The position numbers were made by a program, and so were the translations under genes. DNA of 40,266 nt from Tolypothrix carrinoi HA7290-LM1 (GTDB taxonomy: Bacteria > Cyanobacteriota > Cyanobacteriia > Cyanobacteriales > Nostocaceae), in contig JAHHIK010000080.1 of NCBI GenBank assembly GCA_019358935.1, positions 1 to 40,266 on the forward strand, written 5' to 3'. The notes beneath the pieces were generated by a model. The model worked only from the letters and a program-made list of their open reading frames with translations. It had not been told where the DNA came from and searched no databases. Of the stretch, positions 1 to 40,266 are shown in pieces; position 1 is the first letter of the stretch; every line of letters begins with the position of its first letter.

Positions 1-1194
1 TACCCGGGGGACACGGCGGCCACGGAGGAATTTCTCCCTGGTCTCCCCCCTCTCCCTTGTCTCCCTTGTCCCCCCCCTCTCCCCCTCTCCCCCTCTCCCC
101 CTCCTCTTGCGCGAGGTTCTGCCCGTTCAATAAACTCAGTTGACTTGTATCAATTGGTAAAAGACCAAGCACATTTGTTACATCGCTTTGGGGGACATCC
201 CTTTGCAGCGGGGTTGAGTTTGCCGGTGGAGAATATTCCTTTATTTACAGAAGCGATTAATCAACGCTTGCGGCAAACTTTAGGTGGGGCAACTCTGACA
301 CCAACAATACAAGCAGACTTGGCAGTAACGGTAGCAGATTTGGGAAAAGATTTATTTTATGAACTGAAATTACTTGAACCGTGCGGAATGGGAAATCCTG
401 TACCGAAACTGCTAATTGAAAATTGCTGGTTTGAAAATTCTTGGAATCGCAATCAGCAAGATTCGCGGGGGAAAAAGGTACAGTATATTAAAACAGATTT
501 TCAAATTCGCGATGATTCTATCAGAAGCAGTTTTCCTGGGATTTGGTGGGGACACTACAAAGATGAATTGCCGATCGCAAGGTGTGATTGCATCGCGGAA
601 TTAGATTACAACACCTTCAAAAAACGCTATGAAATCAGATTAATTGCCGTGCGAAGAAGTGAAAACTCAATATTTCAGCACGCGGTTAACTCCTCAGCAC
701 TGATAGTAGATTGGCGAAATGTTACTACTAAAGAAGACTCAGCACTTTTAGTTAAAGAGTGTCCCACAAGTTGGGATGATTTAAGAGCATGGTTAAGGCG
801 ATCGCTTTACAATCAACAACAACTAGCGATCGCTTGGTCTAAACCTGAAAACAAACAACCTGAGCAAATTTGGCTCACCCTTGTGGGAATTGCTAAATAC
901 CTCAGTCGCACCAATCAAACAGTTACTCGCGTACAGCTATTAGAAAAACTCGGCATTAAAGACCAAACCTTGTATTTTGGATTTAGAGCTTTAAAATGCT
1001 TAGGATTCACAATCACTCGAGTTGATCGTAACTTGCAAATGAGCTTGCATTCTACCAATATTGCCGAAACAGTAGCCGATGCTGCCGTTGAACAATTTTT
1101 AGCCACAGTGCGAGAAGAACAATTTCAACGTCAGTATTTTGCCGAAGTTCCTTTATCTACAATTATGGCGATCGCCTCTCAAATACTCAATTAG
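1..1194 (+). CDS. recJ: Single-stranded-DNA exonuclease RecJ, 3' part (5' end outside window)
   Basis: Frame is open from base 1. DHHA1 motifs ARGSARS and FGGHPFAAGL, then LEPCGMGNPVP, typical of RecJ. Bases 1-108 are an in-frame low-complexity repeat insertion. Confidence 0.9.
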   Translation, partial: YPGDTAATEEFLPGLPPLPCLPCPPPLPLSPSPPPLARGSARSINSVDLYQLVKDQAHLLHRFGGHPFAAGLSLPVENIPLFTEAINQRLRQTLGGATLTPTIQADLAVTVADLGKDLFYELKLLEPCGMGNPVPKLLIENCWFENSWNRNQQDSRGKKVQYIKTDFQIRDDSIRSSFPGIWWGHYKDELPIARCDCIAELDYNTFKKRYEIRLIAVRRSENSIFQHAVNSSALIVDWRNVTTKEDSALLVKECPTSWDDLRAWLRRSLYNQQQLAIAWSKPENKQPEQIWLTLVGIAKYLSRTNQTVTRVQLLEKLGIKDQTLYFGFRALKCLGFTITRVDRNLQMSLHSTNIAETVADAAVEQFLATVREEQFQRQYFAEVPLSTIMAIASQILN

Positions 1195-1202
1195 TTAAAT
1201 TT

Positions 1203-1287
1203 GTAGGGTGCGTTAAAGCGCAGCGCAACGCACCATTTATTTCGGTGTTGTCCAGATCCCCGACTTCGTAAAAGTTGTCGGGGATCT
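1203..1287. repeat. Two REP-like palindromes downstream of recJ
   Basis: GTAG-GGTGCGTT...AACGCACC (1203-1234) and AGATCCCCGAC...GTCGGGGATCT (1254-1287). Confidence 0.7.
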
Positions 1288-1335
1288 AACAGCTGCATAT
1301 ACGATCAAAGTATTAAATGACTGGCAATCAGAAAA

Positions 1336-1992
1336 ATGCTACAGTACAATCCGCTAGACTGCTTACCTGATGCCGAGGATTTGCTCGACTCCGACGATAC
1401 CCCTGTAGATAACGAATTACAAAATTTGATTTCCGGTTTACTTAAAGCTGTACTAGCTATGGTGTGGGCAGACCGGATGGACTGGTTCTTTGGTGTTGAT
1501 CTGAGGATTTATTACGATCCCAATCAGCCAGCGATCGCACCAGATGCATTTTTGAGTTTGGGAGTTGAACGAATTATTGATGAAAATCTGCGTTTAGCTT
1601 ATCTTCTTTGGGAAGAACAGCACGTACCAATTATGGCGCTAGAAGTGGTTTATCATCAACCAGGCGGGGAATACACCACCAAGAGAAAAATTTATACTCA
1701 ATTAGAAGTCTTATATTATGTCATTTATAGTCCTCTGCGGGACAGAAAACGGACTTTAGAAGTGTATCGTTTGGTAAATGGCAAGTATCGATTACAGCCA
1801 GAAAATCCAGTTTGGCTACCGGAAATTGGTTTAGGAATTGGCTGTGAACAGGGAACATATCAAGGCATTACACGGGAGTGGCTTTACTGGTATAACGAGC
1901 AAGGCAAGCGTTTGTTAACACCAGAAGAACGGGTGCAAATACTGGCAGAACGTCTTAGAGCATTTGGTGTAGATCCAGATTCTTTGGTTTAG
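1336..1992 (+). CDS. Uma2 (DUF820) family PD-(D/E)XK-like protein, copy 1
   Basis: DSDDTPVDNELQ, APDAFLSLGV, ALEVV and REWLYWY motifs of cyanobacterial Uma2 proteins. Confidence 0.88.
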   Translation: MLQYNPLDCLPDAEDLLDSDDTPVDNELQNLISGLLKAVLAMVWADRMDWFFGVDLRIYYDPNQPAIAPDAFLSLGVERIIDENLRLAYLLWEEQHVPIMALEVVYHQPGGEYTTKRKIYTQLEVLYYVIYSPLRDRKRTLEVYRLVNGKYRLQPENPVWLPEIGLGIGCEQGTYQGITREWLYWYNEQGKRLLTPEERVQILAERLRAFGVDPDSLV

Positions 1993-2024
1993 AATGTGCT
2001 TCTGTATCAGTTATCCGAGTTAAG

Positions 2025-2057
2025 AGAACCCCGGTTTCTTCAAGAAACCGGGGTTCT
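2025..2057. repeat. Perfect palindrome between the Uma2 copies
   Basis: AGAACCCCGGTTTCTT-C-AAGAAACCGGGGTTCT. Confidence 0.8.
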
Positions 2058-2110
2058 GGGTTTGCAAGACTATGATCGGAGTATTAGATCAGATGAATGG
2101 CAATCAGATC

Positions 2111-2809
2111 ATGCTACAGTACGATCCGCTAGACTGCTTACCCTCCGCCAAGGATTTGCCGGACTCAGACGATACCCCTGTGGATAACGAATTACAAGAT
2201 TTAATTCCCGGTTTACTCAAAGTCATACTAGCTATGTTGTGGGCAGACCGGATGGACTGGTTTTTCGGCGTTGATATGGGTATTTATTACGACCCTGAAC
2301 AGCCGGCAATTGTACCAGATGGGTTTTTGAGTCTGGGAGTTGAACGAATTATTGATGAGAATCTGCGTTTAAGTTATGTTCTTTGGGAAGAACAGCGCGT
2401 ACCAATTATGGCATTAGAGGTGGTTTCTCAAAAGCAGCGTGGGGAATATAGCACCAAGAAAGAATTTTATGCCGAGCTAGAAGTTTTATATTATGTAGTT
2501 TATAATCCCCAGCGGCGGAGAAAACAGACTTTAGAAGTGTATCACTTGGAAGATGGCGAGTATCAATTACAGCGAGGAAATCCCGTTTGGCTACCGGAAA
2601 TCGGGTTAGGGATTGGCTGTGAACGGGGGACATATCTAGGTATTACACGCGAGTGGCTTTACTGGTATAACGAGCAAGGGCAGCGTTTATTAACACCAGA
2701 AGAACGGGTTCAACAAGCAGAACAAGAAGCACAACAAGCACAACAACGCGCTCAAATGCTGGCAGAGCGTCTAAAATCCCTTGGTGTAGATCCAGATTCT
2801 TTGGTTTAG
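2111..2809 (+). CDS. Uma2 (DUF820) family protein, copy 2
   Basis: Paralog of 1336-1992; start placed at ATG 2111 (MLQYDP) by alignment with copy 1. Has a C-terminal QAEQEAQQAQQ coiled coil. Confidence 0.88.
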   Translation: MLQYDPLDCLPSAKDLPDSDDTPVDNELQDLIPGLLKVILAMLWADRMDWFFGVDMGIYYDPEQPAIVPDGFLSLGVERIIDENLRLSYVLWEEQRVPIMALEVVSQKQRGEYSTKKEFYAELEVLYYVVYNPQRRRKQTLEVYHLEDGEYQLQRGNPVWLPEIGLGIGCERGTYLGITREWLYWYNEQGQRLLTPEERVQQAEQEAQQAQQRAQMLAERLKSLGVDPDSLV

Positions 2810-2876
2810 AATGTGCTTCGGGGTGAATTATATCGGCTGCCAGCTGTGATAACCAAGGCACAAGCCTGAAAAACTG

Positions 2877-3200
2877 GTGAACGAGTCTTTTAGGGAGATG
2901 AACGAGTCTTTTAGTGAGATGAACGAGTCTTTTAGTGAGATGAACGAGTCTTTTAGTGAGATGAACGAGTCTTTTAGTGAGATGAATGAGTCTTTTAGTG
3001 AGATGAATGAGTCTTTTAGTGAGATGAATGAGTCTTTTAGTGAGATGAATGAGTCTTTTAGTGAGATGAATGAGTCTTTTAGTGAGATGAATGAGTCTTT
3101 TAGTGAGATGAATGAGTATTAAAGACTCTTTAATGAGGTTAAAAGACTCTTTAATGAGTATCAAAGACTCTTTAATGAGGTTAAAAGGCTCTTTAATGAG
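2877..3200. repeat. Two abutting 21-bp tandem arrays with inverted cores
   Basis: 11 copies of ATGAAYGAGTCTTTTAGTGAG (2877-3107), then 4 copies of a unit such as AATGAGGTTAAAAGACTCTTT (3111-3194). Confidence 0.95.
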
Positions 3201-3305
3201 TCAGCTTAACGCAAAATAGGCGGATCGCTTACACCAATTCTTCAAAATAGGCAACAGATGCCAACCTGAAAAGCCAAATTAAATTCTGACTTTCTTAATT
3301 ACGAA

Positions 3306-6300
3306 TTACGAATTACCAATTAAACCTTGCACTCTCGCTACCATTTGCCTAACTGCCTCAGCATCAGGAGATTGAATACGCTGCAATATCTCCAAAGCTG
3401 GCTGCAAATAATCTAAAGCTTTATTGTAATCGCCCTGTTGTTCTGCTATACCCCCTAACCACCACAAAGTCATTGCCTTACCTTGGACATCGCCGATTTG
3501 TTCACTGAGGGCAAAGGATTGTTCAAAAAGGGCGATCGCTTCGTTGATTTTTCCTGTATTGGCTTTGATATAACCCAAATTGTGCAACGTCCTTACCTGG
3601 GTATGGAAATCGCTGATTTGTTTTGTAAGGTCAAGGGATTGTTCAAAAAGGGCGACTGCTTCATTGATTTCTCCGCTATTAAGTTTGAGATATCCCAAGT
3701 TATTTAAGGTCGCTGCCAGTCCTTGGATATCGCCGATTTGTTTTGCGAGGACAAGGGATTTTTCAAAAAGGGCGATCGCTTCGTTAATTTTTCCTGTATT
3801 GACTTTGAGACTCCCCAGACACTGCAACGTCGCTGCCAGTCCTTGGATATCGCGGGTTTGTTCCTTGATGGCAAGGGATTGTTCAAAAAAGGCGATTGCT
3901 TCGTTAATGTTTCCTGTATTGGCTTTAAGTCTACCCATTTCGTGCAACGTCGCTGCCAGCCCTTGGACATCGCGGATTTGTTCTGTGAGGACAAGGGATT
4001 GTTCAAAAAAGGCGATAGCTTCGTTAATGTTTCCTGTATTGGCTTTGAGTCTCCCCATTTCATGCAACGTCGCTGCCAGTCCTCGGACATCGTGGATTTG
4101 TTCTGTGAGGGCAAGGGATTGTTCAAAAAGGGCGATCGCTTCGTTAATTTTTCCTGTATTGGCTTTGAGATATCCCAAGTTGTGAATAATTGCTATTTTT
4201 TCTTTTTCGTCTTCTACTAGACAGCTATCTAGGGCTTGTTGATAATGCTCTTGTGCTTTACTAACTTCACCTAGTTGTTGTTCACAGCGAGCTAATGCAT
4301 GTAACAGTAAGTAATTTTTAGCAATTTCTAGAGTAGATTTGCACAACTTAACAGCTTCTCGAAATCGGCTTTGATTTCTCCAGTGCCTTGCTAACCTCCC
4401 TGCGATTTCTACAGCAATCTTGTCTACCTTCCCTCGCAACGCCAGCCGATGAATTTCTAAGGCTTGTTCCTCGGTTGCAGTTTCTGCCTCTTCCCACCAA
4501 AGACGATACAACACCTCAGCCGCTTGCTTATGCAAAGCTTCCCCATCTTCCGATAACTGCACAGGCAAAATGCGCGGCACTCGTAACGCCTCATCGTGGC
4601 TCACTTCCAACAGTCCCAACGCCACAGCCCGACTAATATAATGTGACAAATTGGGGATAGTGTCACAAACTGCGGCTAAAGCTTCTTTCGGTACTGGCAA
4701 CTCAAACACCAAACCCCGTGACAACATCTCCCGCATAGTTGTATCCATTTGTTCCAGCAGCGCTTCTGCCAAAACTTGCTCTCGCAACTCCACCGGATCT
4801 GCTGCCAACCGATTCAAAATTGCCGCTTGGTCAACTGTTGTATTTTGCAGAATCTTATCCAACCATTCCAGCAAGCGAGGATTACCATCTGCTAACTTCT
4901 GCGCTTGCGATTTTAACGCCTCATCCACCTGAGATTTAGCATTAAAAGCTGTGAGGCGATTAAACTTTTTTTGCAAATCTGCCCCTTGCAGTGCATCCAA
5001 CGGCTGCTTGTGGAAATGCTGCAACTGGCTAAATTCAAAATCGTAACGGCAGGTAATAATGATGCGGTGGGAAGTGTAATTTTCTCTAATTGCCCAAACT
5101 AAAGCCTTCATTACCTCTGCTGCTTCCGGTTGCAGCCGACCTAACCCCCCTAACCCCCCTTCCCTGCTAGGGAAGGGGGGAACTTGACTCCCCTCTTTGC
5201 TTCGGAGAGGGGCTGGGGGAGAGGTCTCTAAATTCACTTCAAAGTCATCCAGCACCAACAAAAACGGCTTTGCTTGTTCATGTAACTGCTGGAAAACTCG
5301 CTTCAGCCGAAATCTCAATTCTTCATCGTAATTTTGCAGGCTTTTGCGTTGTTCGTTGTCATCCAACTTTTCTGCCAAGCGACTCACCAAACTAGCTTCA
5401 TCAATTCTTCCCACCCAGACAACACGCTGAAAATTCGGCAGTCTGTCACTAAGCCTAGCTGCTAAACTACTTTTACCCAAACCGCCCATCCCATGAATCA
5501 ACACCCCCACTTCATCGCTTGATTGTGTCAGCACCCTTAAACAATTTTGCAATTGCCGACGACGACCAACAAAACTTTCCCGCGTCGGGACTTTCACCTT
5601 ACCCGCAGCATCTAAAAACTGGGTAGAAACAGAAGGTGGTGGTGCTGGTTTCCGTCCACGAGTCCGCAAAGGTGTAACTAATGTTGGTAAATTGCCTGCC
5701 GCATACAGCCGCAATAAATGCCAATCCCGCGCTTTGTTCTTAATTAATGCTTGGTAAGTACAAGCAAGAGCTTCGGTGATTTGCTTCCCCGCAGACAATT
5801 CCTCATACAATGCAGCAGCTGCGGCTGTAGCTTCAGGATCTAAAACCTTTTGACCCCAACCCAAAACCGCTTTTGCACCCGATTTCAGCAACTCTTCAGC
5901 CATTGACGGCACAGATCCAGAATTGCCTGCTTGCCCAGTGCGACAACCAGAGAGGAATATCAGTTTAGGCAGTCGAAATTGTAATTCTTCGGCGATATCC
6001 CCAGCACTGGCATAGTAAGCTTCACCTGTTGCCGTTTCTGTAATGAAGCGGGGTTGCCCATCTTGTAGAGTAGCATGACCCGTCAGGTGTAAAACATCAA
6101 AATAATCTTTGTCATAACCATCGACTAAATAACCCAACTCCGACAAACAGCCGCTTTCTTCCACCGTCAAAGCTAAAGGTTGCCGCTTTGTGGCTTCCAG
6201 AATCCGTGCTTCCTCTCCCTCAAAATCCAGCACAGGTTTGACATCCAGAGGCGAAGTTGCCATAAACACAACTTGCAAAGCCCGGTTTTCTGGTTCCCCT

Positions 6301-6707
6301 TCAATGGTCAATTTTTTTACCGTGCTATCCGACACCCAGCGCACCGGGACAATAGCCGGGACCCGCTGCACCAAAAACCCATTACCATCGTGCAACACTT
6401 CCCAAGGCAGATGGGCAAGTTGTTCTGCTGCGGCGATCGCTAAAACAATCCCCTCACGCCGATACTTATCTAGCAATTGCAGAGTGCGATCGCTCCCATC
6501 CAACCAGTTATACAACCGCCGTCCAGTTACTGTATAATCCTCTGGTAAATCCGAAACGTAATAATCTCTCTCAGCCAACTTAATCAAATCGGCGATTTCT
6601 GTTATGGAGAGCGATCGCTTCTGATACTCATTTGGATTATCAATAAAGTAACGCAGCTCTACGTAATTACCAGCAACTAACTTGAGGTCGAGGTGGAGCG
6701 TTTGCAC
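3306..6707 (-). CDS. CHAT (caspase-like) protease - STAND/NB-ARC-like NTPase - TPR protein
   Basis: CHAT catalytic His (LHLTGHA) and Cys (FLSGCRTG); FVGRRRQL; Walker A GMGGLGKS; Walker B LLVLDDFE; GNPRLL (GxP motif); C-terminal 40-aa TPR units. GTG start. Confidence 0.92.
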   Translation of the reverse strand: MQTLHLDLKLVAGNYVELRYFIDNPNEYQKRSLSITEIADLIKLAERDYYVSDLPEDYTVTGRRLYNWLDGSDRTLQLLDKYRREGIVLAIAAAEQLAHLPWEVLHDGNGFLVQRVPAIVPVRWVSDSTVKKLTIEGEPENRALQVVFMATSPLDVKPVLDFEGEEARILEATKRQPLALTVEESGCLSELGYLVDGYDKDYFDVLHLTGHATLQDGQPRFITETATGEAYYASAGDIAEELQFRLPKLIFLSGCRTGQAGNSGSVPSMAEELLKSGAKAVLGWGQKVLDPEATAAAAALYEELSAGKQITEALACTYQALIKNKARDWHLLRLYAAGNLPTLVTPLRTRGRKPAPPPSVSTQFLDAAGKVKVPTRESFVGRRRQLQNCLRVLTQSSDEVGVLIHGMGGLGKSSLAARLSDRLPNFQRVVWVGRIDEASLVSRLAEKLDDNEQRKSLQNYDEELRFRLKRVFQQLHEQAKPFLLVLDDFEVNLETSPPAPLRSKEGSQVPPFPSREGGLGGLGRLQPEAAEVMKALVWAIRENYTSHRIIITCRYDFEFSQLQHFHKQPLDALQGADLQKKFNRLTAFNAKSQVDEALKSQAQKLADGNPRLLEWLDKILQNTTVDQAAILNRLAADPVELREQVLAEALLEQMDTTMREMLSRGLVFELPVPKEALAAVCDTIPNLSHYISRAVALGLLEVSHDEALRVPRILPVQLSEDGEALHKQAAEVLYRLWWEEAETATEEQALEIHRLALRGKVDKIAVEIAGRLARHWRNQSRFREAVKLCKSTLEIAKNYLLLHALARCEQQLGEVSKAQEHYQQALDSCLVEDEKEKIAIIHNLGYLKANTGKINEAIALFEQSLALTEQIHDVRGLAATLHEMGRLKANTGNINEAIAFFEQSLVLTEQIRDVQGLAATLHEMGRLKANTGNINEAIAFFEQSLAIKEQTRDIQGLAATLQCLGSLKVNTGKINEAIALFEKSLVLAKQIGDIQGLAATLNNLGYLKLNSGEINEAVALFEQSLDLTKQISDFHTQVRTLHNLGYIKANTGKINEAIALFEQSFALSEQIGDVQGKAMTLWWLGGIAEQQGDYNKALDYLQPALEILQRIQSPDAEAVRQMVARVQGLIGNS
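3481..4200 (-). repeat. Six 120-bp intragenic tandem repeats encoding TPR units
   Basis: Near-identical units start at 3481, 3601, 3721, 3841, 3961 and 4081. Confidence 0.92.
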
Positions 6708-6811
6708 ATTCTTGCTCTACAACTTTGAGACTTCAGCATTTACCTCAAGTCTATCACCCTCGATTCCAAAGACGCGATTTGTAATACCATTTCTAGATGA
6801 AGATGCGTCAT

Positions 6812-7120
6812 TACTAGCCCACGCAGGTGGGCTTTGTTTGTATAGCCCCAGGCTTCTAGCCTGAGGGCGATTGAAGAAAGGCAGAGGGCAGGAGGCAGCT
6901 ATGCTGAAGGAGCAATCGGATGGGGATTCAAACCCCAACCGATTGAATCCACCGTGTAGACGGTGGGGTTTTATACCCAGTTGGCTCCAGCCAGAAGGCT
7001 GAATCAAAGACATAATTTATACCTTATGCCCTCTGCCCTCTGCCTTCTGCCTTCCGCCGAAGGCGGATAAAGCGCAGCATCACAAAGAATTGGTGTAAAG
7101 ACGCGATAAATCGCGTCACT
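6812..7120. repeat. Cluster of small dispersed palindromic repeats and STRR arms
   Basis: AGCCCAC-GCAG-GTGGGCT; GGCAGAGGGCAG versus TGCCCTCTGCC inverted arms; CCACCGT-GTAG-ACGGTGG; GACGCGAT-AA-ATCGCGTC. Confidence 0.7.
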
Positions 7121-7445
7121 ACGATTCTAAAATTTGGCGAATCTCTTCCAAGGTTGCATCTTCTAAAAGGAGTCGTCTGCCATTACGTCCGACAATCAAC
7201 ACCTTTTCAATTCTTTTACCAGATTGTTTCTGTTTATACTCTTGATACCACTTGCGGATTTGTTCAGCAATGGCGATCGCTCCCCCGACAATACCAACGA
7301 TGCTAGCAACAGTTGCGATTACTCCCTCTCTTTCGGGTGCTTCTGAACTCACCTTATAGTTACCTGATATACCGGGAATCGCCAAAAGCGCTTCTGTTGC
7401 AGCGATCGCATCTTCACCCTCAATCGCCAACCGAATTTCTGCCAT
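7119..7445 (-). CDS. Small EACC1/Pepco-like protein with central hydrophobic segment, co-oriented upstream of the CHAT gene
   Basis: 108 aa; REG followed by VIATVASIVGIVGGAIAIAEQIRKW and a short beta-rich C-terminus. This layout and context resemble peptidase-co-occurring proteins. Family label is an inference. Confidence 0.65.
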   Translation of the reverse strand: MAEIRLAIEGEDAIAATEALLAIPGISGNYKVSSEAPEREGVIATVASIVGIVGGAIAIAEQIRKWYQEYKQKQSGKRIEKVLIVGRNGRRLLLEDATLEEIRQILES

Positions 7446-7545
7446 ACTTTACCTGCAAGCATATCTAATCCAGGCTTATTTTCAATAATACCACCAGAGC
7501 GATCGGCGTTTCTCGGTCATTAATTATTCCTTATTAATAGTTCAC

Positions 7546-7601
7546 TCCCCCTTGTCCCCCTTGTCCCCCTTGTCCCCCTTGTCCCCCCATCCCCCCCCTC
7601 C
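7546..7601. repeat. CCCCCTTGT-type short tandem repeat
   Basis: Directly visible 9-bp tandem units. Confidence 0.85.
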
Positions 7602-8243
7602 TCATCTCCCCAAATTCCCCTGTCGTTCGCACCGAAAACCTCGTTGCTGCCAATCTTGCATATTCACTTCAGTTAGTCTAGTCACATTTGAGCATTCTGG
7701 CTGAATAAATTGACTTAAACCTGCCCAAAACAAACTGCGGGTTACATCTGCTGAGGTTTTCAACCAAGACTCACGATTACCAGGAATGCCTTTTTCCTCA
7801 ACAATCACAGGTTCTACCCAAATACCATGAGCACCTAAAAGAATTTGTCCTAGCCATTTCGCTCTTGGTAAGTGAGTTGCGGAAGTAATAAGCATGACTT
7901 TATGCACTCCCAAACGGCGCAAAATAGGAATACCATAATAGAAATTTTCAAAGGTGGAATCGGCACAATTTTCTAACCAAACATTTTGTATAGGTGCTAC
8001 TTCTCGTTGAAAAATCAACCAAATACAAGGATCTTGAGAACCGCGAGAAATTAAAATCGGCGTAGAGGGAGATTTTTTTGCTTCTTGGGCAACATAAATT
8101 TCTCTAGTAATGCTGCCACCAAGTACAAAAAAGCCATCTACTGGCGAGGATGACGCATTCAGTAGAGTTATACTCATAAAAATCAGCCAAATAGCCAACA
8201 CAGCACATAAACTCAGAGATAACTTTTGTAACATTTGCCACAT
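7602..8243 (-). CDS. YdcF/DUF218 family protein
   Basis: N-terminal TM segment, VLGGS, ADSTFENF, LITSATHLPRA. Confidence 0.85.
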   Translation of the reverse strand: MWQMLQKLSLSLCAVLAIWLIFMSITLLNASSSPVDGFFVLGGSITREIYVAQEAKKSPSTPILISRGSQDPCIWLIFQREVAPIQNVWLENCADSTFENFYYGIPILRRLGVHKVMLITSATHLPRAKWLGQILLGAHGIWVEPVIVEEKGIPGNRESWLKTSADVTRSLFWAGLSQFIQPECSNVTRLTEVNMQDWQQRGFRCERQGNLGR

Positions 8244-8628
8244 TTTGCAGATTTTTATCCTATCTTCGATGAATGTTTTTTAGTAAAAATACGTCTGATG
8301 GCACAAGCACTTCAAAGCTAAGAAAGGATTTTGTCCTACAGACATACACTTAAGCAGAAGCTAGTGCTATCTTATTAAAAGTAATTGAGGGTGAGAGGAC
8401 GACACACAGCTATAGTGTTAATAATTAAGATTAACCTTCCGGAAAGAGATGACAAACGGAAGGATAATTGTTAAAAAGTAACGCAGTGCTTTAGCCGAAT
8501 TTAAAGGGCAAAATTATGAAGTAATTGTAGCTTTATAAGCACAAAACCGATAAATTTCTGGTAGATTTCATAAGAAAGCCAGATTGCTAAACTGTCAATA
8601 ACACAATTATTCCAGCTGATATACATAC

Positions 8629-9966
8629 ATGAACCAATCTGCGAAACGTTCCTCGCCGCTCCAAGTAGCCTTGATTGGTGGAGCGATCGCCACAACAGCA
8701 GCTTTGTCTGTGTTCGGTCAAGCGTGGTGTCGCTCCGTCCGCGCCGCCTTACAAGATAGCCCAAAAGCGATCGTAGACCAAGTGTGGCAACTAGTAAATC
8801 GTGAATATGTTGATGGCAAATTTAATCAACAAGATTGGCAAGCAACCAGACAAACCCTTTTAAGTAAAAATTATTCTTCTCGTGACGAAGCTTACACAGC
8901 CATCCGAGAAGCTTTAAAAAAATTGGGCGATCCTTACACTCGGTTCATGGACCCGAAACAGTATGACGCCCTCACCAGCCAAACATCTGGGGAAGTTTCG
9001 GGTATTGGCATTCGGATGGAACTGAATGAAAAAACCAAGCGACTCACCGTTGTCGAAGCGATCGAAAATTCGCCAGCACTCAAAGCAGGTATCAAAGCCG
9101 GCGATGAGATTCTAGCAATTGACGGCAAACCCATACATGACCTGAAAGTAGAAGACGCATCTAAGCTGATTCGCGGTAAAGCGGGTACTGCTATAGTATT
9201 GCGGCTGGCACGTCAGGGTCAAAGAGAAATGGATGTTAGGCTGACACGAGCCACCATTGAAGTGCCAACGGTGAAATACACCCTCAAGCGAGAAGGCTCA
9301 AAGCGTGTTGGCTATATCAAATTGCGAGAGTTCAGCGCTCACGCTGCCGATCAAATGCGGCGAGCAATTCGCGATTTGAACGGTCAGCAAGTTGATAGTT
9401 ACGTCTTAGATTTGCGCGGAAATCCCGGCGGTTTGTTGCAAGCGAGTATTGAAATTGCTCGCATGTGGATAGCTGATGGCGGGATTGTCAAGACAGTAGA
9501 CCGTGTGGGAGGAACTGAACTCAGCAAGGCAAATAACACCGCCATTACAAAACGTCCCTTGGCAGTACTGATAGATAATAATTCAGCCAGTGCTAGTGAA
9601 ATCCTCACAGGCGCACTCAAGGATAATAAGCGAGCGGTAGTTGTTGGTAGTCAAAGCTTTGGTAAAGCCTTAGTACAGTCAGTGCATGAACTGCCAGACG
9701 GTTCCGGCGTAGCCATCACCATTGCCCATTACTACACCCCTGAAGGAACAGACATTAACCATAAAGGTATTACCCCTGATATCAAGATAGATTTGTCAGA
9801 CGCGCAAGAGCGTCAGTTGGCGATTAATCCAAATTTGGTGGCGACTCAAAACGATCCGCAATATGCGCGAGCGATCGCCGCTTTATCCAGCAGAAACTTC
9901 GCCCAACCCCCAGCAAATCAACGGTCAAAACCGTTGAGCGTTCGCGCCTCAGATTTGAAATTTTAG
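8629..9966 (+). CDS. ctpB: Carboxyl-terminal processing protease (S41, PDZ), CtpB type
   Basis: DPYTRF, GIGI PDZ, LDLRGNPGGLL, SASASEI (catalytic Ser), FGKALVQ (catalytic Lys). Confidence 0.9.
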   Translation: MNQSAKRSSPLQVALIGGAIATTAALSVFGQAWCRSVRAALQDSPKAIVDQVWQLVNREYVDGKFNQQDWQATRQTLLSKNYSSRDEAYTAIREALKKLGDPYTRFMDPKQYDALTSQTSGEVSGIGIRMELNEKTKRLTVVEAIENSPALKAGIKAGDEILAIDGKPIHDLKVEDASKLIRGKAGTAIVLRLARQGQREMDVRLTRATIEVPTVKYTLKREGSKRVGYIKLREFSAHAADQMRRAIRDLNGQQVDSYVLDLRGNPGGLLQASIEIARMWIADGGIVKTVDRVGGTELSKANNTAITKRPLAVLIDNNSASASEILTGALKDNKRAVVVGSQSFGKALVQSVHELPDGSGVAITIAHYYTPEGTDINHKGITPDIKIDLSDAQERQLAINPNLVATQNDPQYARAIAALSSRNFAQPPANQRSKPLSVRASDLKF

Positions 9967-10010
9967 ATTTATAGGACTTACGCACTCATATCGTCAAAGC
10001 TTGAATTTAC

Positions 10011-10038
10011 GTAGGGGCAATTCATGAATTGCCCCTAC
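10011..10038. repeat. GTAG-type REP-like palindrome after ctpB
   Basis: GTAGGGGCAATTCATGAATTGCCCCTAC is a perfect palindrome. Confidence 0.8.
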
Positions 10039-10119
10039 AAGACAAAATATGATACTGCGGATTTACGATTTGGGATTGGGAATAATAATAATTAACCCCA
10101 TCCCCAAAATCATAAATCC

Positions 10120-11085
10120 ATGAATCATCAACCACTTGACACCACCACCAACACTTTTTTCCCTCATGTGTCGGTAGTGGTGCCTATATATAATGGTGAA
10201 TTTGACTTACCAGATTTAATTTCTTGTCTGTTAGCGCAAACTTACCCAAAACAGCAGGTTGAGTATTTGCTGGTAGACAATAACAGTAGCGATCGCACTC
10301 GAACTTTCTTAGAAACAGCTGCCGAACATTGCCCAATTACAATTCGGACTTTAAGCGAAAATGAAATTCAAAGCTCTTACGCTGCCCGCAATACAGGCAT
10401 TCGCGCTGCTAAGAGTGAAATAATTGCCTTTACTGATGCTGATTGCCGTCCGCAACATCAATGGTTAGAAGCATTAGTACAGCCTTTTGTCAAGCAAGAT
10501 GTGACAATTGTCGCCGGAGAAATTGCGGCGTTACCAGGCAAAACGCTTCTAGAACAATATGCCGATCGCCAAGATACTTTATCACAAAAGCACACCCTCG
10601 CCCATAAATTTTGTCCATACGGTCAAACCGCTAATTTAGCAATTCGACGCATCGCATTTGAAAAAGCAGGTTTGTTCCGTCCTTATCTAACCACTGGTGG
10701 CGATGCTGACATGTGCTGGCGAATTCTAAGAGAAAACATCGGGCGTTTAGAATTTTCCCCAAGAGCGATCGTCCAGCATCGCCACCGCGCTACACTAAAA
10801 GAACTAGAAAGTCAATGGCGACGCTATGGACGCTCAAATCGCTATTTACACGAACTGCACGGTATTGAGTTGATGCGCGAGACTACGGCAAAAGAATACG
10901 GCTATCTGTTGCTGCGTTGGTTGTTGAAAGAAATACCAAAAAATAGCTTTCAAGCGATCGCCCGTAAAGCCAGCCTTGTAGACTTATTAAGTACACCCAT
11001 TGGTTTATTCACTTCAAGAGCGCGTTACTCTGGGCAAAAAGATGCCCAATTGCCAGAAAAAGCCAAAATCATTGATTGGCTGTGA
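10120..11085 (+). CDS. Glycosyltransferase family 2
   Basis: VSVVVPIYN, VDNNSSD, AARNTG, FTDADC (DxD). Confidence 0.9.
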   Translation: MNHQPLDTTTNTFFPHVSVVVPIYNGEFDLPDLISCLLAQTYPKQQVEYLLVDNNSSDRTRTFLETAAEHCPITIRTLSENEIQSSYAARNTGIRAAKSEIIAFTDADCRPQHQWLEALVQPFVKQDVTIVAGEIAALPGKTLLEQYADRQDTLSQKHTLAHKFCPYGQTANLAIRRIAFEKAGLFRPYLTTGGDADMCWRILRENIGRLEFSPRAIVQHRHRATLKELESQWRRYGRSNRYLHELHGIELMRETTAKEYGYLLLRWLLKEIPKNSFQAIARKASLVDLLSTPIGLFTSRARYSGQKDAQLPEKAKIIDWL

Positions 11086-11140
11086 CGATTTTGGAGCCAA
11101 GGATTTTGGATTTTGGATTGGCATAATTTTCTTACCAATG

Positions 11141-11315
11141 ACGCCAGGTGCTTCAAGCCGGGAAACCCTTTGGTGCAGTCGCTCATGGGGGAAACCACGG
11201 CAGGTGCTTCAAGTCGGCAGAGCCTTTCCAACGCACTGCCTCCCCAAGACCGCGCTGCTTCACCAACGCACTGGCTCCCCAATGCCCAATGCCCATTGCC
11301 CAATGCCCATTACCC
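11141..11315. repeat. Triply nested small dispersed repeat followed by CCCAATG STRR
   Basis: ACGSCAGGTGC...GCACTGSCTC units nested inside one another; relatives at 14672, 22987 and 26932. Confidence 0.75.
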
Positions 11316-11369
11316 AGTACTACCTAATTTCCGCTAAATTTAATAAAAGTAGTGTCAAGGAAACTTTAG

Positions 11370-12065
11370 ATGTCAGCACAACTGTTACTGGTGGATGATG
11401 AACCGGGATTGCGTGAAGCCGTCAAGGATTATTTGCAAGAAAGCGGTTTCAGCGTTCAAGTTGCCAGTAACGCCCGTGAGGGGTGGGACTTGATGCAGCA
11501 AAGCATACCTGATTTAGTGATTTCCGATGTCATGATGCCTCAGGTAGATGGCTATCAGTTTTTAAAGCAACTGCGGGAAGACCCCCGCTTTAAAACGCTG
11601 CCGGTGGTCTTTTTAACGGCAAAAGGAATGACAAGCGATCGCATTCAAGGTTATCAAGCTGGTGTTGATGCTTATCTACCCAAGCCTTTCGATCCGGATG
11701 AATTAGTCGCAATTATCGAAAACTTACTTATCCGTCGCACTGCCAAGCCTCATGCTACAGGTGAAGAGGGAGAAACGTTTGATATTGCTGAACTTGCCAA
11801 TCAGATTGCCCAAATTAAGGCGCTGTTAACACAAAAAAGTGCGATCGCTCAATCTCCTGCCCCTTTTGCTATCGACTTGACCCCCAGAGAACAAAGTGTT
11901 TTAAATTTGGTCGCTGAAGGGCTAATGAACAAAGAAATTGCCCGTCGTTTGGAAACCAGCGTCCGCAACGTGGAAAAGTACGTCAGTCGTTTGTTTAGTA
12001 AAACAGGCACGAACAGCCGTACTGAATTAGTTCGTTTTGCTTTAGAACACGGTCTTGCTAAGTAG
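11370..12065 (+). CDS. ycf29: NarL/LuxR-family response regulator, Ycf29/Rre1 type
   Basis: Receiver domain (LVDDE, SDVMMP, FLTAKG, KPF) plus LuxR HTH (LTPREQSVL...NKEIA...SRTELVRFA). Confidence 0.85.
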   Translation: MSAQLLLVDDEPGLREAVKDYLQESGFSVQVASNAREGWDLMQQSIPDLVISDVMMPQVDGYQFLKQLREDPRFKTLPVVFLTAKGMTSDRIQGYQAGVDAYLPKPFDPDELVAIIENLLIRRTAKPHATGEEGETFDIAELANQIAQIKALLTQKSAIAQSPAPFAIDLTPREQSVLNLVAEGLMNKEIARRLETSVRNVEKYVSRLFSKTGTNSRTELVRFALEHGLAK

Positions 12066-12678
12066 TCATGAGTTATTTGTCATTAGTCACTAGTTTTTGA
12101 CTTTGGACAAATGACTCTTGCCTAGAGGGGCATCTTTATTTGGTTGAGAACAAAAAATCGGTTAAATGCACCCGGTTGAATTTGCTTTACTTGCTATGTC
12201 AGTAAACAGCTACGTAATACTTAGACAAAAAACACCATCAGCGATGTCTCACCTAATAACCGATGTCTAACAGCAACGGTTATTAGGTGAGACATCTTTA
12301 TACTAGAAATAATCTGGTTTGAGCAATCAAGAGCGAAAAATACATCTTCAAAAACCCTAAGTAACTTCAACTGTTCTGGGTATAAAGGCATAGTAGGCAC
12401 CCAATCATAACCGTAGTGCAATCCTGTAAGGGCTACTGTAAATGCGATCGCGCTCAAGCGGGCACTTTGTGCCATCGCGACTTAACCTGAAAAGCCTAAT
12501 TAAATCGGCTGACAAATAGAGTGTAGTAATTCTTTGTTCTTTCTGATGGTCAGTTTAAACAAGCCAACGAAAGAAGTGAGCGTAAATAGGCAAATGGTTA
12601 AACTTAAAAAAATCACCATTTTCTGCCCGATATACGATTTGCTACTACCGAAATAAAATAAACACTCTTAACACTTAA

Positions 12679-12957
12679 CTATTGATTAGTCTCAGTATTT
12701 CGCAATCGCATCAGTTGACGACGCATTTGCGGTGAGGCTTTAAATTCAGACACCTCCTGTGCTTTGACAGACGCGTGCAGGGTTTCTAGGAACTCGTCAG
12801 ACCCTTCTGTTAAAGCTTCTAGCAGCACCTGCAACAATTGATCGCGATCGCTTAATATACTCTTTTCCTCAATCATTCGGAACTTGAGATGAATTTCGCA
12901 CTCATAAACACTTACATCGATGTTATTTACCTGACATGGTAATGCTTTGGAGTTCAT
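12679..12957 (-). CDS. Npun_R1517/Asr1734-family heterocyst differentiation regulator
   Basis: VYECEIHLKFR and ASPQMRRQLMRLRN recognised as this family; position between ycf29 and ndhM matches recalled Nostocales synteny. Confidence 0.85.
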   Translation of the reverse strand: MNSKALPCQVNNIDVSVYECEIHLKFRMIEEKSILSDRDQLLQVLLEALTEGSDEFLETLHASVKAQEVSEFKASPQMRRQLMRLRNTETNQ

Positions 12958-14078
12958 AGTGTTTAGGATTCCTTTACTTGGTGGTCATCATGGTTGGCAG
13001 CTAAATTTCCGGCAAAAATTCTTTATATTTTTTTAGAATCCAAAGTGTTTGAATTAAGAATTTGTCTTCATCCATAACATTTGTATTCCATTGCACTCTC
13101 CTTTGGTTTGTTTCTAGCTAGAATGAGCCGTGTCTAGATTTTCGCCACTACTGCCGAATCTGCGCTTTATGGTAAGCCATAACTATTATTCAGTTTTTAA
13201 GATTCTATACAATAAAGTTTCTGTAAGAACTTGCGTGACCTTTTTAAAAGTTTTTACATCAACTTTATCTTTCCGTCAATAACAGTTCGGCTTGTTACTA
13301 GAAAACTAGTGGTTACACTTACGTGAAAATCTGGCTTTTTTCCTATTTAATTAGAGCCGGAGGCGGTTATAGCATAATTCAGTAAAATTACTACATGTGC
13401 GATTTTTTCATGAGAAATTAGATGAGGCATTTATGAGAAAAATTATTGGAGATAAAATTTTTTTTCGGGATGACATAGACAGCAATCCAATTATTCTGTG
13501 TTGAGTGCCTCATGGCATGACTTTCCTCGGCTGACGAGCACCAAAAGCGGCATAAATCCTTTTAGCTTTGATTAGCAGACCGCTACCGCTTTCAAAGGAG
13601 TTCCCCAGACATGAATGAGGAATAAAATTTATTTTCCTCTTTATTAAGGTACATCTGTTCTTGATTTTAGGAGTCTGTTTTTCCTTAAGCTTTAAGCCTT
13701 GACTTTTGTTTGCTATCATGCATTAGTTTGCCTTGGGCGCTAAGAGCGGACACTTCTAAAGGATGCGCCTTCAAGGGTTCAAAGAGACGCTTGTCACACG
13801 ACACGCTCCTTGATGTGCGAACATCCGATGCAGGTCGCTCAAGACAAGTGGATCTAGTAAACAAGGCGTATTCCTATCAGTGAAAGAGTGTTTGTGAAAC
13901 CCTCAATAAATGCTAGAACCTCATGATTTTTGCGCTTTGCGCTCTTTTATAGGCATGATTACCACCCAAGAGCGGAAGTAAGGGTGCGCCTCAGATTCCG
14001 AATCCGAGAAGGCATTCAAGACAAGGAAGAGCGTTTACAATAATTTCAGTGTAATCAACCAAAATCTTACACCGTTTT

Positions 14079-14429
14079 ATGGACAACCCGATGCTGCTCA
14101 AGTCAACAACCCGGCATATCCGCATTTTTGCCGGAGAAATTGACTCTCATGGCGAACTGGTTCCTAGCGATCAGGTCTTGACGTTAGATGTAGACCCAGA
14201 CAACGAATTTAACTGGAACGAAGACGCGCTGCAAAAGATTTATCACAAGTTTGATGAATTGGTCGAAGAATCTAGTGGCGCAGACCTGACAGACTACAAC
14301 TTGCGCCGCATAGGGTCAGATTTGGAGCATTACATGCGATCGCTTCTACAAAAAGGCGAAATCAGCTACAATCTCACTGCCCGCGTCACTAACTACAGCA
14401 TGGGTCTTCCCCAAGTCGCCCAAAAGTGA
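14079..14429 (+). CDS. ndhM: NAD(P)H-quinone oxidoreductase subunit M
   Basis: LLKSTTRHIRIF, LTLDVDPDNEFNW, YNLRRIGSDLE, NYSMGLP. Confidence 0.95.
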   Translation: MDNPMLLKSTTRHIRIFAGEIDSHGELVPSDQVLTLDVDPDNEFNWNEDALQKIYHKFDELVEESSGADLTDYNLRRIGSDLEHYMRSLLQKGEISYNLTARVTNYSMGLPQVAQK

Positions 14430-14437
14430 AAACTAAA

Positions 14438-14830
14438 GAATGGGGAATGGGTAATGGGTAATGGGTAATGGGGAATGGGTAATGGGTAATGGGTAATGGG
14501 TAATGGGGAATGGGGCATAGTCCCTTTGTGAAATACGCGATCGCTTCTTTTTATTCACATTGCCCATTGCGATAGGGCCCATTAAACAATTGCCCATTGC
14601 GATAGGGCCCAATGCCCAATTACCCATTACCAATTACCTTTTTCCCAATTCCCAATTCCCAATGCCCCATGACGGCAGATGCGCGTCTGCCGGGGAACCC
14701 TTTGGTGCAGTCGCTCATGGGGGTAACGAACATGACCGCGCTGCTTCACCAACGCACTGCCTCCCCCATGCCCAATTACCTATTACCTATTACCAATGCC
14801 CAATCCCCATTGCCCAATCCCCATTGCCCC
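14438..14830. repeat. Composite STRR element: (GGGTAAT)n, HIP1 core, (CCCATTG/CCCAATT)n with nested small repeat
   Basis: Heptamer arrays in opposite orientations; 29-bp core at 14528-14556 is the exact reverse complement of 39612-39640. Confidence 0.88.
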
Positions 14831-14840
14831 GTTTTATCTA

Positions 14841-16190
14841 ATGACTAAATTTTTGGCAAGCAGGCTCATCTTTATGCCTGCTCTTATTTTGCCAGTGTTA
14901 CTCAACTTTCAGGCACTAGCCGCCGAACTGGTAGGACGTGCAGTTTTACCTGCCGATACTTTTGCTTTTGGTTCAACCACAGGTCAATTCAAGAAAACAA
15001 ATCGCACCGTTCCTTTTATCAATGCACAACCCGTGCAGGGATTTTCCGCTGTTATACCAGGACCAAAAGTCGGCACTTATCTAGTAATTTCCGATAACGG
15101 TTTCGGATCAATTGCGAATTCACCTGACAACGTGCTGCGTATTTACGCACTAGAACCGGATTTTACCACGGGTCAAGTTTTCCCAGTTAATTTCCAAACT
15201 GGTGAAAGACTTAAAAGCTTTAACCGCGAAAGTTTTCTAGAACTAAATGATAAAAGAAATTTAGCTAACTTCCCCATAATCGCTTCACAGAAAGTTTATC
15301 CAGGTAGTAGCATTCCCGTCAGTCAGGAAATAGCTAAAAATCGCTTGCTGACAGGAGGAGATTTTGATACAGAATCTTTCCGCCGAGTCAGTGATGGCAC
15401 ATACTGGATAGGAGATGAGTTTGGTCCGTTTTTGCTACACGTAGGACAAAATGGTGAATTGTTGGATTCTCCGATTCCTTTGCCGAACTTAAGAGCGATC
15501 GGTAAGTTAAATTTTGTTAAATCTCCAGATAATCCAGAATTCGCCAATTTACCTGATGATACTGCCCGAATTGCAGCTGCTAATCTTGGCGGTTCTAAGG
15601 GGTTTGAAGGCTTGGCGCTTAACGGCAGCGGCACAAAGCTTTATGCGATGCTGGAAGGGGCATTAAAGGATGATATTGTGCGATCGGCATCGCGCTTGTT
15701 AATTAATGAATTTGATTTAGCAACCAAACAGTACACAGGTAAAGTTTTTTCCTATAAGTTAGAAAACCCTAGTTACGCAATTGGTGATTTAACTGCGATT
15801 AACGACAACGAATTTATTGTCATCGAACGCGATAATAAGCAAGGCGACCCTAATAATCCAGCTTTTAAAACACCTGCTCAATTCAAACGCCTTTATAAAA
15901 TTAATATCACCAATCTAGATAAACAGGGTTTTGTTCAAAAAGAATTACTAGTAGATTTGCTGAAAATATCCGACAAAAAAGGTATTGCTGGGAACCTTAC
16001 CCAAAATAGTATATTTGCATTTCCTTTTGTGACAATCGAAAACGTTTTGCCTATAGATGCCAGAACATTGCTGGCGATCAACGATAACAATTATGCTGAT
16101 ACCATTGGTCGTTATCCACGGCAAGCCGATAATACTGAATTCATAAAAATTAGATTAGATAAACCCTTAAATTTACTTAAAAGTCAATAA
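14841..16190 (+). CDS. Secreted esterase-like activity of phytase family protein
   Basis: Signal peptide (..FQALA|AEL), QPVQGFS, SDNGFG, FDTES, IGDEFGP, KGFEG, NDNNY. Start at ATG 14841 because the upstream in-frame part is STRR. Confidence 0.85.
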   Translation: MTKFLASRLIFMPALILPVLLNFQALAAELVGRAVLPADTFAFGSTTGQFKKTNRTVPFINAQPVQGFSAVIPGPKVGTYLVISDNGFGSIANSPDNVLRIYALEPDFTTGQVFPVNFQTGERLKSFNRESFLELNDKRNLANFPIIASQKVYPGSSIPVSQEIAKNRLLTGGDFDTESFRRVSDGTYWIGDEFGPFLLHVGQNGELLDSPIPLPNLRAIGKLNFVKSPDNPEFANLPDDTARIAAANLGGSKGFEGLALNGSGTKLYAMLEGALKDDIVRSASRLLINEFDLATKQYTGKVFSYKLENPSYAIGDLTAINDNEFIVIERDNKQGDPNNPAFKTPAQFKRLYKINITNLDKQGFVQKELLVDLLKISDKKGIAGNLTQNSIFAFPFVTIENVLPIDARTLLAINDNNYADTIGRYPRQADNTEFIKIRLDKPLNLLKSQ

Positions 16191-16961
16191 TATTAAGTTT
16201 CATTATCAAATTTGGGGAAAAAATACAGATATTAAGTCTTTGAAAATATAGATAAATTATCTATATTTTTATTTTGAGAAAATTGACTTGGCAATACTGA
16301 TAAACTATTTTACAATATTTACACATAATTTTCAAAGACAATATTCGTATTGGACAATCTATTTTCTTATTTTCTAGCCTTGAGGACAATATTTTTATCT
16401 TCAAGAGAATGTTATTAATTTTGATTACAGTTTGATTGAATTCAATGTGCCAATCTGCTAGGCGCAAGTAGTGTAAGTGGTAATAAACCCAATTTTTGAG
16501 TGTCGCATCCGGACTGATTGCCATGAACATGAAGCCAGTAGCAATTAGTGCCTAACAATTCGTTATCTTTAGGCTTAATTAAGGTTAATTTATGTCAACC
16601 TACTTATAAACTATAAAAATACCAGCATTATCTGCCTTTTGCTGATGAGATAATTCATCAAAAGCAAACAGCATGTTCTGGTGGGGTTATGATTTGGTAA
16701 CAGGTCTGTCCTTAATCGATGCTTTGGTGACAAAGAGTAACAGAGCAGAGAAGCTATGATCGGGCTGTAGGGTTTACATAGGAGCATGTTAGTTGGGAAA
16801 GTTGATAAAGTTGATAAATAACTATTAGCACCTGCTGGCTGCCGCGCTGGCAAAGGATGATTCATTCATTCCTATAAGTCAAGTTAAAACATGAGCGGTC
16901 TAGACTGCCGCTGTCACTGCTGTTGTGTGGAAATTGCTAATCGCTGATCGGTGCGAAAATT

Positions 16962-19274
16962 ATGGAAAATGACGCGGCAAGGCTGTATTGCCCAAATGAA
17001 CTTTGTCAGACGCCCAACCCCTTAACCCATAAGTTTTGTCAGCAATGCCGGACACCCTTACCGAAGCGTTACCTCTGGGTGGTGGGAGATAGGGAAAGTG
17101 TGGGTAACTCCGGAGAAATATTAGCCGATCGCTATTTAGTCATCAGCCAATCAGTTCTTTTAGATACTAAACCCGCTTTTGCACATGAAACTCCAGGGTT
17201 AGAAAATTTACAGTCAATCAGACCTTATCTGCGACTAATTCCCTACCGCTTACACGTTCCGCAGGTATATGGAGTGCTACAGCTAGCTGATAACCAGCAA
17301 GCGCGAGAAATATTACTTTTAGAAAAACCGCCGCTCTTCACCAATAACAGCACCAACCAAGTACAACTCTACAACGATTTAATTACTGCTTGGAGTCATG
17401 CCACATCGATGAAGCAACTCAATTGGCTGTGGCAAATCGCTCAACTTTGGCAACCTCTAGCGAGTGAGGGTGTTGCCTCTAGCTTACTCGATCCTAATTT
17501 ATTACGGGTAGAAGGCTCGTTAGTGCGTTTGTTGGAATTGAAAGTAGATTCAACAACACCAGAGTTATCTGAATTGGGTGAATTTTGGCAGCAGTTATGC
17601 CTTGAGGCAAAAAGTGCGATCGCCGAATTAATAAATCAAATTTGTCGTTCTTTGATTTCAGGAGAAATAAACTCCTCTGAACATTTAATAGAAGTTTTAG
17701 ATAAAGGACTGGCAGACGTAGGCAAAACCCAAACACCTACAATTAACATTATCACCAAAACCGAAACAGGTCCAAGCCGCCAACGCAACGAAGATGCGTG
17801 TTATCCGGACGCAGGAACTCTTTTAAGCAAACCCCCTCACTCCACAGCTTTAGCTATTGTCTGTGATGGTATCGGCGGACACGAAGGTGGTAATGTCGCA
17901 TCACATTTAGCAATTGAAACGATTCAGCAGCAAGTACAGCATCTGACCAAACTTCCTCCCGACCACATAGTAGCGGCAAATCTGCTGACAGACTTAGAAC
18001 AGGCAGCAGCAGTCGCCAATGATAAAATTAGTCAGCGCAACGACAGCGAAAATCGCCAAGGGCGTCAGCGCATGGGTACAACTCTGGTGATGGCGTTGCC
18101 TATTGCCCATGAAATGTATATTACCCACGTTGGTGATAGCCGCGCCTACTGGATTACACGCCACGGCTGCTATCAAGTTACCCTTGATGATGATGTCGCC
18201 TCGCGTGAAGTGCGGCTAGGCTATGCTATTTACCGTGAAGCTGTGCAACAAAGTTCCTCTGGTTCTTTGGTGCAGGCTTTAGGAATGAGTCCCAGTATCT
18301 CATTGCATCCTACGGCACAGCGGTTTATCCTGGACGAAGATTCGATTTTCCTGCTGTGTTCTGATGGTTTAAGCGACTTTGACCGAGTTGATGAATATTG
18401 GGAAACAGAAATCTTGCCGATTCTCACTGGCGAGACAGATGTTGTCAAAGTCGCTAATAGGTTAGTCGAAATTGCTAACACCAAAAATGGACACGATAAT
18501 GTAACCATAGCTTTAGTACATTGTCAAGTCAAATATTCTGAACCAAAGTCAAATTTGACAGCAGTCATTCCAGAACCTTCACCAATTAAAGCTTCTGATT
18601 ACGCGCCCACAATAATTCAAAACACTGCCTCAAGCAGTCCCAACCAAAAAACGCAAGTAATTCCAGAAACAAAGCCAGCGACACCCTTAAAAGTGCCGTT
18701 ACAGTTGGGAATTCTCTTATTATTAATTACGGGAGTCGGCTTTTTGGGCTACTGGGCGATGCGATCGCAATTGCCATTAACTACAAATATTGGCAGTTCT
18801 CCAACTCAGCCAGAAGGCACAGATCCGATTGGCACTGTACCTGGGCAAGTATCGCTTTCTAATTTAGATGTTGGTTTTGAGATTACCAACGATAGAGAAA
18901 TAACTCTGAGTAAAAACAAATCTGCCCCAAATCTAGGAATCACAGCACCAGCAGGTAGTGTTTTGCGAGTTATTGAGAAACCAATTCCTCAACAGCAAGA
19001 CTTTATAGTGCATCTGCGAGTCTGTTCAGTTGGTAGCGGGGCAACTCAACCGAATAATAATACTGCACAAACAGTAAAAAAATTATCTAACACCAAATCT
19101 TCCACCACTGCTTCTACTTTGGTGAAAAGGGGGGAAGACGTATGGATTCAATTATCGCAACTTGAGCGCTTGAATCGTTTTGTTTCCGTGCGGGGACAAT
19201 CCGGTGAATGTCAAGTTAACAGCGAAGCTGCACCTGATGTTAACCAATCGCCACTTCAACAAAGCCCTAGATGA
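16962..19274 (+). CDS. prpJ: Membrane-anchored PP2C Ser/Thr phosphatase, PrpJ-like
   Basis: N-terminal CPNELC..FCQQC zinc ribbon; PP2C motifs RQRNEDA, VCDGIGGHEGG, MGTT, HVGDSRAY, CSDGL, GHDNVT; one TM segment. Symbol rests on architecture and recalled synteny with Anabaena all1731. Confidence 0.8.
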   Translation: MENDAARLYCPNELCQTPNPLTHKFCQQCRTPLPKRYLWVVGDRESVGNSGEILADRYLVISQSVLLDTKPAFAHETPGLENLQSIRPYLRLIPYRLHVPQVYGVLQLADNQQAREILLLEKPPLFTNNSTNQVQLYNDLITAWSHATSMKQLNWLWQIAQLWQPLASEGVASSLLDPNLLRVEGSLVRLLELKVDSTTPELSELGEFWQQLCLEAKSAIAELINQICRSLISGEINSSEHLIEVLDKGLADVGKTQTPTINIITKTETGPSRQRNEDACYPDAGTLLSKPPHSTALAIVCDGIGGHEGGNVASHLAIETIQQQVQHLTKLPPDHIVAANLLTDLEQAAAVANDKISQRNDSENRQGRQRMGTTLVMALPIAHEMYITHVGDSRAYWITRHGCYQVTLDDDVASREVRLGYAIYREAVQQSSSGSLVQALGMSPSISLHPTAQRFILDEDSIFLLCSDGLSDFDRVDEYWETEILPILTGETDVVKVANRLVEIANTKNGHDNVTIALVHCQVKYSEPKSNLTAVIPEPSPIKASDYAPTIIQNTASSSPNQKTQVIPETKPATPLKVPLQLGILLLLITGVGFLGYWAMRSQLPLTTNIGSSPTQPEGTDPIGTVPGQVSLSNLDVGFEITNDREITLSKNKSAPNLGITAPAGSVLRVIEKPIPQQQDFIVHLRVCSVGSGATQPNNNTAQTVKKLSNTKSSTTASTLVKRGEDVWIQLSQLERLNRFVSVRGQSGECQVNSEAAPDVNQSPLQQSPR

Positions 19275-19517
19275 AAACTGCGATAAATGCGTCCAGCCGT
19301 GTATTAAATAGTTGGTTGCGGGTAGGGGCATCTGAGTGGGACGGCTGGACAAGTTTGAGTAACTTTGTTGTACCCCCCGCACGTCCACAGCTATGATGTT
19401 CTACCCCAAAGGTGACATCAGTTATCGAAGCACAACTAAAAAAAACCTAAAATAATAAAGGGTTGATCAACAGTAAATAATTTGCTAACAAACGTTCATG
19501 TATGCTCATATTTACAT

Positions 19518-20094
19518 ATGGCATACATTCCACTCAGACTCATGGGTCGAATTTCTGGGTTTGCATCCAAACACTTTGAGGAAATACGCAGATGAAGGCA
19601 AAATCAAAAGCATTAAAAACGAAGCGGGTCAACGCCTCTACGACGTTGAATCCTATCGAAACAACGCGAATGAGCCTACCGTTATCTGTTATTGCAGAGT
19701 CAGTTCAGCCAAACAAAAAGACGATCTTGCAAGACAAGTCGAGTTCATGCCAGAGCGATACCGAGACGCTGAAATTGTGCAAGACATCGGAAGCGGACTT
19801 AACTTTAAAAGGAAAGGATTGCAAACCCTATTGGTCAGATTTATGCGAGGTGACAAACTTACGGTTGTTGTTGCCTGTCGAGACAGATTGTGTCGATTCG
19901 GATTTGAGCTATTCGAGTTTATGGCAAAACAAAACGGTGGACGGGTCGTGGTTCTCTCAAACCCTGTTCACTGCCCAGAGTCCGAACTCACAGCCGATCT
20001 TCAAGCCATCCTTCACGTCTTCTCTTGCAGAATGCAGTACTTGCGAAGTTACAGCAAGAAAATCAAAGAAGATCCGTCTATCCCTAAGTTCTGA
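19518..20094 (+). pseudogene. tnpA: IS607 TnpA serine recombinase, probable +1 frameshift near the N-terminus
   Basis: MerR-like HTH (LGLHPNTLRKY), catalytic YCRVSS, DIGSGLNFKRKGL, DRLCRFG. The likely start MAYIPLR (ATG 19518) is out of frame with VEFLG; an alternative in-frame ATG exists at 19498. Confidence 0.7.
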
Positions 20095-21163
20095 ACAAAA
20101 AAACCTGCTTAAACAATGGTTTGGAGTTAGTCGTTTTGTTTACAACACGACGATCAAATATTTGCAGCAACCAGATACAAAAGCGAACTGGATGGCGATC
20201 AAAACTGAGATTATTCACGGATTGCCTGATTGGGCAAAGTCAGTGCCGTTTGGGATCAAATCGATTGCTATTAAAGATGCTTGCCTCGCTGTTAAAGCTG
20301 CAAAGAAAGGATTTGGAAAAGACGGACAGATTCGTAAATGTAAATTTCGCAGTCGCAAAGATACAAAACAATCTATCTTTGTTCCTAAGACTGCCGTAAA
20401 AGATTGTGGTATCTACCACTCAATTCTTGGTAAATGCCAACTAAAAGAAGCACTGCCTAAAGCTTTCAGTGATGGACGGGTAACGCTTGCTTATGGTGAG
20501 TATTACTTGGTTGTCTCTGAAGAAGTGCAACCATTTGAGACCGATAACCAAGGTCGGATGGTTGCCTTAGATCCCGGTGTTCGCACATTCATGACTTTTT
20601 TATCAGAAAATTCTTACGGGTGGCTAGGAAACGATTCAAACCTGTTCGTTCAGAAGCTTTGCTTTAAACTAGACAAAATTGTTTCAAAGCTTTCTAAAGC
20701 TACTAGCCAACAAAAAAGACGACTCAAAAAAGCGGCGGATAGACTGCGATGCAAGATCAAAAACCTGGTTAAAGAATTGCACCATAAAGCTGCTAAGTTC
20801 TTAGTAGATAACTTTGATGTTATCCTCCTACCTACGTTTGAGACTTCGCAAATGGTTTCTAAATCCCGTCGCAAACTGAGAAACAAATCAGTAAGACAAA
20901 TGCTTACTTTAAGTCATTACGAGTTCAAAACTTTTCTCAAGTGGAAAGCTTGGGAAATGTCTAAAACTGTGATTGATTGCAACGAAGCTTATACGTCTAA
21001 AACCGTGTCATGGACGGGTGAAATTGTTAAAATCGGTGGCGCGAGAACAATTAAATCTCCCGTTACTGGATACAAAATGAACCGGGATCTAAACGGTGCG
21101 CGTGGGATTTTCCTGCGTGCATTGGTTGATACGCCTTGGTTACAAAGTCATTTGGCAGTGTAA
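19592..21163 (+). CDS. tnpB: TnpB RNA-guided nuclease, pro-Fanzor-type RuvC; true start uncertain (TnpB-like sequence begins near 20055)
   Basis: KKIRL..EQK..LKQWFG.SRFVYN; RuvC-I ALDPG; ILLPTF; NEAYTSKT; RuvC-III NRDLNGARGI. Confidence 0.88.
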   Translation: MKAKSKALKTKRVNASTTLNPIETTRMSLPLSVIAESVQPNKKTILQDKSSSCQSDTETLKLCKTSEADLTLKGKDCKPYWSDLCEVTNLRLLLPVETDCVDSDLSYSSLWQNKTVDGSWFSQTLFTAQSPNSQPIFKPSFTSSLAECSTCEVTARKSKKIRLSLSSEQKNLLKQWFGVSRFVYNTTIKYLQQPDTKANWMAIKTEIIHGLPDWAKSVPFGIKSIAIKDACLAVKAAKKGFGKDGQIRKCKFRSRKDTKQSIFVPKTAVKDCGIYHSILGKCQLKEALPKAFSDGRVTLAYGEYYLVVSEEVQPFETDNQGRMVALDPGVRTFMTFLSENSYGWLGNDSNLFVQKLCFKLDKIVSKLSKATSQQKRRLKKAADRLRCKIKNLVKELHHKAAKFLVDNFDVILLPTFETSQMVSKSRRKLRNKSVRQMLTLSHYEFKTFLKWKAWEMSKTVIDCNEAYTSKTVSWTGEIVKIGGARTIKSPVTGYKMNRDLNGARGIFLRALVDTPWLQSHLAV

Positions 21164-21298
21164 CTTATGTATTTGTTAACAAACGTTAGCAAAAAAGTAT
21201 CGGAAGAATCAGAATAAAAAATCAGCAAGGCAGAAATATTTACCTTGTAAAATTGTTCTTGGAAATAATTTGATTAAACCTTTTAGTTTAATGAATCC

Positions 21299-22876
21299 AT
21301 GCCATCCCTGAACCTGGCGATCGCCCGTCTCGTCAATACCAGCACCGACAACTTTGCCATTTGGGTGGTCAACGCACCCTATCCGAGTGGCTATGTTCTG
21401 CGTGACTGTGTATGGTCTCCACACCTAACTCAAGCATGGATTGAGTGGCAAAAAATGTTTGCTGGTCATGATCGCTTGGATCTTCCCCCCGGATCAACCC
21501 CTCTACCTACCAATCCCCTGACTATCGACTTGGTTTCACCCCCGAATGGTCAGACCGCCGGTCCTTACACTAGTCGTTTGATGCAATACTTGGGAATAAG
21601 TCTGTGGCGCTGGGTATTTGACGGAGCTATTCTCGGTAGTCTAGAACGCAGTCAAGGTATCGCTATGGGTGAGCAGATACCTTTGCGCTTGCGCCTGGAA
21701 ATTCGCGACCCAGACCTCATCGCCCTACCTTGGGAAATTATGCAGCGCGAAGCTGGTCAACCCGCAATTTCGCTTAGTAAACAAGTGTTATTTAGTCGCA
21801 CTACCACGGAAGTAGATCCTCTGCCGGATTTGCGAACAGATCCAGCTTTAAATATTTTGCTGGTTTTGGGATATGACGAGAGACTCCAACTCGAACAAGA
21901 AGCCGATATTCTCAGAAGAACTCTTTGCGATAGTCCTGTAGTCGGTAATTATTCTCAAGGATATGCACCATGTACGGTGACTACACTTTTGCAACCAACT
22001 CCACAAAAGTTGATTCAAGAGCTAGAAAGCAGAGAATATAATGTTTTATTTTATGCCGGTCATGGTCTGCCAGCACCAGATGGAGGTTTACTGTTTTTGC
22101 AATCGGACATGACGCTCAATGGTATAGAATTGGCGCGAGTATTGACTCGCAATAACGTGAACTTAGCAGTTTTTAATGCCTGTTGGGGAGCACAACCGGG
22201 TGCGGTAAATCGCCAAGCTATACCTTCTAGTAGTTTGGCAGAAGTGCTGATTCGTCATGGTGTGCCGGCGGTTTTGGCAATGCGCGATCAAATTCGCGAT
22301 GATGAGAGTCTAAGTTTTATTCAAGCTTTTGCTCAAGCTTTGCGAAAGCGTTTGCCAATTGATGAAGCTGTAGCAGAAGCAAGGCAACATTTATTAACAA
22401 TTTATAAGTTCAATCAACCAGCTTGGACTTTACCAGTTCTCTATCTACATCCGAATTTTGATGGTGAACTGATTAAGAGCTTTGATGAAGGAATTACCGA
22501 ACTGCCAGAAACTGCTATCCCCAGCATAACTTCGTCGGCTCCGACTGCTTGTTTGCGATCGCTTGAAGGAAATGCAACCTGCTTATTGGCAACTGGTGTC
22601 ACCCGCATCGGTCGCAGTGAAGACAATGATATTGTTTTCGCACAAAAGTGGGTTTCTGGGTATCATGCAGAAATATTCTACCGGAATCATTTCAGCGGCG
22701 CTAGTCTCAAGCGAACTTATCACTTGGTAGATAAATCGAAATTCGGAACCTGGATTTTAGGCACTAAGGGTTGGCAAGAAATCCATCGCGAGGAAGTACC
22801 CTTAAAATCGGGAATGCAGCTAAAGTTTGGTAGTTCTAAAGGTGAAACTTGGCAGTTTATGATTGAAGCGAATTAG
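21299..22876 (+). CDS. HetF-like CHAT domain protease with C-terminal FHA domain
   Basis: LPWEIM, catalytic His (YAGHG) and Cys (FNACWG), AVLAMRD, WTLPVLY; FHA motifs RIGRS, VSGYHA, KFGT. Confidence 0.88.
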   Translation: MPSLNLAIARLVNTSTDNFAIWVVNAPYPSGYVLRDCVWSPHLTQAWIEWQKMFAGHDRLDLPPGSTPLPTNPLTIDLVSPPNGQTAGPYTSRLMQYLGISLWRWVFDGAILGSLERSQGIAMGEQIPLRLRLEIRDPDLIALPWEIMQREAGQPAISLSKQVLFSRTTTEVDPLPDLRTDPALNILLVLGYDERLQLEQEADILRRTLCDSPVVGNYSQGYAPCTVTTLLQPTPQKLIQELESREYNVLFYAGHGLPAPDGGLLFLQSDMTLNGIELARVLTRNNVNLAVFNACWGAQPGAVNRQAIPSSSLAEVLIRHGVPAVLAMRDQIRDDESLSFIQAFAQALRKRLPIDEAVAEARQHLLTIYKFNQPAWTLPVLYLHPNFDGELIKSFDEGITELPETAIPSITSSAPTACLRSLEGNATCLLATGVTRIGRSEDNDIVFAQKWVSGYHAEIFYRNHFSGASLKRTYHLVDKSKFGTWILGTKGWQEIHREEVPLKSGMQLKFGSSKGETWQFMIEAN

Positions 22877-22939
22877 CTAAGGGACTCTTTACTGGGGATT
22901 TGAAGAGGGGTGCATGGGTGCATGGCTTCATCCCAATTG

Positions 22940-23135
22940 CCCCTTCTCTATGCACGCGGCTGTGCTTTGTCTGTCGCTTCTAGCCGACGGCAGGTGCAGA
23001 TAGCGTTCGTGACCTCCTGCCGGCGCACTGCCGATGGCGGACACGCTGCTCAAGTCGGGCATTGCCCTGACTGTGCAGGTGTCCGGACCAACGCACTAGC
23101 TCACCAATTGCCAATTACCGCGTTCCCAATTGCCA
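22940..23135. repeat. Degenerate nested small dispersed repeat plus STRR
   Basis: ACGGCAGGTGC, GCACTGCC, GCTCAAGTCGG and CCAACGCACTAGCTC motifs shared with the 11141 element. Confidence 0.6.
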
Positions 23136-23281
23136 ATAACAAATAAATATGATTTATGCCACTATAACTTATCTGAAAAAACCAGATATCACTCTCAAGT
23201 AAATCCAATTTATTTTACGGAAATCAGATTCTTACAGCTGTAGCTGTCAATATTGCTAAATAATCAATCGGGAGACGACAA

Positions 23282-23929
23282 ATGGCTAAAAATATGAACG
23301 CTTCAGAAACTTTCCATCCCTTACCCTCACAATTCGATTTAGAATTGTTGTCAGCTCTGCTGGAACCTGAAGATGCTACTTATCCCTGGAATCTGGCTGA
23401 CGAAGAGTCAGAAATCTATTTTCGAGAACTAGAAGAGCAGTTCGCTCAAGATTTAACAGATGAAGAACTAACAACTCATTCGCAAGCTTTTTACGGAAAA
23501 CTTGACACACTTTGGTCAGAAATTTCTGATTATTCGCACTACAATGATAATACAAAAAAAGTTACATTAGCTAATCTTCAAAAAACTTTACATTCGGCTT
23601 TTGCTGCCAGTGTACCGCAAAGTTGGCTAAACGCGATCGCCCAAAAAGCATTAGAGATGTTAAACACCAGCCGATCAATTGGCGATCAATTATTAGTTGA
23701 GTGTGTTCAGACTGTACTACCAAGTTGGGAAACAGAAGACCTTTTAGTTTTAGCGCGTCCTTACGCTTCTGCCATGCGAGGTAGCGAACCGCAAAACGCA
23801 AAATCTACAATTACGGAGATCAACAATCGAGAGTGGACAGCTTTATCTCAAATCGAACAAGCAAAAGTTAGTTTAGCGATCGCTCACTATGCCTTCACCC
23901 AATTAGATAATTTTCAATCAGAAACCTAA
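23282..23929 (+). CDS. Conserved hypothetical protein, PatU3-like
   Basis: Clean 215-aa ORF with GGAG RBS. YPW motif and C-terminal helices resemble PatU3 as recalled; the similarity is unverified. Confidence 0.7.
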   Translation: MAKNMNASETFHPLPSQFDLELLSALLEPEDATYPWNLADEESEIYFRELEEQFAQDLTDEELTTHSQAFYGKLDTLWSEISDYSHYNDNTKKVTLANLQKTLHSAFAASVPQSWLNAIAQKALEMLNTSRSIGDQLLVECVQTVLPSWETEDLLVLARPYASAMRGSEPQNAKSTITEINNREWTALSQIEQAKVSLAIAHYAFTQLDNFQSET

Positions 23930-24346
23930 ATTGACAATTCGTTTGCATCTCGGTTCATGTGCCAAAGCAGCAGTGTAGCGCTTTCTAGCATTTATGTTGC
24001 TAGTGTAATAGGGCAGAAGGTACGAAGACTTGTACTGTCAGCTTTTAGTTTTTGTCTGAATCCCTGCGTTATCTTTACGCCCTACGTGCCATTCTCAGAA
24101 TCTTTGAATTATCTTTCTCAAGGAATAGCTTCGCCAGCTTATCACAAAATTCAAATAGACGCTAGACAAGCGTCATCTACCCAAAGACATAAAAGATAAT
24201 TGAAGTTCAACAAACGTAGTGCCTTGTAGGTAAAGCATCCAAATAATTCAAAAGTACTAGTCCCCCTTGTCCCCCCATCCCCTTGTCTCCTTGTCCCCCC
24301 ATTCCCCCCAACCCCACTTCGTGGGGACGCATGTGCCCCCCATCTC

Positions 24347-25717
24347 TCATTTCGGTCCGACAAAGCGGGTAGCGAAATTTTGCGATCGCGTTGGAGATAG
24401 TACCCGTGCTTTGAGAATTGCTGCCATCAAAAAGGCGTAAGACAACACCCCAACCACCACCAAAAGTAAGGCATTGATAGACCCTGTTGCGTTCCACAAA
24501 GCGTGGAGTGCTGAAGCGCTAAGATAACCAACAGGCAAAATCTGCCAACTTCTGCGGGGCTTGAGAACAGCCAACCCGATAAAATACCCTAGATACCCGC
24601 TGTAAGCCATGTGTCCGGCAACAGAGCCTAAAATGCGAGGAATTAACAGTTGCAATCCTACTAGTTGACCAGCCGCTATCCCCGATTGTACTGAAGCATT
24701 TTCAGTAATGTAAGGTACATACTGTCCTAAAGTTTCTAATAGTGTGAAACCTACGGCAGAAGCGGTTCCTAGAAGAATGCCATCTAGAGGTTCCCAAACG
24801 CCGACACGTTCGCGTAAAGGCGAGGGTAATAAGCGAGCGATCGCATAAGCTCCTAATACTGGCAGCGCCTTCAGTAATTCCTCCATCAAGCCTGCGCCAA
24901 AAAAGTAACGTACCAGTAACTCTGTGAAGGTGCTTGTATCTTCAAAAGAGGGCAACTTACCAGGTAAGATACCGCGAAATACGAAGATAAATATATCTAA
25001 CAAAGGACTGAGTAAAATCAGCGTAGTCGTTAATGCTGAAGCTAGTAGCACCCACCAAGGCTTTTGTTTGCCGCAAAGCTGATAGACAAAATAGTAAGCC
25101 GCGAAAGCGATGTAAGTAGCGACAATAACTTGATTGGCTTGCGGATGACCTACCGTGGCAAACATTAGTACTACAAAAACTACTGTCAGCATTCCCGGTA
25201 TCAGGTATGCTTTACGAGTTAAATCTTTACCAGTAGAAATAATCGGAAACAGTTGAGTGAAGCTTACAGAATCTGGTTTTTGCATCGACTGGAGAGGAGT
25301 CGCCGGTGGTAACGGTTTAGAAGCAGGTTGCGACATCACCGTTGCTTGGGGGATGATTTCGTACTCAAACAATAATTCTGGACCATCGTAACCTAAAGTT
25401 ATGCGATCGCCTGGTTGCAATTCCTGAGTACCTTGCAAGCGTTTTCCATTTAAATAAGTGCCATTAGCACTATTTAAATCAGAAATTACCCAGCTAAATA
25501 TTGCATCTGCCGATGAAGACACGGGACGAACCACCGCATGACGACGGGATACCATCCGATAGATCATGGCATCGAAGACAACTTGGCAATTGGGGTCGCG
25601 TCCAATTACCGCGTCTTTACTGGCAAGCAGCGAGTAGCGAGATGCCGACCCAAAAGCTGCTTCATTACCAGACACTAGCCGCAGAAAAGCATTATGTCTT
25701 GCGTTTTTCCCTGTCAT
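24347..25717 (-). CDS. FHA domain + PrsW-family intramembrane glutamic protease
   Basis: FHA: IGRD, VSRRHA, DLNSANGTYLNG. PrsW: EELLK, GFTLLET, GHMAYS, LHALWN; multiple TM segments. Confidence 0.9.
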   Translation of the reverse strand: MTGKNARHNAFLRLVSGNEAAFGSASRYSLLASKDAVIGRDPNCQVVFDAMIYRMVSRRHAVVRPVSSSADAIFSWVISDLNSANGTYLNGKRLQGTQELQPGDRITLGYDGPELLFEYEIIPQATVMSQPASKPLPPATPLQSMQKPDSVSFTQLFPIISTGKDLTRKAYLIPGMLTVVFVVLMFATVGHPQANQVIVATYIAFAAYYFVYQLCGKQKPWWVLLASALTTTLILLSPLLDIFIFVFRGILPGKLPSFEDTSTFTELLVRYFFGAGLMEELLKALPVLGAYAIARLLPSPLRERVGVWEPLDGILLGTASAVGFTLLETLGQYVPYITENASVQSGIAAGQLVGLQLLIPRILGSVAGHMAYSGYLGYFIGLAVLKPRRSWQILPVGYLSASALHALWNATGSINALLLVVVGVLSYAFLMAAILKARVLSPTRSQNFATRFVGPK

Positions 25718-26072
25718 TGAGTTAGAATTCGTTTCTCAATTAATTCGCTTAAATTATCACAGCAGCAGGACTTAACCGCAGCCACATCAACAGCAGCATT
25801 GCTAAATACAATATAGCCTCACTTACTGTTAAACAATTATAAATTTATAAATCCAAATTTCAGATAGTATTATCCCTGACAGGTAAGGATTCTGGCTATC
25901 TAAGGTGTAGAAGTGCATTCTTTTTGGTAAGCTGTATGAAGTTATAGCTCATAGTTTATCTGCTTTCAAGCACCCTATTAAAGATTAAATTTAGGCCAAT
26001 TGATTAAATATTAGTAGTCTTAACCAAGACTAATTGTATTTAAAAATATAAAAAATATAAAATTTTGTTGTA

Positions 26073-26102
26073 GTAGAGACGTTCGGTGCGGAACGTCTCT
26101 AC
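26073..26102. repeat. GTAG-type REP-like palindrome
   Basis: GTAGAGACGTTC-GGTGCG-GAACGTCTCTAC; relatives at 32159-32187 and 36138-36167. Confidence 0.85.
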
Positions 26103-26179
26103 GACGATATCAGTTGTTTTTTATTACTGACGAGCAACCTTTGACCACTGATTATCTCAAAATCTATAGACCAAGACGC

Positions 26180-26782
26180 TTAATTCACTTTCGCCACCTC
26201 TAAATGCTCTATTCTAGTACCCAGGAGTTTCAGGAATTCTGCTAGCCATTGGGGATGAGCAAGCCAAGCTTGAGCTGTAACTAAGTTACCATCAACTATT
26301 GCCTCATCAGCCAATACATCTACGTAAGTTCCTCCAGCAAGGCGTATGTCAGGACTACACGCTGGGTAAGCAGTACAACGTTTGCCTTGGAGTACATCAG
26401 CAGCCGCTAACAACTGTAAACCGTGACAGATAGCAGCGATAGGCTTGTTTGCTTGGGCAAAATGACGGGTAATTTCTAACACCATGCGATTCAATCGGAT
26501 ATATTCTGGTGCGCGTCCTCCAGGAATTACTAAAGCATCGTAGGTTTCGGCTTTTATTTCCTCAAATGTGGCGTTTAAAGTAAAGTTATGACCAGGTTTT
26601 TCACTGTAAGTCTGGTCTCCCTCAAAGTCGTGGACAGCAGTCCGCACCTTATCACCTGCTTTTTTATCGGGGCAAACTGCATGGACAGTATATCCTACCA
26701 TTTGCAACGCTTGGAAGGGAACCATCACTTCGTAATCTTCCACATAGTCGCCAACAATCATCAAAATTTTCTTTGTAGACAT
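26180..26782 (-). CDS. DJ-1/PfpI family protein
   Basis: [23 protein letters not shown] nucleophile elbow, VDGNLVT. Confidence 0.92.
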
Positions 26783-26794
26783 ATTATTATTTCC

Positions 26795-27002
26795 TTGGTT
26801 AGTTGTTAGTTGTTAGTTGTTGGGCAATTGTTTAATGGGCAATTGTTTAATGGGCAATGGGCAATTGTTTAATGGGCAATGGCAGTTACGAATTGAGAAT
26901 GAGAGATTCTTTCCATGCCCCATGCCCCATGACGGCAGGTGCTCCACGCAGGTGAACCCCAAGACCGCACTGCCTCCCCCATGCCCCATGCCCCACTATC
27001 CA
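26795..27002. repeat. STRR arrays with a single small dispersed repeat (26932-26976)
   Basis: TAGTTGT, GGGCAAT and CCCCATG heptamers. Confidence 0.8.
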
Positions 27003-27461
27003 CTATCCACTAACTAAATTAAATTCGGCGATCGCTTTCGGAAAATTTTCGTTTTCATGTCCTGGACGACTAAGTTTAATTAGGGAAAAACGCTGCAAGG
27101 GAGTTAAATCTTTCCACTGTTGGGGTGTGATGCTTGTACCTATTTCTTGAGCTTTTTGCTGAAGGCTATCTGGTACATTAGTCGCATCCATCCACGCGGG
27201 ATGAGGTTCGATAAATAATGTTGCCGGTGGTGTGCCGCTACGTTGTAAAATCAAATTCTCAAGATACTCGCGATAAGCTTGAATTTCGCTTTCTGTGGTG
27301 CAAGGTAATTCCACTAAAGCTTCACGTTCAACTTGCGTCATATGACTCCAATCGGATAATTTCAGCTTGATACCACAAGTATCGAGTTTGTAGCGCACTT
27401 GCATGGGAATGCAACGTAAGGAATCAACAAAATCTGCCTCGAATTTAAAAAAGACTGCCAT
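27003..27461 (-). CDS. narM: Nitrate reductase associated (maturation) protein
   Basis: FEADFVDSLRCIPM.VRYKLD.CGIKLKL and LQRF.LIKLSRPGHEN.NF; located downstream of narB. Confidence 0.92.
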   Translation of the reverse strand: MAVFFKFEADFVDSLRCIPMQVRYKLDTCGIKLKLSDWSHMTQVEREALVELPCTTESEIQAYREYLENLILQRSGTPPATLFIEPHPAWMDATNVPDSLQQKAQEIGTSITPQQWKDLTPLQRFSLIKLSRPGHENENFPKAIAEFNLVSG

Positions 27462-27487
27462 AATATTCCTACGATGATTTAATCTTT

Positions 27488-27937
27488 TTATTTGGAATTA
27501 CTGTAACGAATAATCCAATAACTTATTGATAAAGCGAAAATGGCAATTGCCAGTCCAATTACTTCAATTCCATCGGTTTTTTCTAAATCGAGTATAATAA
27601 TTTTTCGAGATACAGCAATCAAAGAAGTTACAATAACCAACTCAACCTGAACAACGTGTTTTCGCAGATAAGCTGTGATATTTTCTAATATTTCTAAAGC
27701 AATTAAAATATTTAGAAATAAACCAAATATTTTAAATAATGTTCTGTTTATTTCACCATATGCTGTTGTAAAAAGTTCTTTAATCAGAAGCACTCCTAAG
27801 TCAAAAATCGCTACTAAAATTACCACTACCATCGCAAAAGATAAAACTTTGGAAACTATCACCTCTATGCTTTCAATGTGGTGCATAAAGTTGTCATCTT
27901 TGGTAGCTTCTTTAAATTGCCTGAATAGCTTCCACAT
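27488..27937 (-). CDS. Phosphate-starvation-inducible PsiE family membrane protein
   Basis: IALEILENI, VELVIVTSLIAVSRKII; four TM segments. Start at ATG 27937 by comparison with the partial copy starting at 29049. Confidence 0.85.
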   Translation of the reverse strand: MWKLFRQFKEATKDDNFMHHIESIEVIVSKVLSFAMVVVILVAIFDLGVLLIKELFTTAYGEINRTLFKIFGLFLNILIALEILENITAYLRKHVVQVELVIVTSLIAVSRKIIILDLEKTDGIEVIGLAIAIFALSISYWIIRYSNSK

Positions 27938-28336
27938 CTTCTGCACCCCCCTGTGAAGTAAAAAGTGAAAAGCAAAAACAAAAAAGAAAAACCCCATAGA
28001 TAAATCTATAGGATGGAAAAAGGATGCCTTACCAATTCGCGCTTTGTATTTAGAAGGCGCTTTTTTCTTGTCTTGCATATCTCAAACTAGGAGACAGTCA
28101 ATAGTCAATAATCAATAGTTACAAAAACTATTGACTATGAAATATTCACCAATTCCCCGGATCGCCAAACATATTGTGGTGTATGTCTAGCAGCTTATCA
28201 TTCTCCGGGTGGCAGTTGATAATGATTATTTGAATGCGTAATATTGATTAATACAGAACGACTTTGAGCCGCCCTGTATTTTATCTGTACTTTCGTTAAT
28301 AAATGCGTTAGATTGTCACCAAAGGTGGTAAAGATG

Positions 28337-28871
28337 TCAGCCGACACCACTGGTTAATGAGACTTGCTTAGGCAAGGTATTAACATTCATGAAGAGGGGA
28401 AAAGGGGGACGCACTGCCTCCCCTTTCCCCCTCCTGTCTGGTAATTGGCACTAGTTGTACGGCACAAGCTTTTAATTCTGGTTGCAGTGAGTCGGGGCAA
28501 GATTCTGGATGGGTGAGAGCGTTTGCTTCCGAATTTTCTGCCCACAGCGCACAGAGCGTGCATGGGGACAAAAACTGTACCGGGTGCGATCGCTCTGGTA
28601 ATTTTAGCCGGAAATTTGGATTTTCCCCGACGCGATCGCACGGACACCCACTTTGAATCTTTAATATTCAACTGTGCCGCATCACTCTTGATGAATCTCA
28701 ATAAATGGTTCCGGATGAGGAGAGCGAATTTTTTCAATGCGATCGGTGCTTTGTTTGAGTGTGCCAATGTCCGTAAAGTCTCCCAGTTGTCAGCACAAAG
28801 GGATAATCAGGATCGTCGGGTGGTTCTGCTAGTCCAAAGCAAGTGATATGCACCAAATCGAGCGCGTCCAT
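28337..28871 (-). pseudogene. narB: Degenerate 3' fragment of narB
   Basis: Aligns with 31635-32113 (GRARFGAYH...[14 protein letters not shown]) with several +1 frameshifts and a repeat insertion near 28390-28440. Confidence 0.92.
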
Positions 28872-29049
28872 ATGGTGTGCTAAAAAGTTCTTTAATCAGA
28901 AGAACTCCCAAGTCAAAAATCGCTACTAAAATTACCACCACCATTGCTACAGATAAAAGTTTGGAAACTACTACCTCTATGCTTTCAATGTGGTGCATAA
29001 AGTTGTCATCTTTAGTAGATTCTACAATTCGCTTAAATAGCCTCCGCAT
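28868..29049 (-). pseudogene. 5' fragment of a second psiE-like gene fused to the narB fragment
   Basis: KDDNFMHHIESIEV...LLIKELF is nearly identical to 27770-27937, then switches to narB sequence at [12 protein letters not shown]. Confidence 0.92.
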
Positions 29050-29124
29050 CTACTGCACCCCCGTGTGAAATAAAAATAAAAAACAAAAAGATGCTTACAT
29101 GTTTGCCTGCGATTTTAATCGCTG

Positions 29125-29814
29125 TTACTTGGATTGAGAAAGTTTTGTGTTTGAAAAAAGCCGCGTTACTAATTCAGCACGAGATGAAACTTCAATCTTC
29201 CGAAATATCCGTTTTAAAGCTTGCTTAACAGAATTTTCTGTAATCCAAAGTGCTGTACCGATTTCAGCATTTGTTAGTCCTTGTGCTACTAGTTCGGCAA
29301 TTTCAATTTCACGCTGGGTTAAGCGATTAATCGCCAAAGAATTAAATTCTGTGGGTTGCGACCATAATGTTGCTAACTTGGTTGATAGATGCAGGCACAG
29401 CGCACTTAAATCGGCAAGATTGCGAAGATTAAAAGCAGAAGTACCTTGAGCGCGGGTAAAGCCAACTCCGCCAACAAGACGACCATTACTGACAATTGGT
29501 CCAGCCATCACATGTCCGTGGTCAAAGCGTGGGCATATAGTCTTCCAAATACCAGAAGGTAATAACAATTCTTCATGAACTGGAGCATGATGCTCAACTA
29601 AGTAGCACAAAACCGGATTATGTTCAACAGATAAAGCCAATTTCATCATGCCCGGAATATTTGTCTGGGTAAGGGGAAGCTCATTAAATAAAAAAAGCTT
29701 TGAACGTTGGGCAACAAAATACTCACCGACTTTAACCATAACGTGCAGTCGTAATTCTTGCTCATCACTAGCATGAGCTATTGCTTCAAATAAAGACTGC
29801 AAGGAATTTGTCAT
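29125..29814 (-). CDS. LuxR-family transcriptional regulator with N-terminal GAF-like sensor domain
   Basis: C-terminal LTQREIEIAELVAQGLTNAEIG..L.ITENSVK; N-terminal HNPV..HAPVHE..CPRFDHGHVM.GPIV; no receiver domain. Confidence 0.88.
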   Translation of the reverse strand: MTNSLQSLFEAIAHASDEQELRLHVMVKVGEYFVAQRSKLFLFNELPLTQTNIPGMMKLALSVEHNPVLCYLVEHHAPVHEELLLPSGIWKTICPRFDHGHVMAGPIVSNGRLVGGVGFTRAQGTSAFNLRNLADLSALCLHLSTKLATLWSQPTEFNSLAINRLTQREIEIAELVAQGLTNAEIGTALWITENSVKQALKRIFRKIEVSSRAELVTRLFSNTKLSQSK

Positions 29815-30108
29815 CGAAAATTATGGGTAGAAACCCTGTCCTTTGAGGACGGCTTTATAAATGAAGTGCTGGTTTTTTGAACGGATATAATCCCAGGAAC
29901 CAGCAAACCCGTTTTAGTCCCCTCGCCCACCTAATCCAGAATGGCTTGGCATTACCCAACGCTTAACCAATTAAGCTTAGAGTTAATCCGGTCTGGGGAA
30001 GCAACCGGAAGTCTGTACCAGAATTAGGCTCAACAGGGCTATTCACCGCTTGCGTTGTCCCGAATTGGTTCGCTCAATCCTCGTCCCTTTTAGGGCGAGG
30101 TTGGTGAA
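29815..30108 (-). mobile_element. Non-autonomous IS200/IS605-like mini element (IscB/IsrB type) with no ORF
   Basis: Terminal hairpins CCTCGCCCTAAAAGGGACGAGG and AAGCCGTCCTCAAAGGACAGGGTTT on the minus strand; followed immediately by ATGA. Confidence 0.78.
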
Positions 30109-30128
30109 TACTGCTGCCAAGAGTACTC
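29905..30128 (-). ncRNA. HEARO/omegaRNA scaffold with 5' guide from flanking DNA; both ends approximate
   Basis: Minus strand: TTCACC..hairpin..GGTGAATAG (long-range stem); ACTTCCGGTTGCTTCCCCAGACCGGA; GGGCGAGGGGAC, whose GGGGA can pair with TCCCC as a pseudoknot. Recognised from HEARO-type motifs. Confidence 0.75.
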
Positions 30129-30167
30129 GTTCGAGGACTAGCCGTTATAACTAACTGTTCTTAGTAT
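30122..30167 (+). promoter_or_regulatory. Candidate LuxR operator and -10 box for the DUF6220 gene
   Basis: Inverted repeat AGTACTCG-TT-CGAGGACT (30122-30139, 1 mismatch), 22 bp before TAGTAT (30162-30167). Confidence 0.5.
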
Positions 30168-30239
30168 AGATTTTGTTGCGATCAAAACATTGACCCAAAC
30201 ATCAGGCTTAGTCCTAATTTCCCCAAAGAATCATCAATC

Positions 30240-30737
30240 ATGACCATAGATTTTAAGTCTGATAGCGTGCAGCCATCTGTACGCAAGTTTCAAATTGGCT
30301 TTTATTGGGTAGCCACGCTTTTCAATCTCTGCCTGATTGCCCAAGTGTTGACGGTAGGACTAGCATTCTTTCACAACCCTGAGTGGTGGAACATTCATGT
30401 TTGGCTAGTACGCGGATACGGTGGATTGACAGCGATTCTGCTTTTATGGGTGTTCTTGATTGAATTTCCACGACGAGTGCAAAGCCTTACAGCTAGTATG
30501 GCAGTACTACTGGGACTGCAATTTCTCACAATTCACCTAAATTCGCCTTTTCCTTTAGCAGTACTCCACCCACTTATCGGATTCACGCTGTTCTCTGTTT
30601 CCACAACTTTAGTTCATCGGGTGCGGCAGATGCTGTTTGCATCAAATGCTGTTGATGCCTCAGACAATATACATAGTCATTACGCAAAATCACGTATAGA
30701 ACGAACCGCAGAGTCCGCAGAGAACACAGAAAAATAA
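30240..30737 (+). CDS. DUF6220-like membrane protein
   Basis: Four TM segments; CLIAQVLTVGLAFF..WW.IH, LGLQF, VLHPLIG. C-terminal tail runs into repeat-like DNA. Confidence 0.72.
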   Translation: MTIDFKSDSVQPSVRKFQIGFYWVATLFNLCLIAQVLTVGLAFFHNPEWWNIHVWLVRGYGGLTAILLLWVFLIEFPRRVQSLTASMAVLLGLQFLTIHLNSPFPLAVLHPLIGFTLFSVSTTLVHRVRQMLFASNAVDASDNIHSHYAKSRIERTAESAENTEK

Positions 30738-30788
30738 GAGTTTGGGAGAGTTTTTGCGTAAGTTTTAATACAATAAGGAGTTATTATC

Positions 30789-31616
30789 TTGAATTACGCT
30801 TATCCTGAAGTTTTGGTAGATACTCAATGGGTTGCTGAACATTTGAGCGATCGCAAAGTGCGTCTTATTCAAACCGATATGGATATCACTGCTTATAACT
30901 CTGGTCATATTCCAGGCGCCGTCTTCTGGAACGCATTTATCACCTTCATGCAACCCGATTACCGTTTCAATTTCGAATATAAGGCATTGTCAGAACTGCT
31001 TGCACGCTCAGGTATTGCAAATGATACAACCATCATTATTTATAGCAACCATAATGCTGGTGCTAATTGTGCCTTTTGGTTGCTAAAAGTATTCGGGCAT
31101 AACGATGTACGAATAATGAATGGTGGTCGCAAAAAATGGCTTGCTGAAAAACGCCCTCTTTCTACTGAAATCCCCACTATCACGCCAACAATATATACAG
31201 TGCAGAATTTCGATACAAGCATCCGAGCGCTGCCAGAGCAGGTGCAAGCAGCAATTAACACAGATTCAGTTTTAGTGGATGTACGTACACACCAAGAGTA
31301 TTGCGGTGAATTATTTCTGATGAACCCACCAGAAAAAACTCAGCGTGTCGGTCACATTCCCAGCGCAATTCATCTTTTTTATGAATTAGCTTTGAACGAA
31401 GATGATACTTTCAAATCAGCGGAAGAACTGTATGCTTTATACCACAGTAAGGGCATCACTCCTGATAAAGAAGTGATAACCTACTGTGCAGTTGGGGCAC
31501 GCTCTTCTCATACTTGGTTTGTCTTAAAGTATTTGCTGGGCTACGAAAATGTACGTAATTACGACGGTTCTTGGAATGAGTGGAGCAGATTACCCGACAC
31601 GCCAGTTGAGATTTGA
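30789..31616 (+). CDS. Two-domain sulfurtransferase (rhodanese/SseA family)
   Basis: LVDTQWV, GHIPGA, NGGRKKW, LVDVR, GHIPSA, active-site YCAVGARS, YDGSWNEWS; AAGGAG RBS 8 nt before the TTG start. Confidence 0.92.
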   Translation: MNYAYPEVLVDTQWVAEHLSDRKVRLIQTDMDITAYNSGHIPGAVFWNAFITFMQPDYRFNFEYKALSELLARSGIANDTTIIIYSNHNAGANCAFWLLKVFGHNDVRIMNGGRKKWLAEKRPLSTEIPTITPTIYTVQNFDTSIRALPEQVQAAINTDSVLVDVRTHQEYCGELFLMNPPEKTQRVGHIPSAIHLFYELALNEDDTFKSAEELYALYHSKGITPDKEVITYCAVGARSSHTWFVLKYLLGYENVRNYDGSWNEWSRLPDTPVEI

Positions 31617-31634
31617 GAGTGTTTTGTGGGTGCT

Positions 31635-33974
31635 TTAAGTAACAACTCCACTAGTTAATGACACTTGGTTAGGCAATTCGGTATTAAGAGCAATTGGCAC
31701 TAGTTGTACCGCACAAGCTTTTAATTCTGGTTGGAGTGAGTCGGGACAAGATTGTGGATGAGTGAGAGCGTTTGCTTCGGAATTTTCTGCCCACAGCGCA
31801 CCCCAATGCATGGGAACAAAGACTGTACCGGGTGCGATCGCTCTGGTAATTTTAGCAGGAAACTTGGATTTACCGCGACGCGATCGCACTTCCACCCACT
31901 CCGAATCTGTAATATTCAACTGTGCTGCATCACGGGGATGAATCTCAATAAACGGTTGCGGATGCATCGAGCGAATCTTTTCAATCCGACCGGTGCGGGT
32001 TTGAGTGTGCCAATGTCCGTAAAGTCTCCCAGTTGTCAGCACAAAGGGATAATCGGGATCGGGTGGTTCTGCTAGTCCTCGTGAATGATATGCGCCAAAT
32101 CGAGCGCGTCCATCTGGGGTGTGAAAGCGAAAATCGGTGTAGAGTCTTTTGGAGTTAGGTAGAGACGTTCCATCGGAACGTCTGTACAAAAGTGAGGAGT
32201 TAGGAGTTGAAGAATTTAATTCATAACTTCTAACTCCTAACTCATAACTTTCTTCTCCCCCTTCTTCTTCAAAGCTGAGAACACCTGTATCAGAATCGAT
32301 AAATATCGGCTCAGGTTTCTTTTCTGGATGGGGCCATTGAGTCGCACCTTCGGCTTGTAATTGCTCGTGACTGATACCTGTCATATCGCAGGGACGATTG
32401 GAAGTCAGTTGCACAAACTCAGTATATACTTCAGCGGAGTTTGTAAAAGAAAATTCTTTCTCAAAACCTAATCGCCGACCAACTTCGGCAAAAATTTCCC
32501 AATCTGCTTTCGCTTCTCCTAGCGGTGGGCGGAATGCTTGAGATAAGGTGACTACTCGTTCGGAGTTTGTCATCACGCCGGTTTTTTCACCCCATTGTGC
32601 TGCTGGTAACAAAACGTGAGCGTAAGCAGCGGTTTCTGTGGGATAGTAGGCGTCTTGATAGATTGTAAAAGGCGATCGCCACAATGCTTTTTTTGTCCGC
32701 TCCAAATCTGGCATACTCACAGCCGGATTAGTCGCGGCAATCCACAGTAACCCGACGTTGCCATTTTCTAACTCAGTAATCATATCCCACGCCGACAAAC
32801 CGGGGTTGGGGGAAATTTGCCCTGGTTTCAGTCCCCAAAATTCCTCAACTTCCGCTCGCTGCTGGGGATTTTTCACCGTGCGATAACCGGGTAACAGATG
32901 CGCTAAACCTCCAGCTTCTCGTCCTCCCATCGCGTTTGGCTGACCGGTCAAGGAAAAAGGTCCTGCCCCAGGCTTACCTATTTGTCCGGTCATTAAGTGC
33001 AAATTTATGATGGTTCTGACTTTAGCCGTACCTTCCGATGATTGATTTACACCCATTGACCACATCGATAGCACCCGCTGTGATTCACCCCAGTAGCGAG
33101 CTGCTGTTTCTAAATCTTCAACGCTGATACCGCATCGATGGGCTACCACGTCTGGGGAATAATGGCGAATCACCTCAGCGTATGCAGGAAAGTTGCTGGT
33201 ACAGTCTTCGATGAACGCGGGATCGATGTAATTCCAGCGCATCAATAAGTGAGCGATACCATTTAACAAGTCGATATCTGTACCAGGACGAATCGCTAAA
33301 TGTAAATCTGCGGCTTCTGCGGTTGGTGTGCGTCGGGGATCGACGACAATCATTTTCACTTTGCGATTCTTTTTGTGGTACTTCTCCAATCGGTTGAAAA
33401 TGATCGGGTGACATTCAGCCGTATTCGTGCCAATTAAAAAGGCACAGTCGGTTAACTCCAAGTCATCGTAGCAGCAGGGCGGACCATCCGCACCAAAGCT
33501 TTGAATGTAGCCAGCTACAGCACTAGACATGCATAAGCGAGAGTTGGCATCAAAGTTGTTTGTACCCAAGCAGCCTTTCATCAGTTTCTGAGCGATGTAG
33601 TAGTCCTCAGTTTGAAACTGACCGGAACCGTACATGCATAAAGCTTCTGGTCCTTGGGTAAAGCGCACAGTTTGAATGCGCTTGGTGATGAGATCAAAAG
33701 CTTCATCCCAAGTAGCGCGGCGAAACTCCTGTTCTAAGGAGTCTCGTACCATTGGGTAGCGCAATCTATTTTTATCTAAAGATTCGGCGATCGTTGCGCC
33801 TTTGACACACACCATACCTTGACTTGATGGATGCGCTTTATCCCCCCGCACCCGCCAAATTGGAGTTCCTTGGCTATCTCGATTAGTCGGTTTGCCATGT
33901 TGCGCTGGGGGCGAGACTTCTAGTCCACAGCCGACACCACAGTAAGGACAGACGGTTTTGGTAATTTCAGTCAT
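31635..33974 (-). CDS. narB: Ferredoxin-nitrate reductase
   Basis: [12 protein letters not shown] [4Fe-4S] motif, [41 protein letters not shown]. Confidence 0.97.
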
Positions 33975-34419
33975 GGCGTTTGCACCGTTTTTACCGATTG
34001 TCTAAATGTTGAACAAGGTTTGTAGAGACATAATTAAAAGCAAATAACTGTGTTTCCAAACCTTTGATATTTAATTCGCATCCGAGAAAATCTGATGGTT
34101 TCTGTTAAGAAAATTTCTCAAATTTGCTTGAAAAACTTTCGGAAGTTTTATCAATAGTATTTTTACCCATTGAATATCAATTACAACAAATAAAATGTGT
34201 TGTCTGATACTTTTTATTCATTTATTTTTCGATTTTTTGTTATGTAATTTTGACAATTTCATAACTAAATTTCAACAGAAAAATACAACATTGAACCGCA
34301 GATAAACATAGATACACACAGTTTGATTTTCTGTGTGTATCTCAGGTGTGATTTTTAGGAGTTTATTAGTAGTAATCCAAACCCAACTAACTACTAACTA
34401 ATACCTACTATCTCGCATC

Positions 34420-35922
34420 TTATTCTTCCGCTAAAATAGGAGCTTTTTTGGTTGCAATTTCTGGTGATTCACCTTCGTAAGCGCCAGCAAAAGAGCCTTT
34501 GGGTTCTTTGAGGAAAAAGGCACACATAAAGGCGCAGATTAAAGCAGCTATACCCATTGTGGCAAAGAGTGTTGGTGGATTGGTTAAGCTGTAGATTGTT
34601 AGATAAACCACACCGCCGAAGTTACCGTAAGCGCCGACATTACCGGCAATTTGTCCTGTGGATTCTTTCTTAATTAAAGGTACGATACCGTAAGTTGCAC
34701 CGCAGCCAGCTTGAGCAAAGTAAGCAGCTAATACTGTGACAGCGATCGCCAACGGAAGAGACCAGTTTTTGTTAATAAAATGTGCCAGCAAATAACTGAC
34801 ACCAATACTAACGCTGATAATTGTCATTGTCCATTTACGAGAGCCAAATTTATCAGAAATTAAGCCACCGCTAGGACGAGAAATTAAGTTCATGAAGGGA
34901 TAGATAGAAGCAATCATCCCCGCTACCACATGCTCTAAACCAAAGGTTCTTTCAAAAAACGCCGGCAGCATGGAAACCGCCGCAAGTTCAGAACCAAAGT
35001 TAGTTATGTAAGTGAATTCGAGTAAAGCTACTTGACCAAATTGATAGCGTTCTGAAGGAGCGTAAGTTTTTTTACCAGTTAACAGTTCTCGGTTGACTTT
35101 ATAAGCTTGGTAGCTTTGGTAAGCAAATAATCCGGCTAACAACACCCAAACCAAATACATTTGGCTGAGAGTTAAAAAGTGAATGTTCTTTTGTTCTAAA
35201 CGCCAAGCTAATAAACCTAAAGCGAAAATCAAACCAAAGTTTGAGACAATCATCGCCCAGAAACTTTTGACACTGGTTACTTCCAAAGAACCATTTTTCT
35301 TAGGACGCTTGTAAGTTTTGCCAGGAGGTGTATCTTGAACGGTGTTGAAATAAATTACACCGTAAATCGCAGAAATAATACCTGTAAGAGCGATCGCCAA
35401 ACGCCAATTAGAAGCACCACCAGTCATAAAGCTAGCTGCAACCGCAATCAGGGGTAGGGTAAACTCAGCCCCGAAAGCCCCAAAGTTGCCCCAACCGCCA
35501 TAAATGCCTTGGGCTATGCCGATATCTTTCGGGGGAAACCATTCCGCTACCATGCGAATACCGACGACAAACCCAGCACCGACAATTCCCATCAGCAAAC
35601 GACTGATAACCAAGTGGTTAAAGTTTTGCGACAGCGCTGTAGCCATACAGGGAACCACAGCAAACATCAGCAGCATTGAGTAAGTTTTTCTCGGACCAAA
35701 ACGATCCAGAAGCATCCCAATGATAATCCGCGCCGGAATTGTCAGCGCCAAGTTGCAAATACCCAAAGTTTTAATTTGTTCGGGCGCTAATTGTAGCTGC
35801 TTACCAATGGTTGTTGCAAAGGGAGCAAAGTTAAACCAACAAACGAAGGTGAGAAAGAAGGCAAACCAAGTCTGATGTAAGATGCGGTAGCGACCGGTAA
35901 ATGAAAGTAAACCTTTGAGCAT
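34420..35922 (-). CDS. nrtP: MFS nitrate/nitrite transporter (NarK/NrtP family)
   Basis: FFLTFVCWFNFAP, GGWGNFG nitrate signature, NFGSELAAVSMLP, GAYGNFG; lies between nirA and narB. Start at ATG 35922. Confidence 0.93.
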   Translation of the reverse strand: MLKGLLSFTGRYRILHQTWFAFFLTFVCWFNFAPFATTIGKQLQLAPEQIKTLGICNLALTIPARIIIGMLLDRFGPRKTYSMLLMFAVVPCMATALSQNFNHLVISRLLMGIVGAGFVVGIRMVAEWFPPKDIGIAQGIYGGWGNFGAFGAEFTLPLIAVAASFMTGGASNWRLAIALTGIISAIYGVIYFNTVQDTPPGKTYKRPKKNGSLEVTSVKSFWAMIVSNFGLIFALGLLAWRLEQKNIHFLTLSQMYLVWVLLAGLFAYQSYQAYKVNRELLTGKKTYAPSERYQFGQVALLEFTYITNFGSELAAVSMLPAFFERTFGLEHVVAGMIASIYPFMNLISRPSGGLISDKFGSRKWTMTIISVSIGVSYLLAHFINKNWSLPLAIAVTVLAAYFAQAGCGATYGIVPLIKKESTGQIAGNVGAYGNFGGVVYLTIYSLTNPPTLFATMGIAALICAFMCAFFLKEPKGSFAGAYEGESPEIATKKAPILAEE

Positions 35923-35997
35923 TATTAAAAAACCTTCAGTAAAAAACCGAAAAATTGCACAAAGAAACCTGTGGACAATTATGTAATTGACCAAATT

Positions 35998-36218
35998 GGT
36001 TGATAGTTGTTAGTTGTTAGTTGTTAGTTGATAGTTGATAGTTGTTAGTTGTTAGTTGATAGTTGATAGTTGTTAGTTGTTAGTTGATAGTTGATAGTTG
36101 TTAGTTGTCACACATTATTCTTAACTCCTAACTTTTAGTACAGACGTTCAGTCCGGAACGTCTCTACAACTCCTAACTCCTAACTCCTAACTCCTAACTT
36201 TTAACCACTATCCACTAA
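35998..36218. repeat. STRR arrays (TAGTTGT/TAGTTGA)n and (AACTCCT)n with a REP-like palindrome
   Basis: Directly visible heptamer arrays; palindrome at 36138-36167. Confidence 0.9.
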
Positions 36219-37886
36219 CTAATAACTAATGACTGCTTCTTTTGCGCGTGCGCCGAAGTTTTCTATTAGCAGTTGGCGCAATACTGGCTGTAAGTCTTCG
36301 CAGGGTATGCCTTTAGTGACACAAGTTCCTAAATGTGCGTCTTTACCAACTTTGCCGCCCATATAAATGTCAACTCCTTCTACAGGTTTGCCATTTTTAC
36401 GTGCTTTAGTTCCCATTAAGCCGATGTCTGCAACTTGCGGCTGTCCGCAGGAGTTAGGACAACCTGTCCAGTGAATGCGTACAGGGTTAGTAAATGTTAA
36501 CTCGCTTTCTAAGGCTTTAATCATCGCCAAGGCGCGGTTTTTGGTTTCGATGAGGGCAAAGTTGCAAAATTGTGCGCCTGTACAAGAAACTAGCGATCGC
36601 GTTAGCGTATTAGGCTCAATTTTAAATCTTTCTAACAATGCCTCTGTTAAAAATGTTGCCAATCTTGTATCAGCAATATTGGGGATAATCACGTTTTGTT
36701 CAACCGTCAAGCGGATTTCACTGCTGCCGTAAACTTCTGCCAGACGTGCGATTTCAAACATATCGTCAGCAAACAAGCGACCGACGGGAACGTTTAACCC
36801 TACGTAGTTTAATCCGGGTTGCTTTTGTTTGTATACGCCGATATGGTCGCGTTTTTCCCAGTCGATTTCGTCTTTTGCGGCTGCGCTTATTAATGACTTA
36901 CCCAAACGGTTTTCAACTTCTAAGCGGAATTTATCTAAACCCCATTCATCAATTAGCCACATTAGACGGGATTTTTGACGATTGGCGCGTAAACCGCGAT
37001 CGCGAAAAACTTCCAAAATGGCTCTACATACAGCGACTACATCTTCTGGTGGCACCCAAGCATTTAAGGGAATCGCTGCATCACAGCGTTTAGCAGAGAA
37101 AAAGCCACCAACAAGGACATTGAAGCCAAAGATTGGGGATGAGGGAGAGGGGGAGGGGGAGGACAAGGGAGAGGGGGAGGACAAGGGAGCAGTTTCCTCC
37201 TTGTCCCCATGTCCCCCTTGTCCCCCATGTCCTCCTTGTCCTCCTTGTCCTACTTCCCGAAAAGCGGGGACGAAAGCCAAATCGTTAATTTCCGCATGAA
37301 CTGAGTTATCGCGTCCAGCGGTGATGGCGATGTTAAACTTGCGCGGCAGGTTGGTAAACTCTGAGTTACCAACGCCATTGTTGGTAATCATGTCTTGAAT
37401 TTGCTGTACCAACTCTCGCGTGTCAAACAACTCATCCGCATCTAATCCAGCTACGGGATCGCCTGTGATGTTGCGAACGTTGTCCATTCCTGACTGCACG
37501 CTGGTTAAGCCAACAGCCTCAAATTTATTAAAGATATCTGGTAAATCTTCAATGCGGATGCCCCGCAATTGGATATTCTGTCTGGTAGTGATGTCAGCGT
37601 AGCCGTCTTCGCCGTAGCGCTGCACTACTTCAGCTAACACACGCATTTGATGAGAAGTAAGAATACCGTTAGGCATCCGCAACCGCATCATAAACTTGCC
37701 GGGAGTGACTGGGCGAAAGAACACACCCACCCACTTTAGCCGATGGTCGCGGTCGGTTTCGTCCATTGCTTCCCAACCCAAGGAGGCAAATTTTTCGATT
37801 TCCGCTTTAACTAAGAGTCCATCTTTTTCTGCTTTGAATTTCTCGAACTTGTTTAAGCTGGGTGTGGTAGTTGCTGTGTCTGTCAT
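36219..37886 (-). CDS. nirA: Ferredoxin-nitrite reductase
   Basis: LNKFEKFKAEKDG, TTRQNIQLRG, SGMDNVRN, LPRKFN, siroheme/Fe-S ligands CTGAQFC and GCPNSC. Confidence 0.97.
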   Translation of the reverse strand: MTDTATTTPSLNKFEKFKAEKDGLLVKAEIEKFASLGWEAMDETDRDHRLKWVGVFFRPVTPGKFMMRLRMPNGILTSHQMRVLAEVVQRYGEDGYADITTRQNIQLRGIRIEDLPDIFNKFEAVGLTSVQSGMDNVRNITGDPVAGLDADELFDTRELVQQIQDMITNNGVGNSEFTNLPRKFNIAITAGRDNSVHAEINDLAFVPAFREVGQGGQGGHGGQGGHGDKEETAPLSSPSPLSSPSPSPSSPIFGFNVLVGGFFSAKRCDAAIPLNAWVPPEDVVAVCRAILEVFRDRGLRANRQKSRLMWLIDEWGLDKFRLEVENRLGKSLISAAAKDEIDWEKRDHIGVYKQKQPGLNYVGLNVPVGRLFADDMFEIARLAEVYGSSEIRLTVEQNVIIPNIADTRLATFLTEALLERFKIEPNTLTRSLVSCTGAQFCNFALIETKNRALAMIKALESELTFTNPVRIHWTGCPNSCGQPQVADIGLMGTKARKNGKPVEGVDIYMGGKVGKDAHLGTCVTKGIPCEDLQPVLRQLLIENFGARAKEAVISY

Positions 37887-38053
37887 GAGTTGACTTCCGT
37901 TGCTTTGTTTCTAACTTCGCGTTTGAATATCTGAATGTAGTTTTATCGGTTTGTGGATCTACGATTTTTTTAAAGTAAATTTTTGAGCGAGACTTGAAAG
38001 TAAATTTGTTAAAGCTGTTTTCGCTCCTTCATTTAACGATTTGCTTACTACTA

Positions 38054-38095
38054 AGGTTAAGGTTGGATGAATCTAAAAATCGTATAAATAGCTAC
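38054..38095 (-). promoter_or_regulatory. Class II NtcA-activated nir operon promoter
   Basis: Minus strand GTAGCTATTTATAC (GTA-N8-TAC, 38095-38082), 22-nt spacer, then TAACCT (TAN3T, 38059-38054). Confidence 0.9.
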
Positions 38096-38130
38096 GAAAT
38101 TTTGGTAAAATTTAGGAAAAGGTATCAAAC

Positions 38131-38169
38131 TGATGCTGAAAAAGTATCAAAATGATGCATTTTCTGCAT
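38131..38169. promoter_or_regulatory. Tandem NtcB (LysR)-type AT-N11-AT sites
   Basis: ATGCTGAAAAAGTAT (38133-38147), centred about 93 bp upstream of the predicted TSS near 38047, and ATGCATTTTCTGCAT (38155-38169). Confidence 0.65.
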
Positions 38170-38246
38170 GAAACAAATTTGATACGAGCGATCGCATTTC
38201 ATTAATAGAATAGAGCTTGCTACTAACAACCAAGAACCAATTAATT

Positions 38247-39539
38247 GTGAATAACATCAACCAGCTTCTGGAAAAAGCGCGGGCAGCACATGATGCAGGT
38301 GATTGGTCACGAGTCTTGCAATGCCTGCAATTGATTCTGGGAGAAAATGCCAAAGACCCAGAAATAGTTAAAAATCAAGCATATTTGCTGGAATTAGCAC
38401 TCTCAATTCTAGAAATGGGGGATTTTCAGCAACGCTGGGAAATTGCTAAGGTGTTTGTCCGTTTGGGAAATGTTGCTATAACCCCGTTGATTGACATCCT
38501 CCAAGATGAAGATGCATCAGAATTGCGGTGGTATGCAGTTCGGATTTTAGGCGATCTGAAAAATCCCAAAGCGATCGCCTCTTTGGTAGAATTTCTCCAA
38601 ACCACTGACGATGAAGAACTCAAAGCGATCGCCGCTGCTGCATTAGGACAAATTGGACAAAGTGCGATTACTGCTTTATCAGAACTTTTAGCGTCAGAAG
38701 ATACACGAGTTTTGGCAGTGCGATCGCTTTCTTACATCCGCCAACCAGAAATTATTACACCTCTATTAAGTGTGGTGCAAGATCCGCTAGTTGAAATACG
38801 CGCTATAGCGATTGAAGCCCTCAGCAGCTTTCACGATTCCCGTATTCCACCGATTCTTTTAAACGCTTTAAATGATATCGCTGCTGCTGTCAGACGTGAA
38901 GCTGTGCTTGGGTTGAGTGTTCGCACTGACTTACATCAAGAATTAGATTTAGTGGCGAAACTGCAACCCAGACTTTATGACTTTAATCTCGAAGTTGCCC
39001 AAGCAGCGGCTATTGCACTTTCGCGCATCGGTAGTGATGAGGCTGCCAAACACTTATTTTTAGTGCTAACATCGCCTACGACACCAATAAAATTACAAGT
39101 TGAAATTATCCGCGCCCTGAGTTGGATGAAGACATCATCCAGTTTAGAATATCTCCAACAAGCATTTAATCAACTTTCATTAGAGACACTGTGGTTAGAA
39201 ATTGTCACAGTTTTAGGTCGAGTCAGCGATTCGACATTAACCGCTTCTTCGACAGAAATTTTGCTTTCAATAGTGCGATCGCAACATCCAGCAGTTGAGA
39301 TTGCCTCAATTAAAAGTGCGATCGCTTTATCTTTGGGACAATTAGGCAATATCGAGGCAATTGAACCGTTGATTTCTCTACTAGCAGATAATAATCAAGT
39401 TGTCAGACTCCACATCGTCGCTGCACTAAAAAATCTCGCACCAGAAACCGCTTATCAACAATTGCAACAATTATTAAATAATCCCACACTTACACCAGAT
39501 TTACGAAAAGGAATTACCGCAGCTTTGGCGGAATGGTAA
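38247..39539 (+). CDS. nirB: HEAT-repeat (PBS lyase-like) protein, NirB-like
   Basis: Repeated VR..A..ALG HEAT units; divergent from nirA as recalled for Anabaena nirB. GTG start chosen; TTG 38217 is an alternative. Confidence 0.75.
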   Translation: MNNINQLLEKARAAHDAGDWSRVLQCLQLILGENAKDPEIVKNQAYLLELALSILEMGDFQQRWEIAKVFVRLGNVAITPLIDILQDEDASELRWYAVRILGDLKNPKAIASLVEFLQTTDDEELKAIAAAALGQIGQSAITALSELLASEDTRVLAVRSLSYIRQPEIITPLLSVVQDPLVEIRAIAIEALSSFHDSRIPPILLNALNDIAAAVRREAVLGLSVRTDLHQELDLVAKLQPRLYDFNLEVAQAAAIALSRIGSDEAAKHLFLVLTSPTTPIKLQVEIIRALSWMKTSSSLEYLQQAFNQLSLETLWLEIVTVLGRVSDSTLTASSTEILLSIVRSQHPAVEIASIKSAIALSLGQLGNIEAIEPLISLLADNNQVVRLHIVAALKNLAPETAYQQLQQLLNNPTLTPDLRKGITAALAEW

Positions 39540-39544
39540 AGGAT

Positions 39545-39727
39545 ATTGGGCATGGGTAATGGGTAATGGGCAATGGGCAATGGGCAATGGGCAATGGGCA
39601 ATGGGCAATGGGAATAAAAAGAAGCGATCGCGTATTTCACTTGCCTACTTGGACGCTTGCCCCATGCCCCATGCCCCATGCCCCATGCCCCATGCCCAAT
39701 GCCCCATGCCCCATTACCCATTGCCCA
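39545..39727. repeat. Inverted STRR arrays (GGGCAAT)n / (CCCCATG)n around a HIP1-containing core
   Basis: Core at 39612-39640 is shared with 14528-14556. Confidence 0.9.
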
Positions 39728-39781
39728 TTTATCATCAACATGCCAAAATGTTGACGCGAAACTAATACATCGGTATTTAGT

Positions 39782-40135
39782 GTGTTTAAATTTTTCACTA
39801 AACTTGACTACCTGCTAAAAGAGACTTTCCTCGGTTTGCTGCGGGGAGGTTGGATGAATTGGGCGGCGGTAAGTACTGTTACCGTGTTACTATTTTTATT
39901 CGGGTTGAGTCTGCAAAGTTCTTGGCAATTAGAAAAGCTGCTTAACCAATTTGGTAGCCAGCTAGAAGTATCAGTTTACCTGAATGCGGGTACGCGCTTG
40001 GAAGCGATCGCTCCAATAGTAGAGAATTTACCTGAAGTCGCGGCGATGCAAACTATCACCAAAGAGCAAGCTTGGAATAAACTAGTTAAGGAACTAGGAA
40101 TTTCTGATATTGAAGGTGCTACCCAGCAGTTAGGG
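39782..40135 (+). pseudogene. ftsX: FtsX-like permease, 5' part, interrupted
   Basis: YLLKETFLGLLRGGWMNWAAVSTV..TM..QLEVSVYL..ITKEQAW. FtsX-like sequence ends after QQLG and a stop follows at 40145-40147; the family is about 300 aa. Confidence 0.75.
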
Positions 40136-40266
40136 ATACACAAGTAACGTAGTTAACCGAGGTCAAACAGCGTCAATTGCTCATAGTTCGCTCTCTGATT
40201 GACCTTACTCGTTCGTTTTCTTTTAGGTTCTAGAGTCTTGGGTTTATCCGTACCCGTTATCGCTTC

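Follow-up and report, generated by a model that had tools for sequence, protein, structure and literature searches.

The gene pair at positions 3306–7445 of a contig from Tolypothrix carrinoi HA7290-LM1 (the window, i.e., the whole 40,266-nucleotide stretch analysed) is probably a cell-death (abortive-defence) module of the EACC1-caspase kind, made up of two genes and gated by a protease. A sequence-only reading of this DNA had proposed that cleavage near the REG motif of the small upstream protein frees a membrane-active fragment, and judged by our analysis this is probably right. The mechanism itself is not new, because EACC1-caspase pairs and a cleavage-gated pore have been published (Kaur et al., 2020; Evans et al., 2025).

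The small gene encodes a divergent EACC1 protein

The small gene and its predicted parts are:
7119–7445, minus strand: divergent member of the EACC1 family, 108 aa, predicted to be a latent pore-forming effector (ORF, model, homology searches)
7326–7331, minus strand: candidate P1 residues Arg39-Glu40 in a low-confidence linker, residues 34–42 (conservation, model)
7266–7322, minus strand: hydrophobic segment, residues 42–60, with a central Gly/small-residue patch, then a conserved Trp66 helix (hydropathy; EACC1 description)

The ORF upstream of the protease has the layout first described for it, with REG as residues 39–41 followed by a hydrophobic segment (19-residue window, mean hydropathy 2.4). 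The protein had also been called EACC1/Pepco-like. The EACC1 half of this label stood and the Pepco half was dropped, as the Pepco and Trypco models were unmatched among the 38, 94 and 33 homologues scanned. The 108-aa protein has no direct Pfam match, and together with its 37 closest homologues it falls below the PF19953 cut-off (best E 0.016; 3/38 with a weak match). PF19953 was matched at E ≤ 0.05 by 12 of 94 distant homologues, one of them above the cut-off, and at E ≤ 0.01 by 26 of 33 further homologues, seven of them at or above it. A profile of the close family aligned over its full length with proteins above the cut-off (HH probability 99.1%), and direct BLASTP of the small protein against such proteins gave 32% identity (E 1e-14). 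On this homology the small protein is a divergent EACC1, with a membership that is only transitive, since direct PF19953 searches stay below the cut-off and only some of the homologues in between reach it. Atlas gave an independent EACC1 lead (10% of one cluster). A search of 201 cyanobacterial genomes with PF19953 returned zero matches, and the control of that search was also without signal. A YonT match (E 0.022) was below the cut-off and was rejected.

The small protein has one hydrophobic segment, with small residues at its centre and alpha+beta structure on either side, as seen from hydropathy, conservation and the model. The model consists of N-terminal strands, a low-confidence linker, a helix and two C-terminal strands, and this predicted topology fits the description of latent KrEACC1. 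The monomer model renders residues 43–51 as a strand, not within one transmembrane helix. A fold search with the model gave common alpha+beta folds (best Z 7.0), and no EACC1 entry was among the matches listed. Linker position 39 is Arg or Lys in 82/84 homologues and position 40 is Glu or Asp in 60/84. The basic residue in the exposed linker suggests cleavage after Arg39, with Glu40 as the alternative.

The protease-NTPase core is intact and conserved

The large gene contains:
3306–6707, minus strand: 1133-aa CHAT protease–STAND NTPase–TPR sensor, GTG start
5673–6707, minus strand: CHAT (caspase-like) domain, residues 1–345, with His211 at 6075–6077 and Cys255 at 5943–5945
4548–5600, minus strand: STAND module, residues ~370–720, with Walker A (5469–5492), Walker B (5244–5261), Arg554, GxP and a winged-helix region
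5134–5229, no strand assigned: in-frame insertion derived from a dispersed repeat, ~23 extra residues after Walker B

ORF, Pfam and alignments agree with the original description of a 1133-aa protein with an intact CHAT His/Cys dyad, Walker A/B and a TPR array. Pfam places CHAT (PF12770) at residues 61–328 (E 3.9e-21) and AAA_16/NB-ARC at 379–490, with TPR families above the cut-off. His211 and Cys255 are invariant in 32/32 aligned CHAT domains, as are the acidic residues E165/E166 and D/E290 in 31/32. By position (after strand 1 and in a later helix), these acidic residues may correspond to those of Arg-specific clan CD proteases. All 25 of 25 full-length proteins keep K412 of Walker A, D487/D488 of Walker B, R554 and the GxP motif unchanged; R554 and GxP are what we take to be the sensor Arg and GxP of STAND modules. 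The insertion after Walker B is common to 3/25 aligned proteins. Across 11 comparisons, the protease-NTPase core has a pN/pS of 0.14–0.28.

At E ≤ 0.1 the CHAT domain matched only HetF in NCBIfam, and weakly (E 1.3e-5, 23.7 bits, cut-off 1200). As CHAT is a different peptidase subfamily from the NCBIfam EACC1-associated caspase, we count the system as a variant. Searching PDB sequences with a profile of the CHAT domain gave zero significant matches, and PADLOC 2023 reported a generic TPR model and no system model. The STAND part matched Apaf-1 weakly (E 0.009). The full-length protease model is weak over CHAT and the NTPase (pLDDT 65.7). In a fold search dominated by TPR proteins, it aligned along 729 columns, at rmsd 17, with 6mfv, a STAND-TPR protein. 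A complex predicted for the small protein and a pair of CHAT domains scored 0.02 vs a mark of 0.32 and was given no weight either way.

The TPR sensor is variable

The C-terminal part of the protease is divided as follows:
3468–4430, minus strand: variable TPR sensor, residues ~760–1080
3474–4193, minus strand: six 40-aa TPR repeats, residues 839–1078, DNA 68–91% identical to each other
3309–3467, minus strand: C-terminal capping repeat, residues 1081–1133

Orthologues share a core that is ~90% conserved and sensors that are 22–89% identical, and over 194 pairs the identity of the sensor is uncorrelated with that of the core (Spearman 0.07). Conservation returns in the capping repeat (92% aa identity to the sister genome). 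The TPR sensor seems to have passed between sister genomes as one cassette. Repeat number varies between orthologues, and TPR repeats are more alike within genes (80% DNA identity, mean over 440 pairs) than between them (69%); the nearest neighbour of a repeat lies in the same gene in 67/130 cases vs 5% expected. Sensor allele classes also cross genera, as in Nostoc L010 and Rivularia L017 (70%) and in Nostoc L007 and Calothrix L026 (64%), and on two Nostoc plasmids the TPR array is swapped for GUN4. TPR position 9 has a pN/pS of 2.2 against all-site pS and 1.6 against its own pS. Positive selection at TPR binding positions was not demonstrated, with pN 0.27 and pS 0.29 for five positions pooled.

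Linkage, genomic slot and spacer

The surroundings of the pair comprise:
1–1194, plus strand: recJ (3' part), one core flank of the slot
1336–2809, plus strand: two Uma2 genes, passengers in the slot
7602–8243, minus strand: ydcF/DUF218 gene, the other core flank
6768–7107, no strand assigned: nested repeat insertion in the spacer, with 11-bp direct repeats at 6768–6778 and 7097–7107
6871–7070, no strand assigned: 200-bp element within an older dispersed repeat, 37 near-full genome copies at at least 95% identity

Linkage of the two genes, whose absence from other genomes the sequence-only reading had named as refuting, holds and is near-obligate both ways. CHAT sequence lies just downstream at 74 of 77 near-complete small-gene loci (67 with at least 250 aa and 7 with a fragment), counted over two pooled locus sets that may share genomes; one near-complete small gene is without any CHAT. 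Conversely, the small gene is upstream of 15 of 19 protease matches and absent from four. No CHAT was counted at 12 of 15 partial small-gene loci, which is consistent with joint decay of the pair. The pair had been placed in an accessory slot between Uma2 and ydcF: the slot is real, and its boundaries are instead ydcF and recJ, the Uma2 genes being passengers themselves. Among 30 Nostocaceae ydcF loci, seven have recJ directly downstream (empty), five hold the pair (including G000), one holds Uma2, and the remaining 17 carry different genes or offer insufficient sequence.

The pair is patchily distributed, being found in 37 of the 301 cyanobacterial genomes searched. Its share is highest in the heterocyst-forming family to which the window belongs, where 20 of 35 genomes have it and 15 do not. 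The same pair occurs in a Gammaproteobacteria and a Gemmatimonadetes MAG and on conjugative plasmids, it sits at many unrelated genomic sites, and broken copies are common in relatives. Neighbourhoods are mixed, with some Uma2, toxin-antitoxin, HNH and BrxB genes and many ordinary ones (54 of 91 listed neighbours scanned). No match was found among 50,697 phage records, nor any publication on a cyanobacterial CHAT-linked EACC1 clade in the openly readable literature.

As first noted, only repeat DNA lies between the two genes: the 411-bp spacer combines the nested insertion with an ancestral spacer, whose median length over 69 loci is 81 bp. In the sister genome G284 the older repeat is present without the 200-bp element, and spacers of 200–1400 bp are found at other intact loci. 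A 98-aa ORF (6717–7013) was rejected as a system part, since it spans the spacer repeats without a Pfam match, and so were ORFs of 81 and 173 aa that lie on repeat DNA (a 21-bp tandem repeat). Two terminator-like sites in the spacer were both called on the opposite strand, with promoter and terminator scans at chance level. Rfam gave zero matches in 2700–8700. Among sequencing runs, only two contained a small share of the stretch (0.10 and 0.07).

Proposed mechanism and relation to known systems

Judging from Avs/NLR biology, the TPR array would bind something foreign to the cell, with a phage protein as the most likely ligand. The STAND module, whose motifs are intact, would then swap nucleotide, oligomerise and bring CHAT domains together. 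The His211/Cys255 dyad would cut within the exposed linker of the small protein, with Arg39 modestly preferred over Glu40 as the P1 residue, and thereby remove the N-terminal beta-alpha-beta cap. By analogy to KrEACC1, the freed 68–69-residue C-terminal fragment would insert its Gly-rich hydrophobic segment and oligomerise into a membrane pore that kills the cell and spares the filament. The pattern of variation suggests that core and effector are under purifying selection, with a sensor diversifying by repeat gain and loss, homogenisation and cassette exchange.

A close precedent is the two-gene EACC1-caspase System 4, described as actinobacterial and sporadically proteobacterial by Kaur et al. 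(2020, PMC7159879; Pfam PF19953). System 4 shares a 5' small gene whose one hydrophobic segment carries a patch of small residues and lies between alpha+beta flanks, a 3' gene with an N-terminal caspase-superfamily peptidase, STAND NTPase and repeats, and multicellular hosts. It differs in that the clade described here is mainly cyanobacterial, missed by PF19953 directly and equipped with a CHAT-type peptidase. In the KrEACC1-KrAvs12 pair of Ktedonobacter racemifer (Evans et al., 2025), an EACC1 gene likewise lies upstream of a cysteine protease-STAND gene. Compared by eye from a supplement row, KrEACC1 has 114 aa vs 108 here, and the predicted cut just before the hydrophobic segment would leave a C-terminal fragment of 65 vs 68–69 residues. 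However, KrAvs12 has a compact caspase domain with catalytic Cys152 rather than CHAT with Cys255, the putative KrEACC1 cut is after Asp49 whereas the best-conserved linker residue here is Arg/Lys, and the KrAvs12 sensor is fixed on a phage protein in contrast to a hypervariable TPR array. The system appears to differ from published EACC1 pairs in its CHAT-type protease, a likely Arg/Lys cut-site chemistry and an exchanged variable sensor. Pepco/Trypco are likewise small protease-associated pore formers common in cyanobacteria, but Pepco forms a beta-barrel and becomes active when a C-terminal tail is removed (10.1101/2025.11.14.688446), which does not fit the small protein.

The effector-STAND-TPR architecture resembles Avs and bacterial NLR-like STAND receptors as presented by Lee et al. 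(2026, PMC13581612), who distinguish 589 clades. Avs families are defined there by a sensor for one conserved phage fold, whereas ~90% identical cores here carry sensors of 22–89% identity, and a term search in part of the supplements gave no match for this system among the named Avs families (Avs1–21). Repeats homogenised within the gene, variable repeat number, most variation at putative binding positions and alleles across lineages recall the fungal NLRs with high-internal-conservation repeats, of the het-e/het-d type (PMC13449251). The system differs from these in being bacterial, in having repeats only partly within the 80–100% identity quoted there (68–91%), and in that only part of the orthologues carry such repeats.

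Alternative explanations

With the same effector chemistry, the trigger might be something other than a phage protein: like fungal het NLRs, the TPR array might read a ligand that is non-self or altered-self and stems from another cyanobacterial strain, from a mobile element or parasite, or from host stress. Homogenisation of repeats within genes, allele classes that cross genera, GUN4 in place of the TPR array and the similar repeats recorded in the literature for cyanobacterial NLRs, without assigned function, all point this way. We nevertheless consider such a trigger unlikely, since a phage arms race would also give variable sensors and, in the literature consulted, characterised bacterial STAND sensors all sense phage proteins. 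The related proposal of a bacterial counterpart of fungal het-type allorecognition, with a fixed protease-pore unit, a recombining TPR cassette, an allele pool across genera and ligands beyond one phage fold, is a somewhat better but still improbable bet. Even less likely is the role originally proposed for EACC1 in PMC7159879, in which the small protein would activate the protease as its membrane anchor or sensor and would not itself be the killer. The hydrophobic segment and small-residue patch would fit an anchor too, but the C-terminal fragment of cleaved KrEACC1 alone was toxic and permeabilised liposomes (10.1101/2025.11.14.688446), and a cut site accounts better for a basic residue that stays conserved within a variable linker.

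Inserted sequence might also have silenced, in this genome, a system that is real in relatives, either through 320 bp of spacer repeats with hairpins and two terminator-like sites or through the NTPase insertion, and broken copies in relatives add to this suspicion. With both frames intact, all catalytic motifs present, long spacers at other intact loci and an NTPase insertion common to other intact genes, silencing seems very unlikely. HetF has a developmental and cell-division role, and a signalling protease of that kind could process the small protein as a signal; the sole, weak NCBIfam match of the CHAT domain and the prevalence of the pair in a heterocyst-forming family would agree with this. 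A pair that is missing from 15/35 genomes of that family, scattered over unrelated sites, plasmids and other phyla, and often broken makes this the least probable reading of all.

Implications

The pair adds to the EACC1 pore family a clade from cyanobacteria that is missed by Pfam, in which EACC1 is coupled to another class of protease and the chemistry of the cut site is probably different too. What the variable TPR sensors of filamentous cyanobacteria recognise is a question already raised in the part of the literature available to us. Genes with the same core and effector and many sensors, including GUN4, form a natural allelic series that may serve as a death reporter for TPR sensor ligands. 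If allorecognition were true, the locus would offer a directly testable model of how variable-receptor immunity works in a multicellular bacterium, with cell death as its own readout.

Anatomy of the pair and identity of the small protein

The two genes were found side by side on the reverse strand, as a sequence-only reading had described them, with the following parts.

Features of the pair and its two proteins
3306-6707 (-): gene for the 1133-aa CHAT-STAND-TPR receptor/protease
7119-7445 (-): 108-aa small gene, upstream of the receptor gene
1133-aa protein, residues 61-328: CHAT (Pfam)
1133-aa protein, residues 379-490: AAA_16/NB-ARC (Pfam)
1133-aa protein: TPR (Pfam matches)
108-aa protein, residues 2-10, 26-33, 43-51, 79-85, 91-93: strands predicted by the structure model
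108-aa protein, residues 13-21, 55-73, 99-107: helices predicted by the structure model

The intact catalytic dyad and Walker A/B motifs claimed for the larger protein are borne out by its relatives: His211 and Cys255 are unchanged in 32/32 aligned CHAT domains, and Walker A Lys412, Walker B Asp487/488, Arg554 and the GxP motif in 25/25 full-length proteins.

Transitive homology makes the small protein a divergent member of the EACC1 family (PF19953). A Pfam scan of the 108-aa protein at E<=0.1 gave no match, and PF19953 was touched by 3 of 38 close homologues (best E 0.016). A profile search from the small protein returned 231 representatives; among the 94 scanned against Pfam, EACC1 was the most recurrent family, matched at E<=0.05 by 12, one of them above the cut-off. 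The second-round profile search gave 41 proteins (six annotated PF19953), of which 33 were scanned; 26 matched PF19953 at E<=0.01 and seven reached the cut-off. The close-family profile aligns over its full length to these seven with a probability of 99.1%, and the window protein is 32% identical to one of them (E 1e-14). The earlier label "EACC1/Pepco-like" thus keeps its first half but loses its second, as no Pepco or Trypco model was matched by any scanned homologue in the three sets (38, 94 and 33).

The structure model of the small protein (pLDDT 81.7) is least confident at residues 31-40. The variable linker has Arg/Lys at position 39 in 82/84 proteins and Glu/Asp at position 40 in 60/84. 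The homologue P0215 (368 aa) carries the EACC1-like domain at its C-terminus, fused to an unrelated N-terminal region without Pfam match.

Linkage, distribution and genomic slot

The expected linkage of the small gene to CHAT proteins recurs in other genomes. Two search sets, which may share genomes, gave 63 and 29 small-protein loci with the own locus excluded (n = 92), and 77 of these match at least 88 residues. Sixty-seven of the 77 have at least 250 aa of CHAT, co-oriented and within 3.3 kb, and seven have a CHAT fragment; two reach a contig edge and one misses CHAT. Among the 15 partial matches, no CHAT was counted in 12 (some retain TPR or short CHAT remnants), CHAT is present in two, and one cannot be judged. 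The spacer has a median of 81 bp and is below 20 bp in 23/69 loci, one of which is negative owing to an alignment artefact. The reverse search with the protease gave 19 matches in 17 of 121 genomes, with the small gene directly upstream in 15; the other four are weaker matches, one a broken own-genome paralogue. At G000:C11:71465-72316 (own genome; L129, L149) lies a broken remnant of a CHAT paralogue that lacks the small gene, the NTPase and the TPRs. A sister CHAT clade (loci L144, L145 and L147) has no small gene within 1.5 kb upstream and is possibly effector-free or equipped with another partner.

Counting partial matches, the small-protein profile occurs in 37 of 301 genomes of cyanobacteria; for the family of the window the figure is 20 of 35. 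The nearest named relatives are Nostocales, and the pair is also present in a Gammaproteobacteria MAG and a Gemmatimonadetes MAG. Five plasmids carry the small gene, and the CHAT-NTPase gene adjoins it in all three inspected. Several Uma2, toxin-antitoxin, HNH and BrxB genes occur among many ordinary ones in the 54 of 91 listed neighbours that were scanned, which gives modest support for a defence role. In Pseudanabaena sp. UWO311 (L044:6826-9736), a 724-aa Piwi-domain (Argonaute) ORF stands where the middle of the receptor gene would be, flanked by a CHAT fragment of 168 aa on one side and a TPR remnant on the other; a toxin-antitoxin-like pair separates this ORF from the small gene.

Thirty ydcF loci from the window's family were compared: recJ is directly next in seven, this pair in five (own genome counted), Uma2 in one, and other genes or a contig end in 17. 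With neighbours this different, and seven loci running straight to recJ, the slot is accessory, as had been proposed. The 411-bp spacer between the genes, described earlier as repeat DNA only, combines a short ancestral spacer with a nested insertion: the close relative L043 aligns solely to 6700-6778 and 7099-7125, and the insert is bounded by an 11-bp direct repeat. The inner 200-bp element (6871-7070) has 37 near-full own-genome copies at >=95% identity, is missing from the sister genome G284, and looks recently mobile. It is non-coding with internal inverted repeats, and tandem partial copies lie on contig C52. A 21-bp tandem repeat of about 13 copies, open in both directions, lies 3' of the receptor gene (2878-3200), and similar arrays occupy this position in several relatives.

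Turnover of the sensor

Identity of the window protein to 19 close orthologues is 90% in residues 1-345, 89% in 370-700, 54% in 760-1080 and 72% in the C-terminal cap. DNA identity to G284 is 95% in recJ and ydcF and 97% in the small gene. For the receptor, identity to G284 is 87-100% in most core blocks (78% in the block with the insertion) and drops to 59-72% over residues 721-1080, where third positions drop as well in the initial stretch; the cap is again 92% identical. Such a profile has the pattern of a swapped sensor cassette. A set of 28 proteins (proteins <930 aa and L024 excluded) gives 194 pairs whose cores are >=82% identical; their sensors range from 22 to 89% in identity without tracking the core (Spearman 0.07; pairs not independent), and sensor classes are common to different genera. 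Within the NTPase gene, immediately past Walker B, 5134-5229 is an in-frame dispersed repeat (55 genome matches). This insertion is common to the window protein, Nostoc L031 and Cronbergia L032 and missing from 22 other aligned proteins, a patchiness which suggests that core segments are also exchanged.

Canonical 40-aa repeats number 130 in 31 genes, with 0 to 14 per gene and at least two in 19. Their likeness is 80% within genes versus 69% between genes, and the nearest neighbour lies in the same gene for 67/130 versus 5% expected. In the Gemmatimonadetes MAG (L095:6428-10210) the pair carries near-identical 41-aa TPR repeats of another family, so homogenisation of repeats arose on this core on more than one occasion. 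Repeat positions were numbered by what we take to be the TPR consensus. On this assumed numbering, the eight positions that vary most include five (2, 5, 6, 9 and 13) that PMC1261162 gives as ligand contacts. At position 9, pN/pS is 2.2 against all-site pS and 1.6 against its own codon; the five positions jointly reach ~0.94, and the core 0.14-0.28. This selection signal is weak, and relaxed constraint with recombination accounts for it no less well than positive selection. For cyanobacterial NLRs in general, internally conserved repeats are already on record (10.1101/2020.01.06.895854; PMC13449251).

Two N. punctiforme plasmids carry this core with a C-terminal GUN4, which is mentioned elsewhere as a cyanobacterial sensor (10.1101/2022.07.19.500537). 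These loci (pNPUN01, L126:7342-10239; pNPUN02, L128:7333-9963) consist of small gene and CHAT-NTPase core ending in GUN4, with a small gene annotated ParG upstream; the pNPUN02 copy meets an ISL3 transposase within or at the GUN4 part.

Putative mechanism and relation to published systems

The EACC1-caspase two-gene system, STAND and repeat fusions included, was defined by Kaur et al. (2020, PMC7159879), two supplements of which gave no matches. In Ktedonobacter racemifer, KrEACC1 is cleaved by KrAvs12 at putative Asp49; its only toxic form is the 7.1-kDa C-terminal fragment, small junction shifts are tolerated, and the cleaved protein makes liposomes leaky (Evans et al., 2025, 10.1101/2025.11.14.688446). 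Judged by eye, Asp49 sits immediately ahead of the hydrophobic segment, like Glu40 in the window protein, and counting back from the conserved Trp pairs window Arg39 with KrEACC1 Arg46. We favour Arg39 over Glu40 as the candidate cut site because it is better conserved and because CHAT keeps acidic residues at Glu165/166 (32/32) and Asp/Glu290 (31/32). These would fall in regions matching the two with acidic residues named for Arg-specific clan CD proteases (PMC4626109).

The sequence comparisons themselves bear out the anatomy of the pair, its homology and linkage, the intactness of its motifs, its mobility and the turnover of the sensor. We consider it likely that a ligand bound by the TPR array would activate and oligomerise the STAND module, that CHAT would then cut its EACC1-like partner after either Arg39 or Glu40, and that the C-terminal fragment would form a lethal pore and thereby confer protection. 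A non-phage or allorecognition ligand as trigger is unlikely, and a role of the small protein as anchor or sensor more so. Silencing of the pair in its own genome seems slightly less probable again, and a developmental signalling role is the least expected.

Ninety families of STAND sensors are catalogued by Lee et al. (2026, PMC13581612); the part of their supplements searched holds no match to the cyanobacterial CHAT-linked clade, which the large remaining ones may cover. Under the protease-activated pore reading, the window pair would work like the EACC1-protease kind, where transitive homology places it, while its clade departs from that kind by its protease subfamily, its host range, a probable difference in the residue at the cut site, and a sensor that recombines.

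What the first reader, a model, noticed from the sequence alone, without database searches (positions are those of the whole stretch)
29815..30128. Protein-free HEARO/omegaRNA mini-transposon inserted exactly at the LuxR start codon
Seen: about 294 bp with IS200/IS605-type terminal hairpins and a HEARO-like scaffold on the minus strand but no RRXRR/IscB ORF. It ends ...CCCATAATTTTCG directly before ATGA, whose ATG is the LuxR start codon. Known: IscB/IsrB omegaRNAs take their 5' guide from flanking DNA and use a 3' TAM; ATGA/NTGA TAMs and standalone omegaRNAs are described. Inference: the guide (about GAGTACTCTTGGCAGCAGTA) targets the empty allele ...GCAGCAGTA|ATGACAAAT using an IscB/IsrB supplied in trans. 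The RNA also becomes the 5' UTR of luxR, so it could change that gene's translation or couple it to IscB/IsrB binding.
Basis: partly seen in the sequence, partly recalled or inferred. Interest (0 to 1): 0.8.

Follow-up and report, generated by a model that had tools for sequence, protein, structure and literature searches.

The report
Guide-RNA-only transposon at a start codon
A 294-base jumping element that carries a DNA-targeting guide RNA but no protein sits directly in front of a regulator gene; the element type is known, but its relatives in cyanobacteria sit at the start of genes unusually often, probably because that is where the host transcribes their guide without a gene being broken.

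Summary
Real. Window 29815-30108 (minus strand) is an ORF-less IS200/IS605 element (PATE) carrying an IsrB-type omegaRNA (HEARO E=1.3e-6, below gathering score) and ending at the known N|ATGA target, here the luxR ATG. The genome holds a second ORF-less copy and an apparently intact IsrB element with the same ends. All 13 close empty alleles seen carry 3 extra bases, so this junction is not strictly precise; the second copy is precise. The family is widespread in cyanobacteria, keeps both pseudoknots with compensatory changes, and has its own 3' RNA module. New here: 31 of 56 sites open a reading frame of 70+ codons (aspS, gatA, atpH, leuB among them), against 24% expected at tolerable ATGA sites and 10/49 to 15/54 for ORF-less TnpB-type elements with the same end. 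Best reading: selfish element retained where host transcripts read its guide, nicked for by IsrB in trans (inferred). No evidence that it regulates luxR. The scan noted a similar element at perR in another genome.

The parts
29815..30108 (-). ORF-less IS200/IS605 element (PATE) carrying an IsrB-type omegaRNA, 294 bp
   Evidence: empty orthologous sites; related copies
29911..30108 (-). omegaRNA scaffold with two pseudoknots; this copy keeps 73 of 76 family pairs over the whole element
   Evidence: HEARO E=1.3e-6; pair counts
30075..30108 (+). Transposon right end: guide CAAT (30075-30078), hairpin 30079-30100, cleavage motif TGAA (30105-30108); doubles as first stem of the RNA
   Evidence: sequence; TTCA-start copies have GATTG, GTCA-start copies GCTTG; pairing rule recalled from IS608 work
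29868..29911 (-). 3' RNA module of the ORF-less copies (hairpin plus short pseudoknot) standing where isrB begins in ORF-bearing elements
   Evidence: helices 10-12; absent from the C148 IsrB element
29815..29856 (+). Transposon left end: guide GAAA at +16..+19 (29830-29833) and hairpin 29834-29852; on the minus strand it is the new leader next to the luxR ATG (no Shine-Dalgarno-like motif in this copy)
   Evidence: sequence; same end on 5 elements of the genome; guide rule recalled
29811..29814 (-). Target/TAM ATGA (TCAT on the transposing strand) = luxR start codon plus one base
   Evidence: 57 of 60 family sites end at ATGA
30109..30128 (-). Predicted 20-base guide taken from the luxR leader
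   Evidence: inference from IsrB/IscB omegaRNA anatomy (PMC9581776, Meers preprint); no 10-base seed plus NTGA elsewhere in the genome
29125..29814 (-). luxR-family regulator gene, intact, 229 aa
   Evidence: 92-96% DNA identity to same-genus orthologues
30123..30138 (.). Conserved imperfect palindrome upstream of luxR, probably an operator; untouched by the insertion
   Evidence: found in 18 of 19 luxR loci examined; function inferred
30163..30168 (-). Candidate -10 box TATACT for the luxR transcript that would read through the RNA
   Evidence: visible in 10 of the 18 loci printed; not called by the sigma-70 scan; inferred
30240..30737 (+). Divergent DUF6220 membrane-protein gene

Best explanation
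A selfish, non-autonomous IS200/IS605 element that has lost isrB but keeps the guide RNA. SHOWN: boundaries, ends, ATGA target, conserved scaffold, an IsrB element with the same ends in the genome, and a family-wide excess of sites at start codons that depends on RNA orientation. INFERRED: (1) a Y1 TnpA in trans inserted it as single-stranded DNA after TCAT; (2) the luxR promoter transcribes leader, scaffold and luxR as one RNA, so the leader becomes the 5' guide; (3) IsrB made from the C148 element loads this RNA and nicks copies of the site from which the element has been excised (guide match plus ATGA), and repair from a filled chromosome restores it; (4) copies lacking read-through in the RNA sense are lost and copies inside genes are purged, so survivors pile up at start codons, the one place that is transcribed, matches ATGA and leaves the protein whole. 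luxR is a bystander.
For: Empty alleles; precise empty site of the C41 copy in 2 of 2 relatives; IsrB C148 367 aa, E=4.5e-50 to solved IsrB 8dmb with RuvC D, E and H/D motifs aligned, RRXRR only, no HNH; cyanobacterial IsrBs use an NTG TAM (PMC9581776 section 8). Covariation over 43 ORF-less copies: 95.8% of cells paired against 83.9% shuffled and 36-50% slid, 47 of 76 pairs with two-sided changes, both pseudoknots included. Start-like sites: 31/56 (end type A), 20/40 plus 3 truncated (end type B), 29/40 for other ORF-less sense omegaRNA elements and 8/15 for RRXRR-bearing ones, against 6.5% of all 60,472 ATGA and 24% of 16,290 non-genic or start-like ATGA in G000 (binomial p=5e-7) and 10/49 to 15/54 for ORF-less TnpB-type elements with the same end (Fisher p=0.004 for 31/56 vs 15/54). 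Of non-start sites, 1 of 20 IsrB-type but 8 of 14 TnpB-type have both neighbours on the opposite strand, i.e. each class is oriented so that host genes read its own RNA. No terminator-like site on the minus strand of the region.
Against: No expression, binding or nicking data. None of the 7 Y1 TnpA genes of G000 lies beside this end type (17, 78), so the cognate transposase is unidentified and the copy may be immobile. The junction lacks 3 bases present in all 13 close empty alleles. Scaffolds of ORF-less and ORF-bearing elements are interleaved in the tree, so core covariation may be partly inherited. HEARO score is below the gathering cut-off. Statistics pool related genomes, use a crude ORF proxy and one genome as background; 30 of 38 unclear loci were sorted by hand and 8 left out (6 of those 8 start-like); 59 control rows and 29 type-B rows failed my end patterns and were dropped.
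Confidence: 0.7

Rival explanations
1. Passive remnant: a deletion derivative that only needs TnpA ends; the RNA no longer guides anything, and the start-codon excess arises because TnpB-oriented elements or other positions are selected against (polarity, antisense transcription), not because the guide is used.
For: No cognate TnpA found; scaffolds may be refreshed from ORF-bearing elements; no functional data; IsrB only nicks, so homing may be weak.
Against: 195 bases of scaffold between the ends are kept, with both pseudoknots covarying and a median of 3 broken pairs of 76; an ORF-less-specific 3' module covaries (216-231: 35 GC/8 AU; 237-243: 26 AU/15 CG); the same RNA occurs with three different end types that nearly all target ATGA (46); TnpB-type elements sit at the neutral expectation rather than below it.
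Confidence: 0.2
2. Regulatory exaptation: the RNA acts as a luxR leader that changes its translation or makes it respond to IsrB binding.
For: The element lies between the conserved palindrome/-10 and the ATG and must be part of the luxR mRNA if that promoter is used; 300 structured bases could change mRNA stability.
Against: Insertion is absent from all 8 same-genus orthologous loci, so not conserved; family members sit before unrelated genes; start region predicted accessible; guide has no second target in the genome.
Confidence: 0.07
3. Targeting bias: TnpA itself prefers start-codon ATGA (single-stranded DNA near gene 5' ends).
For: All classes are above the 6.5% all-ATGA rate.
Against: Elements with the same left end and target but TnpB orientation show only 20-28% (69), which purifying selection alone predicts (24%).
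Confidence: 0.03

Closest known systems
ISC1 (IsrB) and IS605B elements of cyanobacteria with N|ATGA target, e.g. ISC1-1_MA / IS605B-1_MA (Kapitonov et al. 2016, PMC4810608; passages read)
   Same: N|ATGA target, 5'-TT/GT and CG-3' termini, end shared with oppositely oriented tnpB elements, no target duplication, mobilised in trans
   Different: No isrB ORF; a conserved RNA module in its place; the paper's main text has no occurrence of 'start codon'
PATEs that encode omegaRNA; TnpB/IscB-guided transposon retention (Meers et al., bioRxiv 10.1101/2023.03.14.532601; passages read)
   Same: Protein-free IS605 elements with omegaRNA acted on in trans; guide from outside the element needs host transcription; orientation bias to the upstream gene
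   Different: Theirs are discussed for TnpB in Geobacillus; the bias reported concerns upstream gene orientation, not insertion at the downstream start codon; partner here is a nickase
IsrB-omegaRNA (Hirano et al. 2022, PMC9581776; passages and section 8 read) and standalone omegaRNAs cited there from Altae-Tran 2021 (not held)
   Same: Two-pseudoknot scaffold, 5' guide, NTG(A) TAM, cyanobacterial orthologues active in vitro, standalone RNAs shown to work with IscB
   Different: Trans use by IsrB of a mobile ORF-less element not tested there or here
HEARO RNA, Rfam RF02033 (Weinberg 2009 not held)
   Same: Full-length model match, E=1.3e-6
   Different: 39.8 bits, under the cut-off of 83; one arm shortened; no HNH ORF

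Membership tests
IS200/IS605 PATE | Subterminal hairpins with guide/cleavage tetranucleotides at both ends | tested here: met
   GAAA/TCAT and CAAT/TGAA read from sequence, covarying start and guide; rule recalled
IS200/IS605 PATE | No protein-coding gene | tested here: met
IS200/IS605 PATE | Insertion at a fixed 4-base target without duplication | tested here: met
   57 of 60 sites at ATGA; no duplication
IS200/IS605 PATE | Scarless junction relative to the empty allele | tested here: inconclusive
   this copy differs by 3 bases from 13 of 13 empty alleles of other species or strains; C41 copy exact in 2 of 2 (52); the loss may pre- or post-date insertion
IS200/IS605 PATE | Mobilised by a TnpA in trans | tested here: inconclusive
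   7 Y1 TnpA matches in the genome, none next to this end type (78); activity not testable
IsrB omegaRNA | Scaffold at the right end with core stems and two pseudoknots | tested here: met
IsrB omegaRNA | Homology to the RNA of an isrB-bearing element | tested here: met
   141 of 190 core columns identical to C148 (72); C148 ORF is IsrB
IsrB omegaRNA | TAM-compatible site 3' of the guide match at the empty allele | tested here: met
   guide plus ATGA at the joint and in G009, G010 alleles; NTG TAM of cyanobacterial IsrBs
IsrB omegaRNA | Expressed, bound by IsrB, directs nicking | not testable with these tools
   needs RNA-seq/RIP and cleavage assay
Rfam HEARO RF02033 | Score at or above gathering threshold | tested here: not met
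   39.8 of 83 bits
Rfam HEARO RF02033 | Adjacent HNH-containing ORF | tested here: not met

The most novel reading that the evidence does not exclude
ORF-less omegaRNA elements of cyanobacteria are start-codon parasites: the ATGA target/TAM, host-driven guide transcription and an end that serves as a portable translation-initiation region let them colonise the exact start of genes, essential ones included; their specific 3' module separates or protects the guide RNA within the host mRNA, so that IsrB loading on these leaders could alter expression of many host genes.
Probability: 0.25. Interest if true: 0.75.

Novelty: new variant of a known kind. Interest (0 to 1): 0.5.

Why it matters
The single locus is an ordinary member of a described class. 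The family pattern is the useful part: two protein-free element types share one transposon end and one target but read their guide RNAs in opposite directions, and only the type needing an upstream host promoter piles up at start codons. That is a natural test of the open question whether OMEGA elements are preferentially inserted or preferentially retained at transcribed sites (posed in the Meers preprint), and favours retention. It also gives dozens of natural IsrB scaffolds, and raises how genes such as aspS, gatA and atpH are translated behind a 300-base structured leader. Searches with (IsrB, omegaRNA, standalone), (HEARO, ATGA), (IscB, PATE, non-autonomous, IS605), (IS200, insertion, start codon, Shine-Dalgarno, TnpB), (HEARO, cyanobacteria, ORF, insertion), (IscB, IS605, translation initiation, start codon) and (cyanobacteria, MITE, start codon, IS605) showed no paper reporting the start-codon excess; Weinberg 2009 and Altae-Tran 2021 and their supplements could not be seen and may mention it.

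Tried and rejected
Rfam at gathering score: nothing. Single-strand folding: not significant. First genome scan used a pattern with a wrong spacer and gave only 3 loci. Search for the exact predicted empty joint: none in 301 genomes or the metagenome collection. No RNA holder listed; contigs of the possible source run showed no joint skipping the element, which proves nothing. Idea that an AGGAG/AAGGA Shine-Dalgarno-like end explains the start-codon sites: by hand count, 10 of 19 copies with it and 22 of 38 without it are start-like, so rejected; the window copy lacks it. Idea that the guide targets another gene: no 10-base seed plus NTGA. Single origin of ORF-less copies: tree of 103 scaffolds needs at least 3 changes and the one-clade test was rejected (p-AU 3e-5), but 9 unlabelled rows are mostly ORF-less variants and only 5 rows were ORF-bearing, so inconclusive. 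An all-against-all column scan was too noisy to use. IscB as partner: the genome's IscB RNAs are the Rfam-passing type and did not match the element by blastn. Papers PMC7002104, PMC9755519, PMC13565253, PMC11448079 (passages) had nothing on start-codon insertion.

Full report
Observation. The window region 29815-30108 lies between the start of a 229-aa LuxR-family gene on the minus strand (29125-29814) and its upstream region. It has no ORF of 60+ aa. Rfam finds nothing at gathering score but a full-length HEARO match by E-value at 29911-30108, minus strand, 39.8 bits, E=1.3e-6. Searching 61 genomes with the 1.7-kb surroundings, same-genus hits break at exactly the element's limits. The 8 same-genus empty alleles read GTA ATG ATG ACA or GTA ATA ATG ACA, three bases more than the joint predicted from the window; 3 of 3 other runs laid and 2 of 2 metagenome matches agree, and the exact joint was in 0 of 301 genomes. 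The simplest history is insertion at the upstream ATGA of ATGATG with loss of one triplet before or after; this is inference.

Relatives in the genome. blastn gives a second ORF-less copy on C41 (76%, with a 40-base insert in a loop) and an ORF-bearing element on C148. The C148 ORF is a 367-aa RRXRR protein without HNH, closest to solved IsrB 8dmb (E=4.5e-50) with the RuvC motifs aligned. Its RNA shares 141 of 190 core columns with the window copy. Five elements of the genome have this left end: the two ORF-less copies, the IsrB element and two tnpB elements in opposite orientation, the arrangement described by Kapitonov et al. 2016 (PMC4810608, passages), who also give the N|ATGA target and TT...CG termini. 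The C41 copy has an exact empty site in 2 of 2 relatives and also opens a 114-codon frame. For C148 the relatives did not give a comparable empty site. Seven Y1 TnpA matches exist, none beside this end type.

Ends. On the transposing strand the target TCAT is followed by GAAA at +16..+19 and a hairpin; the right end has CAAT, a hairpin and TGAA. Both fit the IS608-type guide pairing rule (recalled), and copies starting GTCA have the matching guide change.

Family. 87 of 301 family genomes matched the element at E<=1e-10 (only 2 candidates scored per genome); an internal motif scan found 114 stretches across several cyanobacterial families. On 43 ORF-less copies (74% mean column identity), a 76-pair structure built from RNAalifold, the HEARO model and inspection has 95.8% of cells paired (shuffles 83.9%, slid 36-50%) and 47 pairs with two-sided changes, including both pseudoknots; the structure was derived from this alignment, so the counts lean towards it. 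The window copy keeps 73 of 76 pairs. ORF-less copies share a 3' hairpin/pseudoknot module where isrB would begin, absent from C148. The same RNA occurs with two other end types, nearly all at ATGA. A tree of 103 scaffolds interleaves ORF-less and ORF-bearing RNAs, pointing to recombination or repeated origin; unresolved.

Start codons. 86 rows with end type A gave 60 distinct sites, 57 at ATGA, 56 after merging one duplicate site; 31 of 56 open a frame of 70+ codons with an in-frame stop within 35 codons upstream. In G000, 6.5% of 60,472 ATGA pass the same test, and 24% of the 16,290 that are start-like or outside crudely called genes; 31/56 exceeds 24% at p=5e-7. End type B: of 72 rows 29 failed my pattern; 20 of 40 are start-like and 3 more are open to the locus end. 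A dedicated control, ORF-less elements carrying a TnpB-type 3' end on the opposite strand (121 loci; 0 of 80 with a TnpB hit of 100+ aa), gave 10 of 49, or 15 of 54 counting truncated frames; 59 rows failed the end pattern and 6 were not at ATGA; it overlaps the 31 above. Fisher 31/56 vs 15/54 p=0.004; Microcoleus records only, by hand, 15/18 vs 5/13, p=0.02. Among non-start sites, the next gene is on the same strand for 14 of 20 IsrB-type and on the opposite strand for 12 of 15 TnpB-type sites. Related genomes are not independent, so the p-values overstate.

Mechanism. IscB-type guides come from outside the element and need host transcription; Meers et al. saw a matching-orientation bias for upstream genes, left open whether by insertion or retention, and describe PATEs with omegaRNA used in trans (preprint passages). 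Cyanobacterial IsrBs nick at NTG TAMs (PMC9581776). With a shared end and target, the difference between the two ORF-less classes argues against targeting and for retention: a start-codon ATGA is transcribed from upstream, satisfies target and TAM, and leaves the protein intact. Here a conserved palindrome (18 of 19 luxR loci) and a candidate -10 lie upstream and are untouched; the scan finds no terminator-like site on the minus strand and no consensus promoter. Steps from transcription to nicking and restoration are inferred, not shown.

luxR regulation. Predicted accessibility of the start region is 0.54 with the element against 0.41-0.47 in three empty orthologues; the insertion is strain-specific; the guide has no other 10-base seed match with NTGA in the genome. 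An incidental effect on luxR level is possible, an evolved one is unsupported.

Verdict. The ORF-less family with its own 3' module and its orientation-dependent excess at start codons was not found in seven literature searches, with two key papers unavailable. New variant of a known kind, interest 0.5.

Noticed in passing
window 28380-29049 (-): Apparent rearrangement scar: ORF 28807-29049 repeats the first part of the PsiE-family gene (27488-28078) and runs into sequence matching the nitrate reductase-like gene 31635-33974 ([12 protein letters not shown] 28387-28767 repeats its C-terminal [26 protein letters not shown]), i.e. a fused partial duplication.
   Followed up: no
L140:1299-1585 (= L039) and L071:1442-1826: An ORF-less copy is followed by an isrB element's RNA; in L140 they abut, so the second guide is the end of the first element and could match other filled sites ending the same way before ATGA.
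   Followed up: partly
L219-L335: Many ORF-less IscB/HEARO-type elements, frequent in Microcoleus, share the same left end and carry two other conserved 3' tails in place of the ORF; most are at start-like ATGA.
   Followed up: partly
L059, L133, L171, L177, L181 and others: Second end type finishing ...GAGGTTTT or ...GAGGTCTT before ATGA, a Shine-Dalgarno-like motif next to the ATG; downstream frames resemble typA, ndhA, galE, ccsA (names recalled, not scanned). G000 C55 has a tnpA with this end type.
   Followed up: partly
L287: A minimal element of about 122 bases with both ends and almost no interior, at the start of a 237-codon frame.
   Followed up: no
G000:C41:56359-56694: Second ORF-less copy has a 40-base insert in the loop that forms the second pseudoknot, and an AAGGAG motif 5 bases before the ATG.
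   Followed up: partly
window 30123-30138: Palindrome conserved upstream of luxR orthologues in 18 of 19 loci, a likely operator for this LuxR family and the divergent DUF6220/rhodanese genes.
   Followed up: partly
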